64,000 nt of DNA from Spirochaetia bacterium (GTDB lineage: Bacteria; Spirochaetota; Spirochaetia; DSM-2461). This document shows positions 1 to 64,000 of the stretch, one piece after another; the stretch's first letter is position 1, and each line of letters opens with the position of its first letter. The notes beneath the pieces were generated by a model. That model did not search any database and was not told the DNA's origin. It worked only from the letters and a program-made list of their open reading frames with translations. The stretch is from contig OY764216.1 of NCBI GenBank assembly GCA_963668315.1, positions 4,864,001 through 4,928,000 of the forward strand. The letters run 5' to 3'. The translations under genes were made by a program, and so were the position numbers.

Positions 1-224
1 CCGACAATGATATTCATATGCCGGAAGGAGCCTGTTCCGTAAACGACGCAGTGGATTTCCCGTTTAAAGGGGTTCAGCTGGTAGATCGTAGCGATTTGTA
101 TCAGCTGTTCCTTTTCCGGGTTTGTCAGGGAATTCTCCAAGTTGAAAGATTTTAGATATGCCTGGATCAGATCTTGTGTGACGTCTGTAGAAGAGAGAAT
201 GTCCTGTTGATGTTCCTTATCCAT
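1..224 (-). CDS. bet: Phage Bet/RecT-family single-strand annealing recombinase, N-terminal part (runs off the window edge)
   Basis: Absent from the ORF track; translated by hand from ATG 224 with RBS AGGAGG at 231-236: MDKEHQQDILSSTDVTQDLIQAYLKSFNLENSLTNPEKEQLIQIATIYQLNPFKREIHCVVYGTGSFRHMNIIV. The LNPFKREI..V.Y..IIV motif is typical of Bet/RecT. Confidence 0.75.
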   Translation of the reverse strand, partial: MDKEHQQDILSSTDVTQDLIQAYLKSFNLENSLTNPEKEQLIQIATIYQLNPFKREIHCVVYGTGSFRHMNIIV

Positions 225-227
225 GGA

Positions 228-332
228 TCACCTCCTGTATCTAGGCAGCTGTAGATTTTTTTTGTTGCTGGTGTTGTAAAACAGCAAGTATGCAATCGGG
301 ATGATTGCGTAAGGGATGATTTTCTTGAGCAT
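228..332 (-). CDS. Small 34-aa ORF with a hydrophobic N-terminus, directly upstream of the bet-like gene
   Basis: MLKKIIPYAIIPIAYLLFYNTSNKKNLQLPRYRR*; GGAGGG RBS at 338-343; stop lies 3 nt before the bet ATG. Confidence 0.4.
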   Translation of the reverse strand: MLKKIIPYAIIPIAYLLFYNTSNKKNLQLPRYRR

Positions 333-501
333 ATTTGCCCTCCTTTGTTATTTGTTAGAGGGATAATATATGTTTGAATTCTGGTGTTTTGCGGATTTCC
401 TTGTCTATTTCGAGCTTGATAGGAAATGTATGGTTTTCAATATAACAGGTGTATACGATAGGATTTTGATGCAATAATCATATCAGAAAAGAAATTTCGG
501 T

Positions 502-531
502 TAGACATATTTACCACATCAGGTCTATATT
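502..531 (+). promoter_or_regulatory. Candidate array promoter (Pc-like), TAGACA-N18-TATATT
   Basis: Sigma70-like hexamers about 45 bp upstream of the first cassette crossover; AT-rich context weakens the call. Confidence 0.3.
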
Positions 532-554
532 AGATATAGTCAGACATTTATATT

Positions 555-584
555 GAAAACAATAGAATTAATAAGTTATATAGA
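555..584 (+). other. attI-like (or secondary) recombination site at the start of cassette 1; crossover G/TT at 575/576
   Basis: GTTATATAGA (575-584) is the exact reverse complement of TCTATATAAC (1664-1673) at the R'' end of attC1; the upstream sequence does not form an attC hairpin. Confidence 0.6.
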
Positions 585-686
585 AAACGGGTGCATACAA
601 ATGGACGTTTTTTTATGAAAAAAATATTAATTTTAATAAGGAATTTCTTTTTTATAAAAGTGTAAATAAGAATTAAAGGTATTAAA

Positions 687-1616
687 ATGAGAATCTCATT
701 CAATCTGAGGAATATTAGCTGGAATACTGTTGGGACTATCTTCAGTATTATTTTTAGTGGTTTAACATTAATTTTCTTAATAAAAAACTCAAATATTGCT
801 AATTCATCAATTAGAGAAATGCATGATCAGACCATTTTAGCAGAAAAAACAATAGAAGAGATGAAAGCGCAACGGATACAATCACAGAAACCCGTTTTAT
901 ATTTGTCGTCGGAACACTTTTCTATCTACGAGAAACCAGACTCATATACATTTGGACTTGGTAATATAGATCCAATTGATTTTGATTGGGTTAATGAAAC
1001 AGAAGTAGGAATTATAATTAATCAAAGTATAATTTTTTTACAGAATACGGGAATTGGTCCAGCATATGAGATTGAAATACAATGGGATTTTGACATAGAT
1101 GAAATGATCAAAAACCTCAAGACTTACTCAGAATTTTTAGGCGATGATATAGAATCAAAAAATACATTATTTTTCATTGATGCTTTGGAAACATCTTTAA
1201 AGATACTAGGGACTCAAAACCACAATTATCGATATCCTATAGCCAAAGTAGAAGATGGATTCTATATCGAAATTCCTTGGTTATTCTTCGCTTATTGCAA
1301 TTACATTACTTTTATTGATAGTAATGACCTTAGCTATAGTCATATTGATGAAACATCAAAATTTATTTTGGGAAAGAGAACGGAGTATCTAGAATACTAT
1401 GGACATAAATTAATCTCATTTAATAGCAATCCAGTTAATTTAATGATTAAATATAAAGGTATCAATGGTGAAAGTTATAGTATGAAGAAACAACTTAGAT
1501 TTATGGGATTTGTTCGATTATCACCCCAAGATTATTTAATAGAAAATTTAAAAGACGCAAATGATTGCTTTATAGAAATAATATCGATTGATGAAAAAGA
1601 ACAACAAAAAAGCTAA
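687..1616 (+). CDS. Cassette 1: hypothetical membrane-anchored protein
   Basis: 309 aa; N-terminal TM helix, coiled coil ending in QKPVLY, N-G-GPA motif (NTGIGPAYEI). Confidence 0.75.
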   Translation: MRISFNLRNISWNTVGTIFSIIFSGLTLIFLIKNSNIANSSIREMHDQTILAEKTIEEMKAQRIQSQKPVLYLSSEHFSIYEKPDSYTFGLGNIDPIDFDWVNETEVGIIINQSIIFLQNTGIGPAYEIEIQWDFDIDEMIKNLKTYSEFLGDDIESKNTLFFIDALETSLKILGTQNHNYRYPIAKVEDGFYIEIPWLFFAYCNYITFIDSNDLSYSHIDETSKFILGKRTEYLEYYGHKLISFNSNPVNLMIKYKGINGESYSMKKQLRFMGFVRLSPQDYLIENLKDANDCFIEIISIDEKEQQKS

Positions 1617-1666
1617 TACAGATGAATAAAATAAAAGAGAAACAAGTGATAGTGAAATTTAAATCT

Positions 1667-1764
1667 ATATAACAAAGATTTGCTACGGATTTGCCTATGT
1701 CACAATTATTGCTGTTCGCAATAATTCCGCCAAATACGGCAAACCGCAGAAATCGGCGTTATAC
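1667..1764 (+). repeat. attC site 1 (98 bp)
   Basis: ATATAAC...GTTATAC; stem GATTT[G]CTACGG[A]TTTGCC / GGCAAACCGCAGAAATC with two extrahelical bases; inner AATTATTGC/GCAATAATT stem. Confidence 0.92.
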
Positions 1765-1767
1765 CGA

Positions 1768-1796
1768 TTGCAAATTCAAAGAAATAGGAATATACT
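1768..1796 (+). promoter_or_regulatory. Cassette-internal sigma70-type promoter, TTGCAA-N17-TATACT
   Basis: Near-consensus hexamers with a 17-bp spacer at the 5' end of cassette 2. Confidence 0.6.
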
Positions 1797-1829
1797 CCAA
1801 TAATAACATTGAAAATACGGAGTATAGTC

Positions 1830-3038
1830 GTGATAACAAATATAATAGCAACCTATAAAAGACTCATCCAGCACACAAATTATACTCATCACAGATATAT
1901 CTATAAAGAATTTAATATAAATAATAGGCTAACAGGACTAATTGGTCCAAGAGGAACAGGAAAGACAACACTTCTTATTCAATATATTAAAGAGAATTTA
2001 AAAATTGATGATTGTATTTATACGTCATTAGATAATATTTATTTTACGCAAAATAATTTAATCGAATTTGTAAATGAATTATATGATATTTATGGGATCA
2101 GATATTTCTTCTTCGATGAAACACATAAATATCCGAACTGGAATCAAGAATTAAAAAATCTTTATGATTCCTACCCTGACATAAAATTAATCTTTTCTGG
2201 AAGTTCAAGTCTAGATTTAATTAAAGGATCTTATGATTTATCTAGAAGGGGAGTCATATTCAGAATTGGAGGAATGTCTTTTAGAGAATATTTACTCTTC
2301 AATAATATAGCAGATATCCCTTCAATTACATTTCCCGAATTATTAGAGAATAGATCAAGATATGAAAACGAAATAGGATCTATGAAGAAAATATTGGGAT
2401 ATTTTAATGAATATTTAGGAAAAGGATATTATCCATTTATTCTGGAAGATAACCAAAGTTACAGCCAAAAAATCCAAAGAATTATTGAAAAGACGATTTA
2501 TGAAGATATTTCAAATTACTATAAATTGAAAACAGAAAATCTGATAAGTTTTAAAAGAATAATTTCTTATATGGCAACAATTCCACCAGGAGAATTAAAC
2601 AGAAATAACATAGCAAAAAATATAGGATTAGATAATAAGACAATACAGAATTACCTTGATATTCTTCAGGAAACAGGACTGATTCAATTCATATTAAAGA
2701 ATAAAGCAGGAAGCAATATTTTAAAGAAGACAGAAAAAATATTCCTGGATAATACAGATATTTATAGATCCACAAGTGAAGAAATCGGTTTTGAAACACC
2801 AATTGGAACGTTAAGAGAGATATTTTTTATTAAAATGCTGTTGAATTCTGGGAACAAAATCCATTTCAGCGAAATTGGAGATTATCAAATCAATAATATC
2901 AATTTCGAGATTGGTGGTAAGAATAAAGACCTTAAGCAAATAAAAAACAATTTGGAAAACTCATATTTAGTAAAGGATGATATAATTACTGGGAGTAAGT
3001 ATGAAATCCCGTTGTACCTGTTCGGATTTCTGTACTAA
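1830..3038 (+). CDS. Cassette 2: AAA+ ATPase (AAA_14 + DUF4143 type)
   Basis: Walker A GPRGTGKT, FFFDETHKYPNW, SGSSS, DLSRR, C-terminal FEIGGKNK...IPLYLFGFLY; likely GTG start at 1830 with GGAG at 1819-1822 (track start 1809). Confidence 0.88.
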   Translation: MITNIIATYKRLIQHTNYTHHRYIYKEFNINNRLTGLIGPRGTGKTTLLIQYIKENLKIDDCIYTSLDNIYFTQNNLIEFVNELYDIYGIRYFFFDETHKYPNWNQELKNLYDSYPDIKLIFSGSSSLDLIKGSYDLSRRGVIFRIGGMSFREYLLFNNIADIPSITFPELLENRSRYENEIGSMKKILGYFNEYLGKGYYPFILEDNQSYSQKIQRIIEKTIYEDISNYYKLKTENLISFKRIISYMATIPPGELNRNNIAKNIGLDNKTIQNYLDILQETGLIQFILKNKAGSNILKKTEKIFLDNTDIYRSTSEEIGFETPIGTLREIFFIKMLLNSGNKIHFSEIGDYQINNINFEIGGKNKDLKQIKNNLENSYLVKDDIITGSKYEIPLYLFGFLY

Positions 3039-3051
3039 GAAAAAAGAGACG

Positions 3052-3150
3052 GTATAACAAACATTTGAACTTGATTCGCCTACTGTCATACTTTTTGCAT
3101 TCGCAAAAAACACGCCAGCTGACGGCTCACAAGTTAAATGGGCGTTATAC
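3052..3150 (+). repeat. attC site 2 (99 bp)
   Basis: GTATAAC...GTTATAC; stem CATTT[G]AACTTG[A]T / ACAAGTTAAATG; inner TTTTTGC/GCAAAAA stem. Confidence 0.92.
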
Positions 3151-3168
3151 GGATAAAATGTAGTAAAA

Positions 3169-3948
3169 ATGACAAAACATAATGAAGAGATATTAAAAAT
3201 TTGGAATATGGTACTAAATCTCGCTATTCAAATGCTTAATAATGAAGAAGATGCGAAAGATGCCGCACAATCAATATTTGAAATAGTATCAGAGAAAATT
3301 GAAACTTTTAGGAATGAATCAAAGTTAAGTACATGGATATACCGGATTTCATATAATTATCTGATTGATGAAATAAGATATAGAAATAGTGAAAAAATCA
3401 CATTTGAACTTTTTGAAAATGAAATAACACAATTTAAAGAATATGAGAATGAATATAATCTTACCCAAGAAGAAGAAAAAATATATATAGAAGAAATAAA
3501 GATAGGATGTACAAAAGCATTGTTACAATGTTTAAATCCTGAAGATCGCTTTATTTTCATATTAGGAACAATTTTCAATTTTCCGCAAAAAGATGCTTCT
3601 GAAATATGTAATATCTCGTATGATAATTATCGTACCCGGTTATCAAGATCAAGAAATAAAATAAAGAACTTCATGTCAAATAATTGTGGTCTCGTAAATC
3701 CAGATGCAAAGTGTAAATGCAGCAAAAGGATACTAATCGCAAAAGAAAGAGGAAGAATAAATTTTGAGAAATCTTTATACAAAACAAATAGCAATAGGAT
3801 TAATAAATATATTATTGAAATGAATGATATAGATGAAATTTCAAGAATTTATCAGGACAATCCATTCCTCGAAATTAACAATGATGATATCTCCTGTAAA
3901 ATCCAAAATTTGGGAATAGTACAAGAGATATCAACAATAGTTATTTAA
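3169..3948 (+). CDS. Cassette 3 gene A: ECF RNA polymerase sigma factor with a Cys-rich C-terminal extension
   Basis: Region 2 (DAKDAAQSIF...FRNESKLSTWIYRISYN), region 4 (YRTRLSRSRNKI), then NCGLVNPDAKCKC. Confidence 0.88.
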   Translation: MTKHNEEILKIWNMVLNLAIQMLNNEEDAKDAAQSIFEIVSEKIETFRNESKLSTWIYRISYNYLIDEIRYRNSEKITFELFENEITQFKEYENEYNLTQEEEKIYIEEIKIGCTKALLQCLNPEDRFIFILGTIFNFPQKDASEICNISYDNYRTRLSRSRNKIKNFMSNNCGLVNPDAKCKCSKRILIAKERGRINFEKSLYKTNSNRINKYIIEMNDIDEISRIYQDNPFLEINNDDISCKIQNLGIVQEISTIVI

Positions 3949-4258
3949 TTAAAGTACCAGATGAAAAGCCAATAAGTATTCCTAATATTACTGTTGTAAT
4001 ACAAATTTGAAAGAAAGCAGAATTATCTTGTCTGAAAATAAGAAAAGATAAAGGAATAAAGAAAAGGGAAGTAATGATTAATCCATTCAAAATAGAATTA
4101 TCAACTATTCTGAAAAAAGTATTCACAATCCCAATAATAAGCCACATGGTGAATGCAGAAAGAATAAATAACTTATCAAGCTTTTTAATTAGCATTGGAA
4201 CTATATCTGCCAGTGCTGCTACCAAACCAATAAGAATAGAAATAATCAAATTGTTCAT
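3941..4258 (-). CDS. Cassette 3 gene B: small 4-TM membrane protein, antisense to the array
   Basis: 105 aa with four hydrophobic segments; AGGAG RBS upstream; convergent with the sigma gene and overlapping its stop. Confidence 0.8.
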   Translation of the reverse strand: MNNLIISILIGLVAALADIVPMLIKKLDKLFILSAFTMWLIIGIVNTFFRIVDNSILNGLIITSLFFIPLSFLIFRQDNSAFFQICITTVILGILIGFSSGTLIK

Positions 4259-4278
4259 ATAATCTCCTATATCAATAT

Positions 4279-4306
4279 TAGACGTAAAAATTATTAATTT
4301 GTGACA
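4279..4306 (-). promoter_or_regulatory. Candidate ECF-type promoter TGTCACA-N15-CGTCTA for the 4-TM gene
   Basis: Plus strand TAGACG (4279-4284) and TGTGACA (4300-4306); resembles TGTCACA/CGTC ECF promoter motifs. Confidence 0.5.
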
Positions 4307-4338
4307 GAAAAAAAGAAAAAAAATTAAGAAAAAAAGTA

Positions 4339-4347
4339 TGATATAAT
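4339..4347 (+). promoter_or_regulatory. Extended -10 promoter TGaTATAAT pointing through attC3 into the Sir2-HerA cassette
   Basis: Perfect TGnTATAAT preceded by A-tracts. Confidence 0.45.
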
Positions 4348-4365
4348 GAACATTGGCAACGCACC

Positions 4366-4463
4366 GTATAACAATGAATTGGAGCCGAATTGCCTATGTC
4401 ACAATTATTGCTGTTCGCAATAATTCCGCCATGGACGGCAATCAGCTCAATTCGGCGTTATGT
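4366..4463 (+). repeat. attC site 3 (98 bp)
   Basis: GTATAAC...GTTATGT; stem GAATT[G]GAGCCG[A]ATTGCC / GGCAATCAGCTCAATTC; 42-bp centre (4390-4431) identical to attC1 (1691-1732). Confidence 0.92.
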
Positions 4464-4490
4464 CTACAAAATAAAAGATGAGAGGAATAC

Positions 4491-5684
4491 ATGGAAAAGA
4501 TTAATGTCATTACAGAGATAAAAGAACTTAAAAATCAATTATCCTATTCAAAACGATATGCATTTTTCTTCGGAGCTGGAACATCTTGTGCTCTTGGCGT
4601 TCCAAATATTGCGACTCTCACTTCGTCAGTTGAGGATTTATTAAAGGAAAAAAATAAAGAAAACTTTAAAGTGATTAAACAAGATTTAGAATCTTCTATT
4701 CCAGATAAAACAATAAATATTGAGGATATATTAAATCAAATTAGACAGATTCGTATGATTACGAGAGAAAGAGAAGATAAAAAATATCTTGAAATCACAG
4801 GTAAGAGCGCTAAAGAACTAGATAACTCTATTTGTAAAAGTATCTATGAGATTATATCCCAAAAAGAATCAGATGCCGACTTAACAAATACTAAAAGATT
4901 CTTCGCATGGCTTAGTATGCAAAATAAGAATTATTCGTCAGAAGTATTTACTTCAAACTATGATATGATTATTGAGAAATCCTTAGAGGGTATAAATTAT
5001 CCATATTTTGATGGTTTTGTCGGCGCATATGAACCGTTCTTTTGGCAAGAAAGTATTGATAAATTTGTAGATAATAATGACCTAACAAAAGATTGGATAA
5101 GGTTATGGAAAATTCATGGATCATTAAATTGGTTTTGGAAAGTTAATGACGGAAAAGAACAAATTATACGCGGTAGTAAGATATCTGATATTCGGACACT
5201 TTCTAATGAGCTAGTAATCTATCCATCAAAGGAGAAGTATAATTCCTCAAGAAAACAACCCTTTGTTTCTTATTTTGAGAGACTTAAAAAGGTGCTTACT
5301 AGTGGAGAAGTTTTATTTGTTTTTTCTGGTTATTCATTTTCTGATCAGCATATAAATGATATTGTTTTTGATGCTTTAAGACAAAATAATAGATTACATA
5401 TAGTGGTGTTCTCCTATTTAGATGAAGAAGTAGAAAATTTGTATAAAATTTTATCTTCGTACCTAAATATATCAGTATACGGTCCACAAAAGGCTATCTT
5501 AAGAGGAAATATATATGAATGGAATACACTAGAACAAGATGAAGAATCTATTAAAACAAATTCTATATATTGGGATAATACAAAAAAATCACTCACTATA
5601 GGTGACTTTAATAAATTGGTAGATTTTTTAATTAAATCTTCTGGGAATGTAAAATCCATTGAGGATGAAGTTAATGGAAAATGA
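4491..5684 (+). CDS. Cassette 4 gene 1: SIR2-family (SIR2_2) NADase of a Sir2-HerA defence system
   Basis: FFFGAGTS, TSNYD, KIHGS, GYSFSDQHIN sirtuin motifs; overlaps the herA start. Confidence 0.9.
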   Translation: MEKINVITEIKELKNQLSYSKRYAFFFGAGTSCALGVPNIATLTSSVEDLLKEKNKENFKVIKQDLESSIPDKTINIEDILNQIRQIRMITREREDKKYLEITGKSAKELDNSICKSIYEIISQKESDADLTNTKRFFAWLSMQNKNYSSEVFTSNYDMIIEKSLEGINYPYFDGFVGAYEPFFWQESIDKFVDNNDLTKDWIRLWKIHGSLNWFWKVNDGKEQIIRGSKISDIRTLSNELVIYPSKEKYNSSRKQPFVSYFERLKKVLTSGEVLFVFSGYSFSDQHINDIVFDALRQNNRLHIVVFSYLDEEVENLYKILSSYLNISVYGPQKAILRGNIYEWNTLEQDEESIKTNSIYWDNTKKSLTIGDFNKLVDFLIKSSGNVKSIEDEVNGK

Positions 5685-7458
5685 TATTACATATCTTGGA
5701 AAAGTCATACGAGTTGATTCAAATATTGTAGAAGTTGAAATTTCAGATTTGATTCCTTCTTCAACTCCAGTTATCAATGGCAAGTTGTATAAAATTGGTC
5801 AGATTGGAACTTTCATCAAAATGCCAATAGGTAATATTACAATTTATGGAATTGTTTCATCCGTAAGTAATACACCAACGAAAAATGATGATAATCAATT
5901 AAGGCAGCTAGTTGGATCGCGATATCTGAGTGTACAACTAATAGGTGAAAAAATCGGCGATTCTGATTTTGAGAGGGGAATCGGAACATATCCCACAATA
6001 AATGATGAGGTTCATTTAGTAATTGAAGAGGATCTCGCAAATATTTACGGTAATGATAAAAATGGATCAATTGAAATAGGAACTCATTCATCCTCTGAAA
6101 ATTTAAAAGTGTATGTTGATTTACATAAATTGGTTTTAAGGCATAGTGCTATTTTAGGTTCAACAGGTAGTGGGAAATCAAATACAACTGTTAGTATACT
6201 GAAATCGATACTAAATGATTATGATGGTTCAAGGGTTTTGCTAGTTGATCCACATGGGGAATATGCTTCTGCATTTCCAGATGCCACAGTTTTTAAACTA
6301 AATGATCCAGACTCTCCATTGTATGTACCATTTTGGTTAATGAATTTTGATGAATTAGCCTATTTCTTAGTTGGAGCAAAGCCTACCGATGATCAAAAAC
6401 CAGAATATAGATTATTAAGAGAATGGATTGTTAAGTATAAAAAAGAGCATTGTGAACTTAAAGCTGGAAATGTAAATCCTAATTTTATAACAGCAGATTC
6501 ACCTATTCCATTTAGTGCTAGAAAACTTTGGTATGATATGAATTGGTGGGTAAATGCATCTTTTGAAGAAACGACAAAAGATAAACAAACCGTAGATAAT
6601 GCTTGCATAAAAAAAGATGAAAGCGGGACTGAGCTTGTAGGAAATTATGAAGGGCTAGAACCTGCAATATTTGAATCATATCAAATGGGATCAACTGCAC
6701 CATATAAATCAAAGCATCAGGATTTCTATACGTATGAGAAAAAGATCTTGAATAGACTTAAGGATTCAAGATTTGATTTCATGTTTCATCCAGGAGATTA
6801 TAAAGATGAAAAATCACCGAAAGATTTACACAATTTGCTTAATGAGTGGATTGGCAGTGACAAAAAACTTGCCATATTAGACTTAAGTGGCGTTCCTTTT
6901 GAAGTTTTAGATATTACTATTGGACTTATTACTAGATTTGTTTATGACAGCATGTTTTGGGGAAGAAAGGAATCATATACAGGAAAACAAAGACCAATAT
7001 TGCTCGCCTATGAAGAAGCACATACTTATCTTGGTAAAAATGAAAATATTAGTTATTCACGGAAAGCTGTAGAACGAATTTTTAAAGAGGGAAGAAAATT
7101 TGGGGTAGGTTCATTAGTTATATCCCAAAGACCTTCTGAAATATCTGAAACAATCTTAGCACAGATTGGAACATTTATCTCTTTGCGTCTGACTAATTCA
7201 GCTGATCAATCAATAGTAAAATCGTCATCTCCAGATAATTTAAATAGTTTAATTGATTTATTACCATCATTACGAATTGGTGAAGCCATTATTGTTGGTG
7301 AATCTATAAAAATACCATCAAGAGTTAGAATAGAATTAAATCATCCTAGACCAACAAGTGATGATCCAGATATTGAAAAATGTTGGAAGAAAAAACATGA
7401 ATCTAATGATGATAATTATAAGACTGTTGTTACAAAGATAAGAGAACAAAGAATATAA
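5674..7458 (+). CDS. herA: Cassette 4 gene 2: HerA/DUF87-family ATPase (HAS barrel + helicase)
   Basis: RHSAILGSTGSGKS, VDPHGEY, YEEAH, EGRKFG, ISQRPSE; likely ATG at 5674 overlapping the sir2 3' end. Confidence 0.92.
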   Translation: MENDITYLGKVIRVDSNIVEVEISDLIPSSTPVINGKLYKIGQIGTFIKMPIGNITIYGIVSSVSNTPTKNDDNQLRQLVGSRYLSVQLIGEKIGDSDFERGIGTYPTINDEVHLVIEEDLANIYGNDKNGSIEIGTHSSSENLKVYVDLHKLVLRHSAILGSTGSGKSNTTVSILKSILNDYDGSRVLLVDPHGEYASAFPDATVFKLNDPDSPLYVPFWLMNFDELAYFLVGAKPTDDQKPEYRLLREWIVKYKKEHCELKAGNVNPNFITADSPIPFSARKLWYDMNWWVNASFEETTKDKQTVDNACIKKDESGTELVGNYEGLEPAIFESYQMGSTAPYKSKHQDFYTYEKKILNRLKDSRFDFMFHPGDYKDEKSPKDLHNLLNEWIGSDKKLAILDLSGVPFEVLDITIGLITRFVYDSMFWGRKESYTGKQRPILLAYEEAHTYLGKNENISYSRKAVERIFKEGRKFGVGSLVISQRPSEISETILAQIGTFISLRLTNSADQSIVKSSSPDNLNSLIDLLPSLRIGEAIIVGESIKIPSRVRIELNHPRPTSDDPDIEKCWKKKHESNDDNYKTVVTKIREQRI

Positions 7459-7470
7459 AGGGAGATAACA

Positions 7471-7680
7471 ATGGAAAGAAAGTACATAGAATCATCAATG
7501 ATATCTAGTATAGGATTTGATTTTGCAAGCTCTACCTTAGAAATTGAGTTTCGTGATGGTGCATTATGGCAATATTATGATTTTCCAGAATCAATGTGGT
7601 ATGAATTTGAATCAGCTGAATCCCAAGGAAAATTCTTTCATAGGGAAATAAAAGATCAATACACAGGTTCTCGAGTATAA
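7471..7680 (+). CDS. Cassette 4 gene 3: KTSC domain protein
   Basis: 69 aa, SSMISSIGFD...LEIEFRDG..WQYYD.P..W..F..AESQGKFF...IKDQY; GGGAG RBS. Confidence 0.9.
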   Translation: MERKYIESSMISSIGFDFASSTLEIEFRDGALWQYYDFPESMWYEFESAESQGKFFHREIKDQYTGSRV

Positions 7681-7692
7681 ATAAAAATCGAG

Positions 7693-7790
7693 ACATAACA
7701 ATCAAATGCAACTGTCATGGCAAACTGTCACAAAATCCGCTTACGCATATTTTGCGCCAATTCACCATGCAGCTGATTTGGGCGTTATAT
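7693..7790 (+). repeat. attC site 4 (98 bp)
   Basis: ACATAAC...GTTATAT; stem CAAAT[G]CAACTG[T]CATGG / CCATGCAGCTGATTTG. Confidence 0.9.
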
Positions 7791-7874
7791 TACAAATGGT
7801 AGAATAAAAAACATCTTTACTTTTATACAGTAAAGGTTAAACTTATTACGTTCATTAAAATAGGGAGAAAGAAA

Positions 7875-8339
7875 ATGAAAAGAATAATTGTTTTACTAAG
7901 TGCTTTATTAGTATTTGCAGGTTGCGCTTCTCAGGTCACCGTGAATGAAGAGGATCGACAATATCAAGAAATCGTTGATTTTCCAGGCAAAAATAAAGAT
8001 GAGATATTTGATCTGATTAGTCAAAGTATGTCCAATGTTTTTGTTAGTGCAGAATCTGTAATCGATTATGAAAATTCTGAAAGTGGAAAAATTATTGGAA
8101 AAGGAGTTGCTGAGATTATCTATACAATAGCTCCTACATATACTCATTATACTTTAACAGTTGAGGTTAAGGATGAAAGAGTTCGATTTAGCTTTACTGA
8201 TATGTATTTCCCTCCATCTGGAGTATTGGGAAGAATGCCTTTAACTAATCAAGGTCAAATAGATTCATTTTCAGAGCATGCTAGAAAATTAGTGAATGAA
8301 ATTACAGAATTCTGTCAAGATAGTAATGATAATTGGTAG
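7875..8339 (+). CDS. Cassette 5: lipoprotein (DUF4468-like); cassette lacks its own attC
   Basis: Lipobox VFAG-C; SVIDY....GKIIGKG...VEVKDERVRFSF pattern. Confidence 0.75.
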   Translation: MKRIIVLLSALLVFAGCASQVTVNEEDRQYQEIVDFPGKNKDEIFDLISQSMSNVFVSAESVIDYENSESGKIIGKGVAEIIYTIAPTYTHYTLTVEVKDERVRFSFTDMYFPPSGVLGRMPLTNQGQIDSFSEHARKLVNEITEFCQDSNDNW

Positions 8340-8395
8340 AATATCCTACCTTGAAATAGATAAAGCAACCCTTTTGTCTGTAAAATTAGAAAAAG

Positions 8396-9070
8396 TTAAT
8401 CAGTCTCCATATTCAAATATCTTTTACCTGTAAACCACTGCTCATCTATTTCCATTAACAGAGCCGCGATCAGACGATCAACGGACTTCCTATTTGGAAA
8501 TATCATGGCTACCCTTGTTCGCCTCTTTATTTCTTTCATCTGCCGCTCTGCCAAATTTGAAGTTCTTAGCCGTCGCCAATGAGCCTTTGGCATTGAGAAG
8601 ACGGTAAGGGACTCGGGGATATTCTCATCCATCCAGCTACTCAGATCGGGCGCCGTTTCCTCATATTTTTTAACAGCCATTGAAAGAAAGCGTTTCGCTT
8701 CTTCTCCATTGGGTGCGTTAAAAATAGTTCTGATGTCTTCTGCTACCTCCTTCTCCATGCTCTTCTTGGGAACGTGATGAGAAGCATTCTGCTGGAGATG
8801 AAACTGACAGCGATGCCAGGGAACCGTAGGAAAAACAGCCTCTATTGCAGATTTTAGACCACTATGGGCATCTGAAGTTATCATTCTGACTCCATGTAAA
8901 CCTCGGTCAACCAATCCAGCGAGGAACTTTCTCCAATGAACATCAGCCTCGCTGAGTTCTGTTGAAATCCCAAGAACCCTTCTCATTCCCTTATTATCAA
9001 CTCCATAAGCAATTAGAACGGCTGCCGAAACGACAGCTCTATCCACACGAGCTTTTTCATAGGTCGCATC
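8396..9070 (-). pseudogene. IS256 transposase, C-terminal fragment of the outer element
   Basis: DATYEKAR, MITSDAHSGL, WHRCQFH, RTSNLAERQMKEIKRRT; joins in frame to 10426-10914. Confidence 0.9.
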
Positions 9071-9078
9071 CACAATGA

Positions 9079-10425
9079 GATAGTGTCCAGACATGTTCGC
9101 AACTTTCCTTTCAAGAAGCCATCAAAATTCCCCATCAGGCAGCCTGACCTAATTTAATTCTTTGTTCATCTATCGATTTTTCACTGATATACCGTTTTCC
9201 CGAAGCCCAGTCTTCTGAGTATTCAATCAGGTAACAACAGACTAGTCTAAGGTAGGAGTCAATACTGGGAAAGATTCCCACAACACGAGATCGTCTACGG
9301 ATTTCCCGATTCAATCGTTCCAGTTGATTGGTAGAAGCAGTTTTCCGGCTGTCTATTTCTGAGAATTCATAATACTGAAGAGAGTCTTCTAATCCGTCTT
9401 CAAGACAAGTCATGGACTTCGGAAATTGTTCTTCAAATTCCTCTATAATTCGGTATGCATATTCACGGGCCGATTGGGAGTTCGGTTGATTCCAAATCTG
9501 CTTAATTCTGCCGGCAACAGCTTCTTTATCCCTGGCAGGAAGATGGGACAGGATGTTCCTCATAAAATGAATTTTACAGCGTTGCCAGGAGCAACCGATG
9601 AGTTCCTTTCTTATGGCGGCTTGAAGTCCCAGATGGGCATCAGAGACACAGAGCCAGGCATTTTTAAATCCTCTTGCTTTAAGAGACCTGAACAGTTCGG
9701 TATAAGTGCTTTCTGATTCTTCCTGCATTGGTTCAACAGCAAGGATTTCTTTGAATCCTTGTGAATTAACACCAGATACAACCATCACAGCCATATTTCT
9801 CACTCTTCCGTTATACCGGATCTTTTCATAGAGGGCATCAACCCAGATGACAGGATATTCTGAATCAAGAGATCGATAGCGGAATTCATCTACCTGTTCA
9901 TCAAGTCCCTTATTGATTTCAGAGACCTGGCTGGCTGAAATATTTTCAATGCCCAGACTCATAGCCAATTTCTCAATCTTTCTGGTTGAAACACCGTTGA
10001 TAAATGCTTCCTGGACAACCTGAATCAGAGCTTGCTCGGATCTCTTCTTTTCTGTTACAAAGAAGGGAATATATCCGCCTTTTCTGAGCTTGGGGACAAG
10101 GAGATACAGTGTTCCAAGACGAGTATCAAATCGGCGTGGTCGATATCCAGAAAAATGGGTGGATCTTCCCATAGAATGAGACCCCTTTTGAGCTCCTACT
10201 TTATTCGCCGCTTCTATTTCCATAAGCTTTTCCAGTAGCCATTGCAATAAGCTGAAAATGGGATCCGGCTCCGATATGAATTGGAGTAGCATTTTTTCCA
10301 GATTCCCATTATCATTTTCCTTAGCCATCGTTTTTCTCCTTGTGGTTTTAGTAGTGCATTACCATTCTGGAGAATTCGATGGCTTCTTTCAATAATTAAA
10401 ATTGCGAACTTGATTGTACGCTATC
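9079..10425 (-). mobile_element. Inner IS256-family element (1347 bp) with 8-bp target duplication CACAATGA
   Basis: IRs GATAGTGTCCAGACATGTTCGCAACTTT / GATAGCGTACAATCAAGTTCGCAATTTT; TSD at 9071-9078 and 10426-10433. Confidence 0.93.
9135..10328 (-). CDS. IS256-family transposase (intact)
   Basis: 397 aa; GVSTRK, WVDALYEK, VSDAHLGL, WQRCKIH, STNQLERLNREIRRR. Confidence 0.95.
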   Translation of the reverse strand: MAKENDNGNLEKMLLQFISEPDPIFSLLQWLLEKLMEIEAANKVGAQKGSHSMGRSTHFSGYRPRRFDTRLGTLYLLVPKLRKGGYIPFFVTEKKRSEQALIQVVQEAFINGVSTRKIEKLAMSLGIENISASQVSEINKGLDEQVDEFRYRSLDSEYPVIWVDALYEKIRYNGRVRNMAVMVVSGVNSQGFKEILAVEPMQEESESTYTELFRSLKARGFKNAWLCVSDAHLGLQAAIRKELIGCSWQRCKIHFMRNILSHLPARDKEAVAGRIKQIWNQPNSQSAREYAYRIIEEFEEQFPKSMTCLEDGLEDSLQYYEFSEIDSRKTASTNQLERLNREIRRRSRVVGIFPSIDSYLRLVCCYLIEYSEDWASGKRYISEKSIDEQRIKLGQAA

Positions 10426-10914
10426 CACAATGAGATAGCGAAAAGCTCCCAGAGGGCGATTCCGCCACTTAGAAATCTCTTCATCCAGCAGTGCGGTTGC
10501 TTCAGAAACCTGGGATTGGGAAACTTCGAAGCCGCAGAGCTGTTCTACAATTTTGGTTACTCTGCGAGTTGATACCCCCTGGATATACATCTGAGCTATT
10601 GCCATTTTCAACGCCCTTTCGCTGCGGCACCCTTTTTCAATGCTGCCAGGATAGAATTCCATCCCACGGACCTGCGGAATCTCGATAGGGATCTCACCTA
10701 CACGAGTTCGAATCTTCCTGCTTTTGTACCCGTTTCTATGGCCAATGCGATCGTCATTCCGTTCATAATGACTGGCTTGGATTGCCTTCTCTTGCTCTAA
10801 CCGCATAGATAAATTCATTATTGAACTTATGACCTTTGTTAATCCTTCTCGATTATCTGCCTGGAGCTCTTCAATCATTTGATCGAAAACGGTATAGTAA
10901 TCCTCGTTAGTCAT
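10426..10914 (-). pseudogene. IS256 transposase, N-terminal fragment of the outer element
   Basis: RNGYKSR..TRVGEI...PQVR, MYIQGVSTRRV; ends at YLIV at the insertion point. Confidence 0.9.
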
Positions 10915-11136
10915 GATGCCTTCTTTTGTTTTTGGTCGAACTAATCGAAGACTGATTGGCTAACTTTTTCAAGCCCCCTTTATTTCTAATTTACAGACAC
11001 TATTGTACACTATCCGAAGGTTAAGGCATTGCTGGAGAGAGAGTAGTGTAATCATACAGGTCCGATAGGGGGATCTGGAATGATGTTTGAGTGCACTTTT
11101 TAAGATGGAGTTGTTTTTTATTTACGGGTTCTCATG

Positions 11137-14097
11137 CTATTGATCCAGAATCTTCCGGATATATTCCATTAAAATACGAGGAGAATAGGGTTTGGCCAGA
11201 AAATGCACGTCCTTCCCGATCTGCCCTCTCTGAATGATGGCTTCATGGGTATATCCGGATGTATAGATAACATGTATTTGAGGATACATCTTTCTGATCT
11301 CCTCTTCCAGTTTCCGGCCGCCCATGCTGGGCATGATCACATCGGTTAACAGTAGATCCATCGGTTCGGATAATCCCCTGATTTTCTTCAGAGCATCCTT
11401 GCCGTTACTGGCTTCAATTACGGAATATCCGTTTTTCTTCATAGTCTGGCTGATGAGGTTCCGGATTATATCTTCATCTTCAACAAAGAGGATTCTTTCC
11501 GTTCCCATGAAAACAGACGGGCTGACGGGATTCCCGGATTCAGCCGTTTCCTGTTCATCGGTCAGGGGAAGAAAGATATTGAAGACGGTACGTTCTCCCA
11601 CAATGCTCTCGATCCGGATATCTCCCCGATTCTGCTTGACGATCCCGTAGACAGTAGCCAACCCCAGACCGGTTCCCTGCCCCTGCTCCTTCGTCGTGAA
11701 AAAAGGCTCGAAAACCTTATCACGGAACTCCTCCGGAATTCCTTCCCCGCTGTCTTCGATCTGCATGTGGACATATTTCCCGGGATCTAAATCCAGCTGA
11801 AATGGTCCTCCTGCATCATGGTGATAGGGGCGGGTCCTAATGAAAATCTTGCCTCCCCGGGGCATGGCGTCTCTGGAGTTGATGACCAGATTCATAATGA
11901 TCTGCTCAATCTGAGATTTGTCGAAATGAATCTTCAATTCCAGCTTGGGTGTAACCAGGCAGAGCTCGATATCCTCACCTATCACTCTGCGAAGTATTTT
12001 CTGCAGATCAATGACCACATCATTCAGATTCAGAACGACCGGTTTGATCATCTGCTTTCTGCTGAACATCAGCAGCTGCTGGACCAGATCGGCGGCTCTA
12101 AAGCCCGCGTCCTGTATTATATCCAGGTAAAGTTCGAACTCCTCCTGATTATCATGGGAGCCCATCAGCTCCGCCGAGCCGTTGATCGCGGTCAGCAGGT
12201 TGTTGAAATCGTGGGCGATTCCACCGGCGAGCCGGCCCACAGCCTCCATTTTCTGCGACTGGTGCAGCTTCTCTTCCAGCTCTTTGCGCTCCCTTATTTC
12301 ATTCCTCAGTTCCTCTGTTCTCTTTTCTACGGTTTGCTCGATTTTGTTGTAAGACTCCACAAGGGCTTCCTGGGTTTGCTTCAGCTCGGTAATCAGCATG
12401 ATGCCGTCCAGAGCGGAGCTGATATACTTTGTCAAAAAGCGGTAAACCGTTCCATCCAGAGGACCTGACTCAAAAAGGGCAAACCCCAGCTGCTTATTCT
12501 TGTGATGAAGAGGCATCATGAGATAATTGTGGTGGCCGCTGCTGAACAGAGAGCCGCTGTGATCGATGAAATCATGGGTGGGAAAGCACGCTCCCTCCTC
12601 ATGGATGCGCTCCGTTCCGTCTTCCACATACTCATATATCAATCGTGACTCTGCCAGGGGATTCTCCGGCTCCTTGTATAGAAAGAGGCTGCAACGGGGA
12701 ATCCGCAGTTTTTTTAAATTCTTTCCCAGTATGCCCATAAGATCCCTGAAGTCATAGGAGGTCAGAATTTCTTGGCCCAGCTCGTTGAGAAACGCCTTAC
12801 TTGATGAGGAGAGCCTCTGCTGTTTCATCATCTTCCGCATAGACATTTCGCTGGCCACCACATTCAGGCGGGATAGAACGGTGTGAAAAGTCCCCATGGT
12901 CTCGCAGGAATCAACCGAGATCCGCTGCTCAATGAGGGAAATCAGATTCCGGGCGAATGAGATGTCTCCGTCCCGGGGCTGAAAAAGATCGAGCAGCCGC
13001 TCAAAGGATCTGACAGAAAGAAGGGAATCCTTATCCTTCAGATCCCTTTCCAGGCACTGCAGGAGCTCCCTGATCTGCCGATCGAGCTCCGCTGACCGGT
13101 CCCTGCCGAACAGAGCCTTCAACTCCTCGAAAAGATTCTCCTCTCCTGCGGAAAAGGAATCCTCCCCATCTATATTTCGGTGGAGATCAGAGATACTCCG
13201 AACGCCCGCTGATAAACAGCCGCAGGATTGGCGTATCACGGGAACGGAAGGAAGGATCACTTCCTCATTTCTTGCCTTACCAGTCCGGATCTCTTCCAGT
13301 AGAAGTTCCAGGCTTGTATATCCCTGTTCGTAAAAATCGGCCTTGACGGAGGTCAGAGGAGAACTGCACCAGAGCCCCTCTTCCACGCCGTTGAATCCGG
13401 CCAGAGCCAAATCGCCGGGAATCCAGATATTGTTCTCCCGGCAATAATCGTACACCCCCATGGCCTGGGCATCGCTGGTACATACGACGCACTGGATATC
13501 CTCCTTAAGGCGTAGCTTCCTTTCATTCAGAAAATTATCCATACTGCCCATTCCCGCGCCGGAAACCCAATCGCCATAATCAGAGACGAGTTCCTCCCGA
13601 TAAGGGATGCGGTTATCCTTCAGGGCGGCGCAGTAGGCGTTAAAACGCTTATGGGTCCCGATATGATGCTCCAGGCCCCGAATGTAGGCGATGCGGGTAT
13701 AGCCGTGCTCTTTTATCAAATGGGTGATTAGGTCGTACATACCTTGAAAGGAATCGATGGACACACAGGTTCGTCCCGGAAGCTTCTCTCCCAGGGAGAC
13801 CAAGGGGATATTGCGGAACCGGGTGGAATGAAAGCCGATAATCTCATCGGCGGGAACGAAATTACTCAAATTGGAAACCCAGCTGATGACACCGACGAAA
13901 GAGCTGCTCCGGACGATATCGTATAGGATATTGCCCTGACTTAAAGATTCCCAGGTGTCTTTTAATCTTCCCCCGGGGATGCAAATCAAATCTACATGAT
14001 TTCTACGGGCGGCATCGCTGATACCGGCCCAGAGATCACGGCCATTCCGCATTTCGATATTGGATGCAAGATAACAGACGGTTAAATTCTTATTCAT
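11137..14097 (-). CDS. Hybrid sensor histidine kinase/response regulator with an N-terminal LacI-type sugar-binding domain
   Basis: Peripla_BP-like N-terminus ending in [15 protein letters not shown]-box; GTGLGL; C-terminal REC (DVIMP). Confidence 0.9.
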
Positions 14098-14260
14098 TTA
14101 TAGACCTGCGTTCATTATCCAATAGAAAAAATAAAAAGACAAATCCTTTTCATCCAAATAAGAAAATATCTTCTGTAAGGTCAATGTAAAGATAATATCA
14201 CATAATGAAATAAAACAGATGGTATTATTCGCTGATCATTATGCGAATAAAAATATCCTT

Positions 14261-15478
<1,218 letters not shown>

Positions 15479-15574
15479 TCATGCGTCTCTCTGATTCTAC
15501 CTGGAAATCCTCTCGTTTTCCCTATGTTATCAGTAAAATAAAACTGTTAAAAATTGTTTAGTTTGTATTTTTTT

Positions 15575-15615
15575 AGTAAATATTTACTTGACAGTTGATA
15601 GAAATGAGATAGTAT
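15575..15615 (+). promoter_or_regulatory. Operator AGTAAATATTTACT abutting the promoter TTGACA-N16-TAGTAT of the sugar ABC operon
   Basis: Perfect 14-bp palindrome at 15575-15588; TTGACA at 15588-15593. Confidence 0.65.
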
Positions 15616-15640
15616 ATAGACATATCAAATGGAGAATGGA

Positions 15641-16504
15641 ATGCAAAGAAAAATACAGCTTTCAAACCGTGTGATCAAATAAATTTTCCTTCTGCCCGGA
15701 TTTATGTTTTTTTGTTTCTCTATAGTTATTCCCTTCGTTCTCGGGATTAATATCGCCTTCACGGACTGGAACGGTATCGCCAGGGATTTCCAATATGTCG
15801 GTCTGAAGAATTTTTTGACAATCTTCAAAGACCCAAGGCTCATCCCCCCTATCGGGAACTCTATCCGATTCGCCCTTTTCGGTACCATCGGCAGTAACGT
15901 GGTCTCCCTGACCATGGCTCTTCTGGTGAATCAGAAAACGAAAACACTGGGCAGCCTCCCCCGGCTTATATTCTTTATCCCCGTATGCTTCAGCGCCATT
16001 CTCACGGCTTTCATCTGGGGATTTATCTACAAAGAGGTCTTCCATACCCTCTTCCATGCCAAAAGTATGCTGGGAAATCCCAGGCTCGTCATTCCGGCCA
16101 TAACCGCCATGGGCATATGGAACACAAGCGGAATCAACATGCTTATTTACCTCTCCGGCCTCAAGGGTATCCCGATTACGCTTTACGAAGCGGCGAAGAT
16201 CGACGGGGCAAACGTCTTCAAGAGATTTGGAAATATAACGCTTCCCTTCCTGGCCTCTTCATTCACCGTCTGCTTCACCCTTTCCTTAACAGCCTGGCTG
16301 AGAGAATTCGCCATGACCCTTTCCGCAACCGGCGGCGGCCCCGGAGGATCTTCGAGAACGATATCCATTTACATTTTCGAAAACCTCTATCAGTACAACA
16401 AAGCCGGTTACGGCCAGGCCGTGGCGCTTCTATTCGCCCTGTGCCTGGGCCTCATTGCCAACTTCGTATCGTCGGCGTTCAGGAGAAGGGAGATAGAACT
16501 ATGA
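15641..16504 (+). pseudogene. Carbohydrate ABC permease with an in-frame premature TAA at codon 14 (15680-15682); may be rescued by restart at ATG 15704
   Basis: RBS GGAG at 15631, then ATG 15641: MQRKIQLSNRVIK*IFLLPGFMFFC...; EAA motif YEAAKIDGA. Confidence 0.7.
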
Positions 16505-17343
16505 GTTTGAGACAGAATATTTCAGGGAGCAAACTGCTTCTAATCGGATTGACCCTCATCTGTATGGCTGTCAGCCTCTTTCCCATCTACATCGCCCTTT
16601 TGACATCGCTCAAGACTCCCATGGAAATCGCCGATTCCTCCTTGTCTCTCCCCAGGGCTCTGTATCTGGAGAATTATGCCTCGGGACTGAGGGAAAGCAA
16701 TTTCCTCAGCTCCCTCGCGAACAGTGCGATCATTACTTTCCCTTCCGTCATACTTATCGTGATAGTCTCCTCCATGGGCGGCTACACTATCGCCAGAAAC
16801 GGCAGAAGCGAAAAAGTCATCGGGGCCATGGAGAAGGTGTATCTTTTCTCACTCATGATCCCTTTTCAGATACTGATGATTCCCGTATACAGGATTTTCA
16901 AGAATCTCGGATTATTGAATTCCCTATTCGGGGCGACCCTGTTTGAAGTGGGCTACAGCACCGCATACGCCACATTTCTTTATATAGGATTCATCAAAGC
17001 GGTCCCCAGGGAACTGGAAGAGGCGGCCCTCCTTGACGGGTGTAATCCGTTCCAGGTCTTCATCAGGGTTGTCTTCCCCCTTCTGGCCCCGATCAATTCG
17101 ACGGTCGCGGCGCTTCATATGATGTGGATCTGGAACGATTTCAATATCTCTCTCATCCTGCTGCAGAAAGACTCCGTAAGAACCCTTACGGTTAAGCAGT
17201 ACTATTTTTTCGGTCAGTTCTCATCCAACTACGGAATGGCTTTCGCCGCATCCTTAATATGCATGCTGCCGGTCCTTCTTTTCTTTCTTTTGATGCAAAA
17301 ATATCTGGTAGACGGCATATCAGCCGGCTCTGTGAAATCTTAA
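16501..17343 (+). CDS. Carbohydrate ABC transporter permease
   Basis: Real start MSLRQNI at 16501 (ATGA overlap); EEAALLDGC motif. Confidence 0.92.
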   Translation: MSLRQNISGSKLLLIGLTLICMAVSLFPIYIALLTSLKTPMEIADSSLSLPRALYLENYASGLRESNFLSSLANSAIITFPSVILIVIVSSMGGYTIARNGRSEKVIGAMEKVYLFSLMIPFQILMIPVYRIFKNLGLLNSLFGATLFEVGYSTAYATFLYIGFIKAVPRELEEAALLDGCNPFQVFIRVVFPLLAPINSTVAALHMMWIWNDFNISLILLQKDSVRTLTVKQYYFFGQFSSNYGMAFAASLICMLPVLLFFLLMQKYLVDGISAGSVKS

Positions 17344-17367
17344 TTTTATTTTTTTGGAGGAAATATA

Positions 17368-18630
17368 ATGAAAAAAACAACGTTTATGGTATTTCTGGTT
17401 TCCCTTTTCTCATCGGTGTTCCTGTTCGCGGCAGGCTCCGGCGAAGGGGGCAAAGACGGACAGATCGAATTCACCTGGATGCACCATCTTCAGGAGAAGG
17501 GAAAGCAGGCCTGGGTCAACGCCCTCGTGGAGAATTACGAAGCGGCCAATCCTAATGTCAAGATCAATGTAGAGCTTCTGCCTTCGGATCAGTACAACAC
17601 GATGCTGAAGACGAGAATCGCCTCGGGTGACGCTCCGATGATTTTTGACCTGGGAAACCAGCTTTTCAAAGAGTTCGTATCGGCCGGATACTGCGCCGAT
17701 GTAAGCGATATGGAGGGCATGGAAAACTATGACGCCGCCACTATAGCCCAGAGTTCGGTCGACGGAAAGGTCTATGGCGTCTGCATCGACAAAAATGCCT
17801 ACTGTACATTCTACAATAAGGACATCTTTGATAAATACGGTCTGGAAGTGCCCAAGACGTCAACCGAGCTGCTCGAAGTATGTAAAGTACTCAAAGAAAA
17901 CGGCATAACGCCCATTGCAGCTCCCTTTTCCGAATTATGGTGCCTCCGCTACTACGACATGGTCCTCACCGACGTACAGTGCTGCATGGACAATGTGAAC
18001 TGGTTCACAGAAAAGATGACACAGGAAGTCCCCTTTTCCGAAGATCAGGCATTCAAGGACTGTGCGGAGATTTTCTACAGCTTCAAACCCTACTGGGGCG
18101 AAGATCCCTTCGGGACGACCTGGAACGACGCCATGAACATGGTCGCTTCCGGCAAAGCCGCCATGACCTTGAACGGCTCCTGGGCCATCGACGGCATCAT
18201 GAGCATCAACCCCGAGATAAATCTGGGCTCATTCGCCTTCCCCACGTCAACCGAACCTTCCGGCGCGGTCATGGTGGTCAAGCCCGGCAGTTCTTACTGT
18301 GTCTACAACGACACGGAGAACCCTGAAATTCTCGCCGCAGCAAAGGATTTCTTCACTTACATGAGTTCCCAGGAGTCGGCTGAGTATTTTGCAGAATACG
18401 CCCACGGTCTTACCGGATGCGCCATTGAAAGTGAAGTGGATATTCAAGCTCTCAATGATATCAACTCATACAAAGGAGACAATCTTTACGTTCAGGCCAA
18501 TCTTGTGGTTTTCTCACCGGAATACCAGAATACGCTGTTCGAGACCCTCACCCAGTATGGGATGAAAGACAGCTTTGACGTGGACAAACTCTGCGCCGAA
18601 CTTGACGCCAAATACAAGGCCCTGCAGTAA
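17368..18630 (+). CDS. Carbohydrate ABC substrate-binding protein
   Basis: Signal peptide with a spirochaete-style LFAAG..E cleavage region; SBP family 1 motifs. Confidence 0.92.
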   Translation: MKKTTFMVFLVSLFSSVFLFAAGSGEGGKDGQIEFTWMHHLQEKGKQAWVNALVENYEAANPNVKINVELLPSDQYNTMLKTRIASGDAPMIFDLGNQLFKEFVSAGYCADVSDMEGMENYDAATIAQSSVDGKVYGVCIDKNAYCTFYNKDIFDKYGLEVPKTSTELLEVCKVLKENGITPIAAPFSELWCLRYYDMVLTDVQCCMDNVNWFTEKMTQEVPFSEDQAFKDCAEIFYSFKPYWGEDPFGTTWNDAMNMVASGKAAMTLNGSWAIDGIMSINPEINLGSFAFPTSTEPSGAVMVVKPGSSYCVYNDTENPEILAAAKDFFTYMSSQESAEYFAEYAHGLTGCAIESEVDIQALNDINSYKGDNLYVQANLVVFSPEYQNTLFETLTQYGMKDSFDVDKLCAELDAKYKALQ

Positions 18631-18730
18631 TATCCGCAAGGATGCTTTCAATACCGGATCTTAGGTTTTTCTGAACGGGGCTCCGGGATTCACATTTATC
18701 CCCTCCGGCAGCGGGGGCGGAACGTTTCAT

Positions 18731-18780
18731 GACAGACTTCCGGCTTAAGGATGGCAATTGCCATCCTCCGGAAGTTTGTC
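18731..18780 (+). other. Long intergenic stem-loop between the SBP and GDPD genes
   Basis: GACAGACTTCCGG..AGGATGGC-AATT-GCCATCCT-CCGGAAGTTTGTC. Confidence 0.55.
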
Positions 18781-18809
18781 TTATATTATCCAGTCAATGA
18801 GGTGATTTT

Positions 18810-19535
18810 ATGACACAGATTATAGCCCACCGCGGAGCCTCCGGTTATGCTCCCGAGAATACAATGGCGGCCTTTGAGCTGGCCGCGGAGCAGGGAGCCT
18901 ACGGGATTGAGACGGATGTACACTTGACGCGGGACGGACATCTCGTCATTGCCCATGATCCCGTAATCGGGCGTACCGTCATGGGAGAAGGAGCAATAAG
19001 GGATCTGACTCTGGAAGAACTGAGATCCTTTGATTGCGGGGCCTGGTTTTCAAAGGAATTCGCCGGCCAGAAAGTGCCTCTTCTGAAAGATCTCCTCGCC
19101 CTCGTGAAAAGAGAGGATATGTTCCTCAATATAGAGATAAAAATGGGCTTTCCCTATTATACCGGTCTGGAGGAGGCCCTGGCGGAGGAACTGGCCCTCT
19201 GGGATATGGACGAGAAGCTCATTCTCTCCTCCTTCAACCACTGTGCCGTGAAGAAGATGGAAAAATTGAGGCCCCGGGCCGCCAGAGGCTTTCTGACGGA
19301 TAACCAGCTTGTCCAAAGCTGGGATTACACAGCGGGAAACGGCGCGCAGGCATTGCATCCCCATTTTTCCCTTGTAACGCCGGAGCTCATTGAATCATGC
19401 CACCAAGCGGGAATCAGGGTGAATACCTATACGGTGAATGATGAGAAGGAGGGAAAGCGTCTCATAGAAGCCGGAGTGGACGGCCTTATCTCCAATTATC
19501 CCGATGTGATGCTGGCGCTCCTGCCTGAAAGATAG
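18810..19535 (+). CDS. Glycerophosphodiester phosphodiesterase (GlpQ/UgpQ family)
   Basis: IIAHRGASGYAPENT, ETDVHLTRDG, NIEIK motifs. Confidence 0.93.
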   Translation: MTQIIAHRGASGYAPENTMAAFELAAEQGAYGIETDVHLTRDGHLVIAHDPVIGRTVMGEGAIRDLTLEELRSFDCGAWFSKEFAGQKVPLLKDLLALVKREDMFLNIEIKMGFPYYTGLEEALAEELALWDMDEKLILSSFNHCAVKKMEKLRPRAARGFLTDNQLVQSWDYTAGNGAQALHPHFSLVTPELIESCHQAGIRVNTYTVNDEKEGKRLIEAGVDGLISNYPDVMLALLPER

Positions 19536-19594
19536 GCAACAAGGAGATTTTCAAGCGGTTACCATTATCAACGGGAGATAGGGGGAGGAGGAAA

Positions 19595-19813
19595 TCAATC
19601 GGCTTTCTTCCTCCCACGCATTTCTTCCAATTCCAGAGGCAGCTCAGAAACAAGCCAGGAATCGATTTTCGGGTCCTGGATCTGAGGTAATGATTTCAGG
19701 ACAATCTCCGTCTCGGACGGGGTGAGAGTTCTCGACATATGATTTAGTAAATCATGGAGAATCAGGTGTTGGCTGTCTGACTTGCGAAAGATAATCATAG
19801 TGGGAGATGTCAT
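19595..19813 (-). CDS. Small hypothetical protein
   Basis: ORF with GGAAGG upstream of ATG 19813; no recognised motif. Confidence 0.35.
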   Translation of the reverse strand: MTSPTMIIFRKSDSQHLILHDLLNHMSRTLTPSETEIVLKSLPQIQDPKIDSWLVSELPLELEEMRGRKKAD

Positions 19814-20028
19814 ATCATATCCTTCCCATCTATGCAACTCTGCAAAGAGATATTGCGACAATCGGTCATCGAAAACCGATCCCCGGTAATAATCATCATT
19901 AACTCTTTCTCACATATAAATATAAAAATATTATAATATACATGCTTATATTTATGTATTGTAATATTATAATATAAGAATTATCTACTTATTATATAAA
20001 TATTTATTTTCACCTGATAAAAAAAGGA

Positions 20029-21324
20029 TTGACATATCTACAACCTGTTTTATCATTAATTATGACTAATAGGGGAAAAAGAAAAGATATCATCAGAAGG
20101 AAAAGCTTTGGAGTCTTTCTTCTCATAATTTGTTTTTTACTGAATATTGTCATTTTCTCCGAGATCAATAACTACTCGAACATTCGAATGCTTTCCAACT
20201 ATCGGACTTTCCTCTATAACATCATTGATAAGACAGCTGAAATACTTTATGAAAAGTACTTCATGAATGAATCCTTATATAGGCGATATCTGAATAATGA
20301 AGAATTGAATCTTGAAAAGATACTAAGTGAGATGCGACAGTTCTCGCCTCTTTTTCTCGATATTGCATTAATCGAAAAACCTATTGCCAATCCGAGGCTT
20401 GATTACTCCATACGCGTGGCAGGAACAGAGTTATTTTTCAATTTCAAGATTTCCAATCAAAATGGATCATTATATGTGGAGGACAGATATATCCAGGTGG
20501 GGTATGACCTGGAAGCGACATTAAGAAATCTTCAGATTCTGGAAGATTTTACTCTGACGACATCATCCAAATCCTACCTCCTTATTTATGGATTGCGCCT
20601 GAAGCCCAAAAAACTTCCCCTATCATTCAATCAGATTCTTCTGAGTTTATTCTTCGGGATCCTCATATTTGTCCTGCACAGGAAGATAAGTAATAAGTTT
20701 CATTCCTACCTCTATAACTCCGAAGGTCTGGAGACAATAATCTTTCTTTTCGAGAAGACCGAGGAGTTTTCGGCCAATCACTCGAGGAATGTGGCTGAAA
20801 TATCCCATTTTCTGGGGAAAAAATACGGATTGAAGAGAAAGAAATTAAAGGACCTGAAAGTCGCGGCATTCCTTCACGATATTGGAAAAATCTCCGTACC
20901 TGTCAATATATTGAATAAGAGCGAAGCCCTGTCGAAAGACGAATTCGGTGAAATCAAAAAGCATGTTATATACTCGGCAGAGATAATTGAACATTTTGAC
21001 AGTCTGAAACATCTGAGAGACATAATATTATACCATCATGAGAAGTTAGATGGTTCGGGGTACCCCGAAGGACTGCGAGAAAACCAGATTCCCCGGGAAA
21101 GCAAGATAATCGCTGTGGCTGATATATTTGAGGCGTTGGTGGGAGAACGTCCGTACAGGTCTCCCCTTGATAAACTGGACGCTCTGGACATCATGAAGAG
21201 GATGCCCCTGGATCATGAGATCCTTTCCATTCTGATATTCAATATAGAAGAGGTCTGCACACTGATCAAACATAAAAAAAAGAATCAGCAATATGAATAC
21301 AAACATATTTTCCGGTATAAATGA
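20029..21324 (+). CDS. Membrane HD-GYP c-di-GMP phosphodiesterase
   Basis: Two TM segments; LHDIGK, HHEKLDGSGYP, RPYR; alternative start ATG 20062. Confidence 0.92.
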   Translation: MTYLQPVLSLIMTNRGKRKDIIRRKSFGVFLLIICFLLNIVIFSEINNYSNIRMLSNYRTFLYNIIDKTAEILYEKYFMNESLYRRYLNNEELNLEKILSEMRQFSPLFLDIALIEKPIANPRLDYSIRVAGTELFFNFKISNQNGSLYVEDRYIQVGYDLEATLRNLQILEDFTLTTSSKSYLLIYGLRLKPKKLPLSFNQILLSLFFGILIFVLHRKISNKFHSYLYNSEGLETIIFLFEKTEEFSANHSRNVAEISHFLGKKYGLKRKKLKDLKVAAFLHDIGKISVPVNILNKSEALSKDEFGEIKKHVIYSAEIIEHFDSLKHLRDIILYHHEKLDGSGYPEGLRENQIPRESKIIAVADIFEALVGERPYRSPLDKLDALDIMKRMPLDHEILSILIFNIEEVCTLIKHKKKNQQYEYKHIFRYK

Positions 21325-21505
21325 TTTTGATGTGTTTTCCCGTTATTGCAAGAGAGACAAACGGTTTCAGATCCCCGGAAAAGTAAAACACCCCGAAATA
21401 ATGACAAGGGGAACCTTTGACATCAATTCGGGAGTACGCCTTTTCATGGCATAAACGTCGCTCCCGTGGACAGACATCGGGAATCAGCCATGTGAGCGAA
21501 CGGTT

Positions 21506-22348
21506 CTATTTTACCGGTATCCAGACTTCGAAGGAGCTCTCTTCATCCATGGTATAATAGACTTCGATTTCCGGTCCCCCAGCATGTTCATAGTTCGTTG
21601 CCGGAAACCATTCATGGAATACCCTCTTCCAGACCTCCTGAATGGCATCGGGCATTCTGCCCTTTCCGGGAAATACCGCCCAGGTATAGGAGTCGATTCT
21701 GTTCAAGGTATCAAGTTTTCCCCGGGGGGTATCACCCTCGATGGCAATCATATACTTGAACTGTTCCGTATCCATATCGAAATCATAGCAGATTCCCATA
21801 AGTCCCATACTTGTGATTCCGGGTACGATTTCGGAGACGGTACCGTCTTCCTCCTTGTCTTTCCAGAACTGCGGAATGATTCTGAAGTTTGCATCATCCC
21901 TTTTTGAGACCTCCGTTGAGACGCCAATGACAGAGAAGGCATCCTTCTTTTCAATTCGGTAATCCATTTTCTCTTCTCCCTTGATAGTGATAATAAGTTT
22001 CAGGGGAGGCGCCGCCTTCAGGATTGATTCTGAGCTTTGAGCCTGCATCGGGGTAATCCCGTGGAATCGTTTAAAAGCCTTGGTAAATGATCCCGCATTT
22101 TCATACCGGTATTTCAATGCGATATCAATTATCTTCTGCTGTCCGGATAGTATTTCCTGGGCGGCAAGAGACAGCCTTCTCTCCCGTATGTACTCGCCGA
22201 GTGTCCTGTCCGTGAGGATGCTGAACACCCGTAAAAAGTGGAATTTCGAGGAGTTGGCCTCTTGGGCTATCCGATCATAACTGAGTTCTTCGGTTATATG
22301 ATCTTCAACATATTCAAGGGCTCTGTTCAAATTCTTAATCCAGTCCAA
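21506..22348 (-). CDS. AraC-family regulator with a GyrI-like effector domain
   Basis: Likely TTG start at 22348 with AGGAGG RBS; N-terminal HTH, C-terminal GyrI-like domain (EWFP...GPEIEVY). Confidence 0.9.
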   Translation of the reverse strand: MDWIKNLNRALEYVEDHITEELSYDRIAQEANSSKFHFLRVFSILTDRTLGEYIRERRLSLAAQEILSGQQKIIDIALKYRYENAGSFTKAFKRFHGITPMQAQSSESILKAAPPLKLIITIKGEEKMDYRIEKKDAFSVIGVSTEVSKRDDANFRIIPQFWKDKEEDGTVSEIVPGITSMGLMGICYDFDMDTEQFKYMIAIEGDTPRGKLDTLNRIDSYTWAVFPGKGRMPDAIQEVWKRVFHEWFPATNYEHAGGPEIEVYYTMDEESSFEVWIPVK

Positions 22349-22472
22349 CCTGACCTCCTGATGAAACAATAGGGGAAAAGGATAATCATAGCTTGTCCTG
22401 AATTGCTCGGTTTTGTCTATATGGCTGGATTGCACTTCAAGTGAGAAAACAGACAAAGCCGGAAAATGTCGC

Positions 22473-24080
22473 CTACTCCCCCGATTTCACCTGGAGGGCG
22501 TCAAAACCGTGCTCTCCCGTACGGACGCGTATGACATCGTTGAGGGAATAGATGAAAATCTTACCGTCACCGATATAGCCGGTATAGAGAATCTTTCTTG
22601 CCGTATTCACAACTTCCTCCACGGGGACTTTGGCGATGACAATTTCAATGCGGATTTTGGCCCTCAGCTGCACATCCATGGGGACGCCCCGGTAGAATTC
22701 ATTGTATCCCTTCTGGACGCCGTATCCCGATACGGGAGTGACGGTCATTCCGGTAATCCCGATATCGTTCAAGGCGATTTTGAGATTTTCGAATTTTTCC
22801 TTCCGGGTGATGATCTCTATCTTCGTCAGGACCCCTGAATCGGCCATATCCTGGGGATAGTGGTAGTCCTCTTTCCTGAGGAGGGTATCCTTTCTCCCGT
22901 CATTGGTTTTATCCTGAAAGTAGGCATCGCTGTAATCGGAAGTATGGATATTGTAGGTAAAATCATAATAGGAACTCACCAGACCGTGTTCGCTCAGGTC
23001 CAGTCCTTCCAGCTCGTCCTCGGCAGAGACCCTGATATTCATGATTTTTTTCAGGATTCCCATGAATACGATGATGGCCAGGGAAGACCAGAGCAGAAGC
23101 GCCATCGTGCAGATCAGCAATTTTCCAAAGGTCGCCAGGTCACCGCCGTAAAAAAGTCCGTCCCCGGTGGAAAAAAGTCCCTTCCCGACGATACCGAGCA
23201 GTCCCCCCATGCCGAAAACGGCGGAAGATCCGACGGGGTCATCAATTTTCAGAGATTTATCGGTGTACTCAATAAACAGGATAACGATGAATCCAACAAA
23301 GATTCCCAAAAGAACCGATCCGATGAGGGAAAGATCCCCGCCCCCGGCGGAACCGGCAACCATTCCGGCCAGGAAACCGTTGAGGACCAGAGTGATATCC
23401 GTCTTTTTGTAACGGATCCAGGTGAAGGCGAAGCTTATGATGCCGGAGATGCAGGTGGATATCAGAAGACTCTGGCCATGGGATTCCATGGGGATCCCCG
23501 GTTCACCCCGGTAAGCGGCGGGAATAAGAATAAGCAGAATCCAGCAGAAGAGAATCAACATGGTCCCCTGGGCGCCCAGAGGAATGTTATGCCCGGGAAT
23601 AGCCTTGGAGATTCCCCCCTTGCTGTATTTCCCCAGACGCGGCCCGAGGATTTTCGCCCCGAAGAAGGCCGTGATTCCTCCCATGGTGCTGATCTGGACC
23701 AGCAGAAGGGAGTCGGAGAGGTGAAAGCTGTGAAGAATCTTCAGTCCTATGGGATAGATTACCACGGAGAGGAAAACACACGCTTCGAGATAGACGGAAA
23801 ACTTCATCCTTCCCGCCAGGGCGCCGGAAAAGACGGAAACCACTATGGCGCTCATCAGAGCCTTCTCCATCAGCTCTCCCTCATCATAGGCACTCCCCGC
23901 GAGGAGAAACTTTCCGACGAAGAAAAAGGCGACAATGGATATCCCGAATCCCATGATGCACCGCATTATTACATCTCCGGAATTTTTAGCCCGGGTATAA
24001 CCCGCTTCCATAACGGAGAATCCCGCCACCAGTAATACAATGACCGCCGATTCCAGCAGTAATAATACCGATTGTTCCAT
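22473..24080 (-). CDS. Divergent ammonium transporter (Amt) fused to a C-terminal PII domain
   Basis: EAGYTRAKN, GPRLGKY, IPGHN, IDDPVG, EGLDLSEHG, then PII (GITGMTV..V.GYG.QKG...YRG...GDGKIFI). Confidence 0.88.
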   Translation of the reverse strand: MEQSVLLLLESAVIVLLVAGFSVMEAGYTRAKNSGDVIMRCIMGFGISIVAFFFVGKFLLAGSAYDEGELMEKALMSAIVVSVFSGALAGRMKFSVYLEACVFLSVVIYPIGLKILHSFHLSDSLLLVQISTMGGITAFFGAKILGPRLGKYSKGGISKAIPGHNIPLGAQGTMLILFCWILLILIPAAYRGEPGIPMESHGQSLLISTCISGIISFAFTWIRYKKTDITLVLNGFLAGMVAGSAGGGDLSLIGSVLLGIFVGFIVILFIEYTDKSLKIDDPVGSSAVFGMGGLLGIVGKGLFSTGDGLFYGGDLATFGKLLICTMALLLWSSLAIIVFMGILKKIMNIRVSAEDELEGLDLSEHGLVSSYYDFTYNIHTSDYSDAYFQDKTNDGRKDTLLRKEDYHYPQDMADSGVLTKIEIITRKEKFENLKIALNDIGITGMTVTPVSGYGVQKGYNEFYRGVPMDVQLRAKIRIEIVIAKVPVEEVVNTARKILYTGYIGDGKIFIYSLNDVIRVRTGEHGFDALQVKSGE

Positions 24081-24098
24081 AGCTGTTCCTTCTTCCTT

Positions 24099-25208
24099 CT
24101 ATTTCCTGGGCAGATTGCCCTCTGCCAGGGTTTTTCTGATAATTCTCATGACTTCTAGATTCTGTTCCATGGTGCCGATGGTGATTCGGCTGTACTGGAA
24201 ATTTCCCCGGATAATCAGTCCCTTCTTCTCCAGTTCCGAAGCCAGGGCCGCGGTGTTATATCCCGAGTCGGCATAGAGAAAATTGGTATGGGAAGGATAG
24301 ACCTTCCAGCCCAGCTCCGTGAGATTCTCCGTCAGGTAACGCCGGCCTCTGGCATTTTCCGCCCTGGTTTTCTCAAGGAAATCCTCATCATCGAGGGCGG
24401 CCATGGCCCCGGCGAGAGCCGGTCTTCCCACGACGAATACGGGGGTGGTCTTCTGCAGGACGGAATGGAGTTCCTTGTTCATCAGGGAGTACCCGAGGCG
24501 ATGGCCCGCCATACCGTATATCTTGGAAAATGTCCTGATCACAATCAGGTTTCTGCCCTCGCCGATCTCGGAAACCATGCTCTCCACCGAAGGGTCGGTG
24601 GCATATTCGATATAGGCTTCGTCCACAACGGTGATGACATGGTCGGGCAGTCTTGAGAGAAATTGCCTCAGTTCGCCGCTGTCCACGGCGGTTCCCGTCG
24701 GATTATTGGGATTGCAGACAAACACCATTTTGGTCTTGTCGCTGACCGCGGCCTCCATGGCCGCCAGATCAAAGGTGAGATCGGAAGTCAGGGGAAGAAC
24801 CCGGGGAACGCCGCCGTTCCTTCTGCAGGAAGCCTGGTAGGCCTGAAAGGTCGGTTCACAGAGAACCACCTCGTCGCCCGTATTGATAAAGACTTCCCCC
24901 AGAAGAGCCAGTATGCCGCTGGCCCCGGAAGAGATAATGACATTATCCCCGCTGTCGTCAAAACCAAATTTCCTTCCTATTTTCTTACGCAGCTCCAGGC
25001 AGAAAGGATCGGGATAGATATGGGACTGCTTCTGGGCCTGTATCATAGCCTCCTCCGCCATGGGAGAAACGCCGAACTGGTTCTCGTTGGAGGCCAGTTT
25101 TAAGACCCGGGTCAGATGATACTTCTCCTGCACACTCTCTGCGGTCCGTCCCGGAATATAGGGCGGTATGTTTCTTATGCTCTCTTTGGTTAATAGATCA
25201 ACGTTCAA
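24099..25208 (-). CDS. Histidinol-phosphate/aromatic aminotransferase (class I/II PLP)
   Basis: KLASNEN, CNPNNPTG, DEAY, RTFSKIYGMAGHRLG. Confidence 0.9.
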   Translation of the reverse strand: MNVDLLTKESIRNIPPYIPGRTAESVQEKYHLTRVLKLASNENQFGVSPMAEEAMIQAQKQSHIYPDPFCLELRKKIGRKFGFDDSGDNVIISSGASGILALLGEVFINTGDEVVLCEPTFQAYQASCRRNGGVPRVLPLTSDLTFDLAAMEAAVSDKTKMVFVCNPNNPTGTAVDSGELRQFLSRLPDHVITVVDEAYIEYATDPSVESMVSEIGEGRNLIVIRTFSKIYGMAGHRLGYSLMNKELHSVLQKTTPVFVVGRPALAGAMAALDDEDFLEKTRAENARGRRYLTENLTELGWKVYPSHTNFLYADSGYNTAALASELEKKGLIIRGNFQYSRITIGTMEQNLEVMRIIRKTLAEGNLPRK

Positions 25209-25232
25209 TGGTTCTTCCCTCTTTTCTGATAA

Positions 25233-26864
25233 TTAATTTACGTCGGCGAACCGGTAATAGGGTTCACCCTTGTCATTGTAGGTGATTCCCGTGATACGGG
25301 GATTGCGCAATCCGATGTATTTCATTGTGGTCATGGGGATGGTATAGAAGTTGTCCCCGATCAGTGTTCTGGATGCGTCGTGCAGATAGGCGTTGCGCTT
25401 AACCGGATCCATCTCGAAGTTGGAAAGTTCAATGGCCTTGTCGTAATCGGGATCATTGACATTTCCGAAGTTCAGGGACGATTCGGAAGTGTAGAGGGAG
25501 AGGTAGTTGATCGGATCGTTGAAATCCGCCGTCCAGCTGAAGCGGAGCAGTTCAAAACTGCCGTCCCTCTTTGTGGCGTTATACACCTGAGATTCCTGGG
25601 CCTGCAGTTCAATGCCGATTCCCAGAGACTCCTTCAGCTGTGCCTGAACAGCCTGAGCCATAAGGGCGTCCTTGTCGCTGCTGGGATAGATATAGGTCAG
25701 AACGGGAAATCCCTTCCCTTCGGGATAACCCGCTTCGGCCAGAAGGGAACGGGCTTTATCCCTGTTCTCCGTGAAAAGGGGATCCCCTTCCCGGGAGTAA
25801 TATTCCGAACCCGCATTGGACATCATGTACTTGGGTACCCAGGAGTAGCTGGCCTCGTAGTTGCTCCCCAGGGCTTTGCAGATGGCATCACGGCTGAGAC
25901 CGAGGGACAGGGCTGCCCGGACACGGGGGTCGTCCAGAGGCTTGACGTCGATATTGGGCAGAATGGCGGTGGTGGTAAGCATGTGCCAGATGGCCAGGTC
26001 CGGCTTACCGGCGTACTTTGTCTCGATATAGTCGGGAAGACCGGCCACATAATCGATCTCACCCGATTCGTAGGCGGCGATACGGGCCTGGGAATCGCTG
26101 ATGAACTTGGTGGTGATTTTCTCGATTTTCACCTTGTCCGCATCGTAATAGTAGGGGTTTTTCTCCACCACATAGTACTGGTCCTGGACATATTCGGTCA
26201 TTCTGTAAGCCCCGTTCCCCAGAGAGGTGGAGGGATCTTTCATCCAGTTGGGATTCTCCGCCGTGGCGACACCCTTTTTCGTGGGGTAGAAGACGGGCAG
26301 GGATATCATTTTGGTAAAGTAGGGGCAGGGCGTCAGAAAACGGAACTGCAGGGTGTAATCGTCAAGGGCGACGACTCCCAGGTCGGCAAGCGGTCCGGTC
26401 CCCTTGTGTACCCCCTGCGCCCCTTCGATATTATAAAGCATTTCCGCATAAATGGAGTAGCTGTTATCGGGATCAAGAGCCCTTTCTATCGTGTTGATGA
26501 AGTCCGCGGCGGTGACGGACGATCCGTCGCTCCATTTTCCCTCTTTCCTGAGGCTGAAGGTCCATGTCAGCTGATCGTCGCTGACGGTATAGGCCGTAGC
26601 CGCCTCCATGACTTCCTCTCCTTTGTCGTTATATGACAAGAGGGGTGCCGAGCAGAGCTTGGAATAGCTGACCCAGGTCTGAATGGCCAGACTGGCCGGA
26701 TCCATGCTTCCGTCCTCCGACGTATCGGCTACGATAATTTCCTTAACTGCCGGCTCGGAAACGGCAGCCGCCTTCTCCCCGGCCTTTTCCTTGGTGCAGG
26801 CAGACAGCAGCAGCACCAGCGCCAGTCCCGTCAACAGGGAACCCTTGGTAATTTTTCTTCTCAT
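25233..26864 (-). CDS. oppA: Peptide ABC transporter substrate-binding lipoprotein
   Basis: Lipobox LSAC; WTFSLR..KWSDG..VTA.DF family 5 signature. Confidence 0.9.
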   Translation of the reverse strand: MRRKITKGSLLTGLALVLLLSACTKEKAGEKAAAVSEPAVKEIIVADTSEDGSMDPASLAIQTWVSYSKLCSAPLLSYNDKGEEVMEAATAYTVSDDQLTWTFSLRKEGKWSDGSSVTAADFINTIERALDPDNSYSIYAEMLYNIEGAQGVHKGTGPLADLGVVALDDYTLQFRFLTPCPYFTKMISLPVFYPTKKGVATAENPNWMKDPSTSLGNGAYRMTEYVQDQYYVVEKNPYYYDADKVKIEKITTKFISDSQARIAAYESGEIDYVAGLPDYIETKYAGKPDLAIWHMLTTTAILPNIDVKPLDDPRVRAALSLGLSRDAICKALGSNYEASYSWVPKYMMSNAGSEYYSREGDPLFTENRDKARSLLAEAGYPEGKGFPVLTYIYPSSDKDALMAQAVQAQLKESLGIGIELQAQESQVYNATKRDGSFELLRFSWTADFNDPINYLSLYTSESSLNFGNVNDPDYDKAIELSNFEMDPVKRNAYLHDASRTLIGDNFYTIPMTTMKYIGLRNPRITGITYNDKGEPYYRFADVN

Positions 26865-26916
26865 TTTTCCTTTCCTCCTATAGCAAATAGAATCATATAT
26901 ATTCTAATTACATAGA

Positions 26917-27894
26917 TTACAAATAGTTATAACACGAGACCCGTCTCGTTCCCTCAATGGCCACCGCGGGGGGCATCAGTTTACATTCGATCCGGCAGTC
27001 GGGACATCTGCTGGAAAAGGGACAGCCCCTGGGCACATTGATGGGGCTGGGGATCTCCCCTTCGAGCTTGATCCTCTTCTTGCTTCGGGCCTTGCGGGGA
27101 TCGGCGATGGGGGCGGCCGACATCAGAGCCTTCGTATAGGGGTGAAGCGGGTTATTGTACACTTCGTCGGCATCGCCGAATTCGACAAGCCTCCCCAGAT
27201 ACATGACGCCGATCTTGTCGCTGATGTGCCTGACCATGGTCAGATCGTGGGCGATGAAAAGATAGGAGATCGCCCTCTCCTCCTGCACTTTCTTCAGCAG
27301 GTTGAGGATCTGAGCCTGGATGGATACGTCCAGGGCCGAGATCGGTTCGTCGCAGATAATAAAGTCCGGATCCAGGGCCAGGGTGCGGGCTATGCCGATT
27401 CTCTGCCGCTGTCCTCCGGAAAACTCGAAGGGGTAGCGGTTGATGTGGTCGGGCTTCAGGCCGACCTGATCGAGCAGTGTCTTCACCACTTCCCTTCTCT
27501 CCCGGGCCGTGTACATGGAGTGGATTTCCATGGGCTCGGAAATGATCTCCTCCACCGTATCCCGGGGATCGAGACTGGAGTAGGGATCCTGGAAGATCAT
27601 CTGCATCTTTTTCCTGACCGGATACATTTTTCTGTTACTCAGGTGGGCGATGTCCTCGCCCTTATAGAGAATGGCCCCGTCGTCCGGTTCGTAGATTCTC
27701 ATGAGAGTTCTGGCCAGGGTGCTCTTCCCGCATCCGCTCTCCCCCACTAGCCCCACGGTCTCACCGGGCATGACGTCCAGACTCAGATCGTCCACAGCCT
27801 TGACATAGGAATTCACCTGTAACAGATTCTTCTTCACCAGAAAGTACTTCTTCAGATGCCTGACGCTCAGAACCGGATCCGCCGTGCTGCTCAT
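26917..27894 (-). CDS. oppF: Peptide ABC transporter ATP-binding protein
   Basis: GESGCGKS, FSGGQRQR, oligo_HPY tail. Confidence 0.93.
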   Translation of the reverse strand: MSSTADPVLSVRHLKKYFLVKKNLLQVNSYVKAVDDLSLDVMPGETVGLVGESGCGKSTLARTLMRIYEPDDGAILYKGEDIAHLSNRKMYPVRKKMQMIFQDPYSSLDPRDTVEEIISEPMEIHSMYTARERREVVKTLLDQVGLKPDHINRYPFEFSGGQRQRIGIARTLALDPDFIICDEPISALDVSIQAQILNLLKKVQEERAISYLFIAHDLTMVRHISDKIGVMYLGRLVEFGDADEVYNNPLHPYTKALMSAAPIADPRKARSKKRIKLEGEIPSPINVPRGCPFSSRCPDCRIECKLMPPAVAIEGTRRVSCYNYL

Positions 27895-28934
27895 CGGGAT
27901 ACCTCCTCATTCTGCTTCGCCACAATCTCATCGGCCCTTTCCCGGCAGTACTCCCAGCATTTGGCCAGACGGGAATCGGGAAAAACGGTGCTCTCCGGGG
28001 CGTAATCCCGGCAGATATTCATGGCTTTCCCGCAGCGGGGCATAAAGGCGCATCCCCCTTTCAGCTTCAGAAGATCGGGGGGGGTACCGGGAATGGAAGC
28101 CAGATAGCGGCGTCCTTCGCTCTCCCGGGGGGCGATGCTTTCGAGTAGACCGGAGGTATAGGGATGGTGGGGATCGTAGAAAATCTCATCGGTCCGTCCG
28201 CTCTCGACGATTTCCCCGGCGTACATGATGTGAACCCGGTCGCAGATCTCCGCCACAACACCCATGTCGTGGGTGATCATGATGATCGATGTCCGGTTCT
28301 TTTCGGTTATCTCCCTGAGCAGGTCAAGGATCTGCGCCTGAACCGTCACGTCCAGGGCCGTGGTCGGCTCATCGGCTATGATGAGCTTGGGATCGCAGGA
28401 GAGGGCTATGGCGATGATAATGCGCTGTCTCATGCCTCCGGAGAACTCAAAGGGGTACTGGTGGTAGCGCTGTTCCGCATGGGGAATGCCCACCCGGTTC
28501 ATCAGATCGACGGCCCTCTCCTTCGCCTCTTTTCGGGAGCATTTCTTATGCTTGATGATTCCTTCGGTGATCTGCCGCCCGATCCGCAGGAGGGGGTTGA
28601 GATAGCTCATGGGGTCCTGGAAAATCATGCTGACCTGATCTCCCCTGATCCGGGAAATCGCCCTGCCGTACTCCCTCTCGCTTCCCCGGAAACTTTCCGC
28701 CATGGGGGAGATATCCCGCCCGTCCAGAAGGATTTCTCCCTCCGTGATCCGGCCGTTCGATGCCAGGAGCCCCAGCATGGCCATCATGGAGACGCTTTTG
28801 CCCGAACCGGACTCGCCCACAATGCCGAGAATCTCCCCCGGCTCCAGGGCGTAGCTGAGATTTCTCACCGCCTTGACGATTCCGTTCTTTGTCTTGAATT
28901 CGACCGAAAGGTTCCTTACTTCCAACAATGCCAT
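27891..28934 (-). CDS. oppD: Peptide ABC transporter ATP-binding protein
   Basis: GESGSGKS, FSGGMRQR, HPYT. Confidence 0.93.
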   Translation of the reverse strand: MALLEVRNLSVEFKTKNGIVKAVRNLSYALEPGEILGIVGESGSGKSVSMMAMLGLLASNGRITEGEILLDGRDISPMAESFRGSEREYGRAISRIRGDQVSMIFQDPMSYLNPLLRIGRQITEGIIKHKKCSRKEAKERAVDLMNRVGIPHAEQRYHQYPFEFSGGMRQRIIIAIALSCDPKLIIADEPTTALDVTVQAQILDLLREITEKNRTSIIMITHDMGVVAEICDRVHIMYAGEIVESGRTDEIFYDPHHPYTSGLLESIAPRESEGRRYLASIPGTPPDLLKLKGGCAFMPRCGKAMNICRDYAPESTVFPDSRLAKCWEYCRERADEIVAKQNEEVSR

Positions 28935-28938
28935 GGTT

Positions 28939-29853
28939 CTACCTCTTCCCCCGGGGATTGAGCGCCTCGTTTAGTCCCTCGCCGATAAAGTTCAATGAAA
29001 AGATGATCACCGACAGCATCACAATGGGAAATATCATCTGATAGGGATAGACTTCCAGATACATGCGGGACGACTGGGCGAGGGTTCCCAGGCTGGCGTC
29101 GGGAGCGGAAATCCCTATGCCGATGAAGCTGAGGAAGGCTTCCATGAAGATGGCCTGGGGAATCATCAGGGTCGCTTTGACGATAATCGGCCCCATGGCG
29201 TTTTTCATAAGGTGGCGGAAAAGGATTCTCGTGGATGAGGCCCCCTGGATATAGGCGGCCAGGGAGAAATCCTGCTCTTTCAGGGAAATGACCTGGGCCC
29301 TCATGATCCGGGCGATATCGATCCAGCCGGATATACAGATGCCGATCATGATGCTCTTCACGTTGGCCCCCAGAATCAGCATGAGCAGAATGATATACAA
29401 AAGGACGGGGATGGCGTAGATAATATCCACCACGCGCATCATCAGCATATCCAGCCTTCCGCCGGCGTAACCGGAAAACCCTCCGTAAACCACGCCCAGG
29501 ATCACGTTGACCGCCGTGGTGACAAATCCGATGAGCAGGCTGATGCGGATGCCGTAGAAGACCCGGGTCAGAAGATCCCGCCCGAGCTGATCCGTTCCGA
29601 ACCAGTGGTCCAGCCGGGGGGGCTGATTGCCGATATCGCTGTTCATCCCGTCATAGGAATAGGGGGAGACCAGCGGGCCCAGAACGGCGGCGAGGATTAT
29701 CACGGTCAGGATGACGAAACCGGTCAGGGCCCTTTTATTCCCCTTGAACCGCTCCCATACGTCCCGTGCGAAGCGTTTGCTTTCGACGGCGGTCTCCCGG
29801 TTCTGCTGTTCCGAAGGATCAATCGGCTTAAAGTAATCTTCCCTGGCAAGCAT
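28939..29853 (-). CDS. oppC: Peptide ABC transporter permease
   Basis: HWFGTDQLGRD motif. Confidence 0.93.
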   Translation of the reverse strand: MLAREDYFKPIDPSEQQNRETAVESKRFARDVWERFKGNKRALTGFVILTVIILAAVLGPLVSPYSYDGMNSDIGNQPPRLDHWFGTDQLGRDLLTRVFYGIRISLLIGFVTTAVNVILGVVYGGFSGYAGGRLDMLMMRVVDIIYAIPVLLYIILLMLILGANVKSIMIGICISGWIDIARIMRAQVISLKEQDFSLAAYIQGASSTRILFRHLMKNAMGPIIVKATLMIPQAIFMEAFLSFIGIGISAPDASLGTLAQSSRMYLEVYPYQMIFPIVMLSVIIFSLNFIGEGLNEALNPRGKR

Positions 29854-29863
29854 CGCAAATCTC

Positions 29864-30784
29864 CTATTTATTGTCCAGTTTGATCCGGGGATCGACCAGC
29901 GCGCAGATGATATCGCTCAGCAGATTGAACAGGATGATGATCATTCCCACAAATACGGTGAGCCCCATGATGACGGTATAGTCCCTGTTGTTTATGCTGT
30001 TGATGAATTCTCTCCCGATTCCGGAGATGGTGAATATATTCTCCACCACGAAGCTGCCCGTTACCAGAAAGGCCATCATGGGGCCCGCGACGGTGATCAC
30101 CGGGAGCATGGCGTTCTTGAGGACATGCCTGACAAGAACGGCGAGAGTGGAGATGCCCTTGGCCCGCGCCATGGTCACATAATCCTGGTTCATGGCTTCG
30201 GCAAAGCTGGAGTGGACGAGGCGGGATATTTCCGAGATGGGGTAAACCGCCAGGGATACCACGGGAAGGATATAGTGGAGCGGGGTGGAGAGTCCCAGCA
30301 CGGGGAGCCATTTCAGAATAACCCCGAAGAGCATCATCAGGAGTATGGCGAATACGAAGTTGGGAATGCTGACACCCAGTGTGGAGAAGGTGAGAAGAAG
30401 CCCCCGGATTTTCTCGCTTTTGGTAACGGCCATCATGATTCCGATAACGATGCCCACCGCCATGGCCAGAGCGAAGGCGAGAAGTCCCAGTCGGAGGGTC
30501 ACGGGAAAACTGGAGGCGATAATATCATTGACGCTCACTCCGGTTTTTTTAAAGGAAACGCCCATATCCCCCCTCAGAAGCTGCTTCATATAGAGGATAT
30601 ACTGTTCATCAAGAGGCTGATCCAATCCGTAATGGCTCTCCAGCGTCTTTAGCATGGAGGGCGTGATATTCGCCGTATCGAAGGGGCTTCCGGGAATCAG
30701 CCTTGTCAGGAAGAAAGTCAGCGTCACCAGACAGAAGAGGGTGAACGCCCCCAAAATCAGTCTCTTAAGGATATACTTCACCAT
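29864..30784 (-). CDS. oppB: Peptide ABC transporter permease
   Basis: MVKYILKRL start at 30784 overlapping the MATE stop; ARAKG motif. Confidence 0.93.
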   Translation of the reverse strand: MVKYILKRLILGAFTLFCLVTLTFFLTRLIPGSPFDTANITPSMLKTLESHYGLDQPLDEQYILYMKQLLRGDMGVSFKKTGVSVNDIIASSFPVTLRLGLLAFALAMAVGIVIGIMMAVTKSEKIRGLLLTFSTLGVSIPNFVFAILLMMLFGVILKWLPVLGLSTPLHYILPVVSLAVYPISEISRLVHSSFAEAMNQDYVTMARAKGISTLAVLVRHVLKNAMLPVITVAGPMMAFLVTGSFVVENIFTISGIGREFINSINNRDYTVIMGLTVFVGMIIILFNLLSDIICALVDPRIKLDNK

Positions 30785-32166
30785 ACCCTTTCCCTCCTTT
30801 TCAATTCTTTCAGTCCGAAGACATATAATATTCCGACCAGGACCAGCGAACATCCGTCGGAGACACTCGAGCTGTACAGGACGCCGTCCAATCCGAAAAA
30901 GCGGGGAAGGATAAACAGGGCGGGAATGAGGAAGAGCCCGTTCCTGCTCAGGGAGATCATGGTGGCCTTTCCCGGTCTGCCGATGGCCGAATAGTACATG
31001 GAGGCCAGTGTCTGGAAACCGAGGCTGAAAAGGAAAACCTTCCCCTTTCTCACGGCCCGAATGCCGTATTCCGCCAGCGCCGGGTCATGGCTGTTGAATA
31101 GCAGGAAAATCTGCCGGGGGAAAAGCATCAAGACAATCCATAGGGCCAGGGTGATCACCGATGCGATGAGCTGGCCGATGAAGGATGCCGATCTGACCCG
31201 CCGGTAATCCTCTCCGCCGTAGTTGAATCCTATTATCACCGACAGGGCGTTGTTCATGCCCATGATGAACATAATAGCCAGATTTTCAAGGGACATGATG
31301 ACCGAAACGGCCGCGATGGCCCGCTCCCCTCCCCCGGAACCGAGCTCCCCGTTGCCGTAGGACATCAGATTATGATTGATAAGGATATTATTGACAAAAC
31401 TGAGCCCCTGAAAAACGGCCGGCGCTGTCCCCAGGAGGAGGACGGTCTTCATCCTGTCCGGATGAATATCCTTCAGGCCGGTCCATTTTATCGTGCTCCG
31501 CCCCTGAAGGAAGTAGAGAAATCCCAGGGCGCATCCCGTAATCTGGCTCGCCACGGTGGCAAGGGCCGCTCCTTCCAGTCCCCTCCCCAGCATGACGACC
31601 ATCACATAATCGAGGAGTATATTCAGAAGGGCGCCCGTCACGGTGATAACCATGGCGTAATCCGTATTTCCCTCTGCCCGGACGGCGGCGGCCATGGAGA
31701 GGTTGATCACCATGAAGAACATGCCCACCGAGGTGATTTTCAGGTAGGAGAAGCCCATGGCGAAGAGCGGCGTATTCCGGATGCCCCCGCAGAGGGAAAC
31801 GAAGAAGCCCGTAAAAGTTCTGAAGAGGAAAGCCAGCACAAAGGCCAGCACAAAGGCGAGAACCATCATATTGGTAAAGGAGGCGTCCGCGCTCTCCCCG
31901 TCCTCCTTTCCCAGGGCCCGGGACATAAGGGCGCTCCCTCCGATGACAAGCATGACGGTCAGGGCGGAAGTGATGTTGTTCAGAGGGAAAACCAGTCCGA
32001 TCCCGCCGAGCGCATCGGTGCCGATATACTGGCCGACGAAGAAACGGTCGGCAAGGTTATAGAGGGCATTGACGATATTGGCGCAGACAGCGGGAACGGA
32101 CATCCTGATGATCAGGGGAAACATATTCATATTCCTCATGCTGTCCAGGGGACTGATTTTCTTCAT
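30778..32166 (-). CDS. MATE-family efflux transporter (MepA-like)
   Basis: YNLADRFFVG, RAEGN, NILLD, GAALAT motifs; multiple TM segments. Confidence 0.92.
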   Translation of the reverse strand: MKKISPLDSMRNMNMFPLIIRMSVPAVCANIVNALYNLADRFFVGQYIGTDALGGIGLVFPLNNITSALTVMLVIGGSALMSRALGKEDGESADASFTNMMVLAFVLAFVLAFLFRTFTGFFVSLCGGIRNTPLFAMGFSYLKITSVGMFFMVINLSMAAAVRAEGNTDYAMVITVTGALLNILLDYVMVVMLGRGLEGAALATVASQITGCALGFLYFLQGRSTIKWTGLKDIHPDRMKTVLLLGTAPAVFQGLSFVNNILINHNLMSYGNGELGSGGGERAIAAVSVIMSLENLAIMFIMGMNNALSVIIGFNYGGEDYRRVRSASFIGQLIASVITLALWIVLMLFPRQIFLLFNSHDPALAEYGIRAVRKGKVFLFSLGFQTLASMYYSAIGRPGKATMISLSRNGLFLIPALFILPRFFGLDGVLYSSSVSDGCSLVLVGILYVFGLKELKRRERVW

Positions 32167-32305
32167 GTAGCTATAAGAGCATTAAACAAAATATTAGTCA
32201 AGTGTAATTTTCCAATTATTTATTCCTTCTTTTATTTATATTAGCGCTATATTTTATACTTATATGTCAATTTTTAATATTATTTTTCCCATTCCCGGTT
32301 GACTT

Positions 32306-32321
32306 ATTATACATGTATAAT
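32306..32321. promoter_or_regulatory. Perfect 16-bp palindrome ATTATACATGTATAAT; candidate TetR operator in the divergent promoter region
   Basis: Palindrome lies between the MATE/opp operon and the dehydrogenase-tetR genes. Confidence 0.55.
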
Positions 32322-32370
32322 TTATGGTTTGAAGGAAATACAGCTAAAACAGCCATGGAGGCCGTAATAA

Positions 32371-33381
32371 ATGAAAGTCCTGGCCCTTTACGGGGATTCC
32401 ACAAGCGAAGACCTCACCGTTGATGAAGTTCTGGAACAATGGAAGTGTCTGGAAGAGATTCCCGGTGTGGAACTGAAACTCCGGTATTACAGCAAGTTTC
32501 CCAGCCCCGAGGAGTTCAACTCTCTGGTGGATGAGGATACGGAAGCCCTCCTCGGCGTCTGGATTATGAAAGATTTCCTGAACAGGGATTTCTACGACCG
32601 CCATCCCCGGCTGAAGTATATCGCCGGTCTGGCCCACGGTTACCAGCAGCTAGACTGGGAACTCAGCCGGTCCCGGGGAATTGTGATTACCAATACGACC
32701 TACGGGGAACATACCATCGCGGAGTATACCATGGCCCTCCTCCTGGAAATCTGCAAAAGGACCGAGAAAAGCTGCCGCTACGTCCGAAACAGGGAGTGGG
32801 AAAAATGCGAAGGCAGATCCTACATGTACGCTCCGTCAAAGCAGATTGAGCTATACGGAAAAACCTTCGGGCTTATCGGCCTGGGAAAAATCGGCTACAA
32901 CACGGCGCGGTTGGCCCATGCATTCGGAATGAAGGTTCTCGCCTATAACAGGACAGCAAAAACCGGGCCGGACTACGATTTTATCGAGCAGTGTCCCCTG
33001 GATAGGGTTCTTGAGCAATCTGACATTATTTCCCTCCATATTGCGCTGAACAGCGGCACTCACCATTTCATCAACGGGGACGCCGTCGCGCGGATGAAGG
33101 ATGGGGTGATCATAATCAACACGGGCCGGGGGGCCCTTATTGATGAAGCGGCTCTGGTCGCCGGTCTGAAATCGGGGAAAATCTATGGAGCCGGTCTGGA
33201 CGTGATGGAACAGGAACCCCCTGCCGAGGGGAACCCCCTCCTTAACTGCGAAAACGCGCTCATAACTCCCCATATAGCCTGGCTTCCCAAGACCTGCAGA
33301 ATACGGCAGATTTCCATGGCCGTGGATAATTTCCTCGCCTACCTGGGCGGAAATCCGGAGAGCGTTATCAATGGGAAGTAA
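32371..33381 (+). CDS. D-isomer-specific 2-hydroxyacid dehydrogenase
   Basis: GLIGLGKIG, INTGRG, LDV..QEP, TPHIAW. Confidence 0.93.
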   Translation: MKVLALYGDSTSEDLTVDEVLEQWKCLEEIPGVELKLRYYSKFPSPEEFNSLVDEDTEALLGVWIMKDFLNRDFYDRHPRLKYIAGLAHGYQQLDWELSRSRGIVITNTTYGEHTIAEYTMALLLEICKRTEKSCRYVRNREWEKCEGRSYMYAPSKQIELYGKTFGLIGLGKIGYNTARLAHAFGMKVLAYNRTAKTGPDYDFIEQCPLDRVLEQSDIISLHIALNSGTHHFINGDAVARMKDGVIIINTGRGALIDEAALVAGLKSGKIYGAGLDVMEQEPPAEGNPLLNCENALITPHIAWLPKTCRIRQISMAVDNFLAYLGGNPESVINGK

Positions 33382-33441
33382 AAAAGCCATTCCGCTTTCT
33401 AGATTATTACCTATTAATTATATATCCTTAAGGAGTTGATC

Positions 33442-34101
33442 ATGGCAAAATATCCTAAGGGCATTCAGACAAAGAACAGAATTATTTTAACCGCCAGGAG
33501 ACTTTTTTTTGAAAAGGGCTTCCAGGAAGTGACAATCAGGGAGATTGCCTCCGAATCGGATGTCAACCTGGGTCTGATCAACTACTATTTCAAGGGAAAA
33601 GCCGAAATCGGCATGAACGTTTATAACGACATACGTAATGTTTTCAATGAAACAATCGCCCGGCTGGTTCCCGGAATGAGCGGAGTCGATTATTTCCTTA
33701 TTAATAGCGCGGTGGAACTTCTCCTGAGCCTTAAAAATGAGAAATACGGAAAGTTCTACCTGCTCATGTCCGGCAATAAGTTTTTCAAGGAAGAGATCAA
33801 TAGCATTATCGTCGACACCCTTCTGAAGTATTCCACCCAGGAGGACACGAAGAACTCCGCCATTCTCTCCAGTCTCAGCATCATGTCGACTAAACCGGCC
33901 ATTGTCGAATACGCCCTGAGAAATCCGGGGATGATGGCCATCGATATCTATCTGAGGTATTACCTGGAAGCCCAGCTATATCAGTTCGGCATGGCTACGG
34001 CCAGAGCCCAGGAATACATAGGCATTCTGCACCAGTTCCATATCGACGTGGGGGACAGCTTCGTTCCCGTGATGGTTCCCATCCCCGGCGGAAAGCTCTG
34101 A
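33442..34101 (+). CDS. TetR/AcrR-family regulator
   Basis: LFFEKGF.EVTIREIA...NLGLINYYFKGK HTH. Confidence 0.9.
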   Translation: MAKYPKGIQTKNRIILTARRLFFEKGFQEVTIREIASESDVNLGLINYYFKGKAEIGMNVYNDIRNVFNETIARLVPGMSGVDYFLINSAVELLLSLKNEKYGKFYLLMSGNKFFKEEINSIIVDTLLKYSTQEDTKNSAILSSLSIMSTKPAIVEYALRNPGMMAIDIYLRYYLEAQLYQFGMATARAQEYIGILHQFHIDVGDSFVPVMVPIPGGKL

Positions 34102-34151
34102 CATCCGGCGAAGATTATCTTCGGGGACCGGAGTCACAATTCTCTATTTCG

Positions 34152-36359
34152 TCATTCCGGTTCATGCTTATAGCTTACGGAATTGGCCGTGTCGTGTATC
34201 TTTTCCAGCTGCAGGGTCAGGTAAAGTCCCGCCATGACATAGGAGGAGGTGAAATTCCTCTTATGAACGGAAACGATATTGGCCCTTAGCGGCTCATAGG
34301 GTTCCAGAAGGCTCATATTCTTGCACCGGTTCCGGCACCAGCTCCAGAGGGCCGGATAATTTCGGCCGTTCATATCTTCCTGCAGCAGGTTAAACTCTTC
34401 TTCACTCATCTGAATATCGGCCAGCTCATCGAGCAGAGCATCGAATCCGCCTTGCTCGGAAAGGTTCAGCTCGTAGAAAAAGTCCTCGATGGGGGGCTGG
34501 AAAGACTGCCTCCTGCAACCGATAATCATCAGACTCTGAACGAATCGGTAGCTCTCCTGGGGAGAGGCCAGGCGGAATATGGCGTCCCAGTACCTGCCGT
34601 TTTTCTCTATCAGCGAAAGGGCAATGATAAAGTTGATTCGGGACCTTACGTCCAGGCTGTCCCTCAGGAGAAACTCCTCTATCTTGTCACGGATGGAGAA
34701 GTCTCCTATCCGGGCCAGGGATTTGGCGGCCACCGAACAGAGATAGGGATATTTCTCCCTCATGATTTTCCTCAGGGCGTTCTGGGATTTTTCCGTTTTA
34801 TAGGCCCCCAGAGCAAAGATCGCCGACTGGCGCCACCAGGAATGGGCGTCCATGGCTTCCTCAATCAGATCATCTTCCAGCTCGGGGCGGGGGCAGGAGA
34901 AAAGGGAACGGAGGACCATCTCCTTATCCCTGAGCGTGGGCTTTCGCATCCGCCTTCGTATTTCCTGGGTAGCCAGATGGCTCTGATCGAATTCCAGCTC
35001 AATAAGAATGCTCTCCTTTTTCGCATCGTCACTGACCCTTTTGAGCATGTCGATATTGTGTATGGTGCGTAAATTCTTCGGGTTGGATATGACCGTCAGC
35101 AATTCATTGGCCGTAAGACTTCCCCCCTCCTTCAGATAAAGGGACAGACAGAAATTGACAAGGGCCAGTACGCCCATGAGCCCGAAGGAGAGGGAGTATT
35201 CATGGGGAACGGAGAAAGGAAGACGGGGAGTCAGGTCGGCCAGAGCCCCGCCGGCAAGCCCCACCCCCAGAGAGACGAAGGAGAAAACCACGGAAATGGC
35301 CGAGGAAAAGCCGACCCTGTCGTTCGCAGGGATGGTGTTTATGACCAGACGGTCGAGAAGCAGCCGTATCATCCCTATGAAAAACATGGAAATAAAACCC
35401 ATGAGAAAATAGATCCACAGGGAGAGGAATGAATCTCCCAGAAACCAGAGGACCGATAAAACGATGATGACCAGATTGACGATGGTGATCATGGGCTTGC
35501 TGCCGAAGCGGTCAAGAAAAGGCCGGACGAGGCGGGACGATATGATAACACCCAGATAGTTCATTGTCATGAAAATGAAGATCAGGTTGGAAGGGACATT
35601 GAGTGTCTTCCTCAGAAAGGGGGTGGAAAAATTAAAGAGAACGATGAGGGACATTCCGCCGCAGTAAAGGAGGATAAAGAGAAGATGCTGGGGTGTTTTC
35701 ATATAGTGGGCAAAAGTCCTCAGCGATTCGGCCAGGTTCTGCTTTTTGATCCGGTCTTCCACGGGGACTCTTTTGATGGCGAAGGATGATGCCGTATTGA
35801 GCAGGATTCCCGCACCCAGCAGTATCAGTATTCCCGTCAGTTCATCCAGGCCCGGCAGGCTGAGGACACCGAAACTTATGAAGCGGGAAAGCATCATGGA
35901 TGTATAGAGAAATATGATGACCCGGGAGGAGTATTCCCCCCTTTCCGATGTCTTTGTTATGATTCCCTGGATCACCGGATTCAGAGGATAGGCGATATTC
36001 CGCAAAAGGCAGTACACCGTATAGATCAGAACGATAAGGATGACGGCTTTGTCCGCCGACATGTAGGGGGTGAATCCGTAGAATCCGCAGATGAGCCCCC
36101 GGATCATCCAGGCGAAGAAGAAAAGGGTTATGATTTTCACATTGGGAAACAAACGGGGCACAAAGAAAATAACAACCCCCGTAAGGTAGACAGCCGATGA
36201 GATATATCCCAGAGTCAGGTTTCCGGCGCCGAAGTGAATCGCCAGAAGGTAGATAATGGTTTCCGCCAGAAAGCTGTAGCCCAGCCCATTAATAAAGACA
36301 TAGGTGATATAATTTCTCTGACCTTCCAGCTTTTTCGTTCTCGAGATATACATAATCAA
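34152..36359 (-). CDS. MFS transporter fused to a C-terminal HEAT-repeat-like domain
   Basis: About 12 TM segments with DRFGSKP, then a soluble helical region (RQSAIFALG, AAKSLARIG). Confidence 0.75.
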   Translation of the reverse strand: MIMYISRTKKLEGQRNYITYVFINGLGYSFLAETIIYLLAIHFGAGNLTLGYISSAVYLTGVVIFFVPRLFPNVKIITLFFFAWMIRGLICGFYGFTPYMSADKAVILIVLIYTVYCLLRNIAYPLNPVIQGIITKTSERGEYSSRVIIFLYTSMMLSRFISFGVLSLPGLDELTGILILLGAGILLNTASSFAIKRVPVEDRIKKQNLAESLRTFAHYMKTPQHLLFILLYCGGMSLIVLFNFSTPFLRKTLNVPSNLIFIFMTMNYLGVIISSRLVRPFLDRFGSKPMITIVNLVIIVLSVLWFLGDSFLSLWIYFLMGFISMFFIGMIRLLLDRLVINTIPANDRVGFSSAISVVFSFVSLGVGLAGGALADLTPRLPFSVPHEYSLSFGLMGVLALVNFCLSLYLKEGGSLTANELLTVISNPKNLRTIHNIDMLKRVSDDAKKESILIELEFDQSHLATQEIRRRMRKPTLRDKEMVLRSLFSCPRPELEDDLIEEAMDAHSWWRQSAIFALGAYKTEKSQNALRKIMREKYPYLCSVAAKSLARIGDFSIRDKIEEFLLRDSLDVRSRINFIIALSLIEKNGRYWDAIFRLASPQESYRFVQSLMIIGCRRQSFQPPIEDFFYELNLSEQGGFDALLDELADIQMSEEEFNLLQEDMNGRNYPALWSWCRNRCKNMSLLEPYEPLRANIVSVHKRNFTSSYVMAGLYLTLQLEKIHDTANSVSYKHEPE

Positions 36360-36720
36360 TGGTCCCCGCGGCAGGACACGCTCTCCTTTAAAATCTCATC
36401 AAACCCCGTACCCGGTCATTTCTCCGGTCCGGGAATTCTCCCAGTTCCCTGCACTTGTCTAACCTACCTTAATTGACGGCTCAGAATCAACCGGAAAGGT
36501 TGATTAAAATGCCCATGTCCGCGTTTTCTCTCTCGAAGGGCCCTACGATTTTCCCCGGGCCATACATCTGCCCCTTCCTTTTCGTATACTCCGGGGAGAC
36601 CGCACACCGGATTTTCCCCGGTGAGAGAAGCGGGAATGGAGGCCAAATGATTGACACAGCTCAAATAAAGTTATATGAAATGCATATCATTCCCATCGTT
36701 AAAAGAGGTGATTCTTCAAG

Positions 36721-37209
36721 ATGGATTCGAAGAAACTGGATAATAAAACCCCTGTCGGGTGGAGAGAATGGATTTCCCTTCCTGAATGGAACATCAAATA
36801 CATCAAGGTAAAAGTGGATACCGGGGCAAGGACCTCTTCTCTTCATGTTACAGACGTTGAATATTTTGAGAGAGAGGGGGAGAGCTGGGTGCGTTTCACC
36901 CTGTATCCCTGGCAGAAATCCATTAACGACCGGGAAAGTGTCGAAGCAAAAATCATCACCCATAAGGATGTGAGGAGTTCATCGGGATATCTGGAGAAAA
37001 GGCCTGTCGTAAGGACGACCCTTGTCGTCGCGGGGAGAACCATTCAGGCCGAGATAACCCTCACGAACAGGGATAAGATGGGGTTCCGCATGCTCCTGGG
37101 CAGGGAAGCGATAAGAAGCAGTTTCTCGGTGATACCGGGATTATCCTATTTAGGGGGGAAACCACCCCTTGAGATTAGAAAATTGAACAATAAGAGGATT
37201 AAGAATTGA
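36721..37209 (+). CDS. RimK-associated retropepsin-like protease (RimB/'ATP-dependent zinc protease' family)
   Basis: GWREW, KVDTGARTSSLH, MGFRMLLGR. Confidence 0.9.
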   Translation: MDSKKLDNKTPVGWREWISLPEWNIKYIKVKVDTGARTSSLHVTDVEYFEREGESWVRFTLYPWQKSINDRESVEAKIITHKDVRSSSGYLEKRPVVRTTLVVAGRTIQAEITLTNRDKMGFRMLLGREAIRSSFSVIPGLSYLGGKPPLEIRKLNNKRIKN

Positions 37210-37258
37210 TTATAGATATTGTCGGAAATGATGATCATTCCACCTTACGGGAGCAGAA

Positions 37259-38431
37259 ATGAAATTAGCGATTCTATCAAGATCCCCCCATTCTTACAGT
37301 ACATCAAGATTAAAAGAAGCGGCTCTGGAGAGAGGGCATAACTGCAAGGTTCTCAACACCCTGCGCTTTGCCATCGACCTGTCGGGAGATTCGCCGGACC
37401 TGCAGTTCCGGGGGAGGAAACTCTCCTTCTATGATGCCATACTGCCCAGAATAGGGACATCCATCGGGTATTTCGGAACGGCCGTGGTAAGGCAGTTCGA
37501 ACAGATGGATGTTTATACGCCCAATACGGCAACGGGTATTTCAAACTCCCGGGACAAACTGCGTTCCACCCAGATTCTCTCGCGCCATGATATCGGAATT
37601 CCGGCGACCACCTTTGTCCGGGATCTCAAGGACATCAAGCCGGCCATAGCCAGAGTGGGAGGAGTTCCGGTCGTTATCAAGCTTCTGGAAGGCACCCAGG
37701 GAATAGGCGTTATCCTTGCGCCGGAGCTGAAGATTGCCGAAGCGATTGTAGAAACCCTTCAGAGTACGAAGCAGAATGTGCTCATACAGAAATTCATTTC
37801 AGAAAGCAAAGGCAGGGACATACGCGCTCTGGTTGTGGGAGACCGAGTGGTCGGCGCCATCAGGCGAAAGGCGAAGGGGGACGAATTCCGTTCCAACGTC
37901 CACAGGGGCGGATCGACGGAGGCCATCAAGCTCGATCCTGTCTATGAGAGAACGGCAATCAGAGCCGCCCAGATCATGGGGCTGAAAGTGGCGGGAGTCG
38001 ACCTTCTCGAGGGAAACGACGGCCCCCTGGTCATGGAGGTGAATTCATCTCCCGGCCTGGAAGGGATAGAAAAGGCAACGGGTCTCGATATCGCCGGTTC
38101 CATCATCGATTATATCGCCAACCAGGTGGATTTTCCCGAGCTGGATGTCAGGCAGAGGCTGACGATCAGTACGGGATACGGCGTGGCCGAACTGCTGGTG
38201 AAAGAGGACAGTCACCTGGTGGGCAAAAAAATCAGCGAATCCGATCTCAAAGAGAACGACATCACCATCCTGACGCTTCATCGGGATACGGAGGTTTATC
38301 CCAATCCGAAGGATGATAAGATTCTGGAGCCCCATGACCGGCTGCTCTGTTTCGGCCGTCTGGAATCCATGCGGTCCATGATACCGAAGAGAAGCAAACA
38401 GGGTCAGAAAATCAAAAAGCTGCACCCATGA
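37259..38431 (+). CDS. rimK: RimK-family alpha-L-glutamate ligase with a C-terminal TrkA-C domain
   Basis: PRIG, KLLEGTQGIGV, FRSNVHRGG, EVNSSPGLEGIE; RCK-C tail. Confidence 0.92.
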   Translation: MKLAILSRSPHSYSTSRLKEAALERGHNCKVLNTLRFAIDLSGDSPDLQFRGRKLSFYDAILPRIGTSIGYFGTAVVRQFEQMDVYTPNTATGISNSRDKLRSTQILSRHDIGIPATTFVRDLKDIKPAIARVGGVPVVIKLLEGTQGIGVILAPELKIAEAIVETLQSTKQNVLIQKFISESKGRDIRALVVGDRVVGAIRRKAKGDEFRSNVHRGGSTEAIKLDPVYERTAIRAAQIMGLKVAGVDLLEGNDGPLVMEVNSSPGLEGIEKATGLDIAGSIIDYIANQVDFPELDVRQRLTISTGYGVAELLVKEDSHLVGKKISESDLKENDITILTLHRDTEVYPNPKDDKILEPHDRLLCFGRLESMRSMIPKRSKQGQKIKKLHP

Positions 38432-38462
38432 CTTCAGCGGATCAAAGAGGAAGCCGGGAACT

Positions 38463-39191
38463 ATGACCAGCGATGAAATTGCCGCCTGTCTGATAAATCT
38501 GGGAGATAAGGAACGGGCGGACCATTCCCTGAGATTCTTCAAAACCGCCGAAGGGGAGTACGGGGAAGGCGATCGATTCCTGGGGATTAGAGTCCCCGTC
38601 CTACGGGAAAAGGTAAGGCAGTTCAGAGAGGCCGATCTCTCCGCAGCGGAAGAGCTGCTCCGTTCTCCCTGGCATGAAGTCAGGCTCTTTGCCGTGTTTC
38701 TGCTGGTGGATAAATTCCGGAGAAAAAAGCCGGACCTGAAAGCCGAGATCATGAAAGTCTTTACCGCGAATCTGGATAGAATAAATAACTGGGATCTGGT
38801 GGACAGCTCGGCCCCCTGCCTGACCGGACCCTGGTTCTGGGAGAATGACCGCTCCCTTCTGGGAACCTGGGTGAAGAGCGATTCCCTCTGGCTCAGAAGA
38901 ATCGCGGTCATGTCTACTTTCTACTTTATCAAGCAGAATCACTACGAAGAGACCCTGGCCTTCTGCGAAGAACTTCTCGATGACCGGGAAGATCTTATTC
39001 ACAAGGCAACGGGCTGGATGCTCAGGGAGATAGGGAATCGGGACAAAAAAACCGAAACCGATTTTCTGGAAAAGTTCCATACCCGAATGCCCCGGACCAT
39101 GCTCCGCTATGGCATAGAGAAGTTTCCTGCGGAGGAACGGAAATCCTGGCTGGCCGGAGAAATTCCCCCGTCAGCCGGAACATCCGCTTAG
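38463..39191 (+). CDS. DNA alkylation repair protein (AlkD-like)
   Basis: GEYGEGD.FLG, NNWDLVD, KATGWMLRE, MPRTMLRY. Confidence 0.92.
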   Translation: MTSDEIAACLINLGDKERADHSLRFFKTAEGEYGEGDRFLGIRVPVLREKVRQFREADLSAAEELLRSPWHEVRLFAVFLLVDKFRRKKPDLKAEIMKVFTANLDRINNWDLVDSSAPCLTGPWFWENDRSLLGTWVKSDSLWLRRIAVMSTFYFIKQNHYEETLAFCEELLDDREDLIHKATGWMLREIGNRDKKTETDFLEKFHTRMPRTMLRYGIEKFPAEERKSWLAGEIPPSAGTSA

Positions 39192-39193
39192 CC

Positions 39194-40360
39194 TTAAAGG
39201 CACATCCTGTAGATTTTTTCCACGTCATCGGGTGTCAGTTCCCTGAACCCTTTTATGACGCTTCCCCGGCAGGCTTTCCCGGCCATTACCTTGAAATTCT
39301 TTTCGTCGATTCCTATTTCGGAAAGGGTGCTCTTGAGGCCGAGATCCTTAAAGAAGAAATCGTATAGCCTCTTGATAGCCTTTCTCGCTCCCTCCCTTTC
39401 GGGAAGGGACGCATCCAGCCCGAGCACATTAACGCCGAAGGCCTTGAACTGCGCCGCATTCGTTTCGTCCAGGATATACTCCATCCAGCGGGGGATGAGA
39501 ATCGCCAGGCCCAGACCGTGGGTGATATCGTAGAAAGCGGAAAGCTCGTGTTCCATGGCGTGGTTGCTGGCCCCTTCGAAACCTCCGCATTGCAGAAAAT
39601 CGTTGAGGGCCCAGGAGGACGCCCACATAAGGTTGGCCCTCGCCTCATAGTTATCCGGTTCCTTCAGGGCGACGGGAGCAAATTTCACTACGGTTTTCAG
39701 TACATCCTCCTGGATACGGCTCAGCATGTCCATTACGGGCCGCTTGGAAAAATAGGCCACATCGATGATATGGGCCATGATATCCACCGAACCGCAGGCC
39801 GTCTGGAAGGGACTGACGGTGAAGGTCACCCGGGGGTCGAGGAACGAGACTTTCGGACGCAGTAGGGGGTGCTGCAATCCGTACTTCTCATGGGTTTCGA
39901 TATTGCTGATGACACCGCCCATATCCATTTCGGAACCGGTGGCGGAAAGGGTCAGAACCGTAACAAGGGGCAGAGCATTGGTGACGGGAGCTTTTTTAAC
40001 AACAAGGTCCCAGCTGTCTCCTTCGTAGAAAGCCGCGGCGGCTATCGCCTTGGAGCAGTCTATGGTGGAGCCGCCCCCCACGGCGAGGATGACGTCGATC
40101 TTCTCTTTTTTACAGAGATCGGCGCCCCTGTTTACGGTGGTGTGCCGGGGATTCGGCTCGATCCCCGCTAGTTCAAAGACGGTCAGCCCAGCCTTTTCCA
40201 TCTCCGTTGAGACCCTGCCGTAAAGGCCGTTTTTCTTAATGGATCCGCCCCCATAGGTCAGCAGGACCTTTTTCCCGAAATTTTTCAGCGTCTCCCCCAG
40301 ATGATCCAGCTGATCGCCGAAGTAAACCCGTGTGGTGTTCTCAAACATAAAGTTATACAT
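39194..40360 (-). CDS. Iron-containing alcohol (NADH-dependent butanol) dehydrogenase
   Basis: YGGGSIKKNG, GGGSTIDCSK, ATGSEM, HAMEHELS..HG.GL. Confidence 0.93.
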   Translation of the reverse strand: MYNFMFENTTRVYFGDQLDHLGETLKNFGKKVLLTYGGGSIKKNGLYGRVSTEMEKAGLTVFELAGIEPNPRHTTVNRGADLCKKEKIDVILAVGGGSTIDCSKAIAAAAFYEGDSWDLVVKKAPVTNALPLVTVLTLSATGSEMDMGGVISNIETHEKYGLQHPLLRPKVSFLDPRVTFTVSPFQTACGSVDIMAHIIDVAYFSKRPVMDMLSRIQEDVLKTVVKFAPVALKEPDNYEARANLMWASSWALNDFLQCGGFEGASNHAMEHELSAFYDITHGLGLAILIPRWMEYILDETNAAQFKAFGVNVLGLDASLPEREGARKAIKRLYDFFFKDLGLKSTLSEIGIDEKNFKVMAGKACRGSVIKGFRELTPDDVEKIYRMCL

Positions 40361-40517
40361 GATTATTTCTCCTTTCCATAAACTTTCCCTGTCTGCTGAC
40401 TTTAACTATAAGCTCATGGTGCGGAAATATCAGCCTTAAGGTGAGTATTTTAATCCGATCGTCCCTATATGATTGATTAATTCATCGCTCAGTTCTACTT
40501 TATACCGGGAGTGCTTA

Positions 40518-42542
40518 ATGTTCAGCATCAACAGACAAACCAAAATAATTATTGACGGCAGCTTACGCGCCCGTCCGGCCGTTCAGAGAGGGGAAATACG
40601 CTTTCAGAGGGATTTACGGAATACCCTGCTTGAATCGTCAGAGGAGGGAACCTTCATCTATATGAAAGAAGATTCCTCCCTGTCCGAAGAAGAGTGGAGA
40701 ATAGAAGTTTCCCCGGAGGCCATGCATGTAGCGGCGGGGGGGGAACTGGGAGCGGTATACGCCCTTCTCCACATTTCCGAAAAGGCTCTGGGCGTCCTGC
40801 CCCTCTGGTACTGGCTGGATCAGGACTTCATCAGAACCGGGGCAAAATCCTATCCCCTGGAGCGTGAAGCCGGCCGGCCCGCCGCCTATCGTTTCCGGGG
40901 CTGGTTTATTAACGACGAGGTGCTCATCGACTCCTGGCGCCCTTCCGGGAATCCCGATGAAGCCTGGGAAATGGCCTTTGAAGCCCTTTTGCGGCTGGGC
41001 GGGAATATCGTTATCGCCGGAACCGATAAGAACAGCGGAAAGTACACCGCCCTGGCCTCTTCCATGGGGCTGTGGATAACCCAGCACCATTCCGAACCGC
41101 TGGGCGCGGAGATGTTCGCCCGGAAGTACCCCGGACTTTCCCCCTCCTTCGTCGATCATCCCGATCTGTTCATCGGTCTCTGGCGGGAAGGGGTCAGAAG
41201 CCTGGCGGGAAAGAAAGTCCTGTGGACCCTGGGTTTCCGGGGACAGGGAGACACCCCTTTCTGGGGAAAAGACCCCGCCTTTGATACGGATGAGAAAAGA
41301 GGGGCCCTGCTGACATCCATTGTGGAGAAGCAGATCGACCTCATCAAAGAAGAAACGGCCGATCCTATCCTCAGCTACAATATCTACGGCGAATCGGTCG
41401 ATCTCTACACCAAGGGGTTTCTTAAACTTCCGGAGGATGTCATACGGGTCTGGGGCGATAACGGCTACGGTAAAATGGTATGCCGCCGTCGGGAACTGGA
41501 GAATCCGCGGTACTCGTCCCTCCCTCCGGAAAAGGAGAAGGACCTGCCCCACGGCACCTACTACCATGTGTCCTTCTACGATCTTCAGGCGGCCAATCAC
41601 ATCACCATGATACCCGTTCCCCTTGGGCTGATTAAGGAGGAGCTGGAGGAGGCCTACGAAAGAGCCATAGACGACCTCATCATTGTGAATACCTCAAACA
41701 TACGGCCCCATGCCCTGTCCGCTTCCCTGCTGGCATCTTTCTGGAGGCGGGGCAGTCTGGACCTGGATGGGTCCCTCTCCTCTCTGGCCCGAGCCTATTT
41801 CAAAGCCCCGCCGGAACATATTGTCTCGGCGGTCCGCCGCTACGGAGATAACTCCCTGAGCTATGGAGACGAGATGGACGAGAGAGCGGGTGATCAGTTT
41901 TACACCTACACCCTCAGGGCGGTTCTCTGCCAATGGCTGAAACAGGAGATATCCCGCCCCGTACCGAGTATGGCCTGGCTCTCGGAAGAAGCCTTTCCCG
42001 CTCTTGTCGGGCTGCTGCGTGAGAAGGCGGAAGAGGGAGAGACGCGCTACAGCGGCCTTCTCTCGGAATACGGGGAGACGATCCCGGAAGGAGAAGATCC
42101 CCTCTTCGACAGCACCCTGCGCATGTACGCCCGGTTATATCGGCATCTTGCCCGGACCCTGAAGCTCTTTCTGGAATCGGCCCGGCTCTTCCTGGAAAAG
42201 AAATATCCCCAGGCCTTCATGCGTTGCGGCAGCGCCGTGGAGGAAAACGATAAGGCGGAACAGGTTCTAAGAGAATGGGAAAAGGGGAAATGGACCGGAT
42301 TCTATGCCAATGACTGCCTGACCGACGTCAGCCAGAACAGCTACCTCCTGAAGGTTCTCATGGAACATATCCGGGCCTTCGGGGACGGTCCGGAATACTG
42401 GGCATGGCAGAGAAGGTACTCCTACAAGGCAGAAGACCGAAATATCGTTCTCATAACGAACTGGGAAAAGCATAAGGATGCCTGGAGCCTTTACGAGGCC
42501 ATAAAAGATCAGGCGGAGAGCGGGACACCGCCGAAGTTCTGA
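40518..42542 (+). CDS. Glycoside hydrolase family 115-like protein
   Basis: GVLPLWYW.D, RFRGWFINDE, HH.EP, WTLGFRGQGD, DNGYG, GTYYH. Confidence 0.8.
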   Translation: MFSINRQTKIIIDGSLRARPAVQRGEIRFQRDLRNTLLESSEEGTFIYMKEDSSLSEEEWRIEVSPEAMHVAAGGELGAVYALLHISEKALGVLPLWYWLDQDFIRTGAKSYPLEREAGRPAAYRFRGWFINDEVLIDSWRPSGNPDEAWEMAFEALLRLGGNIVIAGTDKNSGKYTALASSMGLWITQHHSEPLGAEMFARKYPGLSPSFVDHPDLFIGLWREGVRSLAGKKVLWTLGFRGQGDTPFWGKDPAFDTDEKRGALLTSIVEKQIDLIKEETADPILSYNIYGESVDLYTKGFLKLPEDVIRVWGDNGYGKMVCRRRELENPRYSSLPPEKEKDLPHGTYYHVSFYDLQAANHITMIPVPLGLIKEELEEAYERAIDDLIIVNTSNIRPHALSASLLASFWRRGSLDLDGSLSSLARAYFKAPPEHIVSAVRRYGDNSLSYGDEMDERAGDQFYTYTLRAVLCQWLKQEISRPVPSMAWLSEEAFPALVGLLREKAEEGETRYSGLLSEYGETIPEGEDPLFDSTLRMYARLYRHLARTLKLFLESARLFLEKKYPQAFMRCGSAVEENDKAEQVLREWEKGKWTGFYANDCLTDVSQNSYLLKVLMEHIRAFGDGPEYWAWQRRYSYKAEDRNIVLITNWEKHKDAWSLYEAIKDQAESGTPPKF

Positions 42543-42562
42543 CTTATGTATCCGATCCGGTA

Positions 42563-44020
42563 TCACAGGTCGGATACGGCTGTCACCCTGTTCCGCCCCG
42601 TCTGTTTGGATCTGTACATGGCTTTGTCTGTTCTGGCGATAAGCGATTCAAGGCTGTCCTCCTCGGCAGCCTCGCCTACTCCGATGCTCAATGTCAGCCG
42701 TCCGGCGCTGTCTTTTCCCGTACCGTAGCGTATGCTTTCTGCGGCCCTGCGGATTTGCTCCGCCTTTCCCCGGGCATCCTGCTCGCTTGCCTCCATCAGG
42801 ATTACGAATTCGTCACCGCCCCAGCGTACGATCAGATCGGAAGGCCGGATAAGATGGCTGAATAGATCGGCCGCCTCCTTCAGAATGCGGTCTCCTTCGA
42901 GATGCCCCGAACTGTCATTGATCGCTTTGAAGTTATCCAGATCAATCAGAACGATAGACAGCCTGGTGGAATACCGGAGGTTCCTGTAATGGTAAATCTC
43001 GAACTGTCTGAACAGTTCCCGCCTGTTGGACGTCCCTGTCAGTGTATCCGTACCGGCCAGATCTTCCATCTGCGCCTCGAAACTTTTCAGGAAATGGTTG
43101 CTGAAAAGAAAGATCCCCCCCGCTATCACGAAGGTGATGATAAAACTGATGATGAGGCTTTTGCGCGCTTCGGTCAGACTGCTTTTCTCATCCTGCTCCA
43201 CGAAAACATGCCAGTCCAGTTCGGGAATATACCGGGAACTGATAAAGACCTTTCCCGAGGACGATGTATAGGTCATCTCCTTGAGATGGGAACCTTCCTT
43301 CATTAACTCCGGGGCGATAGGGGCCATTCCCTCGTCCTGGAAAATATTCACCTGTTCCACAAGGCTGATATCAGGGTGGACCTGGATGATGCCGTTTTCA
43401 TCGACCAGATAGATGTTTCTCCTGTACTGATCCCTTTTGTCCTGGAGAAGCCGGGCCACCGATCCCAGCCTGATGCCGACTCCGACGACTCCCAGAAAAT
43501 GGCCCTGCAGATCTTCAAGCCGGTTGTTAATGAAAATTGACAAAACGCCGTTGCTCGCTTCATCGGTATCCACATCGAGATCCACGGCTTTTCCGCCGTT
43601 CACAAAGGAGTAGTACCACACATCATGCTCGTCATCGGGGGAGATTTCCTTCAGGATCCCGTCGGAATAGTAGTAGCGGTTCGTCCTGCTGGAAACGAAG
43701 AAGGTCGTGAAGAAACCGTATTTCTCCTTCAGATTATTCAGATAAAGGATAATCTCATCGGCATCCTTTTCTCCGTCCAGTACCCAGTTTGTCAAAAAAG
43801 TATCCCGGGACATGGAAGAGGAGACGTTAAGCGGCAGAGACAGGCGATGCTGGATATCGGAGTAAATATTCTCGCTCAGGAGGGGAAGGGACGAACTGAG
43901 AATCTCCTTCTTAAGGCTTTTCTTGGTTCCGTAATAGAAGAAAAGGGCGGAAAGCAGAAAAACCAGGGTAATGGAGACGGTGATGAGTCCTACGGACAGA
44001 TTTTTTCTTTTAAAGGCCAT
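42563..44020 (-). CDS. Sensor (Cache) diguanylate cyclase
   Basis: Two TM segments around a Cache-like domain; DLDNFK..ND..GH, RWGGDEF. Confidence 0.92.
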   Translation of the reverse strand: MAFKRKNLSVGLITVSITLVFLLSALFFYYGTKKSLKKEILSSSLPLLSENIYSDIQHRLSLPLNVSSSMSRDTFLTNWVLDGEKDADEIILYLNNLKEKYGFFTTFFVSSRTNRYYYSDGILKEISPDDEHDVWYYSFVNGGKAVDLDVDTDEASNGVLSIFINNRLEDLQGHFLGVVGVGIRLGSVARLLQDKRDQYRRNIYLVDENGIIQVHPDISLVEQVNIFQDEGMAPIAPELMKEGSHLKEMTYTSSSGKVFISSRYIPELDWHVFVEQDEKSSLTEARKSLIISFIITFVIAGGIFLFSNHFLKSFEAQMEDLAGTDTLTGTSNRRELFRQFEIYHYRNLRYSTRLSIVLIDLDNFKAINDSSGHLEGDRILKEAADLFSHLIRPSDLIVRWGGDEFVILMEASEQDARGKAEQIRRAAESIRYGTGKDSAGRLTLSIGVGEAAEEDSLESLIARTDKAMYRSKQTGRNRVTAVSDL

Positions 44021-44194
44021 TCTGCCATCAATATACCACTAAGAATATTCCATTGTACATATGGATGGCCGATTTTATCTACGGCTTTTAATATATACAT
44101 ATTCACTTATAGAAATCCGATATTGAAAGAGTCCCCCAATAGTAGTATTCTCTTTTATATAAGGAACTTTACATCGACAGCCGGGAGAGTGCAA

Positions 44195-45568
44195 ATGAAT
44201 CAATCACTGGACAGAAAAATCGTGGAATATCTCAAGAGAAACAGGGACCAGTTCATCGGGGACCTACAGACCCTTGTGTCCTATAATTCGGTCAAGGCCG
44301 AAGCCGCGGAGGATAAACCCTTCGGGGAAATTACGGCCGCTCTGCTGGACAGGATGATGTCTCTCTGCCGTGATGAGGGATTGAAGACGACCAACTATGA
44401 CTATTACTGCATGGATGCGGAATACGGGCAGGGCGATGTGGTGGTAGCCTCGCTGAACCACCTGGATATCGTCCCCGCCGGTGACGGGTGGACCTGCGAT
44501 CCCTTCAAGGGAACCATGGTGGGAAATCTCATGTACGGCAGAGGGGTAAACGATAACAAGGGGCCCGCCCTGGCTTCTTTGTACGCCCTCAAATCCCTGA
44601 TTGATGCGGACGTCACATTCAAAAGAAAGATCAAGCTGATTTACGGCTGTGACGAAGAGACGGGCATGACCGATATGAAATACTATCTCTCAAAGGTCAA
44701 AGCCCCGGATTTCGCCTTTTCTCCCGACGCCAGCTTCCCCCTGATCTACGCCGAGAAGCACGGAATAAACGGAACCTATACGGCAGGGATTCCTGAGGGC
44801 TCCTCCCTCCTATCCATGAAGGCCGGTATCGCCGTCAACTCCGTCCCAGCCGTCGCGACAGCCGTGATCAGGTCGTCGGAGTGCCCGGAATCCACGGAAA
44901 AAGTGAAATACGAACTGTCCGGGGAGACCCTGACCGTCACGGCCTACGGTGCGGCCGCCCATGCCTCCCTTCCCCAGGAAGGGGAAAACGCCGTCATTAT
45001 CCTGATTAATGCCCTGTTGCCTCTCCTGGGAAAGGAGGACGGAGCGGGAGCTCTGCTGGAAAGTATGGCGGAACATCTGACCGACTATGAAGGCGCGGGG
45101 CTGGGAATAGCCTGCAGCGATGAACCCTCGGGGTCACTCACAATGAATCTGGGTATTGTCTCCTGCACCGACAGCATTCTGGCACTGCAAATTGATATCA
45201 GGCATCCCGTTACCCTTGACTGCCAGGAGACCATGGATAAACTGGTCCATGCCCTCCCCCTCTTCACCCTCTCGGAAATCGATATGCACAAGGGAGTCTA
45301 CCGGCCCAAGGACAGTGTTCTGGTTAAAACGCTTCTCAAGGTTTACAGGGACATAACAAAGGACAACAGAGAACCCCTGGCCATAGGCGGGGGAACATAC
45401 GCCCGGACCCTTCCCAATGCGGTAGCCTTCGGAGCCACATTCTCCGGCAGCAAATCGGGAGGCGCCCATGACTGCGACGAGCATTGCGACATCGATGAAC
45501 TTCTGGATGCGGCCAGGGTCTACGCCCACAGCTTCTTTACATTGGGAGAAGGACAGTACGGGGAGTAA
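44195..45568 (+). CDS. M20-family dipeptidase (PepV/Sapep-like)
   Basis: Real start MNQSLD at 44195; HLDIVP, GRGVNDNKG, DEE, GGGTYAR. Confidence 0.92.
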   Translation: MNQSLDRKIVEYLKRNRDQFIGDLQTLVSYNSVKAEAAEDKPFGEITAALLDRMMSLCRDEGLKTTNYDYYCMDAEYGQGDVVVASLNHLDIVPAGDGWTCDPFKGTMVGNLMYGRGVNDNKGPALASLYALKSLIDADVTFKRKIKLIYGCDEETGMTDMKYYLSKVKAPDFAFSPDASFPLIYAEKHGINGTYTAGIPEGSSLLSMKAGIAVNSVPAVATAVIRSSECPESTEKVKYELSGETLTVTAYGAAAHASLPQEGENAVIILINALLPLLGKEDGAGALLESMAEHLTDYEGAGLGIACSDEPSGSLTMNLGIVSCTDSILALQIDIRHPVTLDCQETMDKLVHALPLFTLSEIDMHKGVYRPKDSVLVKTLLKVYRDITKDNREPLAIGGGTYARTLPNAVAFGATFSGSKSGGAHDCDEHCDIDELLDAARVYAHSFFTLGEGQYGE

Positions 45569-45601
45569 TCCCGGGAATGATCCCGCGGCCGTGGGGGATG
45601 T

Positions 45602-46810
45602 TCAGTCTTCCTCCGGTACGGCCAGCACGGCGAGCCCCCCCAGGGATGTTTCCCGGTAGATGCTCATAAGATCCTTGCCCGTACGGGTCATGGTCTCCAC
45701 GGCCTCATCGAACTGAATCTTATGGGAGCCGTCGCTCAAAAGAGCGAATTCGGCATTGGCAATCGCCCTGCTGGCTCCCATGACATTCCTTTCGATACAG
45801 GGGATCTGAACCAGCCCGAAAATGGGATCGCAGGTGAGCCCCAGGTGATGCTCCAGAGCCATTTCGGCGGCGTATTCCACCTGCCGGGGAGTTCCTCCCA
45901 TCATCTGGGCCGCCGCACCGGCGGCCATGGCACTGGCCACTCCCACTTCGCCCTGGCATCCCACTTCTGCGCCTGAGATGGAGCCGTTCGTCCTGACGAC
46001 GTTACCGAGAAGACCGGCCGTGGCCAGAGCCTTGATCTGATCCGACTCGGAAAGATCAAAAACCTCGCGCATGGAGCGGAGTACGGAGGGAAGGACTCCG
46101 GCCGCCCCGCAGGTGGGAGCGGTCACCACGATGCCCCCGGAAGCATTCGTCTCCGCCACCGCCAGGGCATAGGAGAACAGCCTGGCCGAAGTGGCCAGAG
46201 GTTTCTTCAGCATTCCCGCCCTCTTGGAGTACATACTGGCTTTGCGGCTCAGTCCCAACCGGCCGGGGAGGACTCCTTCGTTGGCCAGTCCCTCATCCAT
46301 CGTCCGCATCATCCGCCTCAGTATCTCCCTCAGAAAGTCCTGAATATCCGGCCCCTCCTGCTCATAAACATATTCCCAGAGAGTAATCCCCTTCTTCCCC
46401 GTGTATTTCAGAATATCCCGCATATTCCCGTGGGGATAGACGTGGGCCGTCCCGTCCGCTTCCGAATCGCCGGAGGTACGAATGGAGCCGCCCCCTATGC
46501 TGTATCCGTCCCAGGCTCCCAAGAGGGCCCCCTCCTTCCAGGCCTCCAGGTGGAGGCCGTTGGGATGTTCGGGCATTTCATCCTTGGGAAACCACTGAAA
46601 CTCCACGTTTTTTTCCCAGAAGGTCTCCTTGATAACCTGATCCGTCAGATGCCCCTTCCCCGTGGCGGCGAGGCTGCCGTAAAGGCCGACCTTGTACAGG
46701 TCCGCATCGGGGTAACTGATAAGAAAGGCGGCCGCCGCCTTCTGGGGCCCCATGGTATGGCTGCTGGAAGGCCCGTGGCCTACTTTATAGAAACTTCTCA
46801 ATGAATCCAT
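45602..46810 (-). CDS. sdaA: L-serine dehydratase, Fe-S dependent, single chain
   Basis: GPSSSHT, APTCGAAG, ISGAEVGCQGE, GLTCDP, PCIERN. Confidence 0.93.
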   Translation of the reverse strand: MDSLRSFYKVGHGPSSSHTMGPQKAAAAFLISYPDADLYKVGLYGSLAATGKGHLTDQVIKETFWEKNVEFQWFPKDEMPEHPNGLHLEAWKEGALLGAWDGYSIGGGSIRTSGDSEADGTAHVYPHGNMRDILKYTGKKGITLWEYVYEQEGPDIQDFLREILRRMMRTMDEGLANEGVLPGRLGLSRKASMYSKRAGMLKKPLATSARLFSYALAVAETNASGGIVVTAPTCGAAGVLPSVLRSMREVFDLSESDQIKALATAGLLGNVVRTNGSISGAEVGCQGEVGVASAMAAGAAAQMMGGTPRQVEYAAEMALEHHLGLTCDPIFGLVQIPCIERNVMGASRAIANAEFALLSDGSHKIQFDEAVETMTRTGKDLMSIYRETSLGGLAVLAVPEED

Positions 46811-46917
46811 TTCGAATGAATCCTCCCCTGGAGATTATCCGTTCACAGTATGCCATAACTGGACTCGCAATAACCACATGCGACTCCTCCCTCTTCCCGT
46901 ATTTTTTAAAAAAAACA

Positions 46918-47020
46918 TTGACAACTTAATAATACTAAGGCCATAATACCGGTACTATTATAGAACCAGTTATTGTATTCTTCTATGTTTTTCTCCGATT
47001 ATCTGAAATAACTGGTTCTA
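46918..47020 (+). promoter_or_regulatory. Promoter TTGACA-N18-CATAAT plus 13-bp inverted repeats TAGAACCAGTTAT / ATAACTGGTTCTA (candidate FadR/GntR operators)
   Basis: Repeats at 46961-46973 and 47008-47020; degenerate copy at 46945-46957. Confidence 0.6.
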
Positions 47021-47084
47021 ATTTAAGATTGGAATTCACTTAATTCTAAGCCTATCCCAATTTTGAAAAATAAGGAGAAAGAAA

Positions 47085-48425
47085 ATGAAAAAGCAATTTT
47101 ACGCCATTTGGGCCGCGATTCTCGGCTTGACTCTCAGTCTTTCCGCCGCCGGGCAGACCGACGCCGCCCCATCCAATGAACTCCGGTTCATAGATGTATC
47201 CCCCAGTCCCACGAGGCAAGTGTATTTCACGGACACCTTTGCCAAATTCACCGGGGAAACCGGTATCAACGTGGTCTATGAGAGCGTTCCCTGGGACGAC
47301 GCGGCGAATAAACTGACCGTTCTCGGTGCCTCAGGCCAGCTTCCCGACGTTATGACCACCTGGGCCGGCTGGCTGGGTCAGTTTACCGAAGCGAACTGGA
47401 TTGAACCGCTGGCGCCCTATATCGGCGACACAAGCGATGAATATGCCGCCACCGTAACGAATCTCGTCTGGAAATCGGAAAAACAGCTCTATGGCAATAT
47501 TTATACGGTAACGGACGGAATGATGGTAAAGGGAGTCTTTGTACGGAAAGACTGGGCCGAGGAAGAAGGACTCGCCCTTGATCCTGCGAAGGGATGGACT
47601 TACAGCGAATATTTCGATACGGTTTACGCCCTCACCGACCCCGATAAAAACAGATACGGAACCTCCTTCCGCGGCTCCCGCGGTGCCTTCGATCCCCTTT
47701 TTGTTTATCTCGAAAGCCTCAATGGCGGTTCAGCCTATGCAGCTGACGGCTCCACACTCCTGGCCGATGACAAAGCGGTGGAGGCTTACCAGACCTGGGG
47801 CGACCTATATCTGAAGGGCGCGGCTCCTAAGGATGCCATAAACTGGGGCTTTGTCGAGATGGTTGATAATTTCGTAGGCGGTCTCACCGGAACCCTTATC
47901 AACGATTCCGAAGTGGCGGCCACCTGTATAGACAGGATGGAAAGTGCTCAGTGGATGGTCATGCCCATGCCCAAAAGCGACAAGGACGGTAAAATCTACA
48001 ATACGGTTAACTCCCCCTACGCCTACAGCATCTCTTCCACCTCGCAGAGTAAGGACAAGGCATGGCAGCTGATCCAGTTTCTCACCAAACCGGAAAACAA
48101 TATCGAATATTGTAAGCTTACCGGTCTGATTCCCATTAAAAAAGCCGTGGGAGACGACCCCTTCTACGGCCCCAACGGCCCCTATGCGGCCTTCGTGCAG
48201 CAGCTGAACGATCCCGATATGGTTGTTCCCGTAGCATACGGCCCCTTCAACTATACCGATATGCACCAGGGCATGATGCATGAGGAGCTCCAGAAATTCC
48301 TCCTGGGAAAGCAGAGCGCCAAGGAATCCCTCCTGAACGTCATGGCCGAACTGGAAAAGAGAATGAAGACATACCTGCAGGAAAATCCCGGCTCCACCGT
48401 AGAACAGCCTAAGGGACTCCTATAA
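47085..48425 (+). CDS. Sugar ABC substrate-binding protein
   Basis: Signal peptide; SBP family 1 motifs. Confidence 0.92.
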   Translation: MKKQFYAIWAAILGLTLSLSAAGQTDAAPSNELRFIDVSPSPTRQVYFTDTFAKFTGETGINVVYESVPWDDAANKLTVLGASGQLPDVMTTWAGWLGQFTEANWIEPLAPYIGDTSDEYAATVTNLVWKSEKQLYGNIYTVTDGMMVKGVFVRKDWAEEEGLALDPAKGWTYSEYFDTVYALTDPDKNRYGTSFRGSRGAFDPLFVYLESLNGGSAYAADGSTLLADDKAVEAYQTWGDLYLKGAAPKDAINWGFVEMVDNFVGGLTGTLINDSEVAATCIDRMESAQWMVMPMPKSDKDGKIYNTVNSPYAYSISSTSQSKDKAWQLIQFLTKPENNIEYCKLTGLIPIKKAVGDDPFYGPNGPYAAFVQQLNDPDMVVPVAYGPFNYTDMHQGMMHEELQKFLLGKQSAKESLLNVMAELEKRMKTYLQENPGSTVEQPKGLL

Positions 48426-48435
48426 AATAACAACA

Positions 48436-48469
48436 TCTCTCAGGCCGGAGAGCACTCCGCCCTGAGAGA
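48436..48469 (+). other. Stem-loop after the SBP gene
   Basis: TCTCTCAGG.CGGAG-AGCA-CTCCG.CCTGAGAGA. Confidence 0.5.
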
Positions 48470-48493
48470 AGATTCGAACAGGAAGGAAATACG

Positions 48494-49477
48494 ATGGCAC
48501 TGCTCCTACTCTACTTATTCGGCCTGGTGATACTCTTCGCCGCGGCCCTGATGTTGCTCAATAAGATCATGCGGAAAAAGGGTGGAAAAGCCCCGTCCCA
48601 AAAGAAGAAGTATGAACCCTATCTTTTTCTCTTCCCCACGTTACTGCTTCTGATTCTTATGTTCGGCTACCCGCTGATAAACAGCTTCTCGATGGCATTT
48701 CAGAGTTATAAACTGACTAATCCGGGAAATATCAGCTTCAACGGCTGGGATAATTTCCGGAATCTCTTCAGCGACGGCGATATCTGGCTCATTATCAGAA
48801 ATTCCTTTGTTTATGTTGTCATATCAGTCTCATGTCAGCTGATTCTGGGTATGATCCTGGCCCTGGCTCTGAACAGAAAATTCAAGCTGCGGGGCGTGTA
48901 TCAGGCCATAGTCTTTCTTCCCTGGTCCCTCTCGGCATTCGTCATCGGCCTGATGCACCGCTGGTCATTCAACGGTGAGTACGGCGTGGTGAACGATCTT
49001 CTTATGAAGCTGGGAATCATCGGAGAGAAGATAGCCTGGCTCGGTACCCCCGGCTTCTCTCTGTCGGTGGTCATAATGGCCATGGTCTGGATGGGTTTCC
49101 CCTTCTTCGCCATTATGATACTGGCGTCTCTCCAGTCCATTCCCGCCGCCGTATATGAAGCGTCCCATATCGACGGCTGCGGGGCCCTGAGAAGGTTCTG
49201 GAAGATTACCATGCCCTACATCAAGCCGACGGTCATCGTAACCGTTCTGCTCAGGACGATATGGATCTTCAACTCCTTTGATCTGATCGTCGTCATTACC
49301 AACGGCGGTCCGGCGAACTACTCCCAGACACTTCCCTCGTACATGTATACCAAGGCTTTTTCCAGTTATGACTTCGGCCTTGCCTCCGCGCTGGGGGTTA
49401 TGCTCATCGCGGTATTGATACTCTACGTATTCTTTTTTCTAAAAGCAACAAAATATAATAAATCGGGAGAATTTTAA
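48494..49477 (+). CDS. Sugar ABC permease
   Basis: YEASHIDGC EAA motif. Confidence 0.92.
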   Translation: MALLLLYLFGLVILFAAALMLLNKIMRKKGGKAPSQKKKYEPYLFLFPTLLLLILMFGYPLINSFSMAFQSYKLTNPGNISFNGWDNFRNLFSDGDIWLIIRNSFVYVVISVSCQLILGMILALALNRKFKLRGVYQAIVFLPWSLSAFVIGLMHRWSFNGEYGVVNDLLMKLGIIGEKIAWLGTPGFSLSVVIMAMVWMGFPFFAIMILASLQSIPAAVYEASHIDGCGALRRFWKITMPYIKPTVIVTVLLRTIWIFNSFDLIVVITNGGPANYSQTLPSYMYTKAFSSYDFGLASALGVMLIAVLILYVFFFLKATKYNKSGEF

Positions 49478-50319
49478 TGGATTTCCGAATTAAACGGCTA
49501 CTCGGCAGCACAGGTCGATTCCTGATCCTTCTCTTTTTCCTCCTTCTGGTAGTCCTGCCGATTTACTGGATGCTCTCCAGCTCGCTCAAACCGGCTAATG
49601 AGATCATCAACGCGCAGAAAATCACCTACTATCCCCACAGCATGACCGGCGAAAATTACAGTCAGCTCTTCAGCCTTTACAACTACCGCCGGATGCTGAC
49701 CAACAGCCTGACCGTATCGATAGCCACCGGTTTCTGTATTACCCTGCTGGCCATCTTCGGGGGATACGGACTGGCCCGCTACCATTTCAGGGGAAAGGAC
49801 ACCATGCTGCTCTTCTTTCTGGCGACCCAGATGATACCGGGCATTCTGGTCATAATACCCCTGTATATCATCTTCTCGAAGATGGGAATCATCAATACCC
49901 ATTTCGGGCTGTTTCTTTTTTACCTTATTTCAAACTTGCCCTTCTGCGTCATAACCATGCGCAGCTTCTTCGAAAGGATCCCCTATACCCTCGAAGAAGC
50001 GGCCTATGTGGATGGATGCACCAAGATGGAAAGCCTCTTCAGAATCATCCTTCCCGTCATGTTTCCCGGAATCGTCGCCGTTTTTGTTTTCGCCTTTATC
50101 GGTGCATGGAACGAGCTGATAGCCGGTACGATCTTTATCAATACCTCAAATTTATGGACTGTTCCCGTGGGATTAAAATCGCTCATAGGAAAATATGATG
50201 TCAAATGGGGAGTTCTCATGGCGGGAGGAGTCGGCGCGCTCGTGCCCACCGCGTTAATGTTCGCCTTTATGCAGAAATTCGTCGTGGAAGGCCTTACGGC
50301 CGGAGCCGTAAAAGAATAA
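49477..50319 (+). CDS. Sugar ABC permease
   Basis: LEEAAYVDGC; GLTAGAVKE. Confidence 0.92.
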   Translation: MDFRIKRLLGSTGRFLILLFFLLLVVLPIYWMLSSSLKPANEIINAQKITYYPHSMTGENYSQLFSLYNYRRMLTNSLTVSIATGFCITLLAIFGGYGLARYHFRGKDTMLLFFLATQMIPGILVIIPLYIIFSKMGIINTHFGLFLFYLISNLPFCVITMRSFFERIPYTLEEAAYVDGCTKMESLFRIILPVMFPGIVAVFVFAFIGAWNELIAGTIFINTSNLWTVPVGLKSLIGKYDVKWGVLMAGGVGALVPTALMFAFMQKFVVEGLTAGAVKE

Positions 50320-50342
50320 AATAGGCGGGACAGGACCGAAGG

Positions 50343-51041
50343 ATGAATCATATAGAGCCGATTGCCAAAGACTTTCTGCACCAGAAGGTTTCCGACTCCC
50401 TTATAAGCTATATATTCCGCAACGGGCTCAAGCCCGGGGACAAGCTTCCCGGGGAGAGGAAACTCACCCAGGAACTGGGAGTGGGGAGAAATTCCGTCCG
50501 TCTGGGCCTGGCCCAGCTGGAGGAAGAGGGGATTATCGAGCGGATGGCCGCCAAAGGCGCCTTCGTCAAAAGGGAAGTGACCATGGACTCCCTGGAACTG
50601 AAGCTGATGAGAGTGGATTACATGGATCTTCTCGAAATTAAAATCAGTCTGGAACGGCTGGCGATACAGCGGGCTGTGAAAAGGGCGACCGATGAACAGA
50701 TAGCCGAGCTGAAAGGGCTGGCCCTGCAGCTGCAGGAGCTGGGCGACCGTAACATTTTCTCCCTGGAACTGGACAGAAGATTTCATACCGCCCTTCTCGA
50801 ATGCGGAGGCTCCCCTACCCTGATGCAGCTGGTAAAAAGTCTCATAGATAATCTTGACAGCTATATGAATATCCTCGGGGATACATCGGCCGTCTGGTTG
50901 AAGACGATTCCCTTTCATCTTGATATTGTGGAGGCCCTGGAAAATCGACAGCTTGAGTATGCCCTGGCCGCCCATCAGTATATATACCAATACGACACGA
51001 AAGTTCTGGAAGACCTTTCAGAAAAAATTACAAACAAATAG
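50343..51041 (+). CDS. GntR/FadR-family regulator
   Basis: PGDKLPGERKL..ELGVGR wHTH plus FCD (DRRFH). Confidence 0.92.
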   Translation: MNHIEPIAKDFLHQKVSDSLISYIFRNGLKPGDKLPGERKLTQELGVGRNSVRLGLAQLEEEGIIERMAAKGAFVKREVTMDSLELKLMRVDYMDLLEIKISLERLAIQRAVKRATDEQIAELKGLALQLQELGDRNIFSLELDRRFHTALLECGGSPTLMQLVKSLIDNLDSYMNILGDTSAVWLKTIPFHLDIVEALENRQLEYALAAHQYIYQYDTKVLEDLSEKITNK

Positions 51042-51053
51042 AGAGAAAACTAT

Positions 51054-52298
51054 ATGAATCAGACAATTGCTCCCTGGTGGAATGAAGGGAAATTCGGACT
51101 TTTCATCCATTTCGGACTCTACTCGACCCTGGCCGGCGAGTATAAGGGAAAACGGACCGACAATATCGCCGAATGGATTATGCACGACCTGGATATTCCC
51201 CGGGAGGAGTACCGCAGACTGGCCGATGATTTTAATCCGGTCAATTTCGACGCGGACAGGATGGTCCGCTCGGCTCGGGACGCGGGCATGTCCTATGTGG
51301 TCTTTACTTCCAAGCACCATGAGGGTTTTGCCATGTATGACTCGCAGGTAAGCTCCTATTCCGCGGCGAAGGGCTCCCCCTTCGGACGTGACCCTCTGGC
51401 GGAGCTGCGAACGGCCTGCGATAAGTACGGCCTCAAGCTCTGCATCTACTACAGCCAGGCCCAGGACTGGGATGACCCGGACGCCTGCCGGGACGGATTT
51501 ACCGGAGAGGGACGCGACTTCGACAGCTATTTTTACGGGAAATGCGTCCCCCAGGTGAAGGAACTCCTGACCAATTACGGCGAGATCGGCCTGATGTGGT
51601 TCGATACTCCCATGTACATGAGCCGGGAGCGGTCCGTTGAACTGAAGAATCTGGTGAAATCCCTGCAGCCAAACTGTCTCGTCAGTGGACGGGTGGGAAG
51701 CGGCCTGGGCGACTATATGACCACCGGGGACAACTTCATTCCCCTGCTCCCCTTCGATGGCCCCTTCGAAGTCCCCGCCACCATGAATTCAACCTGGGGC
51801 TTTAACCGGTATGACAAGAACTGGAAAAGTTCCGGTGACATTATCAGATCTCTGGTGAAGATTGTCTGCCGGGGAGGAAATTACCTTCTGAATATCGGCC
51901 CCGACGGAACGGGGCAGGTTCCCGAAGAGAGCTACGCCCTCCTGGATTCGATAGCTTCCTTTATGGGGAAAAACGGGAAAAGCGTTATCGGGGCTTCCCC
52001 CGTACCGGTGTATCCCTACGATGTGGAGGGAATCTATTTCACCGCCTCTTCCCATCGGCTCTATATCCATAACTTCAGGCAGAGGGAATCCCTTTATCTC
52101 CTCAATATTGCCAGCACCCCTTTAAAATGTTATCTTCTCAGCAGCGGAGAAGAGCTGACGATCAAGGAACGGGAGACCTGCGAAGGGGACAGCAGCTGGC
52201 TGATCCCCCTCCCCCCCATGGAAGCCGAAGAAACAGACCAGGTTATCTGCGTGGAAATCGAAGAAGAGTATGTTGCCTTCGAACCGATCCACTGGTAA
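51054..52298 (+). CDS. Alpha-L-fucosidase-like glycoside hydrolase, GH29
   Basis: KFGLFIHFGLYS, TSKHHEGF, MWFD, NYLLNIGP. Confidence 0.9.
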   Translation: MNQTIAPWWNEGKFGLFIHFGLYSTLAGEYKGKRTDNIAEWIMHDLDIPREEYRRLADDFNPVNFDADRMVRSARDAGMSYVVFTSKHHEGFAMYDSQVSSYSAAKGSPFGRDPLAELRTACDKYGLKLCIYYSQAQDWDDPDACRDGFTGEGRDFDSYFYGKCVPQVKELLTNYGEIGLMWFDTPMYMSRERSVELKNLVKSLQPNCLVSGRVGSGLGDYMTTGDNFIPLLPFDGPFEVPATMNSTWGFNRYDKNWKSSGDIIRSLVKIVCRGGNYLLNIGPDGTGQVPEESYALLDSIASFMGKNGKSVIGASPVPVYPYDVEGIYFTASSHRLYIHNFRQRESLYLLNIASTPLKCYLLSSGEELTIKERETCEGDSSWLIPLPPMEAEETDQVICVEIEEEYVAFEPIHW

Positions 52299-52314
52299 AA
52301 GGAGAATAATCAGC

Positions 52315-53469
52315 ATGAATATGAACGACCTTATCTATCCCGAAAACATTCTCACAGGCGATGCCTATGACTTTCCTTCCGTGGAGAGACCCGTATCGGC
52401 TCCCCTGTACCAGACCTCCCTCTTCTCCTTTCCCGATGCGGAATCCCTTGAGAGGGCCATGCAGGATGAAACGGCGAACTGCCTTTACAGCCGGGGAAAC
52501 AATCCGACGGTGAACCTGGTAGAGAAAAGGATAGCCGAGCTGGAAGGAGGAGAACAGGCCAAGCTCCTCTCCTCGGGCGCTTCGGCCATCGCGGCCGCCA
52601 TTCTTTCCTGCGTCAGCCAGGGCGACCATATCATCTGCAGCAACGAAGCCTACGGCTGGGCGCGGTATATGAGCAGTACCTATCTGGAACGGTTCGGCGT
52701 CACGGCCACCTTCGTCGACGCCTCCGATCCGAAGGCTGTGGAAGAGGCCATAACGGACAGAACGAAAGTTCTCTACCTGGAAAGCCCCAGTTCCCTCCTG
52801 CTGCGTGTTCAGGATCTCAGGGCCATGGCGGAACTGGCGAAAGCCCACGGGATAACCACGATTACCGACAATACCTGGGCCACGCCCCTCCATCAGAATC
52901 CCCTGAAGATGGGGATAGACATGGTCGTTCACTCCGCATCAAAGTACCTGGGCGGCCATAGCGACCTTATCGGAGGAGTCGTCATAGGCAGCAGCGAGCG
53001 GATACAGCACCTGTTTAAAACAGAGTTTCTCCCTATCGGGCAGGTGCCCGACCCCTTCCAGGCCTGGCTTATCCAGCGGGGTATGCGGACACTCCATCTC
53101 AGAGTGGCCCAGCACTACAAAGCCGCCCTTGAGGTATGCGATTTTCTCTATGATCATGGAAAAGTGGCGGAGATCAATTACCCCATGCACCCCAAAAGCC
53201 CCTGGTTCGAACTGGCTTCCCGGCAGATGACCGGCGGTTCGGGCCTTCTTTCCCTGCGTCTCAAGTCCAATGAAAAGGAAAAAGTTTTCCGGGCCGTCAA
53301 CAGCCTTGCCCATTTCAGAATAGGCGTGAGCTGGGGAGGTTACGAGAGCCTTGTCTTTCCGGCGGGCGCCGGAAAGGACGGGGATCCTTCCCTTATCCGT
53401 CTCCATATAGGCCTGGAATCTCCGGAGAGCCTCATAAAGGATCTGGATCAGGCCTTCTCCCTGCTCTAA
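52315..53469 (+). CDS. PLP-dependent Cys/Met metabolism enzyme (cystathionine/methionine gamma-lyase family)
   Basis: YSRGNNPT, ESPSS, DNTWATP, HSASKYLGGHSD, SWGGYESL. Confidence 0.92.
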   Translation: MNMNDLIYPENILTGDAYDFPSVERPVSAPLYQTSLFSFPDAESLERAMQDETANCLYSRGNNPTVNLVEKRIAELEGGEQAKLLSSGASAIAAAILSCVSQGDHIICSNEAYGWARYMSSTYLERFGVTATFVDASDPKAVEEAITDRTKVLYLESPSSLLLRVQDLRAMAELAKAHGITTITDNTWATPLHQNPLKMGIDMVVHSASKYLGGHSDLIGGVVIGSSERIQHLFKTEFLPIGQVPDPFQAWLIQRGMRTLHLRVAQHYKAALEVCDFLYDHGKVAEINYPMHPKSPWFELASRQMTGGSGLLSLRLKSNEKEKVFRAVNSLAHFRIGVSWGGYESLVFPAGAGKDGDPSLIRLHIGLESPESLIKDLDQAFSLL

Positions 53470-53479
53470 GGGAACGATG

Positions 53480-53503
53480 TACCCCGCCCTCCGGGACGGG
53501 GTA
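53480..53503. terminator. Hairpin between convergent genes
   Basis: TACCCCG.CC-TCC-GG.CGGGGTA stem. Confidence 0.5.
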
Positions 53504-53512
53504 TTGGTCCGC

Positions 53513-54895
53513 CTATTTCAGATAATCCAGCCAGGGGCTCTGGGTTGCGATCATCTGATCCACCATCTCCTCCAGATTCCTGGAACTGTTGACCACAGGA
53601 TTCGCCAGAAGGGCTTTCACCACATACTCCCTGCTTCCGGTGAGGATCGCCTCGGCCGTCAGATCGTAAACACTCACATAGTTGCGGAGAAGGGCGCAGA
53701 AATCCTTGGGAATATTAACCTTCTGTCCGGTCAGACCGTCCTTATTGATCAGGGCCGGGACTTCCAGGGCGATCCAGTCGGGAAGGTCGGCGACGCAGCG
53801 GCTCTCCGCCGGAGCGCCCGGTTCCCGGTTGAGGACATTGATGGCCCCTTCGATATATCCCTGATCCCCCTCTATCCCTTCTATGATGGGGATGACCCTC
53901 TCATGGGTCTCATCGCCGAAATGGGGCACCACATCGGCCAGAGCGTACCGGTAGGAGGAGTAGAAATCCTCTATTCCCTTGTGATCCGATCTTTCCCAGG
54001 CCCAGCCGATGTATTCCCCGATATGGCTGTCCGTCGTAATGGGGAGGAGCTTATAGGTCTCCATCAGATACTTGAAGAGGGTTCTGTCCGCCCAGGGATA
54101 GCTGCTCTCCTTTACATCGAGCATGAAGCGCTCCCGGGCTCCTTCGGTATGAATGTTCTCCCCGGTGCGTTTCGTATAGGCCCAGAGATCGGAATATCCC
54201 GGTTCCTTTTCGAAAAATGCGGGAGCCTTGGCCAGGATATCCGGATAGGCATCCTTTCCCGTGTCCTTATACTTCGCTTCCAGTACGACGGAAAAGTGAT
54301 TCAGACCTGAAGCGGTCAGTTCCAGGTTCTCAAAGGGCGTATCAAGAATGGTGGGCAGATACCTCTCCAGGGAAGCGATCTCATGGCACATACCGATGAA
54401 CTTGCAGTCGGGATATTTTCTCTTCACCGTGGTCACGATAGCCGACATGGGGTTGGAGTAGTTGAAGACAAAGGCTTCGGGGCAGTATTTCATCACATCG
54501 GCGCAGATTTCCAGGATAACCGGGACAATCCGCAGGGAGTGGAAAATCCCGCCGGGACCGCCATTCTCACCGTATACCTGTCTTACGCCGTACTGCATGG
54601 GAATTTTCCAGTCCTGGTCCCACAGTTCAAAGCGGTTTCCCACTTCAATGGAGGAGATGACATAGTCCGCTCCCTTCAGAGCTTCGGGCCTGTTGGTCGT
54701 GGCCGAGAGCTTATGTTTGAGCCCCTTCTCCCTGATCCATGCCAGACCTGCCTGGTAAACCTTGTCCAGAGCCTTGGCATTGATATCAAGCAGGGTGATA
54801 TCCATTTCCCGAAGGGACTGACTGTTGAAGATATCGTTGAGTGTTCCCACTCCGAACTGAGCGCTACCTGCACCGATAAGAACAATTTTCTTCAT
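53513..54895 (-). CDS. GH4 NAD-dependent alpha-glucosidase/alpha-galactosidase
   Basis: MKKIVLIGAGS start at 54895; GENGGPGG, NYSNP, GMCH, GLNH. Confidence 0.92.
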   Translation of the reverse strand: MKKIVLIGAGSAQFGVGTLNDIFNSQSLREMDITLLDINAKALDKVYQAGLAWIREKGLKHKLSATTNRPEALKGADYVISSIEVGNRFELWDQDWKIPMQYGVRQVYGENGGPGGIFHSLRIVPVILEICADVMKYCPEAFVFNYSNPMSAIVTTVKRKYPDCKFIGMCHEIASLERYLPTILDTPFENLELTASGLNHFSVVLEAKYKDTGKDAYPDILAKAPAFFEKEPGYSDLWAYTKRTGENIHTEGARERFMLDVKESSYPWADRTLFKYLMETYKLLPITTDSHIGEYIGWAWERSDHKGIEDFYSSYRYALADVVPHFGDETHERVIPIIEGIEGDQGYIEGAINVLNREPGAPAESRCVADLPDWIALEVPALINKDGLTGQKVNIPKDFCALLRNYVSVYDLTAEAILTGSREYVVKALLANPVVNSSRNLEEMVDQMIATQSPWLDYLK

Positions 54896-55004
54896 AACAA
54901 AATTCTCCTTTTTCCGAAGAAGTCTGCTGTCAGCTTCCCCGGTATGTTTTTTAAAAAATAATTTTTCCGTGATATCCGGCTCCTTCCGCCGGAACATTCC
55001 GTAC

Positions 55005-55020
55005 ATGCAAACGTGTGCAT
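55005..55020. promoter_or_regulatory. LacI-type operator ATGCAAACGTGTGCAT upstream of the GH4 gene
   Basis: Near-palindrome with central CG; inverted copy at 56079-56092. Confidence 0.7.
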
Positions 55021-55036
55021 TTCCGTCCAAAAAAAA

Positions 55037-56056
55037 TCAGATGACACAGGATTCCCTTATAAACAGGGTCGGTTCCAGAGCGGCATGGAGCTGTCCGGAG
55101 CCCTTATCCCCCTCGATCATCTCTATCAGCTTTCGGCATCCCATCTCCACCTGTTCCTCCTTCAGCTGATGGATCGTGGTGAGGCGGGGACGAAAGAAAC
55201 TGTTGATATCAAGATCGTCATAGCCGACAACGGCGATATCTTCGGGAACCCGGATACCCAGCTCCTTCATCGCCTCGATGGCTCCGATAGCCACAATATC
55301 CGCATGGGCGGATATTCCGTCGATATTCCCCAGGTTTTCCCTGTTCTCCATGATATAGTTGTACCCCACATCAAAACTGGAAACATCGTATTTGAGGATT
55401 CTGCCCGGATCGACGTTCCTGCCCCAGTCGGACAGTGCCTTCCTGAACCCCCTGCGCCTCTCCTGGAATTCGAAAACCTCCCCGTAGGAAAGGCAGACCG
55501 GATTTCTCCTCCCCGCCTTCAGCAGGCACTCCGCCGCCAGGTAGCCCCCCTTGAAATTATCGGAATAGACATGATTGATTTTATCCTGCCTCTTATCGTT
55601 CCATTTAAAATGGATTGACACGAAGGGGATTTTCGATTCCCCGAGAACTTCCCAGTCTTCCTGATCAAGCTGATGCACGACGAGTATGATTCCATCGACC
55701 TTTTTCTGCTTGACCAGTTTCCTGATGTTGCTGAGATTCGTCCGGGGATTTTTCGGGCAGGTTATGATGCTGTCATACTGCTCCTCTTCTATCCTGATCC
55801 TCAGGCTGTCCATCAGATTTCCCAGATATTGAACGGAACGGTATTTGTCGTCATGAACGGGAAAGATGATGCCGATGGTGCCGGTTTTGCTGGTAATCAG
55901 ACTTCTGGCATTGGCATTGAGCTCAAAGTTATACTCTTCGGCGAGCTTCTTAACCCTCTGCTTCGTTTTCTCCGCGACAAGAGGGCTGTCATTCAGGCTT
56001 CTTGATACGGTCGAATGGTTGAGACCCGCTATTTTCGCCAGTTCTTTAATCGTCAT
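55037..56056 (-). CDS. LacI-family transcriptional regulator
   Basis: MTIKELAKIAGLNHSTVSRSLN HTH. Confidence 0.93.
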   Translation of the reverse strand: MTIKELAKIAGLNHSTVSRSLNDSPLVAEKTKQRVKKLAEEYNFELNANARSLITSKTGTIGIIFPVHDDKYRSVQYLGNLMDSLRIRIEEEQYDSIITCPKNPRTNLSNIRKLVKQKKVDGIILVVHQLDQEDWEVLGESKIPFVSIHFKWNDKRQDKINHVYSDNFKGGYLAAECLLKAGRRNPVCLSYGEVFEFQERRRGFRKALSDWGRNVDPGRILKYDVSSFDVGYNYIMENRENLGNIDGISAHADIVAIGAIEAMKELGIRVPEDIAVVGYDDLDINSFFRPRLTTIHQLKEEQVEMGCRKLIEMIEGDKGSGQLHAALEPTLFIRESCVI

Positions 56057-56078
56057 TCATAACACCTGAAATGATTAT

Positions 56079-56092
56079 TGCACACGTTTGCA
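56079..56092. promoter_or_regulatory. LacI-type operator TGCACACGTTTGCA (autoregulation)
   Basis: Same 14-mer as 55006-55019, in inverted orientation. Confidence 0.7.
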
Positions 56093-56198
56093 TTTTAAGC
56101 AATGAAAAGTTTCAGAATTCATAAAGTACCCGGTTCTAAGTCCGCTTCCCACCCAAAATCTTACTTCAATTACCTCCCCATGGAACGGAGGAAAAAGG

Positions 56199-56228
56199 CG
56201 GCCCGCCTATCCGATGACAGGCGGGCCG
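56199..56228 (-). terminator. Stem-loop downstream of the esterase gene
   Basis: CGGCCCGCCT...AGGCGGGCCG, followed by a T-run on the minus strand. Confidence 0.6.
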
Positions 56229-56265
56229 GAGAGATGTATATTAAAGAAACTTTTCAGTCACTTGC

Positions 56266-57822
56266 TTATTTACCGCCCATGGCGATGAGCGCTTCCGTGG
56301 AATCGGCATCAAAGAGAATTCTCTCTGCCGCCCCCCCGTCGCCGTTCCAGGCTTCCCAGGTAACGCCGTTAACCGTTCCCGGATTTCCCGTATAGGCGAA
56401 CTGGGCGATATAGGCCATCATGGCGTCGCTCAGAGCGGTATAGCCCTTCTCGTTTTCGGGCCGGAAAATTCCCCGGTAGATATCCAGGTAGGGGTACTGA
56501 GCCCAGACCAGCGGAAGATCCAGGGCATGGCAGGCGCCGAACTGGATGGCCGAGTTTTCGTCGGGCCAGGCGTTGTAGCCGTCCTTATTATAGGCGCCGT
56601 AATTCAGCTGATAGGCGTAAAGGGCCGGCTGGTTCTCATGGGCCGCCATGGCCGTAAGGGGATTATCCACGGCGTTTTTAATCATGAAACCGGACATGGC
56701 GACCATATTCGCCTGGTACTCCTGAGCGGCGGCCGGATCAAAGGTGAAATAATTGAAGAGTTTCATCTCTTCCTTGTTGGCTCCCATAATAAGGGGAACC
56801 TGACGGTAGGTCGCGGGATCGTTCAGAGCTTCGGCGCCGTTGGAGGGAAGAACCGTTCCGTCCATCAGGGGCATAAGCTGATCGGCCAGCATACCGAATC
56901 CGCCTGGATGATACATATTCAGCAGCTCGTCCACGCTCTTGCTTCTCAGATACGCGGCGATCTCCGATTCGCCGATATCCGTTCTGCCGTCGGCTGCCAG
57001 CATCTCGTTCAGGACCCGTTCGCTGCTCTCATCGGCCTGTGAGACGGGCACCATATTGAATCCGCCGCTCTGGGACATGGCCTTGTGAAAAAGACCTTCT
57101 GTCCGGGGGGAAACAAGCAGACTGCAGACATTGAATCCGCCGGCCGACTCACCGGCGATCATGACATTATCGGGATTTCCGCCGAAGGCTTCGATATTCG
57201 TCTGAACCCACTGAAGGGCCTTGATCATATCCATGGTTCCGTAATTTCCCGATCCGTCCAGGGAGTTCTCCCCCTCTCTCAGGGCGGGATGGCTGAACCA
57301 GCCTAAAGGTCCCAGGCGGTAATTAATCGTAACGACAACCATATGGCTCTTGCCGGCGATATTCTGTCCCTCGTATTCTGAGGCGGATCCGACCGAATTG
57401 GCCCCACCGTGAATCCAGAAATAGACGGGGAGATCCCTTTCCTGCGTCCGGGGGCGCCAGACGTTCAGATAGAGGCAGTCCTCGCTGCCGATGACACTCT
57501 GCTCGCCGGGAAAATTGCCGTCGAACTGGGGAGCGACGGGACTGAATTCCGTGGTTTCCAGAACGCCCGTCCAGGCTTCGGGTTCCCGGGGGGCTTTCCA
57601 CCGGAGTTCTCCCACCGGCGGTTTGGCAAAGGGAATACCCTTCCAAGACCAGGTTTCTTTTTCGTCTTCCGCTCCCTGAACCAGACCTTTGTCAGTCTGA
57701 ACCAGTAATCCCAGAGAATCGCCATGGGCCTCTCCCTTTGTGGCGCATCCTGAGAGAACAGATAAAATCAGGGACATACTGAAAAACAGAAGTCCAAGCT
57801 TTGAAACTCTTTTTACAGACAT
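56266..57822 (-). CDS. Type-B carboxylesterase lipoprotein
   Basis: Lipobox LSGC; GIPFAKPPVG.LRW, SEDCLYLN, GESAGG, GACHALD. Confidence 0.92.
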   Translation of the reverse strand: MSVKRVSKLGLLFFSMSLILSVLSGCATKGEAHGDSLGLLVQTDKGLVQGAEDEKETWSWKGIPFAKPPVGELRWKAPREPEAWTGVLETTEFSPVAPQFDGNFPGEQSVIGSEDCLYLNVWRPRTQERDLPVYFWIHGGANSVGSASEYEGQNIAGKSHMVVVTINYRLGPLGWFSHPALREGENSLDGSGNYGTMDMIKALQWVQTNIEAFGGNPDNVMIAGESAGGFNVCSLLVSPRTEGLFHKAMSQSGGFNMVPVSQADESSERVLNEMLAADGRTDIGESEIAAYLRSKSVDELLNMYHPGGFGMLADQLMPLMDGTVLPSNGAEALNDPATYRQVPLIMGANKEEMKLFNYFTFDPAAAQEYQANMVAMSGFMIKNAVDNPLTAMAAHENQPALYAYQLNYGAYNKDGYNAWPDENSAIQFGACHALDLPLVWAQYPYLDIYRGIFRPENEKGYTALSDAMMAYIAQFAYTGNPGTVNGVTWEAWNGDGGAAERILFDADSTEALIAMGGK

Positions 57823-57974
57823 AATGACCTCACTTTCGTTTTACGATAAATGTAATAAAGAAAAATACAGAAAGGAATATCAATTAACACATATTATTTG
57901 CCTATTTATACATATATTGATAGCTATGTTATACTATAAATGGATTTTCATGCTTTTTTATCCATCATTCTGTT

Positions 57975-58217
57975 TTAAACAAAAATAGAAGCATGACTTC
58001 CCAGATCTTTCAGTTTCGGGATATCCACCTCATCGATACTGCCCAGCACCATAAGCGGCAGGGGCAGCTGGTGTTTAAAGGACTCGGCCGCCTTTGTAAC
58101 GTTAAGGGTGGCATGAAGTACGATGCTCCCTGCGGTTAATGTTATTCTGGTCCCGTTTTCCAGTCCGCGACGCTTCGGGGGACGGGAAAACCAGATAACC
58201 AGAAAAACCAAAATCAT
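57975..58217 (-). pseudogene. Possible internally deleted cyclophilin-like-fold gene remnant
   Basis: ITLTAGSIVLHATLNVTKAAESFKHQLPL followed directly by LGSIDEVDIPKLKD resembles the N- and C-terminal ends of 61669-62148 without the middle. Confidence 0.4.
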
Positions 58218-58262
58218 AAAACAATAATGAATTTCATCCTACTCGCATTCACAATAAATCCT

Positions 58263-59165
58263 CTAGAAGGGAAATCTGTTGAGCAGAAGTCCGAGGACCA
58301 GGGAGAAGACCATCAGAAAGGCCACATAAAATCCTACCATTCTTTTGGACAGAAAACTTCCCAGAGCCGTCAGGGCGGTAATCCGGGTGGCGGGGCCGAC
58401 AATCAGAAAAGCCATGGCCGCGCCGGTGCTCATCCCGTTCTTCATGAGCATTTCCACCAGGGGAATTACGCCTCCCCCGCAGATATAGACGGGAATGCTT
58501 ACCAGGGCGGCGAAAAGAATGTTGAGCCACTCCCGGGTCGCTCTTTCAAAAAGCAGGGAGATAGGGACAATCGCTTCGAGGAATACGCTGAGCAGAACGC
58601 CCAGAACCAGATACTTGCCGATAAACTTAAAAGTCGACCATACCCCGAGCAGATACTCTTTCCACAGGAAGTTCCTTATATCCCTCTCCCGGCCGGAGCT
58701 TTTGCATTCGATTCTGCCGTTCACATTCCCCGCTTCCAAGGCCTTTCCCTTTCCCGCGAAAATCGTCAGGAGAGAGCCCAGCAGAAGGGAGAAGAGGAAA
58801 ACGCTGAACAGCCTGGCCAGGGAAAAGGTCAGGCCGAATCCTCCCCAGGTTACCAGAAACAGCTGGGGATTTATCAGGGAGGACGCTCCCAGAAAGGTTA
58901 TAAGAGGAGCCAGCGGGGTTCCCTTCTTATAAAGTTTGATGATGATCGGAACCGTCCCGTAGGTGCAAAGGGGCGACGCCATTCCCAGCAGGGCGGCGAA
59001 CAGAACCGACAGGGCCGGTGATTTCCTGACCGCCCGCTGCACGACATCCGCCCAGGATGTGTACTTGAGGATCTCCGCCAGCAGGACGCCGATGACGACA
59101 TAGGGCAGAAAAGTCAAAAGGAGCTCAACCGACCTCAGAATAAGGGCTGTCAGGAAATCAAACAC
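58263..59165 (-). CDS. Permease (DUF318/ArsP-like)
   Basis: SPLCTYGTVP, PVYICGGGVIP, FLIVGPAT. Confidence 0.85.
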   Translation of the reverse strand: MFDFLTALILRSVELLLTFLPYVVIGVLLAEILKYTSWADVVQRAVRKSPALSVLFAALLGMASPLCTYGTVPIIIKLYKKGTPLAPLITFLGASSLINPQLFLVTWGGFGLTFSLARLFSVFLFSLLLGSLLTIFAGKGKALEAGNVNGRIECKSSGRERDIRNFLWKEYLLGVWSTFKFIGKYLVLGVLLSVFLEAIVPISLLFERATREWLNILFAALVSIPVYICGGGVIPLVEMLMKNGMSTGAAMAFLIVGPATRITALTALGSFLSKRMVGFYVAFLMVFSLVLGLLLNRFPF

Positions 59166-59176
59166 AATCGTCCGCC

Positions 59177-60700
59177 TTAAATATCCACTTTCGTGCTGTT
59201 CAGGAATCGGTCGAATCCGTAAACGGCGATGGTGGAATCATCGTTATATTCCAGATTACCGAATGAGAAGTCCGCCGCCTTTCCCGTCACCGGCTGAGAA
59301 CCGGCCAGCCTGCCGTCGATATAAACGGCCACTTTGATCAGATCCTCATTCGATGTGAGGGAACCGGTCAGGCTGTCCCCTTCCAGGACGGAAGCGGTCA
59401 GACTGATTTCGGGGTTTTCATAATCGGTATATTTTCTGATGGCCTCCGCCTGGGAACCGAAGGGCTTCTTGATGTCGCTGACCCTGACGTTTCCCAGCAC
59501 ATTGATCCGCGCCGGATCCATGATGCCCATATGATCTTCGGCCAGGTATTTGAGGTAATCCACCTGTTCCGGATCCACACCGATGATGTAGGAGTGGATG
59601 GTGTCGATGGCCAGGGCGTTCTGAGCCGCCATGATGACTCTCATGTTCTTCTTGGCCCCTTCATAAGTGTCGGCGCCCTGGCCGATGGGACCGTATTCCA
59701 TGCCCTGCAGTCCGTCGGTAATAACGAAATCGACCGGTTTGACCATGTAGAAGTCGTGGATGAATTTGTTCAGGGGCTCCCAGGAGTGGTCCACTCCCAG
59801 ACGGCTCAGGGGCATGATGGTGGAGGCCATGACGGGATTGCCGTAAACCCGGGGCGGAGCGGTACCGATGCCCACGTTCTTGACACCCCCGGTTATGGCC
59901 GCATTTCCATGGCTTTTCAGCAGGGGAAGGTCGATGACCACATCGGCGGAGTAATAAAGTTCATCAATATAGTAGTTACCCTCGGTCCACTTGTCCAGAT
60001 CGTCGGTGTAGCGTTTATACTGGCCGATAGAAACCGCCGTCAGATCGCTGGTATCCACGGAGTACAGATCGTCTCCCGAATCATCGTAATTGAGGATTTC
60101 GTCGACTGCGGGCAGATTCTCCTTCGTCCATCCCAGAATCTCCATGTTACCCGCCGTATCGTCCCAGCAGGACGTTTCCATCACATAGATCTTCCCGTTC
60201 GGGTTCAATTCCCGTACCAGTTCGGAAGCGACCTTGATAACCCGGTAATCGGTGGCGATACCGTTCACTTTCTGCGCGAGCCTGTTCTCATCTTTGCTCG
60301 CCATACCATCCACACGGTGATAGGCCGAAATCAGATTGGGCTTGAGTACGACAAAGTCGCCGTCATGGACAATATCGCCGAGCCCGCCGGCCAGGGCTAC
60401 CGCCTCTTTTATCATAAGGCGGATATCCTCTTCGGTGATCTCTTCGGCGTGTTCCTTGTCACTCCGGATCAGAGCGACATCGGCAGTCTCTCCCTCATAG
60501 GTCTTAATGTCGGCTCTCTGTATATCCGTCAAGGGCTCAACGGAATTCATCCGGTAACTCTGACAGGCAAAAAAGACAAGGCCGATGACGATAATCGCGG
60601 CCAGAACAATCCCCGTTCTCTTCAGACCGGTAAGCAGGGATCTTTTCTTTTTCCCCTCTATTTTGACAGACTTCTCTCTTCCCATTCCTATCTCCTTCAT
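59177..60700 (-). CDS. Membrane-anchored DUF362-domain protein
   Basis: VVLKPNL, PLLKSH...TGGVKN, DFVITDG, ALAIDT. Confidence 0.8.
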   Translation of the reverse strand: MKEIGMGREKSVKIEGKKKRSLLTGLKRTGIVLAAIIVIGLVFFACQSYRMNSVEPLTDIQRADIKTYEGETADVALIRSDKEHAEEITEEDIRLMIKEAVALAGGLGDIVHDGDFVVLKPNLISAYHRVDGMASKDENRLAQKVNGIATDYRVIKVASELVRELNPNGKIYVMETSCWDDTAGNMEILGWTKENLPAVDEILNYDDSGDDLYSVDTSDLTAVSIGQYKRYTDDLDKWTEGNYYIDELYYSADVVIDLPLLKSHGNAAITGGVKNVGIGTAPPRVYGNPVMASTIMPLSRLGVDHSWEPLNKFIHDFYMVKPVDFVITDGLQGMEYGPIGQGADTYEGAKKNMRVIMAAQNALAIDTIHSYIIGVDPEQVDYLKYLAEDHMGIMDPARINVLGNVRVSDIKKPFGSQAEAIRKYTDYENPEISLTASVLEGDSLTGSLTSNEDLIKVAVYIDGRLAGSQPVTGKAADFSFGNLEYNDDSTIAVYGFDRFLNSTKVDI

Positions 60701-60740
60701 GTTTTTTCTGAGAAACGTTTCACCATGTCAGCCCGGAAGA

Positions 60741-61646
60741 CTACTTCCGGGAACTGAAAATCATGGAAAGTATGGCTTTAAAATTCAGCTTTCCCCCGTA
60801 GACGGGCATCAGGCTGGCATCTCCGTAATCCTTGATTTTCTCCACACTCTTCAGGGTTTCCATATCCTCATCGGAAATGATGAAATCGAGGGCGGCGTTG
60901 CTTTTCATATGATCCGGATTGGCCGTCTTGGGCAGGGGCAGAAGTCCCAGCTGCAGATCGTAGCGGATGGAAAGCTGGGGAACGGAGACGCCGTACCTTT
61001 CGGCGATGGCCTGGACTTCCCGGTTCTTCATAAGCTCACCGTGGGCTACGGGGGAGTAGGCTTCCACCAGAATTCCCTTCTCCTGGGTATAGTTGATCAG
61101 ATCGAGGGGGGTATTGCTTATATGGGCCAGGATCTGGTTGACCATGGGCTTTTCTTTACAGTTATTGAGAATGTTATCAAGATCTTCCTTCTCGAAGTTG
61201 GAAAGACCGATAGCCCGCAGTTTGCCCGCTTTGTAGGCGTCTTCCAGAGCCCGCCAGGCTTCCCGGTTCCCTTCGAAGAAGTGATCCCCCTCGCGGAATT
61301 TCGTCCAGGGCTGGGGACTGTGGATAATCATCATATCGATGTAATCCAGTCCCATGGTCTTAAGGGATTTGTCTATGGCCGCGGCGGCTTTCTTATAGCT
61401 CTTTGCTTCAGCGGCAAGCTTGGTGGTAACAAATAATTCCTTTCTGTCCACACCGCAGGTTCTCACGGCTTCTCCCACCCCGCGTTCGTTGCGGTAGGCC
61501 TGGGCCGTATCGATATGGCGGTAGCCGATTTTTACGGCATCCTTGACCGCCTGCACGACATTCTTGTCACTGATAAACCACGTACCCAGACCGAGCTTGG
61601 GTATTTCCACTCCGTTTGACAGAGTATACGTCTCATCCATAATCAT
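60741..61646 (-). CDS. Aldo/keto reductase
   Basis: GLGTW, GYRHIDTAQAY, TTKL, IGLSNF, LPKT. Confidence 0.93.
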   Translation of the reverse strand: MIMDETYTLSNGVEIPKLGLGTWFISDKNVVQAVKDAVKIGYRHIDTAQAYRNERGVGEAVRTCGVDRKELFVTTKLAAEAKSYKKAAAAIDKSLKTMGLDYIDMMIIHSPQPWTKFREGDHFFEGNREAWRALEDAYKAGKLRAIGLSNFEKEDLDNILNNCKEKPMVNQILAHISNTPLDLINYTQEKGILVEAYSPVAHGELMKNREVQAIAERYGVSVPQLSIRYDLQLGLLPLPKTANPDHMKSNAALDFIISDEDMETLKSVEKIKDYGDASLMPVYGGKLNFKAILSMIFSSRK

Positions 61647-61668
61647 AAACTTTCTCCTCTAAGCCGTT

Positions 61669-62148
61669 TTACGGCAGTAATTCAAAGGTCATTTTCACGC
61701 TGCCCTTTCCCAGAATTTCCTTAAGCTCCTTCTGAGTCATACCGTCGATATGGCCGAGCTTCGTGAAATTCCACGAATTGACATTGTAATAAACCACAAG
61801 AGCGCTTCCCATATAAAGGATAATATCCCCGGGGGCCGTCCTGATCTGTCTGTTGTTCGTAGGGTACCGTCTTCCCAGCATCCCCACCTTTTCCATGGAC
61901 CCGTAATCCCTCATGCCTATTGTCTTGGGACCGCGGGTCAGAACTTTCTTAAAGGCCCGGGCCGATGTGTTATTCTCCATGGTAGCCGTCATTTCCCTGC
62001 CGTTCACCCGAATTTTCACCCTGTACTCTCCGTCAAGGGAGATTCGCCCGAAGCCGAGGGGGGTCAGGAAAAACAATCCCGCCGCCGCAATCACTATAAC
62101 TATTATCCAAATCATAATTTTCACCGTAATTTCCGTTTCACTTTCCAT
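61669..62148 (-). CDS. Cyclophilin-like fold protein with an N-terminal membrane anchor
   Basis: ATMENN.SARAF, MRDYG.MEKVG, PGDIILY.G..LVVYY..NSWNFTKLG; start uncertain (62115, 62148 or 62196). Confidence 0.8.
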   Translation of the reverse strand: MESETEITVKIMIWIIVIVIAAAGLFFLTPLGFGRISLDGEYRVKIRVNGREMTATMENNTSARAFKKVLTRGPKTIGMRDYGSMEKVGMLGRRYPTNNRQIRTAPGDIILYMGSALVVYYNVNSWNFTKLGHIDGMTQKELKEILGKGSVKMTFELLP

Positions 62149-62338
62149 GGGAAGAACAAGGATGATAAAAGCCCCATCAAGTCTATTTATTATCAAGTAT
62201 AAGGGAGGGAACGGAAGAAAAGAATGTCAATTTCCACATTTTACATGCCTAATTATACATTTCTTACCTCTATTAGGTTTAATATTTCCCCATTATATGC
62301 ATAATTCAACATCATCATTGATAGAAAAGAGGGTTGCC

Positions 62339-63217
62339 ATGGACTCGAAAACAGCCGAAATGAAGAAACTGCTCCTGAAGAAACTTCCCAGGCAGGGAGT
62401 TGTCTTCACAGGCCTGGATAATATGGCCATTTTCAGAAGAGATCAGCCATATAATAAAAAACCGGAACTAACCCATCCTCATATCATGATTCTGGCCCAG
62501 GGGAAAAAGAGAGTTCATCAGGGAGAAAAAACATACATCTATGATCCGCTTCACTATTATGTTCAGACTCTGACACTCCCCCTGGAATGCGAGGCCATCA
62601 TCGAAGAGGATGAGCCGATACTGGGAATGGTTCTGAGAATAGATCCCGTGATTATCGGAGAAATCCTTTTTGAAATGCAGACCACGCCCTATAGGCAGAA
62701 GCCCGTAAGGGACAGCCTCTACGACGCATCCATAACGGATGATATTCTTGACGCCGCTATCAGACTGCTTCGTACCCTTGATTCCGAAGATGATCTGAAA
62801 ATCCTCGGTCCCATGTTCTACAAGGAGATCCTTTTCAAGATACTCAAGGGAGAAAAGGGAGAGATACTCAGGGAACTGGCCGTTAATAACAGAGGCTTCT
62901 ACCACATAGCCAAGGTGATCAACAGGATCCAGGAAAACTACTCCGATCCCATAGACATACAGTCACTGGCCCGGGAAGCGGGTATGAGCGTAACCGCCTT
63001 TCACGCCAATTTCAAAGCCATGACCAATACCTCCCCCCTGCAGTACGTGAAAAATATCCGACTCCACAAGGCCAAGGAAATGATCCAGCAGGAAGGGGAA
63101 AAGGCCAACACGGCGGCCCAGCGCGTCGGCTATGAAAGCTCATCCCAGTTCTCCAGGGAGTACAAGCGGTGTTTCGGGATACCCCCTTCAAAGGACAGGC
63201 TTCAGGACTCGGCCTGA
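62339..63217 (+). CDS. AraC-family regulator (AraC_N/YqhC-like)
   Basis: Start MDSK at 62339; AQGKK, MS...FH..FK..T..SPLQY.K..RL, VGYESSSQFSREYKR. Confidence 0.9.
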   Translation: MDSKTAEMKKLLLKKLPRQGVVFTGLDNMAIFRRDQPYNKKPELTHPHIMILAQGKKRVHQGEKTYIYDPLHYYVQTLTLPLECEAIIEEDEPILGMVLRIDPVIIGEILFEMQTTPYRQKPVRDSLYDASITDDILDAAIRLLRTLDSEDDLKILGPMFYKEILFKILKGEKGEILRELAVNNRGFYHIAKVINRIQENYSDPIDIQSLAREAGMSVTAFHANFKAMTNTSPLQYVKNIRLHKAKEMIQQEGEKANTAAQRVGYESSSQFSREYKRCFGIPPSKDRLQDSA

Positions 63218-63341
63218 TCCCTGGATTTCCCGTTATTATCCGTAAAGATTTATCTATTTTGATTGACACATGGGATTTTCGTCTCTATTATTAGACACTG
63301 TCCACTATATACATTCATTGTCTATTTCGAGGAGATGGAAT

Positions 63342-64000
63342 ATGATAAAAAAAGGATTAATACCCTTACTTCTGGTAATGGTATCATTGTTCTTGTCCTG
63401 CGGGAACTATAAAGCAGGGACCTACACAGCCACGTCAATCGGAAGGAATGACAATATCACTCTCGAGTGTACATTCGACAAGGACAGGATAGAAACAATC
63501 TCTGTCCTTTCCCATAACGAGACTCCCGGCATCGGAACCGTGGCCCTGGACCGGATGACAAAAGCCATTACGGCCCATCAGTCTCTGGATGTGGATATCG
63601 TTACCGGCGCATCCCTGACTTCCTTCGCCGTCATCAGAGCCGTGGAAGACTGCGTCACCCAGGCGGGAGGCGATGTCAAAGAGCTGAGGGCTGTAAAAGT
63701 CCCCGGGGAAACTCTCGCCAGTACGGAAAGAACCGCCGACATCATCATTGTGGGAGCCGGCGGAGCCGGTATGTCCGCGGCCCTGGCTGCCTCCGAAACG
63801 GGAGCCTCCGTCATCATAGCGGAAACCAACAGCATCATCGGCGGCAACACGATCGTCTCAGGTATGTGCTGGAACGCGGCCGACCCCGAAGAGTGCGCCC
63901 TTACCGAATCCAACAGGGGGCAGTTTGCCCTGCTCCAGAGCTTCCTCGATATGGATGAGGCTGCTGTGGAAGACTACGCTCCCACCCTGAGAATTCTCAA
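63342..64000 (+). CDS. Lipoprotein FMN-binding + FAD-dependent oxidoreductase (flavocytochrome c/fumarate-urocanate reductase family), truncated by the window edge
   Basis: Absent from the ORF track; translated by hand: MIKKGLIPLLLVMVSLFLSC-GNYKAGTY...ETPGIG...DIVTGASLTS...DIIIVGAGGAG...GGNT; GAGGAG RBS. Confidence 0.88.
   Translation, partial: MIKKGLIPLLLVMVSLFLSCGNYKAGTYTATSIGRNDNITLECTFDKDRIETISVLSHNETPGIGTVALDRMTKAITAHQSLDVDIVTGASLTSFAVIRAVEDCVTQAGGDVKELRAVKVPGETLASTERTADIIIVGAGGAGMSAALAASETGASVIIAETNSIIGGNTIVSGMCWNAADPEECALTESNRGQFALLQSFLDMDEAAVEDYAPTLRIL

Follow-up and report, generated by a model that had tools for sequence, protein, structure and literature searches.

Cassettes and attC sites

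The window (the whole stretch of 64,000 nucleotides that was analysed) starts within a bet gene, which is followed by an attI-like site, five cassettes with four attC sites, and a nested pair of IS256 copies.

1..224, minus strand: 5′ portion of bet, encoding a RecT-family protein of 288 aa (over the TIGR01913 cut-off)
430..445, minus strand: recurrent box (TTATATTGAAAAC) in inverted orientation, directed towards bet
548..577, plus strand: attI-like docking site with a G/TT crossover at 575
575..1757, plus strand: cassette 1, 309-aa orphan protein (687-1616) with a hydrophobic N-terminus
1667..1764, plus strand: attC1, 98 bp
1758..3143, plus strand: cassette 2, AAA_14 + DUF4143 ATPase of 409 aa (1809-3038), PADLOC candidate PDC-S01
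3052..3150, plus strand: attC2, 99 bp
3144..4456, plus strand: cassette 3, ECF sigma factor (3169-3948) with, converging on it from the minus strand, a hydrophobic protein of 105 aa (3941-4258)
4366..4463, plus strand: attC3, 98 bp
4457..7783, plus strand: cassette 4, SIR2 (4491-5684), HerA (5659/5677-7458) and KTSC (7471-7680)
7693..7790, plus strand: attC4, 98 bp
7784..8358, plus strand: cassette 5, DUF4468 lipoprotein (7875-8339), without attC
8359..11014, minus strand: nested IS256 pair, outer copy without target-site duplication

The four attC hairpins of 98-99 bp were borne out as originally predicted. Each starts with xxxTAAC and ends with GGCGTTAT, and folding of the bottom strands, which had been proposed as a check, gave z = -5.4, -3.9, -4.6 and -5.0 for attC1 to attC4, with 0 of 200 shuffles folding as well at each site. 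The sites were called with our own models, and an Rfam search gave no match; a detector using structure only recovered all four, and gave 0 matches on both strands of window positions 12000-64000. Across 30 attC sites aligned from the genome, 95.4% of cells pair, compared with 33-47% in slid controls, and double changes occur in 16 of 22 pairs, the structure having come from the same alignment that was scored. One site of the host chromosomal integron is 96% identical to attC2.

Two extrahelical bases had been placed at the same stem positions of every site. The top-strand G at attC positions 16 and 22 is invariant (30/30 aligned sites), and each stands alone as an unpaired base in attC1, attC3 and attC4; in attC2, the first is cleanly unpaired, and the second, for which the claim fails, is paired and adjoins an asymmetric loop. 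On the bottom strand these bases are C and C, unlike the G and T of class 1 attC sites. The 5′ end of each cassette was also said to be complementary to its own 3′ end, and matched pairs do share 10, 9, 9 and 9 contiguous bases, compared with only 5-7 in 12 of 12 mismatched pairs. R′′ and R′ boxes, a stem with extrahelical bases and ends complementary at G/TT are thus all present, as in integron cassettes.

The expected enrichment of defence genes is supported in part. SIR2-HerA in one of five cassettes and the PDC-S01 candidate in another agree with it, and the remaining three match no PADLOC defence model. The SIR2 and HerA genes of cassette 4 are adjacent with intact frames and match PADLOC models with E values of 3e-125 and 6e-159, although NCBIfam equivalog cut-offs were not reached (81/500 and 325/850 bits); their product could be an NAD-depleting phage defence. 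A homologue search with the cassette 1 protein returned none besides itself. The DNA of cassette 5 runs for 19 bases past the stop codon and breaks off at the expected start of R′′.

Three of the five cassettes were found as the same unit in other arrays with other neighbours: cassette 2 in another genome (G015; 81% identity over 1750-3148), and cassettes 3 and 4 in two sequencing runs, X5 (99% over 3141-4459) and X6 (96% over 4454-7703), with different flanks. The recurrence of the same boundaries beside other neighbours indicates at the sequence level that these three are mobile, which supports the proposal of mobile cassettes inserted at G/TT. No second copy of any window cassette gene was found in the genome, and neither an excised circle joint nor an empty site occurred in the assembled contigs of 5 runs, contigs being prone to drop rare forms. 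In run X4, the stretch was present only as low-depth fragments.

Absence of intI and the host element

No intI was found within 30 kb upstream and 36 kb downstream of the window start, and no intI remnant at E <= 1 in these 66 kb. A search of the rest of the genome, as had been advised, gave a single gene above the TIGR02249 cut-off, an intI 1.73 Mb away (G000, the host genome, 3134145-3135380), whose open 411-aa frame has the R, H-x-x-R, H and Y motifs. With four co-oriented attC sites, where at least two define a CALIN, and no intI next to them, as a complete integron would have, the array is a CALIN and not a complete integron. The original description as an integron cassette array therefore stands for the attC sites and cassettes, which are real, with the term integron to be qualified by the lack of a nearby intI.

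The array follows a series of genes beside a tRNA. From left to right these are tRNA-Met (G000 4839184), an element named E1, a 45-bp tRNA 3′ repeat (4859179), and then integrase, partner, DUF6573, SSB, Gam-like and Bet genes; no IS separates bet from cassette 1. bet is the first gene of a Bet/Gam-like/SSB/DUF6573 operon divergent from the array; the rest of this operon, the 440-aa tyrosine integrase, the 213-aa partner and the repeat lie 0-4.8 kb left of the window. One unitig, probably from the source sample and thus a check of the assembly only, runs from the repeat to attC1. In a genome of the same genus (G014), the same tRNA repeat and four genes are followed by the orthologue of window positions 11137-14097, which places the array inside an island. 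Both this host element and the attI-like head were missed in the original prediction.

A tyrosine integrase beside a tRNA 3′ repeat is the arrangement of a tRNA-integrated element, here seen at the left end, as no direct repeat was found right of the array. The tRNA-Met 3′ end has other copies at G000 4587508 and 4587765, which were considered as the right att site and rejected, since they belong to another truncated sibling. The outer IS256, lacking a target-site duplication, marks a deletion that removed the fifth attC, the end of the array and the right att site of the element; no IS copy has a flank matching it as the partner of this deletion. With its right att site gone, the element is probably stranded now.

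None of the six backbone genes was recognised as having a relaxase, oriT, replication or packaging function. The partner belongs to no Pfam family and resembles uncharacterised phage proteins; its family comprises 16 close and 116 distant proteins, with 0 of 32 scanned passing a Pfam cut-off. A search of 400 sampled genomes of the class gave 19 partner matches, and one of 16 distant ones viewed lay directly behind an integrase-like gene. Bet homologues were found in 0 of 37 relatives, and viral contigs carry homologues of Bet (2) and of the integrase (6).

Likely docking site and sibling elements

The site at 575 is a likely attI docking site, as judged by its likeness to known heads. Its best match is the attI of the integron in G014 (18/22, rank 1 of 139,394 GTT sites), a score that overstates specificity because the left half of the match is a box with 32 genomic copies, compared with 6 for the reversed control. 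This box (TTATATTG-N4-CARTATAA) also occurs in tandem upstream of apparent rRNA operons; it was considered as an SOS operator and rejected, being absent upstream of recA and lexA. An orphan site in G014 is identical to the head at 38 of 40 positions. Scored with 14 reference attI heads, the window junction ranked 1, 6, 19, 33, 89, 152, 446, 457 and 1395 of 139,394, rank 33 being given by the head of the genome's own intI, and poorly with the other 5; with a matrix built without G014, it fell no higher than the top 5.7% of AT-rich sites. With one relative the likeness is strong; with five other references it is moderate, and the recurrent box accounts for part of it. Since the head is closer to the attI of G014 than to that of the host (14/22), the array may have arrived loaded. 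A search for Pc upstream of attI gave three plus-strand consensus matches at 502-568, with 5 found compared with 3.4 expected.

Four elements in the genome share the integrase (28-41% to that of the window) and the partner (39-46%), and three of them, that of the window, E3 and E4, carry co-oriented arrays without intI. The E3 array encodes an OLD-like nuclease and a CBASS with cyclase, E2-E1, JAB and SAVED effector; its head matched no attI, and in 37 relative genomes it gave one match with three mismatches, compared with 4 control matches. The E4 array has 7 attC matches, and its head is most similar, among all GTT sites, to that of an array of a short non-IntI recombinase in G015 (19/22), and ranks 4 against the head of this genome's own such recombinase (G000 5010737-5011531). 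E4 carries the longer attC class of the short-recombinase system, and the window has an IntI-type head with IntI-type attC sites, so that docking-site type matches cassette type in two siblings, for two different host systems. E1 holds 59 CRISPR spacers, with no full-length match to itself or to the elements.

Outside this genome, four integrase-plus-partner elements in relatives (two in G005, one each in G001 and G013) showed no array in the DNA retrieved, three of them ending at or near contig ends. The wider integrase family, taken over 128 loci, gave 0 partner and 0 attC-model matches, and hairpin matches in 2 loci; 74 have a tRNA gene, nearly all just upstream.

Origin of the array and comparison with known systems

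We consider it fairly probable that the window holds an integrase-less cassette array with a likely attI head in a tRNA-Met element, loaded likely in trans and most likely by the host IntI. On this reading, integration of the element would be carried out by the 440-aa tyrosine integrase that it encodes, attI would be the site at 575, and IntI would recombine that site at G/TT with an incoming attC folded from its bottom strand. With insertion at the head site, cassette 1 would be the latest arrival. Points against this account are the recurrent box within the attI match, the E3 head without an attI counterpart, the greater likeness of the head to the attI of G014 than to that of the host, and the lack of arrays in the elements of relatives.

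Alternatively, the element once held an entire integron, which may have been captured from another spirochaete, and deletion of intI left an array that is frozen and no longer loaded. Loss of intI is the standard origin of CALINs in the available text of two sources (PMC4889954, PMC11389934), the head is more like a foreign attI than that of the host, and the spacer retains two boxes, spaced much as between intI and attI of G000 and G014, with bet in the place of intI. We nevertheless hold this account to be rather unlikely, because it left no remnant in the 66 kb searched, the four full cassettes keep open frames and clean ends, and the same loss would be needed separately in three siblings. 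Chance could also have been at work, the first cassette hitting an attG (GWT) in an AT-rich, dispensable spacer, later ones stacking at attC, and the attI likeness reflecting a common host-factor box. According to the available text of bioRxiv 2022.09.11.507474, GWT suffices and such an origin is proposed for small CALINs; the box is indeed recurrent, and no attI match was found for the E3 head or for two solo cassettes. This is improbable, given that among the 32 box copies only that of the window has GTT 27 bases on, as in the attI and the orphan site of G014, that 6 of 14 reference heads rank the junction 152 or better among 139,394 sites, and that E4 independently matches a second head type.

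The array might otherwise be a piece of the host chromosomal integron moved by IS256, copies of which stud that integron and flank the array, and IS-made CALINs are described as common in the available text of PMC4889954. Such a move is very improbable and already largely refuted: the left end has no IS, 8 of 22 positions distinguish the head from the host attI, which is itself still in place, and no other IS copy has a matching flank. Hardly credible is a new kind of integron in which cassette insertion is the work of the tyrosine integrase of the element. Arrays do adjoin such integrases in three siblings and in terminase-plus-integrase remnants of G002 and G011, but the SAM-like domain of this integrase is of the phage type and TIGR02249 is not matched, 74 of the 128 loci of its family have a tRNA gene and almost none of the 128 an attC, and the attC sites correspond to those in the array of the host IntI.

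It is possible, and no more than tentatively proposed, that a family of small integrative elements of spirochaetes copied the docking sites of two host systems, that of IntI and that of a short recombinase without the IntI insertion, and harvests defence and other cassettes without a cassette enzyme. In that case, some CALINs would be parasites that bear attI, active platforms that travel, and not decayed integrons. Two siblings whose docking site and cassette class fit two host recombinases make trans loading of CALINs directly testable, and such loading would offer SIR2-HerA and CBASS cassettes a way out of the sedentary integron.

Taken alone, the window array is ordinary. Literature searches, made mainly in open-access papers and the main texts of preprints, gave no description of this arrangement, either for arrays with an attI head in prophages, satellites or integrative elements or for spirochaete integrons. 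Chromosomal integrons of the sedentary type with anti-phage cassettes have reportedly been described by Kieffer et al. (bioRxiv 2024.07.02.601719). In the available text of Darracq et al. (bioRxiv 2024.07.02.601686), whose main text contains neither 'Sir2' nor 'HerA', such integrons share cassette anatomy and defence cargo with our array, which, unlike them, is short, lacks intI and sits on a mobile element. The SIR2-HerA systems in the accessible parts of PMC11472057, PMC11514289 and PMC13434337 likewise have adjacent SIR2 and HerA genes, and the pair here, assigned from genes with strong PADLOC matches, differs in falling below the NCBIfam equivalog cut-offs and in the KTSC gene that follows it in the cassette.

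The attG insertions, or SALIN, of Loot et al. (bioRxiv 2022.09.11.507474), as far as its available text goes, also involve IntI acting in trans away from its own attI with a GTT crossover, but need GWT and short flanks only, whereas our head resembles a real attI over 22 bases. Hitcher elements (IMEs, phage satellites), in the available text of PMC11389934, which counts CALINs as hitchers of integrons, are similarly small, tRNA-integrated and helper-dependent, with their own integrase and defence cargo; ours has no recognised relaxase, replication or packaging gene, and its cargo consists of integron cassettes. In the portion of PMC9024848 available, CALINs and complete integrons occur in similar numbers (2961 compared with 2760); CALINs are mostly read as decayed. 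Their origins are given as integrase loss, rearrangement and secondary sites, and attI as unknown for most integrons and not searched for, in the accessible text of PMC4889954 and PMC9024848. As described there (PMC4889954; Neron et al. 2022, PMC9024848), CALINs resemble our array in having at least two attC sites, no nearby intI, about five cassettes, an IntI elsewhere and an IS at one end; unlike them, it retains an attI-like head and sits in a tRNA-integrated element.

Cassette array and its cargo

The window holds a real cassette array, laid out as follows.

attC1: 1667-1764
attC2: 3052-3150
attC3: 4366-4463
attC4: 7693-7790
Cassette 1: 309-aa orphan protein
Cassette 2: AAA_14 + DUF4143 ATPase, matching PADLOC candidate PDC-S01
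Cassette 3: ECF sigma factor plus a small hydrophobic protein, convergent with it
Cassette 4: SIR2, HerA and KTSC (PADLOC E 3e-125 and 6e-159; under NCBIfam cut-offs)
Cassette 5: DUF4468 lipoprotein, starting at 7784; a nested IS256 pair truncates it at 8358

The four attC hairpins of the original prediction were present, and folding of their bottom strands gave long stems (z -3.9 to -5.4) that none of 200 shuffles equalled in stability. Two G positions were unchanged across all 30 aligned attC sites of the host genome (G000), and both were unpaired in 3 of the 4 window folds; the pair of extrahelical bases claimed for every site was thus found at attC1, attC3 and attC4, and at attC2 the first was clean and the second was not. 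Compensatory changes backed the stem, with 95.4% paired versus 33-47% in slid controls, the structure having been taken from the same alignment. Complementarity between each cassette's own ends, also predicted, extended over 10, 9, 9 and 9 bases, compared with 5-7 in the 12 mismatched pairings; the cassette boundaries are established. The GC content of the cassettes was 28-31%, against 51% for the genome.

Independent copies established the mobility that had been claimed. Cassette 2 recurred in a relative, G015, at 81% identity in an alignment ending at the cassette junctions. Cassette 3 (3141 to 4459) recurred at 99% on a 10.7-kb contig of sequencing run X5 with another attC ahead, and cassette 4 (4454 to 7703) at 96% on a contig of run X6 with a different attC ahead. 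What was found elsewhere was therefore independent recurrence of single cassettes, and not one gene order shared across related genomes without attC boundaries. The predicted enrichment in defence-type genes is only partly supported: two of the five cassettes have such cargo, one a recognised system and one a candidate.

The X6 copy of the SIR2-HerA-KTSC cassette, compared with window 7693-7720, had a different attC body after R'' (16 bases visible), which suggests attC replacement on a single cargo. Also, the array's host element, E2, codes for its own SSB and Gam-like protein (window 1-224 region; SIR2/HerA at 4491-7458). According to PMC13434337, type III Sir2-HerA in E. coli is triggered by proteins of these kinds; a conflict or sensor link between these E2 proteins and cassette 4 is possible.

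Host element, missing integrase and the junction at 575

Left of the window the order was tRNA-Met, sibling element E1, a 45-bp repeat of the 3' end of the tRNA gene, and E2. The latter encodes a 440-aa tyrosine integrase and a 213-aa partner protein, with DUF6573, SSB, Gam-like and Bet genes on the opposite strand, and 350 IS-free bases separate the bet start from the first cassette. In G014, of the same genus, the tRNA repeat and four genes are followed by the orthologue of window 11137-14097, which places the window array within the island. The outer IS256 copy truncating the array lacks the 8-base target duplication seen at most IS256 copies; a deletion there probably took attC5 together with the right att site and part of the flank. 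Elsewhere in G000, at L014:8795-16380 (4.51 Mb), another set of Bet, Gam-like, SSB and DUF6573 genes is accompanied by a ParB-like gene, and no array adjoins bet.

The host genome (5.62 Mb, one contig) contained a single gene above the TIGR02249 cut-off, 1.73 Mb away and heading its own array, with an open reading frame and catalytic motifs present, and a tblastn search of the 66 kb on either side of and including the start of the window found no trace of intI. Three models made for this analysis located 59 attC-like sites in 10 clusters in G000. By the definition in PMC4889954, the window array is a CALIN, an attC array without nearby intI.

The sequence left of the first cassette, or head, was compared with 14 reference attI heads, from 13 of 20 fetched relative loci with intI (7 without a readable head were omitted) and from the host. 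The 22 bases left of 575 matched the G014 head at 18 positions, ranking 1 of 139,394 GTT sites (runner-up, 16). Over the 14 references the junction ranked 1, 6, 19, 33, 89, 152, 446, 457 and 1395, with five poor ranks, four of them from references apparently one base out of register; with a matrix made without G014, it fell within the top 5.7% of AT-rich sites. At a contig end, next to a restriction enzyme and a WYL gene, G014 also carries an orphan copy of the window head (38/40 identical). As a caveat to the attI match, its left half is a dyad box, TTATATTG-AAAA-CARTATAA, with 32 half-site matches in the genome, including the following.

Window 430-445 (inverted)
Window 548-567
G000 253034
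G000 1933274
G000 3135396
G000 4041547

The box occurred 16 bases ahead of the intI start, within cassettes and, in tandem repeats of 37 bases, close to tRNA-Ala/Ile clusters; it was absent at recA and lexA. Among the 32, only the window copy had a GTT 27 bases beyond it. Judged from these matches, the site at 575 is likely, though not certainly, an attI.

Sibling elements and a second recombinase system

Four G000 elements, E1 to E4, share the integrase and partner, each at a tRNA end. Two of them are located below, together with the other loci of this section.

E1, L001:716-13935: integrase, WYL, complete type I-C cas operon with 60 repeats; frameshifted partner gene
E3, L009:5100-14855, minus strand: OLD-like cassette and four-gene type II CBASS cassette
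Insertion-less recombinase system: L011:2737-3640, array to G000 5037295; L027 (G015), L029 (G033), L028 (G016), L034 (G019)
Nested attC sites: L010:12365-12626; L027:7810-8070; G000 3437806, 5021656, 5025230

In E3, a recombinase and an IS91-like transposase are inserted directly behind the last attC, and the head, which contains a perfect 7-base inverted repeat, matched none of the 14 reference attI heads; in 37 relatives it gave one three-mismatch match against four for controls. E4 cassettes carry a second, longer attC class, and a truncated segment resembling E4 stands at the head of a further array (G000 4546823).

The G000 insertion-less system comprises a 266-aa XerA-like recombinase without the IntI insertion, divergent from about 18 second-class attC matches beside tRNA-Arg/Asp. 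G015 and G033 showed the same layout with no intI above cut-off; G034 had 8 second-class attC and neither recombinase at the thresholds used. At nested sites a second-class attC loop encloses an IntI-class attC, which could allow cassettes to pass between both systems, and the ends of window cassette 1 resemble degenerate arms of such a site. Insertion elements, which we take to be IS110-like, occupy second-class attC sites at L011:7858-13540 and L008:11082-12170, with a cassette duplicated between copies.

Proposed loading in trans or capture of an integron

As is established for integrons, IntI joins the folded attC bottom strand to attI at G/TT. We propose that the head at 575 would act as attI, that host IntI would act on it in trans, and that E2 may have acquired its defence cargo through such loading. 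The chief competing reading, in which a captured integron lost intI and came already loaded, is also compatible with the window head being closer to a foreign attI. The best argument for functional heads served in trans is that head and attC class match: in E2 both are of the IntI type, and in E4 both belong to the second system. The E4 head was the top genome match (19/22) to the head of the G015 array led by the 266-aa recombinase, and ranked 4 against the head of the G000 copy of that system.

Our data point weakly to array-bearing tRNA elements being general beyond G000. The partner gene was found in 3 of 37 relatives, with no array in the fetched DNA of their four partner-bearing elements, three of which were near contig ends. 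Among 128 wider-family integrase loci (80 of 93 metagenome matches, which were kept, and 48 genome matches), none had the partner or an attC-model match, and two had attC hairpin matches, many loci being short and the detector missing the long attC class. In the relatives G002 (L207:5536-9012) and G011 (L203:2322-5830), small terminase, HTH and integrase remnants are directly followed by intI-less arrays whose heads resemble an attC 3' end. Since the L203 head sequence also terminates an attC, these terminase-integrase elements may integrate into attC sites.

We found no description of attI-headed, intI-less arrays in tRNA elements in the literature searched. PMC4889954 and PMC11389934 already describe CALINs and their possible use in trans, as well as non-IntI tyrosine recombinases near attC (50 cases judged not IntI), and attG insertion is already described in bioRxiv 2022.09.11.507474.

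Follow-up and report, generated by a model that had tools for sequence, protein, structure and literature searches.

A sir2-herA-KTSC operon in one integron cassette: a probable three-gene version of the Paenibacillus-type SIR2-HerA defence system

Three genes, sir2, herA and a 69-aa gene of the KTSC family, lie together on the + strand inside a single integron cassette in the window, i.e. the whole 64-kb stretch of DNA analysed here. On the evidence of sequence and predicted fold, the product of the smallest gene is a homologue of the C-terminal domain of the HerA protein of Paenibacillus sp. 453MF, and we regard the cassette, with a probability of roughly three in four, as a three-gene (split) version of this already tested type of SIR2-HerA system and not as a new system. 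KTSC is a real, conserved third component of the HerA clade in question and not a passenger. What is new here is the KTSC identity of the C-terminal domain of the Paenibacillus HerA arm, which is absent from the published description of that protein.

The integron cassette and its boundaries

The cassette is opened by the core GTTATGT (4457-4463) of the upstream attC site (4366-4463, + strand), and is closed by its own attC site (7693-7790, + strand), which has the inverse core ACATAAC (7693-7699) at one end and the core GTTATAT (7784-7790) at the other. The opening core and the inverse core are exactly complementary, and since the GTT of the following core begins at 7784, the cassette unit extends from 4458 to 7784 (3327 bp, + strand). 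A preliminary description of the same DNA had placed sir2, an overlapping herA and the KTSC gene between one such pair of cores, and its boundaries proved to be exact. The G+C content of the cassette is 31%, compared with 51% for the genome. In both attC sites flanking the cassette the bottom strand is predicted to fold into a single hairpin of about -23 kcal/mol (z = -5.4 and -4.7), which none of 200 shuffled sequences equalled, and the bottom strand folds better than the top strand. The array that holds the cassette has four attC sites, the first two of which lie on the + strand at 1667-1764 and 3052-3150.

The preliminary description had also held that no attC site lies within the cassette, and neither an attC covariance model nor a heuristic scan detected one there. 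The four attC sites of the window score 75-97 bits and the highest-scoring spot inside the cassette 16 bits, with a model that was rebuilt from 31 sites of this genome, only one of the window's four being among them, and whose training sites had themselves been located with a window-based model. The heuristic scan returned only one branched fold of 157 nt inside the cassette, with three mismatches in its core. In view of the scan and the difference in scores we rejected an internal attC and, with it, a reading as two cassettes. With a matched core and inverse core, a bottom-strand attC hairpin and no internal attC, the locus has the features of an integron cassette, and its 3327 bp would be expected to move as one unit.

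No integrase gene was found in the 64-kb window, and the only intI gene of the genome that scores above the family cut-off lies at C1:3,134,160-3,135,089, about 1.7 Mb from the array. The array therefore is a CALIN and not a complete integron, in which intI adjoins the array. The cassette may have been captured by this distant integrase, and it could presumably be excised as one circle. Promoter-like sites are about as frequent as chance would predict (45, with an expectation of 51.6), and the cassette may therefore be silent.

Packaging as a cassette is met again among the closest relatives of this operon, but most relatives are not cassettes. A strict cassette test was passed by four of 62 loci and by two of 192 control windows; among metagenome loci the corresponding numbers were 3/44 and 0/88, one of the three looking weak. 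We therefore rejected the view that packaging as a cassette is typical of the clade. At loci L010 and L055 and at the identical pair L014/L057, the same inverse core as in the window directly follows KTSC together with an attC hairpin (z = -3.7, -1.9 and -7.0, respectively); the HerA tree unites them with the window locus and with L012 and L013 (support 0.954). Other cores, accompanied by hairpins of mixed quality, were seen at L029, L043, L066 and L129 (z = -3.7, +0.4, -3.8 and -2.7, respectively). An intI gene is present in the genomes of L010, L055, L057 and L013, and none was found for L066 (4/5).

The claim that a cassette of this size is unusual stands in part. At 3.3 kb it is longer than the distance that typically separates one attC site from the next in this genome (median 1.6 kb, n = 24, with insertion sequences or undetected sites lengthening some of these distances), but the same genome carries a four-gene CBASS cassette of 5 kb. 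In a survey of defence cassettes in chromosomal integrons and CALINs (bioRxiv 10.1101/2024.07.02.601686), as far as its accessible text goes, known defence systems in cassettes never have more than two components. The present cassette resembles those surveyed in that a defence system lies between attC sites, and differs from them in having three genes, of which a two-gene Sir2-HerA model would count two.

The three genes and the Paenibacillus 453MF system

The first gene, sir2 (4491-5684, + strand), encodes 397 aa with a PF13289 (SIR2_2) domain, and the second, herA (5674-7458, + strand), encodes 594 aa from its ATG with a DUF87 domain. The start of herA overlaps the end of sir2 by 11 nt, so that the two form an adjacent pair as expected of a SIR2-HerA operon, and PADLOC, one of the checks proposed at the outset, matched both (SIR2, E = 3e-125; HerA, E = 2e-158). 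The KTSC gene (7471-7680, + strand; 69 aa) follows herA after 12 nt and has its own ribosome-binding site; its product matches PF13619 with 81 bits (E = 5e-23; cut-off 25), and belongs to the family by both sequence and fold. Its conserved positions include S8, G15, L23, F27, Y35, S51 and G53.

In Sir2, the GAG loop is at residues 28-30 (G28-A29-G30), and N156, D158 and H209, which align with N163, D165 and H212 of the Paenibacillus protein, are kept in 77 of 77 Sir2 relatives. HerA contains K168, YEEAH (446-450), EGRK (472-475) and QRP (485-487), which we take to be the Walker A, Walker B and arginine-finger motifs; K168, EEAH, EGRK and QRP are invariant in all 61 HerA sequences compared. Read from sequence, the catalytic motifs of SIR2-HerA are thus intact in both proteins. 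A search of 30 related genomes did not find this HerA.

For both proteins the closest solved relatives are those of SIR2-HerA from Paenibacillus sp. 453MF (E = 5e-43 for Sir2 and 6e-120 for HerA), the structures of which are deposited as PDB entries 8W9L, 8WIV, 8WJ3, 8WLD and 8WOF (PMC11472057). The available sections of that study report that the system protects E. coli from phage T7 and that catalytic and interface mutants lose this protection. They also report that a SIR2 ring sits on a HerA hexamer, and that formation of the complex turns on NADase, ATPase, helicase and nuclease activities. HerA residues 576-696 are described there as an 'arm domain', which wraps around the neighbouring subunit and steadies a split spiral; helices 19-20 of the protein are named, with no assignment to KTSC in the text. 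The word KTSC occurs nowhere in the text or supplement of PMC11472057, and the results, discussion and supplement, as available, report no deletion of the arm or of KTSC.

The best match of the window KTSC among PDB sequences is residues 629-696 of this very HerA (E = 6.7e-15), which outranks the stand-alone KTSC proteins in the same search. The predicted model of the window KTSC (pLDDT 96.6) matches the HerA chains of 8wld, 8wof, 8wiv and 8wj3 with TM scores of 0.74-0.92, so that the published cryo-EM models, of free HerA as well as of the complex, include the KTSC domain. The predicted model also matches 7x8c, an archaeal KTSC, and 4rgi, each with a TM score of 0.96. In the window locus, as in the Paenibacillus type, KTSC is found at the C-terminal end of HerA or directly behind it, and the two systems agree in their catalytic residues and in the set and order of their three domains, which ends with KTSC. 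They differ in that the Paenibacillus KTSC (629-696) is fused to a HerA of 696 aa whereas the window KTSC is a separate gene, and in that the window operon is an integron cassette. The suggestion in the preliminary description that a Sir2-HerA subtype awaiting characterization had been met is not supported by this comparison, as the subtype has already been tested and solved in its fused form.

Other known systems with a sir2-herA pair are E. coli Nezha, the Sir2-HerA types I-III of E. coli (PMC13434337) and the S. aureus Sir2-HerA (PDB 8YHX), as far as their descriptions were accessible. They are much more distant (E about 1e-13 for Sir2 and 1e-24 to 1e-32 for HerA), and their PDB sequences have no fused KTSC. 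E. coli type I and III loci, found by primer, have no KTSC gene and fall outside the KTSC-bearing clade in the HerA tree, which rules out that either type is this clade. The word KTSC is not used in the accessible part of the 2026 classification of the E. coli systems (PMC13434337).

Linkage of KTSC to herA among relatives

A search for the co-occurrence of sir2, herA and KTSC had been proposed, with rarity of KTSC next to close homologues as the outcome that would speak against a third component; the opposite was observed, KTSC being kept at 151 of 152 evaluable loci of the clade. These loci come from several bacterial phyla and an archaeon and reach down to about 30% HerA identity. In species-representative genomes KTSC directly follows herA at 67 of 67 evaluable loci, two of them with a frameshift; 78 loci had been fetched with Sir2, of which eight cut by contig ends and three distant SIR2 loci lacking HerA were dropped. 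Among metagenomes, where the search was anchored on HerA and the best 79 of the loci scanned were taken, KTSC follows herA at all 71 loci left after dropping eight that were cut, and Sir2 lies upstream of herA at 66 of 67 evaluable ones. Plasmid loci partnered with SIR2 carry KTSC in 13 of 14 cases (21 of 42 plasmid hits were examined), including those of E. coli, Rhizobium, Paraburkholderia and the haloarchaeon Natrinema; in the sole exception HerA is cut to 415 aa and lies beside a transposase. KTSC follows none of seven outgroup plasmid HerA genes, whose partners are not SIR2 (DUF4297-type or unnamed). The E. coli locus with KTSC, on plasmid NZ_CP010123, was the only one in 5,426 genomes, and a phage collection gave one weak match and no carrier of the system.

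The gap between herA and KTSC varies between -11 and 44 nt (n = 80). A tree was built from 87 HerA sequences, with 16 short or absent ones excluded and the Paenibacillus protein not included; in it all KTSC-bearing HerA proteins form one clade with a support of 0.999. As the loci were chosen by their likeness to the window, are related and are partly identical (L014/L057, L033/L034 and L045/L046), the counts given above measure conservation across a clade and not independent events. A fused HerA-KTSC was found at none of the 71 metagenome loci and nowhere else among the loci compared, and a weak search for longer KTSC relatives yielded none among six candidates. The three-gene form is therefore the rule and the tested Paenibacillus fusion the exception; the fusion is known from a single PDB sequence and may represent a rare loss of a stop codon.

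A link between KTSC and HerA-like ATPases has been touched upon before. One sentence in PMC9503650, given as unpublished and with no data in the portion available, mentions neighbourhoods of HerA and KTSC with an endoDNase in place of a sirtuin; they resemble the present locus in that a HerA-like ATPase is linked with a KTSC gene, and differ from it in having a nuclease partner, whereas KTSC here goes with SIR2 (66/67) and not with DUF4297-type partners (0/7). Our literature search, in which subscription journals were thinly covered, found no paper describing Sir2-HerA-KTSC and no experiment on any three-gene form.

Possible roles of KTSC

By homology with its solved relatives, the Sir2 of the cassette would form a ring on a HerA hexamer, and the separate KTSC would probably dock on the hexamer where its fused counterpart sits in the Paenibacillus complex, on the arm or the rim of the RecA domain. 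Docked in this way, it may steady or gate the HerA ring. By analogy with the depletion of NAD+ reported for a SIR2-HerA system in the accessible text of bioRxiv 10.1101/2021.12.14.472415, the complex would then probably abort phage infection through destruction of NAD+. We accordingly favour a structural or allosteric role for KTSC as on balance the probable one, against which stands the fact that other Sir2-HerA systems (E. coli types I and III) defend their hosts without any KTSC.

A rather unlikely alternative is that KTSC senses infection, binding the ssDNA or RNA of the phage and thereby activating HerA and Sir2. Its fold is near-identical to that of the archaeal KTSC 7x8c, which is reportedly called a ssDNA-binding protein in the title of Tian et al. 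2022, and the aromatic and basic residues R3, W33, Y35 and K54 are conserved. The window KTSC, however, is acidic (net charge -6), and 60 of 61 KTSC proteins of the clade likewise carry a net negative charge, a point that counts mildly against such a role. The Paenibacillus SIR2-HerA, according to the available sections of PMC11472057, prefers ssDNA and 3' overhangs, which would suit a sensor, but ssDNA leaves the NADase activity of this KTSC-bearing complex unchanged in vitro; the trigger and the gating of SIR2-HerA are stated there as open questions. The same complex is active in vitro with KTSC covalently attached, which argues against KTSC as a brake, antitoxin-like or a DNA mimic, that keeps the NADase inactive until it is displaced by a phage protein. 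We consider such a brake improbable, even though the protein is small, acidic and encoded last in the operon, and is hardly ever missing where Sir2 and HerA are intact. That near-complete retention, across bacterial phyla and an archaeon, together with a KTSC that forms an ordered part of HerA itself in the solved Paenibacillus relative, makes it very improbable that KTSC is an independent and dispensable gene hitch-hiking with herA, despite the occurrence of KTSC domains as stand-alone proteins, in phages and as parts of other fusion proteins, and the existence of Sir2-HerA types that have none. The proposal that KTSC is a third component of the system is therefore upheld.

A wider reading of all these observations, which we put forward only tentatively, is that a widespread bacterial and archaeal Sir2-HerA clade has in KTSC its missing subunit for sensing the trigger or for gating, hidden in the cryo-EM models as an unnamed arm, that the system is natively made up of three genes, and that the integrons of this lineage capture whole defence operons of 3-5 kb with three or four genes, beyond the published limit of two components. 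If the system were indeed natively three-gene, two-gene clones of this clade would score as dead or toxic.

The natural split of KTSC from HerA means that the unnamed C-terminal domain can be deleted, mutated or supplied in trans without touching HerA. Two-gene catalogue models of SIR2-HerA miss a component in this clade, and the Sir2-HerA-KTSC and CBASS cassettes of this genome show that complete defence operons of several genes can reside in chromosomal integrons outside Vibrio.

Cassettes surrounding the sir2-herA-KTSC cassette in the window

The sir2-herA-KTSC cassette (window 4458-7784, + strand) is neighboured by a cassette encoding an ECF-like sigma factor of 259 aa (3145-4457), which also contains, on the opposite strand, a 105-aa hydrophobic ORF that is convergent and overlapping with the sigma factor gene, and for which a Pfam search returned no match. 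The preceding cassette (1759-3144) encodes an AAA_14/DUF4143 ATPase matching the PADLOC candidate PDC-S01. The next cassette (7785-10914), which carries a DUF4468 lipoprotein gene, is without an attC and is followed by copies of a Mutator-family transposase.

Surroundings of the homologous loci in relatives

In L057, a relative's locus with the same three-gene cassette, an identical 165-bp GC-rich hairpin unit (~1696-1860 and ~5169-5335) comes after each of the two flanking attC sites, an arrangement also found in L014; the unit ends in ATT, where GTT is expected, and may be either a cassette without a gene or a miniature element that targets attC sites. In another relative, L065, a second KTSC domain is fused at the N-terminus of a 391-aa protein (1939-3114) with a weak Mrr-type nuclease match, encoded directly upstream of sir2-herA-KTSC. 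ADP-ribosylglycohydrolase genes (4359-5336) come after the haloarchaeal sir2-herA-KTSC operon of a Natrinema plasmid (L095).

Integron content of the source genome and its CBASS cassette

The source genome has a single intI, which lies with an array of attC sites at 3.13-3.16 Mb; the first gene there beyond intI and an insertion sequence encodes a 1278-aa PIN/Dsr1-like protein. Elsewhere attC sites occur in further clusters or singly, giving at least 34 in total (150 of 860 candidates were scored), and many arrays are interrupted by insertion sequences. Between two attC sites at 4,639,227-4,644,357 of contig C1 (- strand; 3228-8358 of stretch L117) lies a four-gene CBASS operon, encoding a cyclase (334 aa), an E1-E2 protein (595 aa), a JAB protein (162 aa) and an endonuclease-SAVED effector (480 aa). 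The flanking sites have an exactly matching GTTATAC/GTATAAC pair, and the 5.0-kb cassette contains no internal attC. Known defence systems in cassettes have at most two components, according to a published survey (bioRxiv 10.1101/2024.07.02.601686); the four-gene CBASS cassette breaks this limit more clearly than the sir2-herA-KTSC cassette does.
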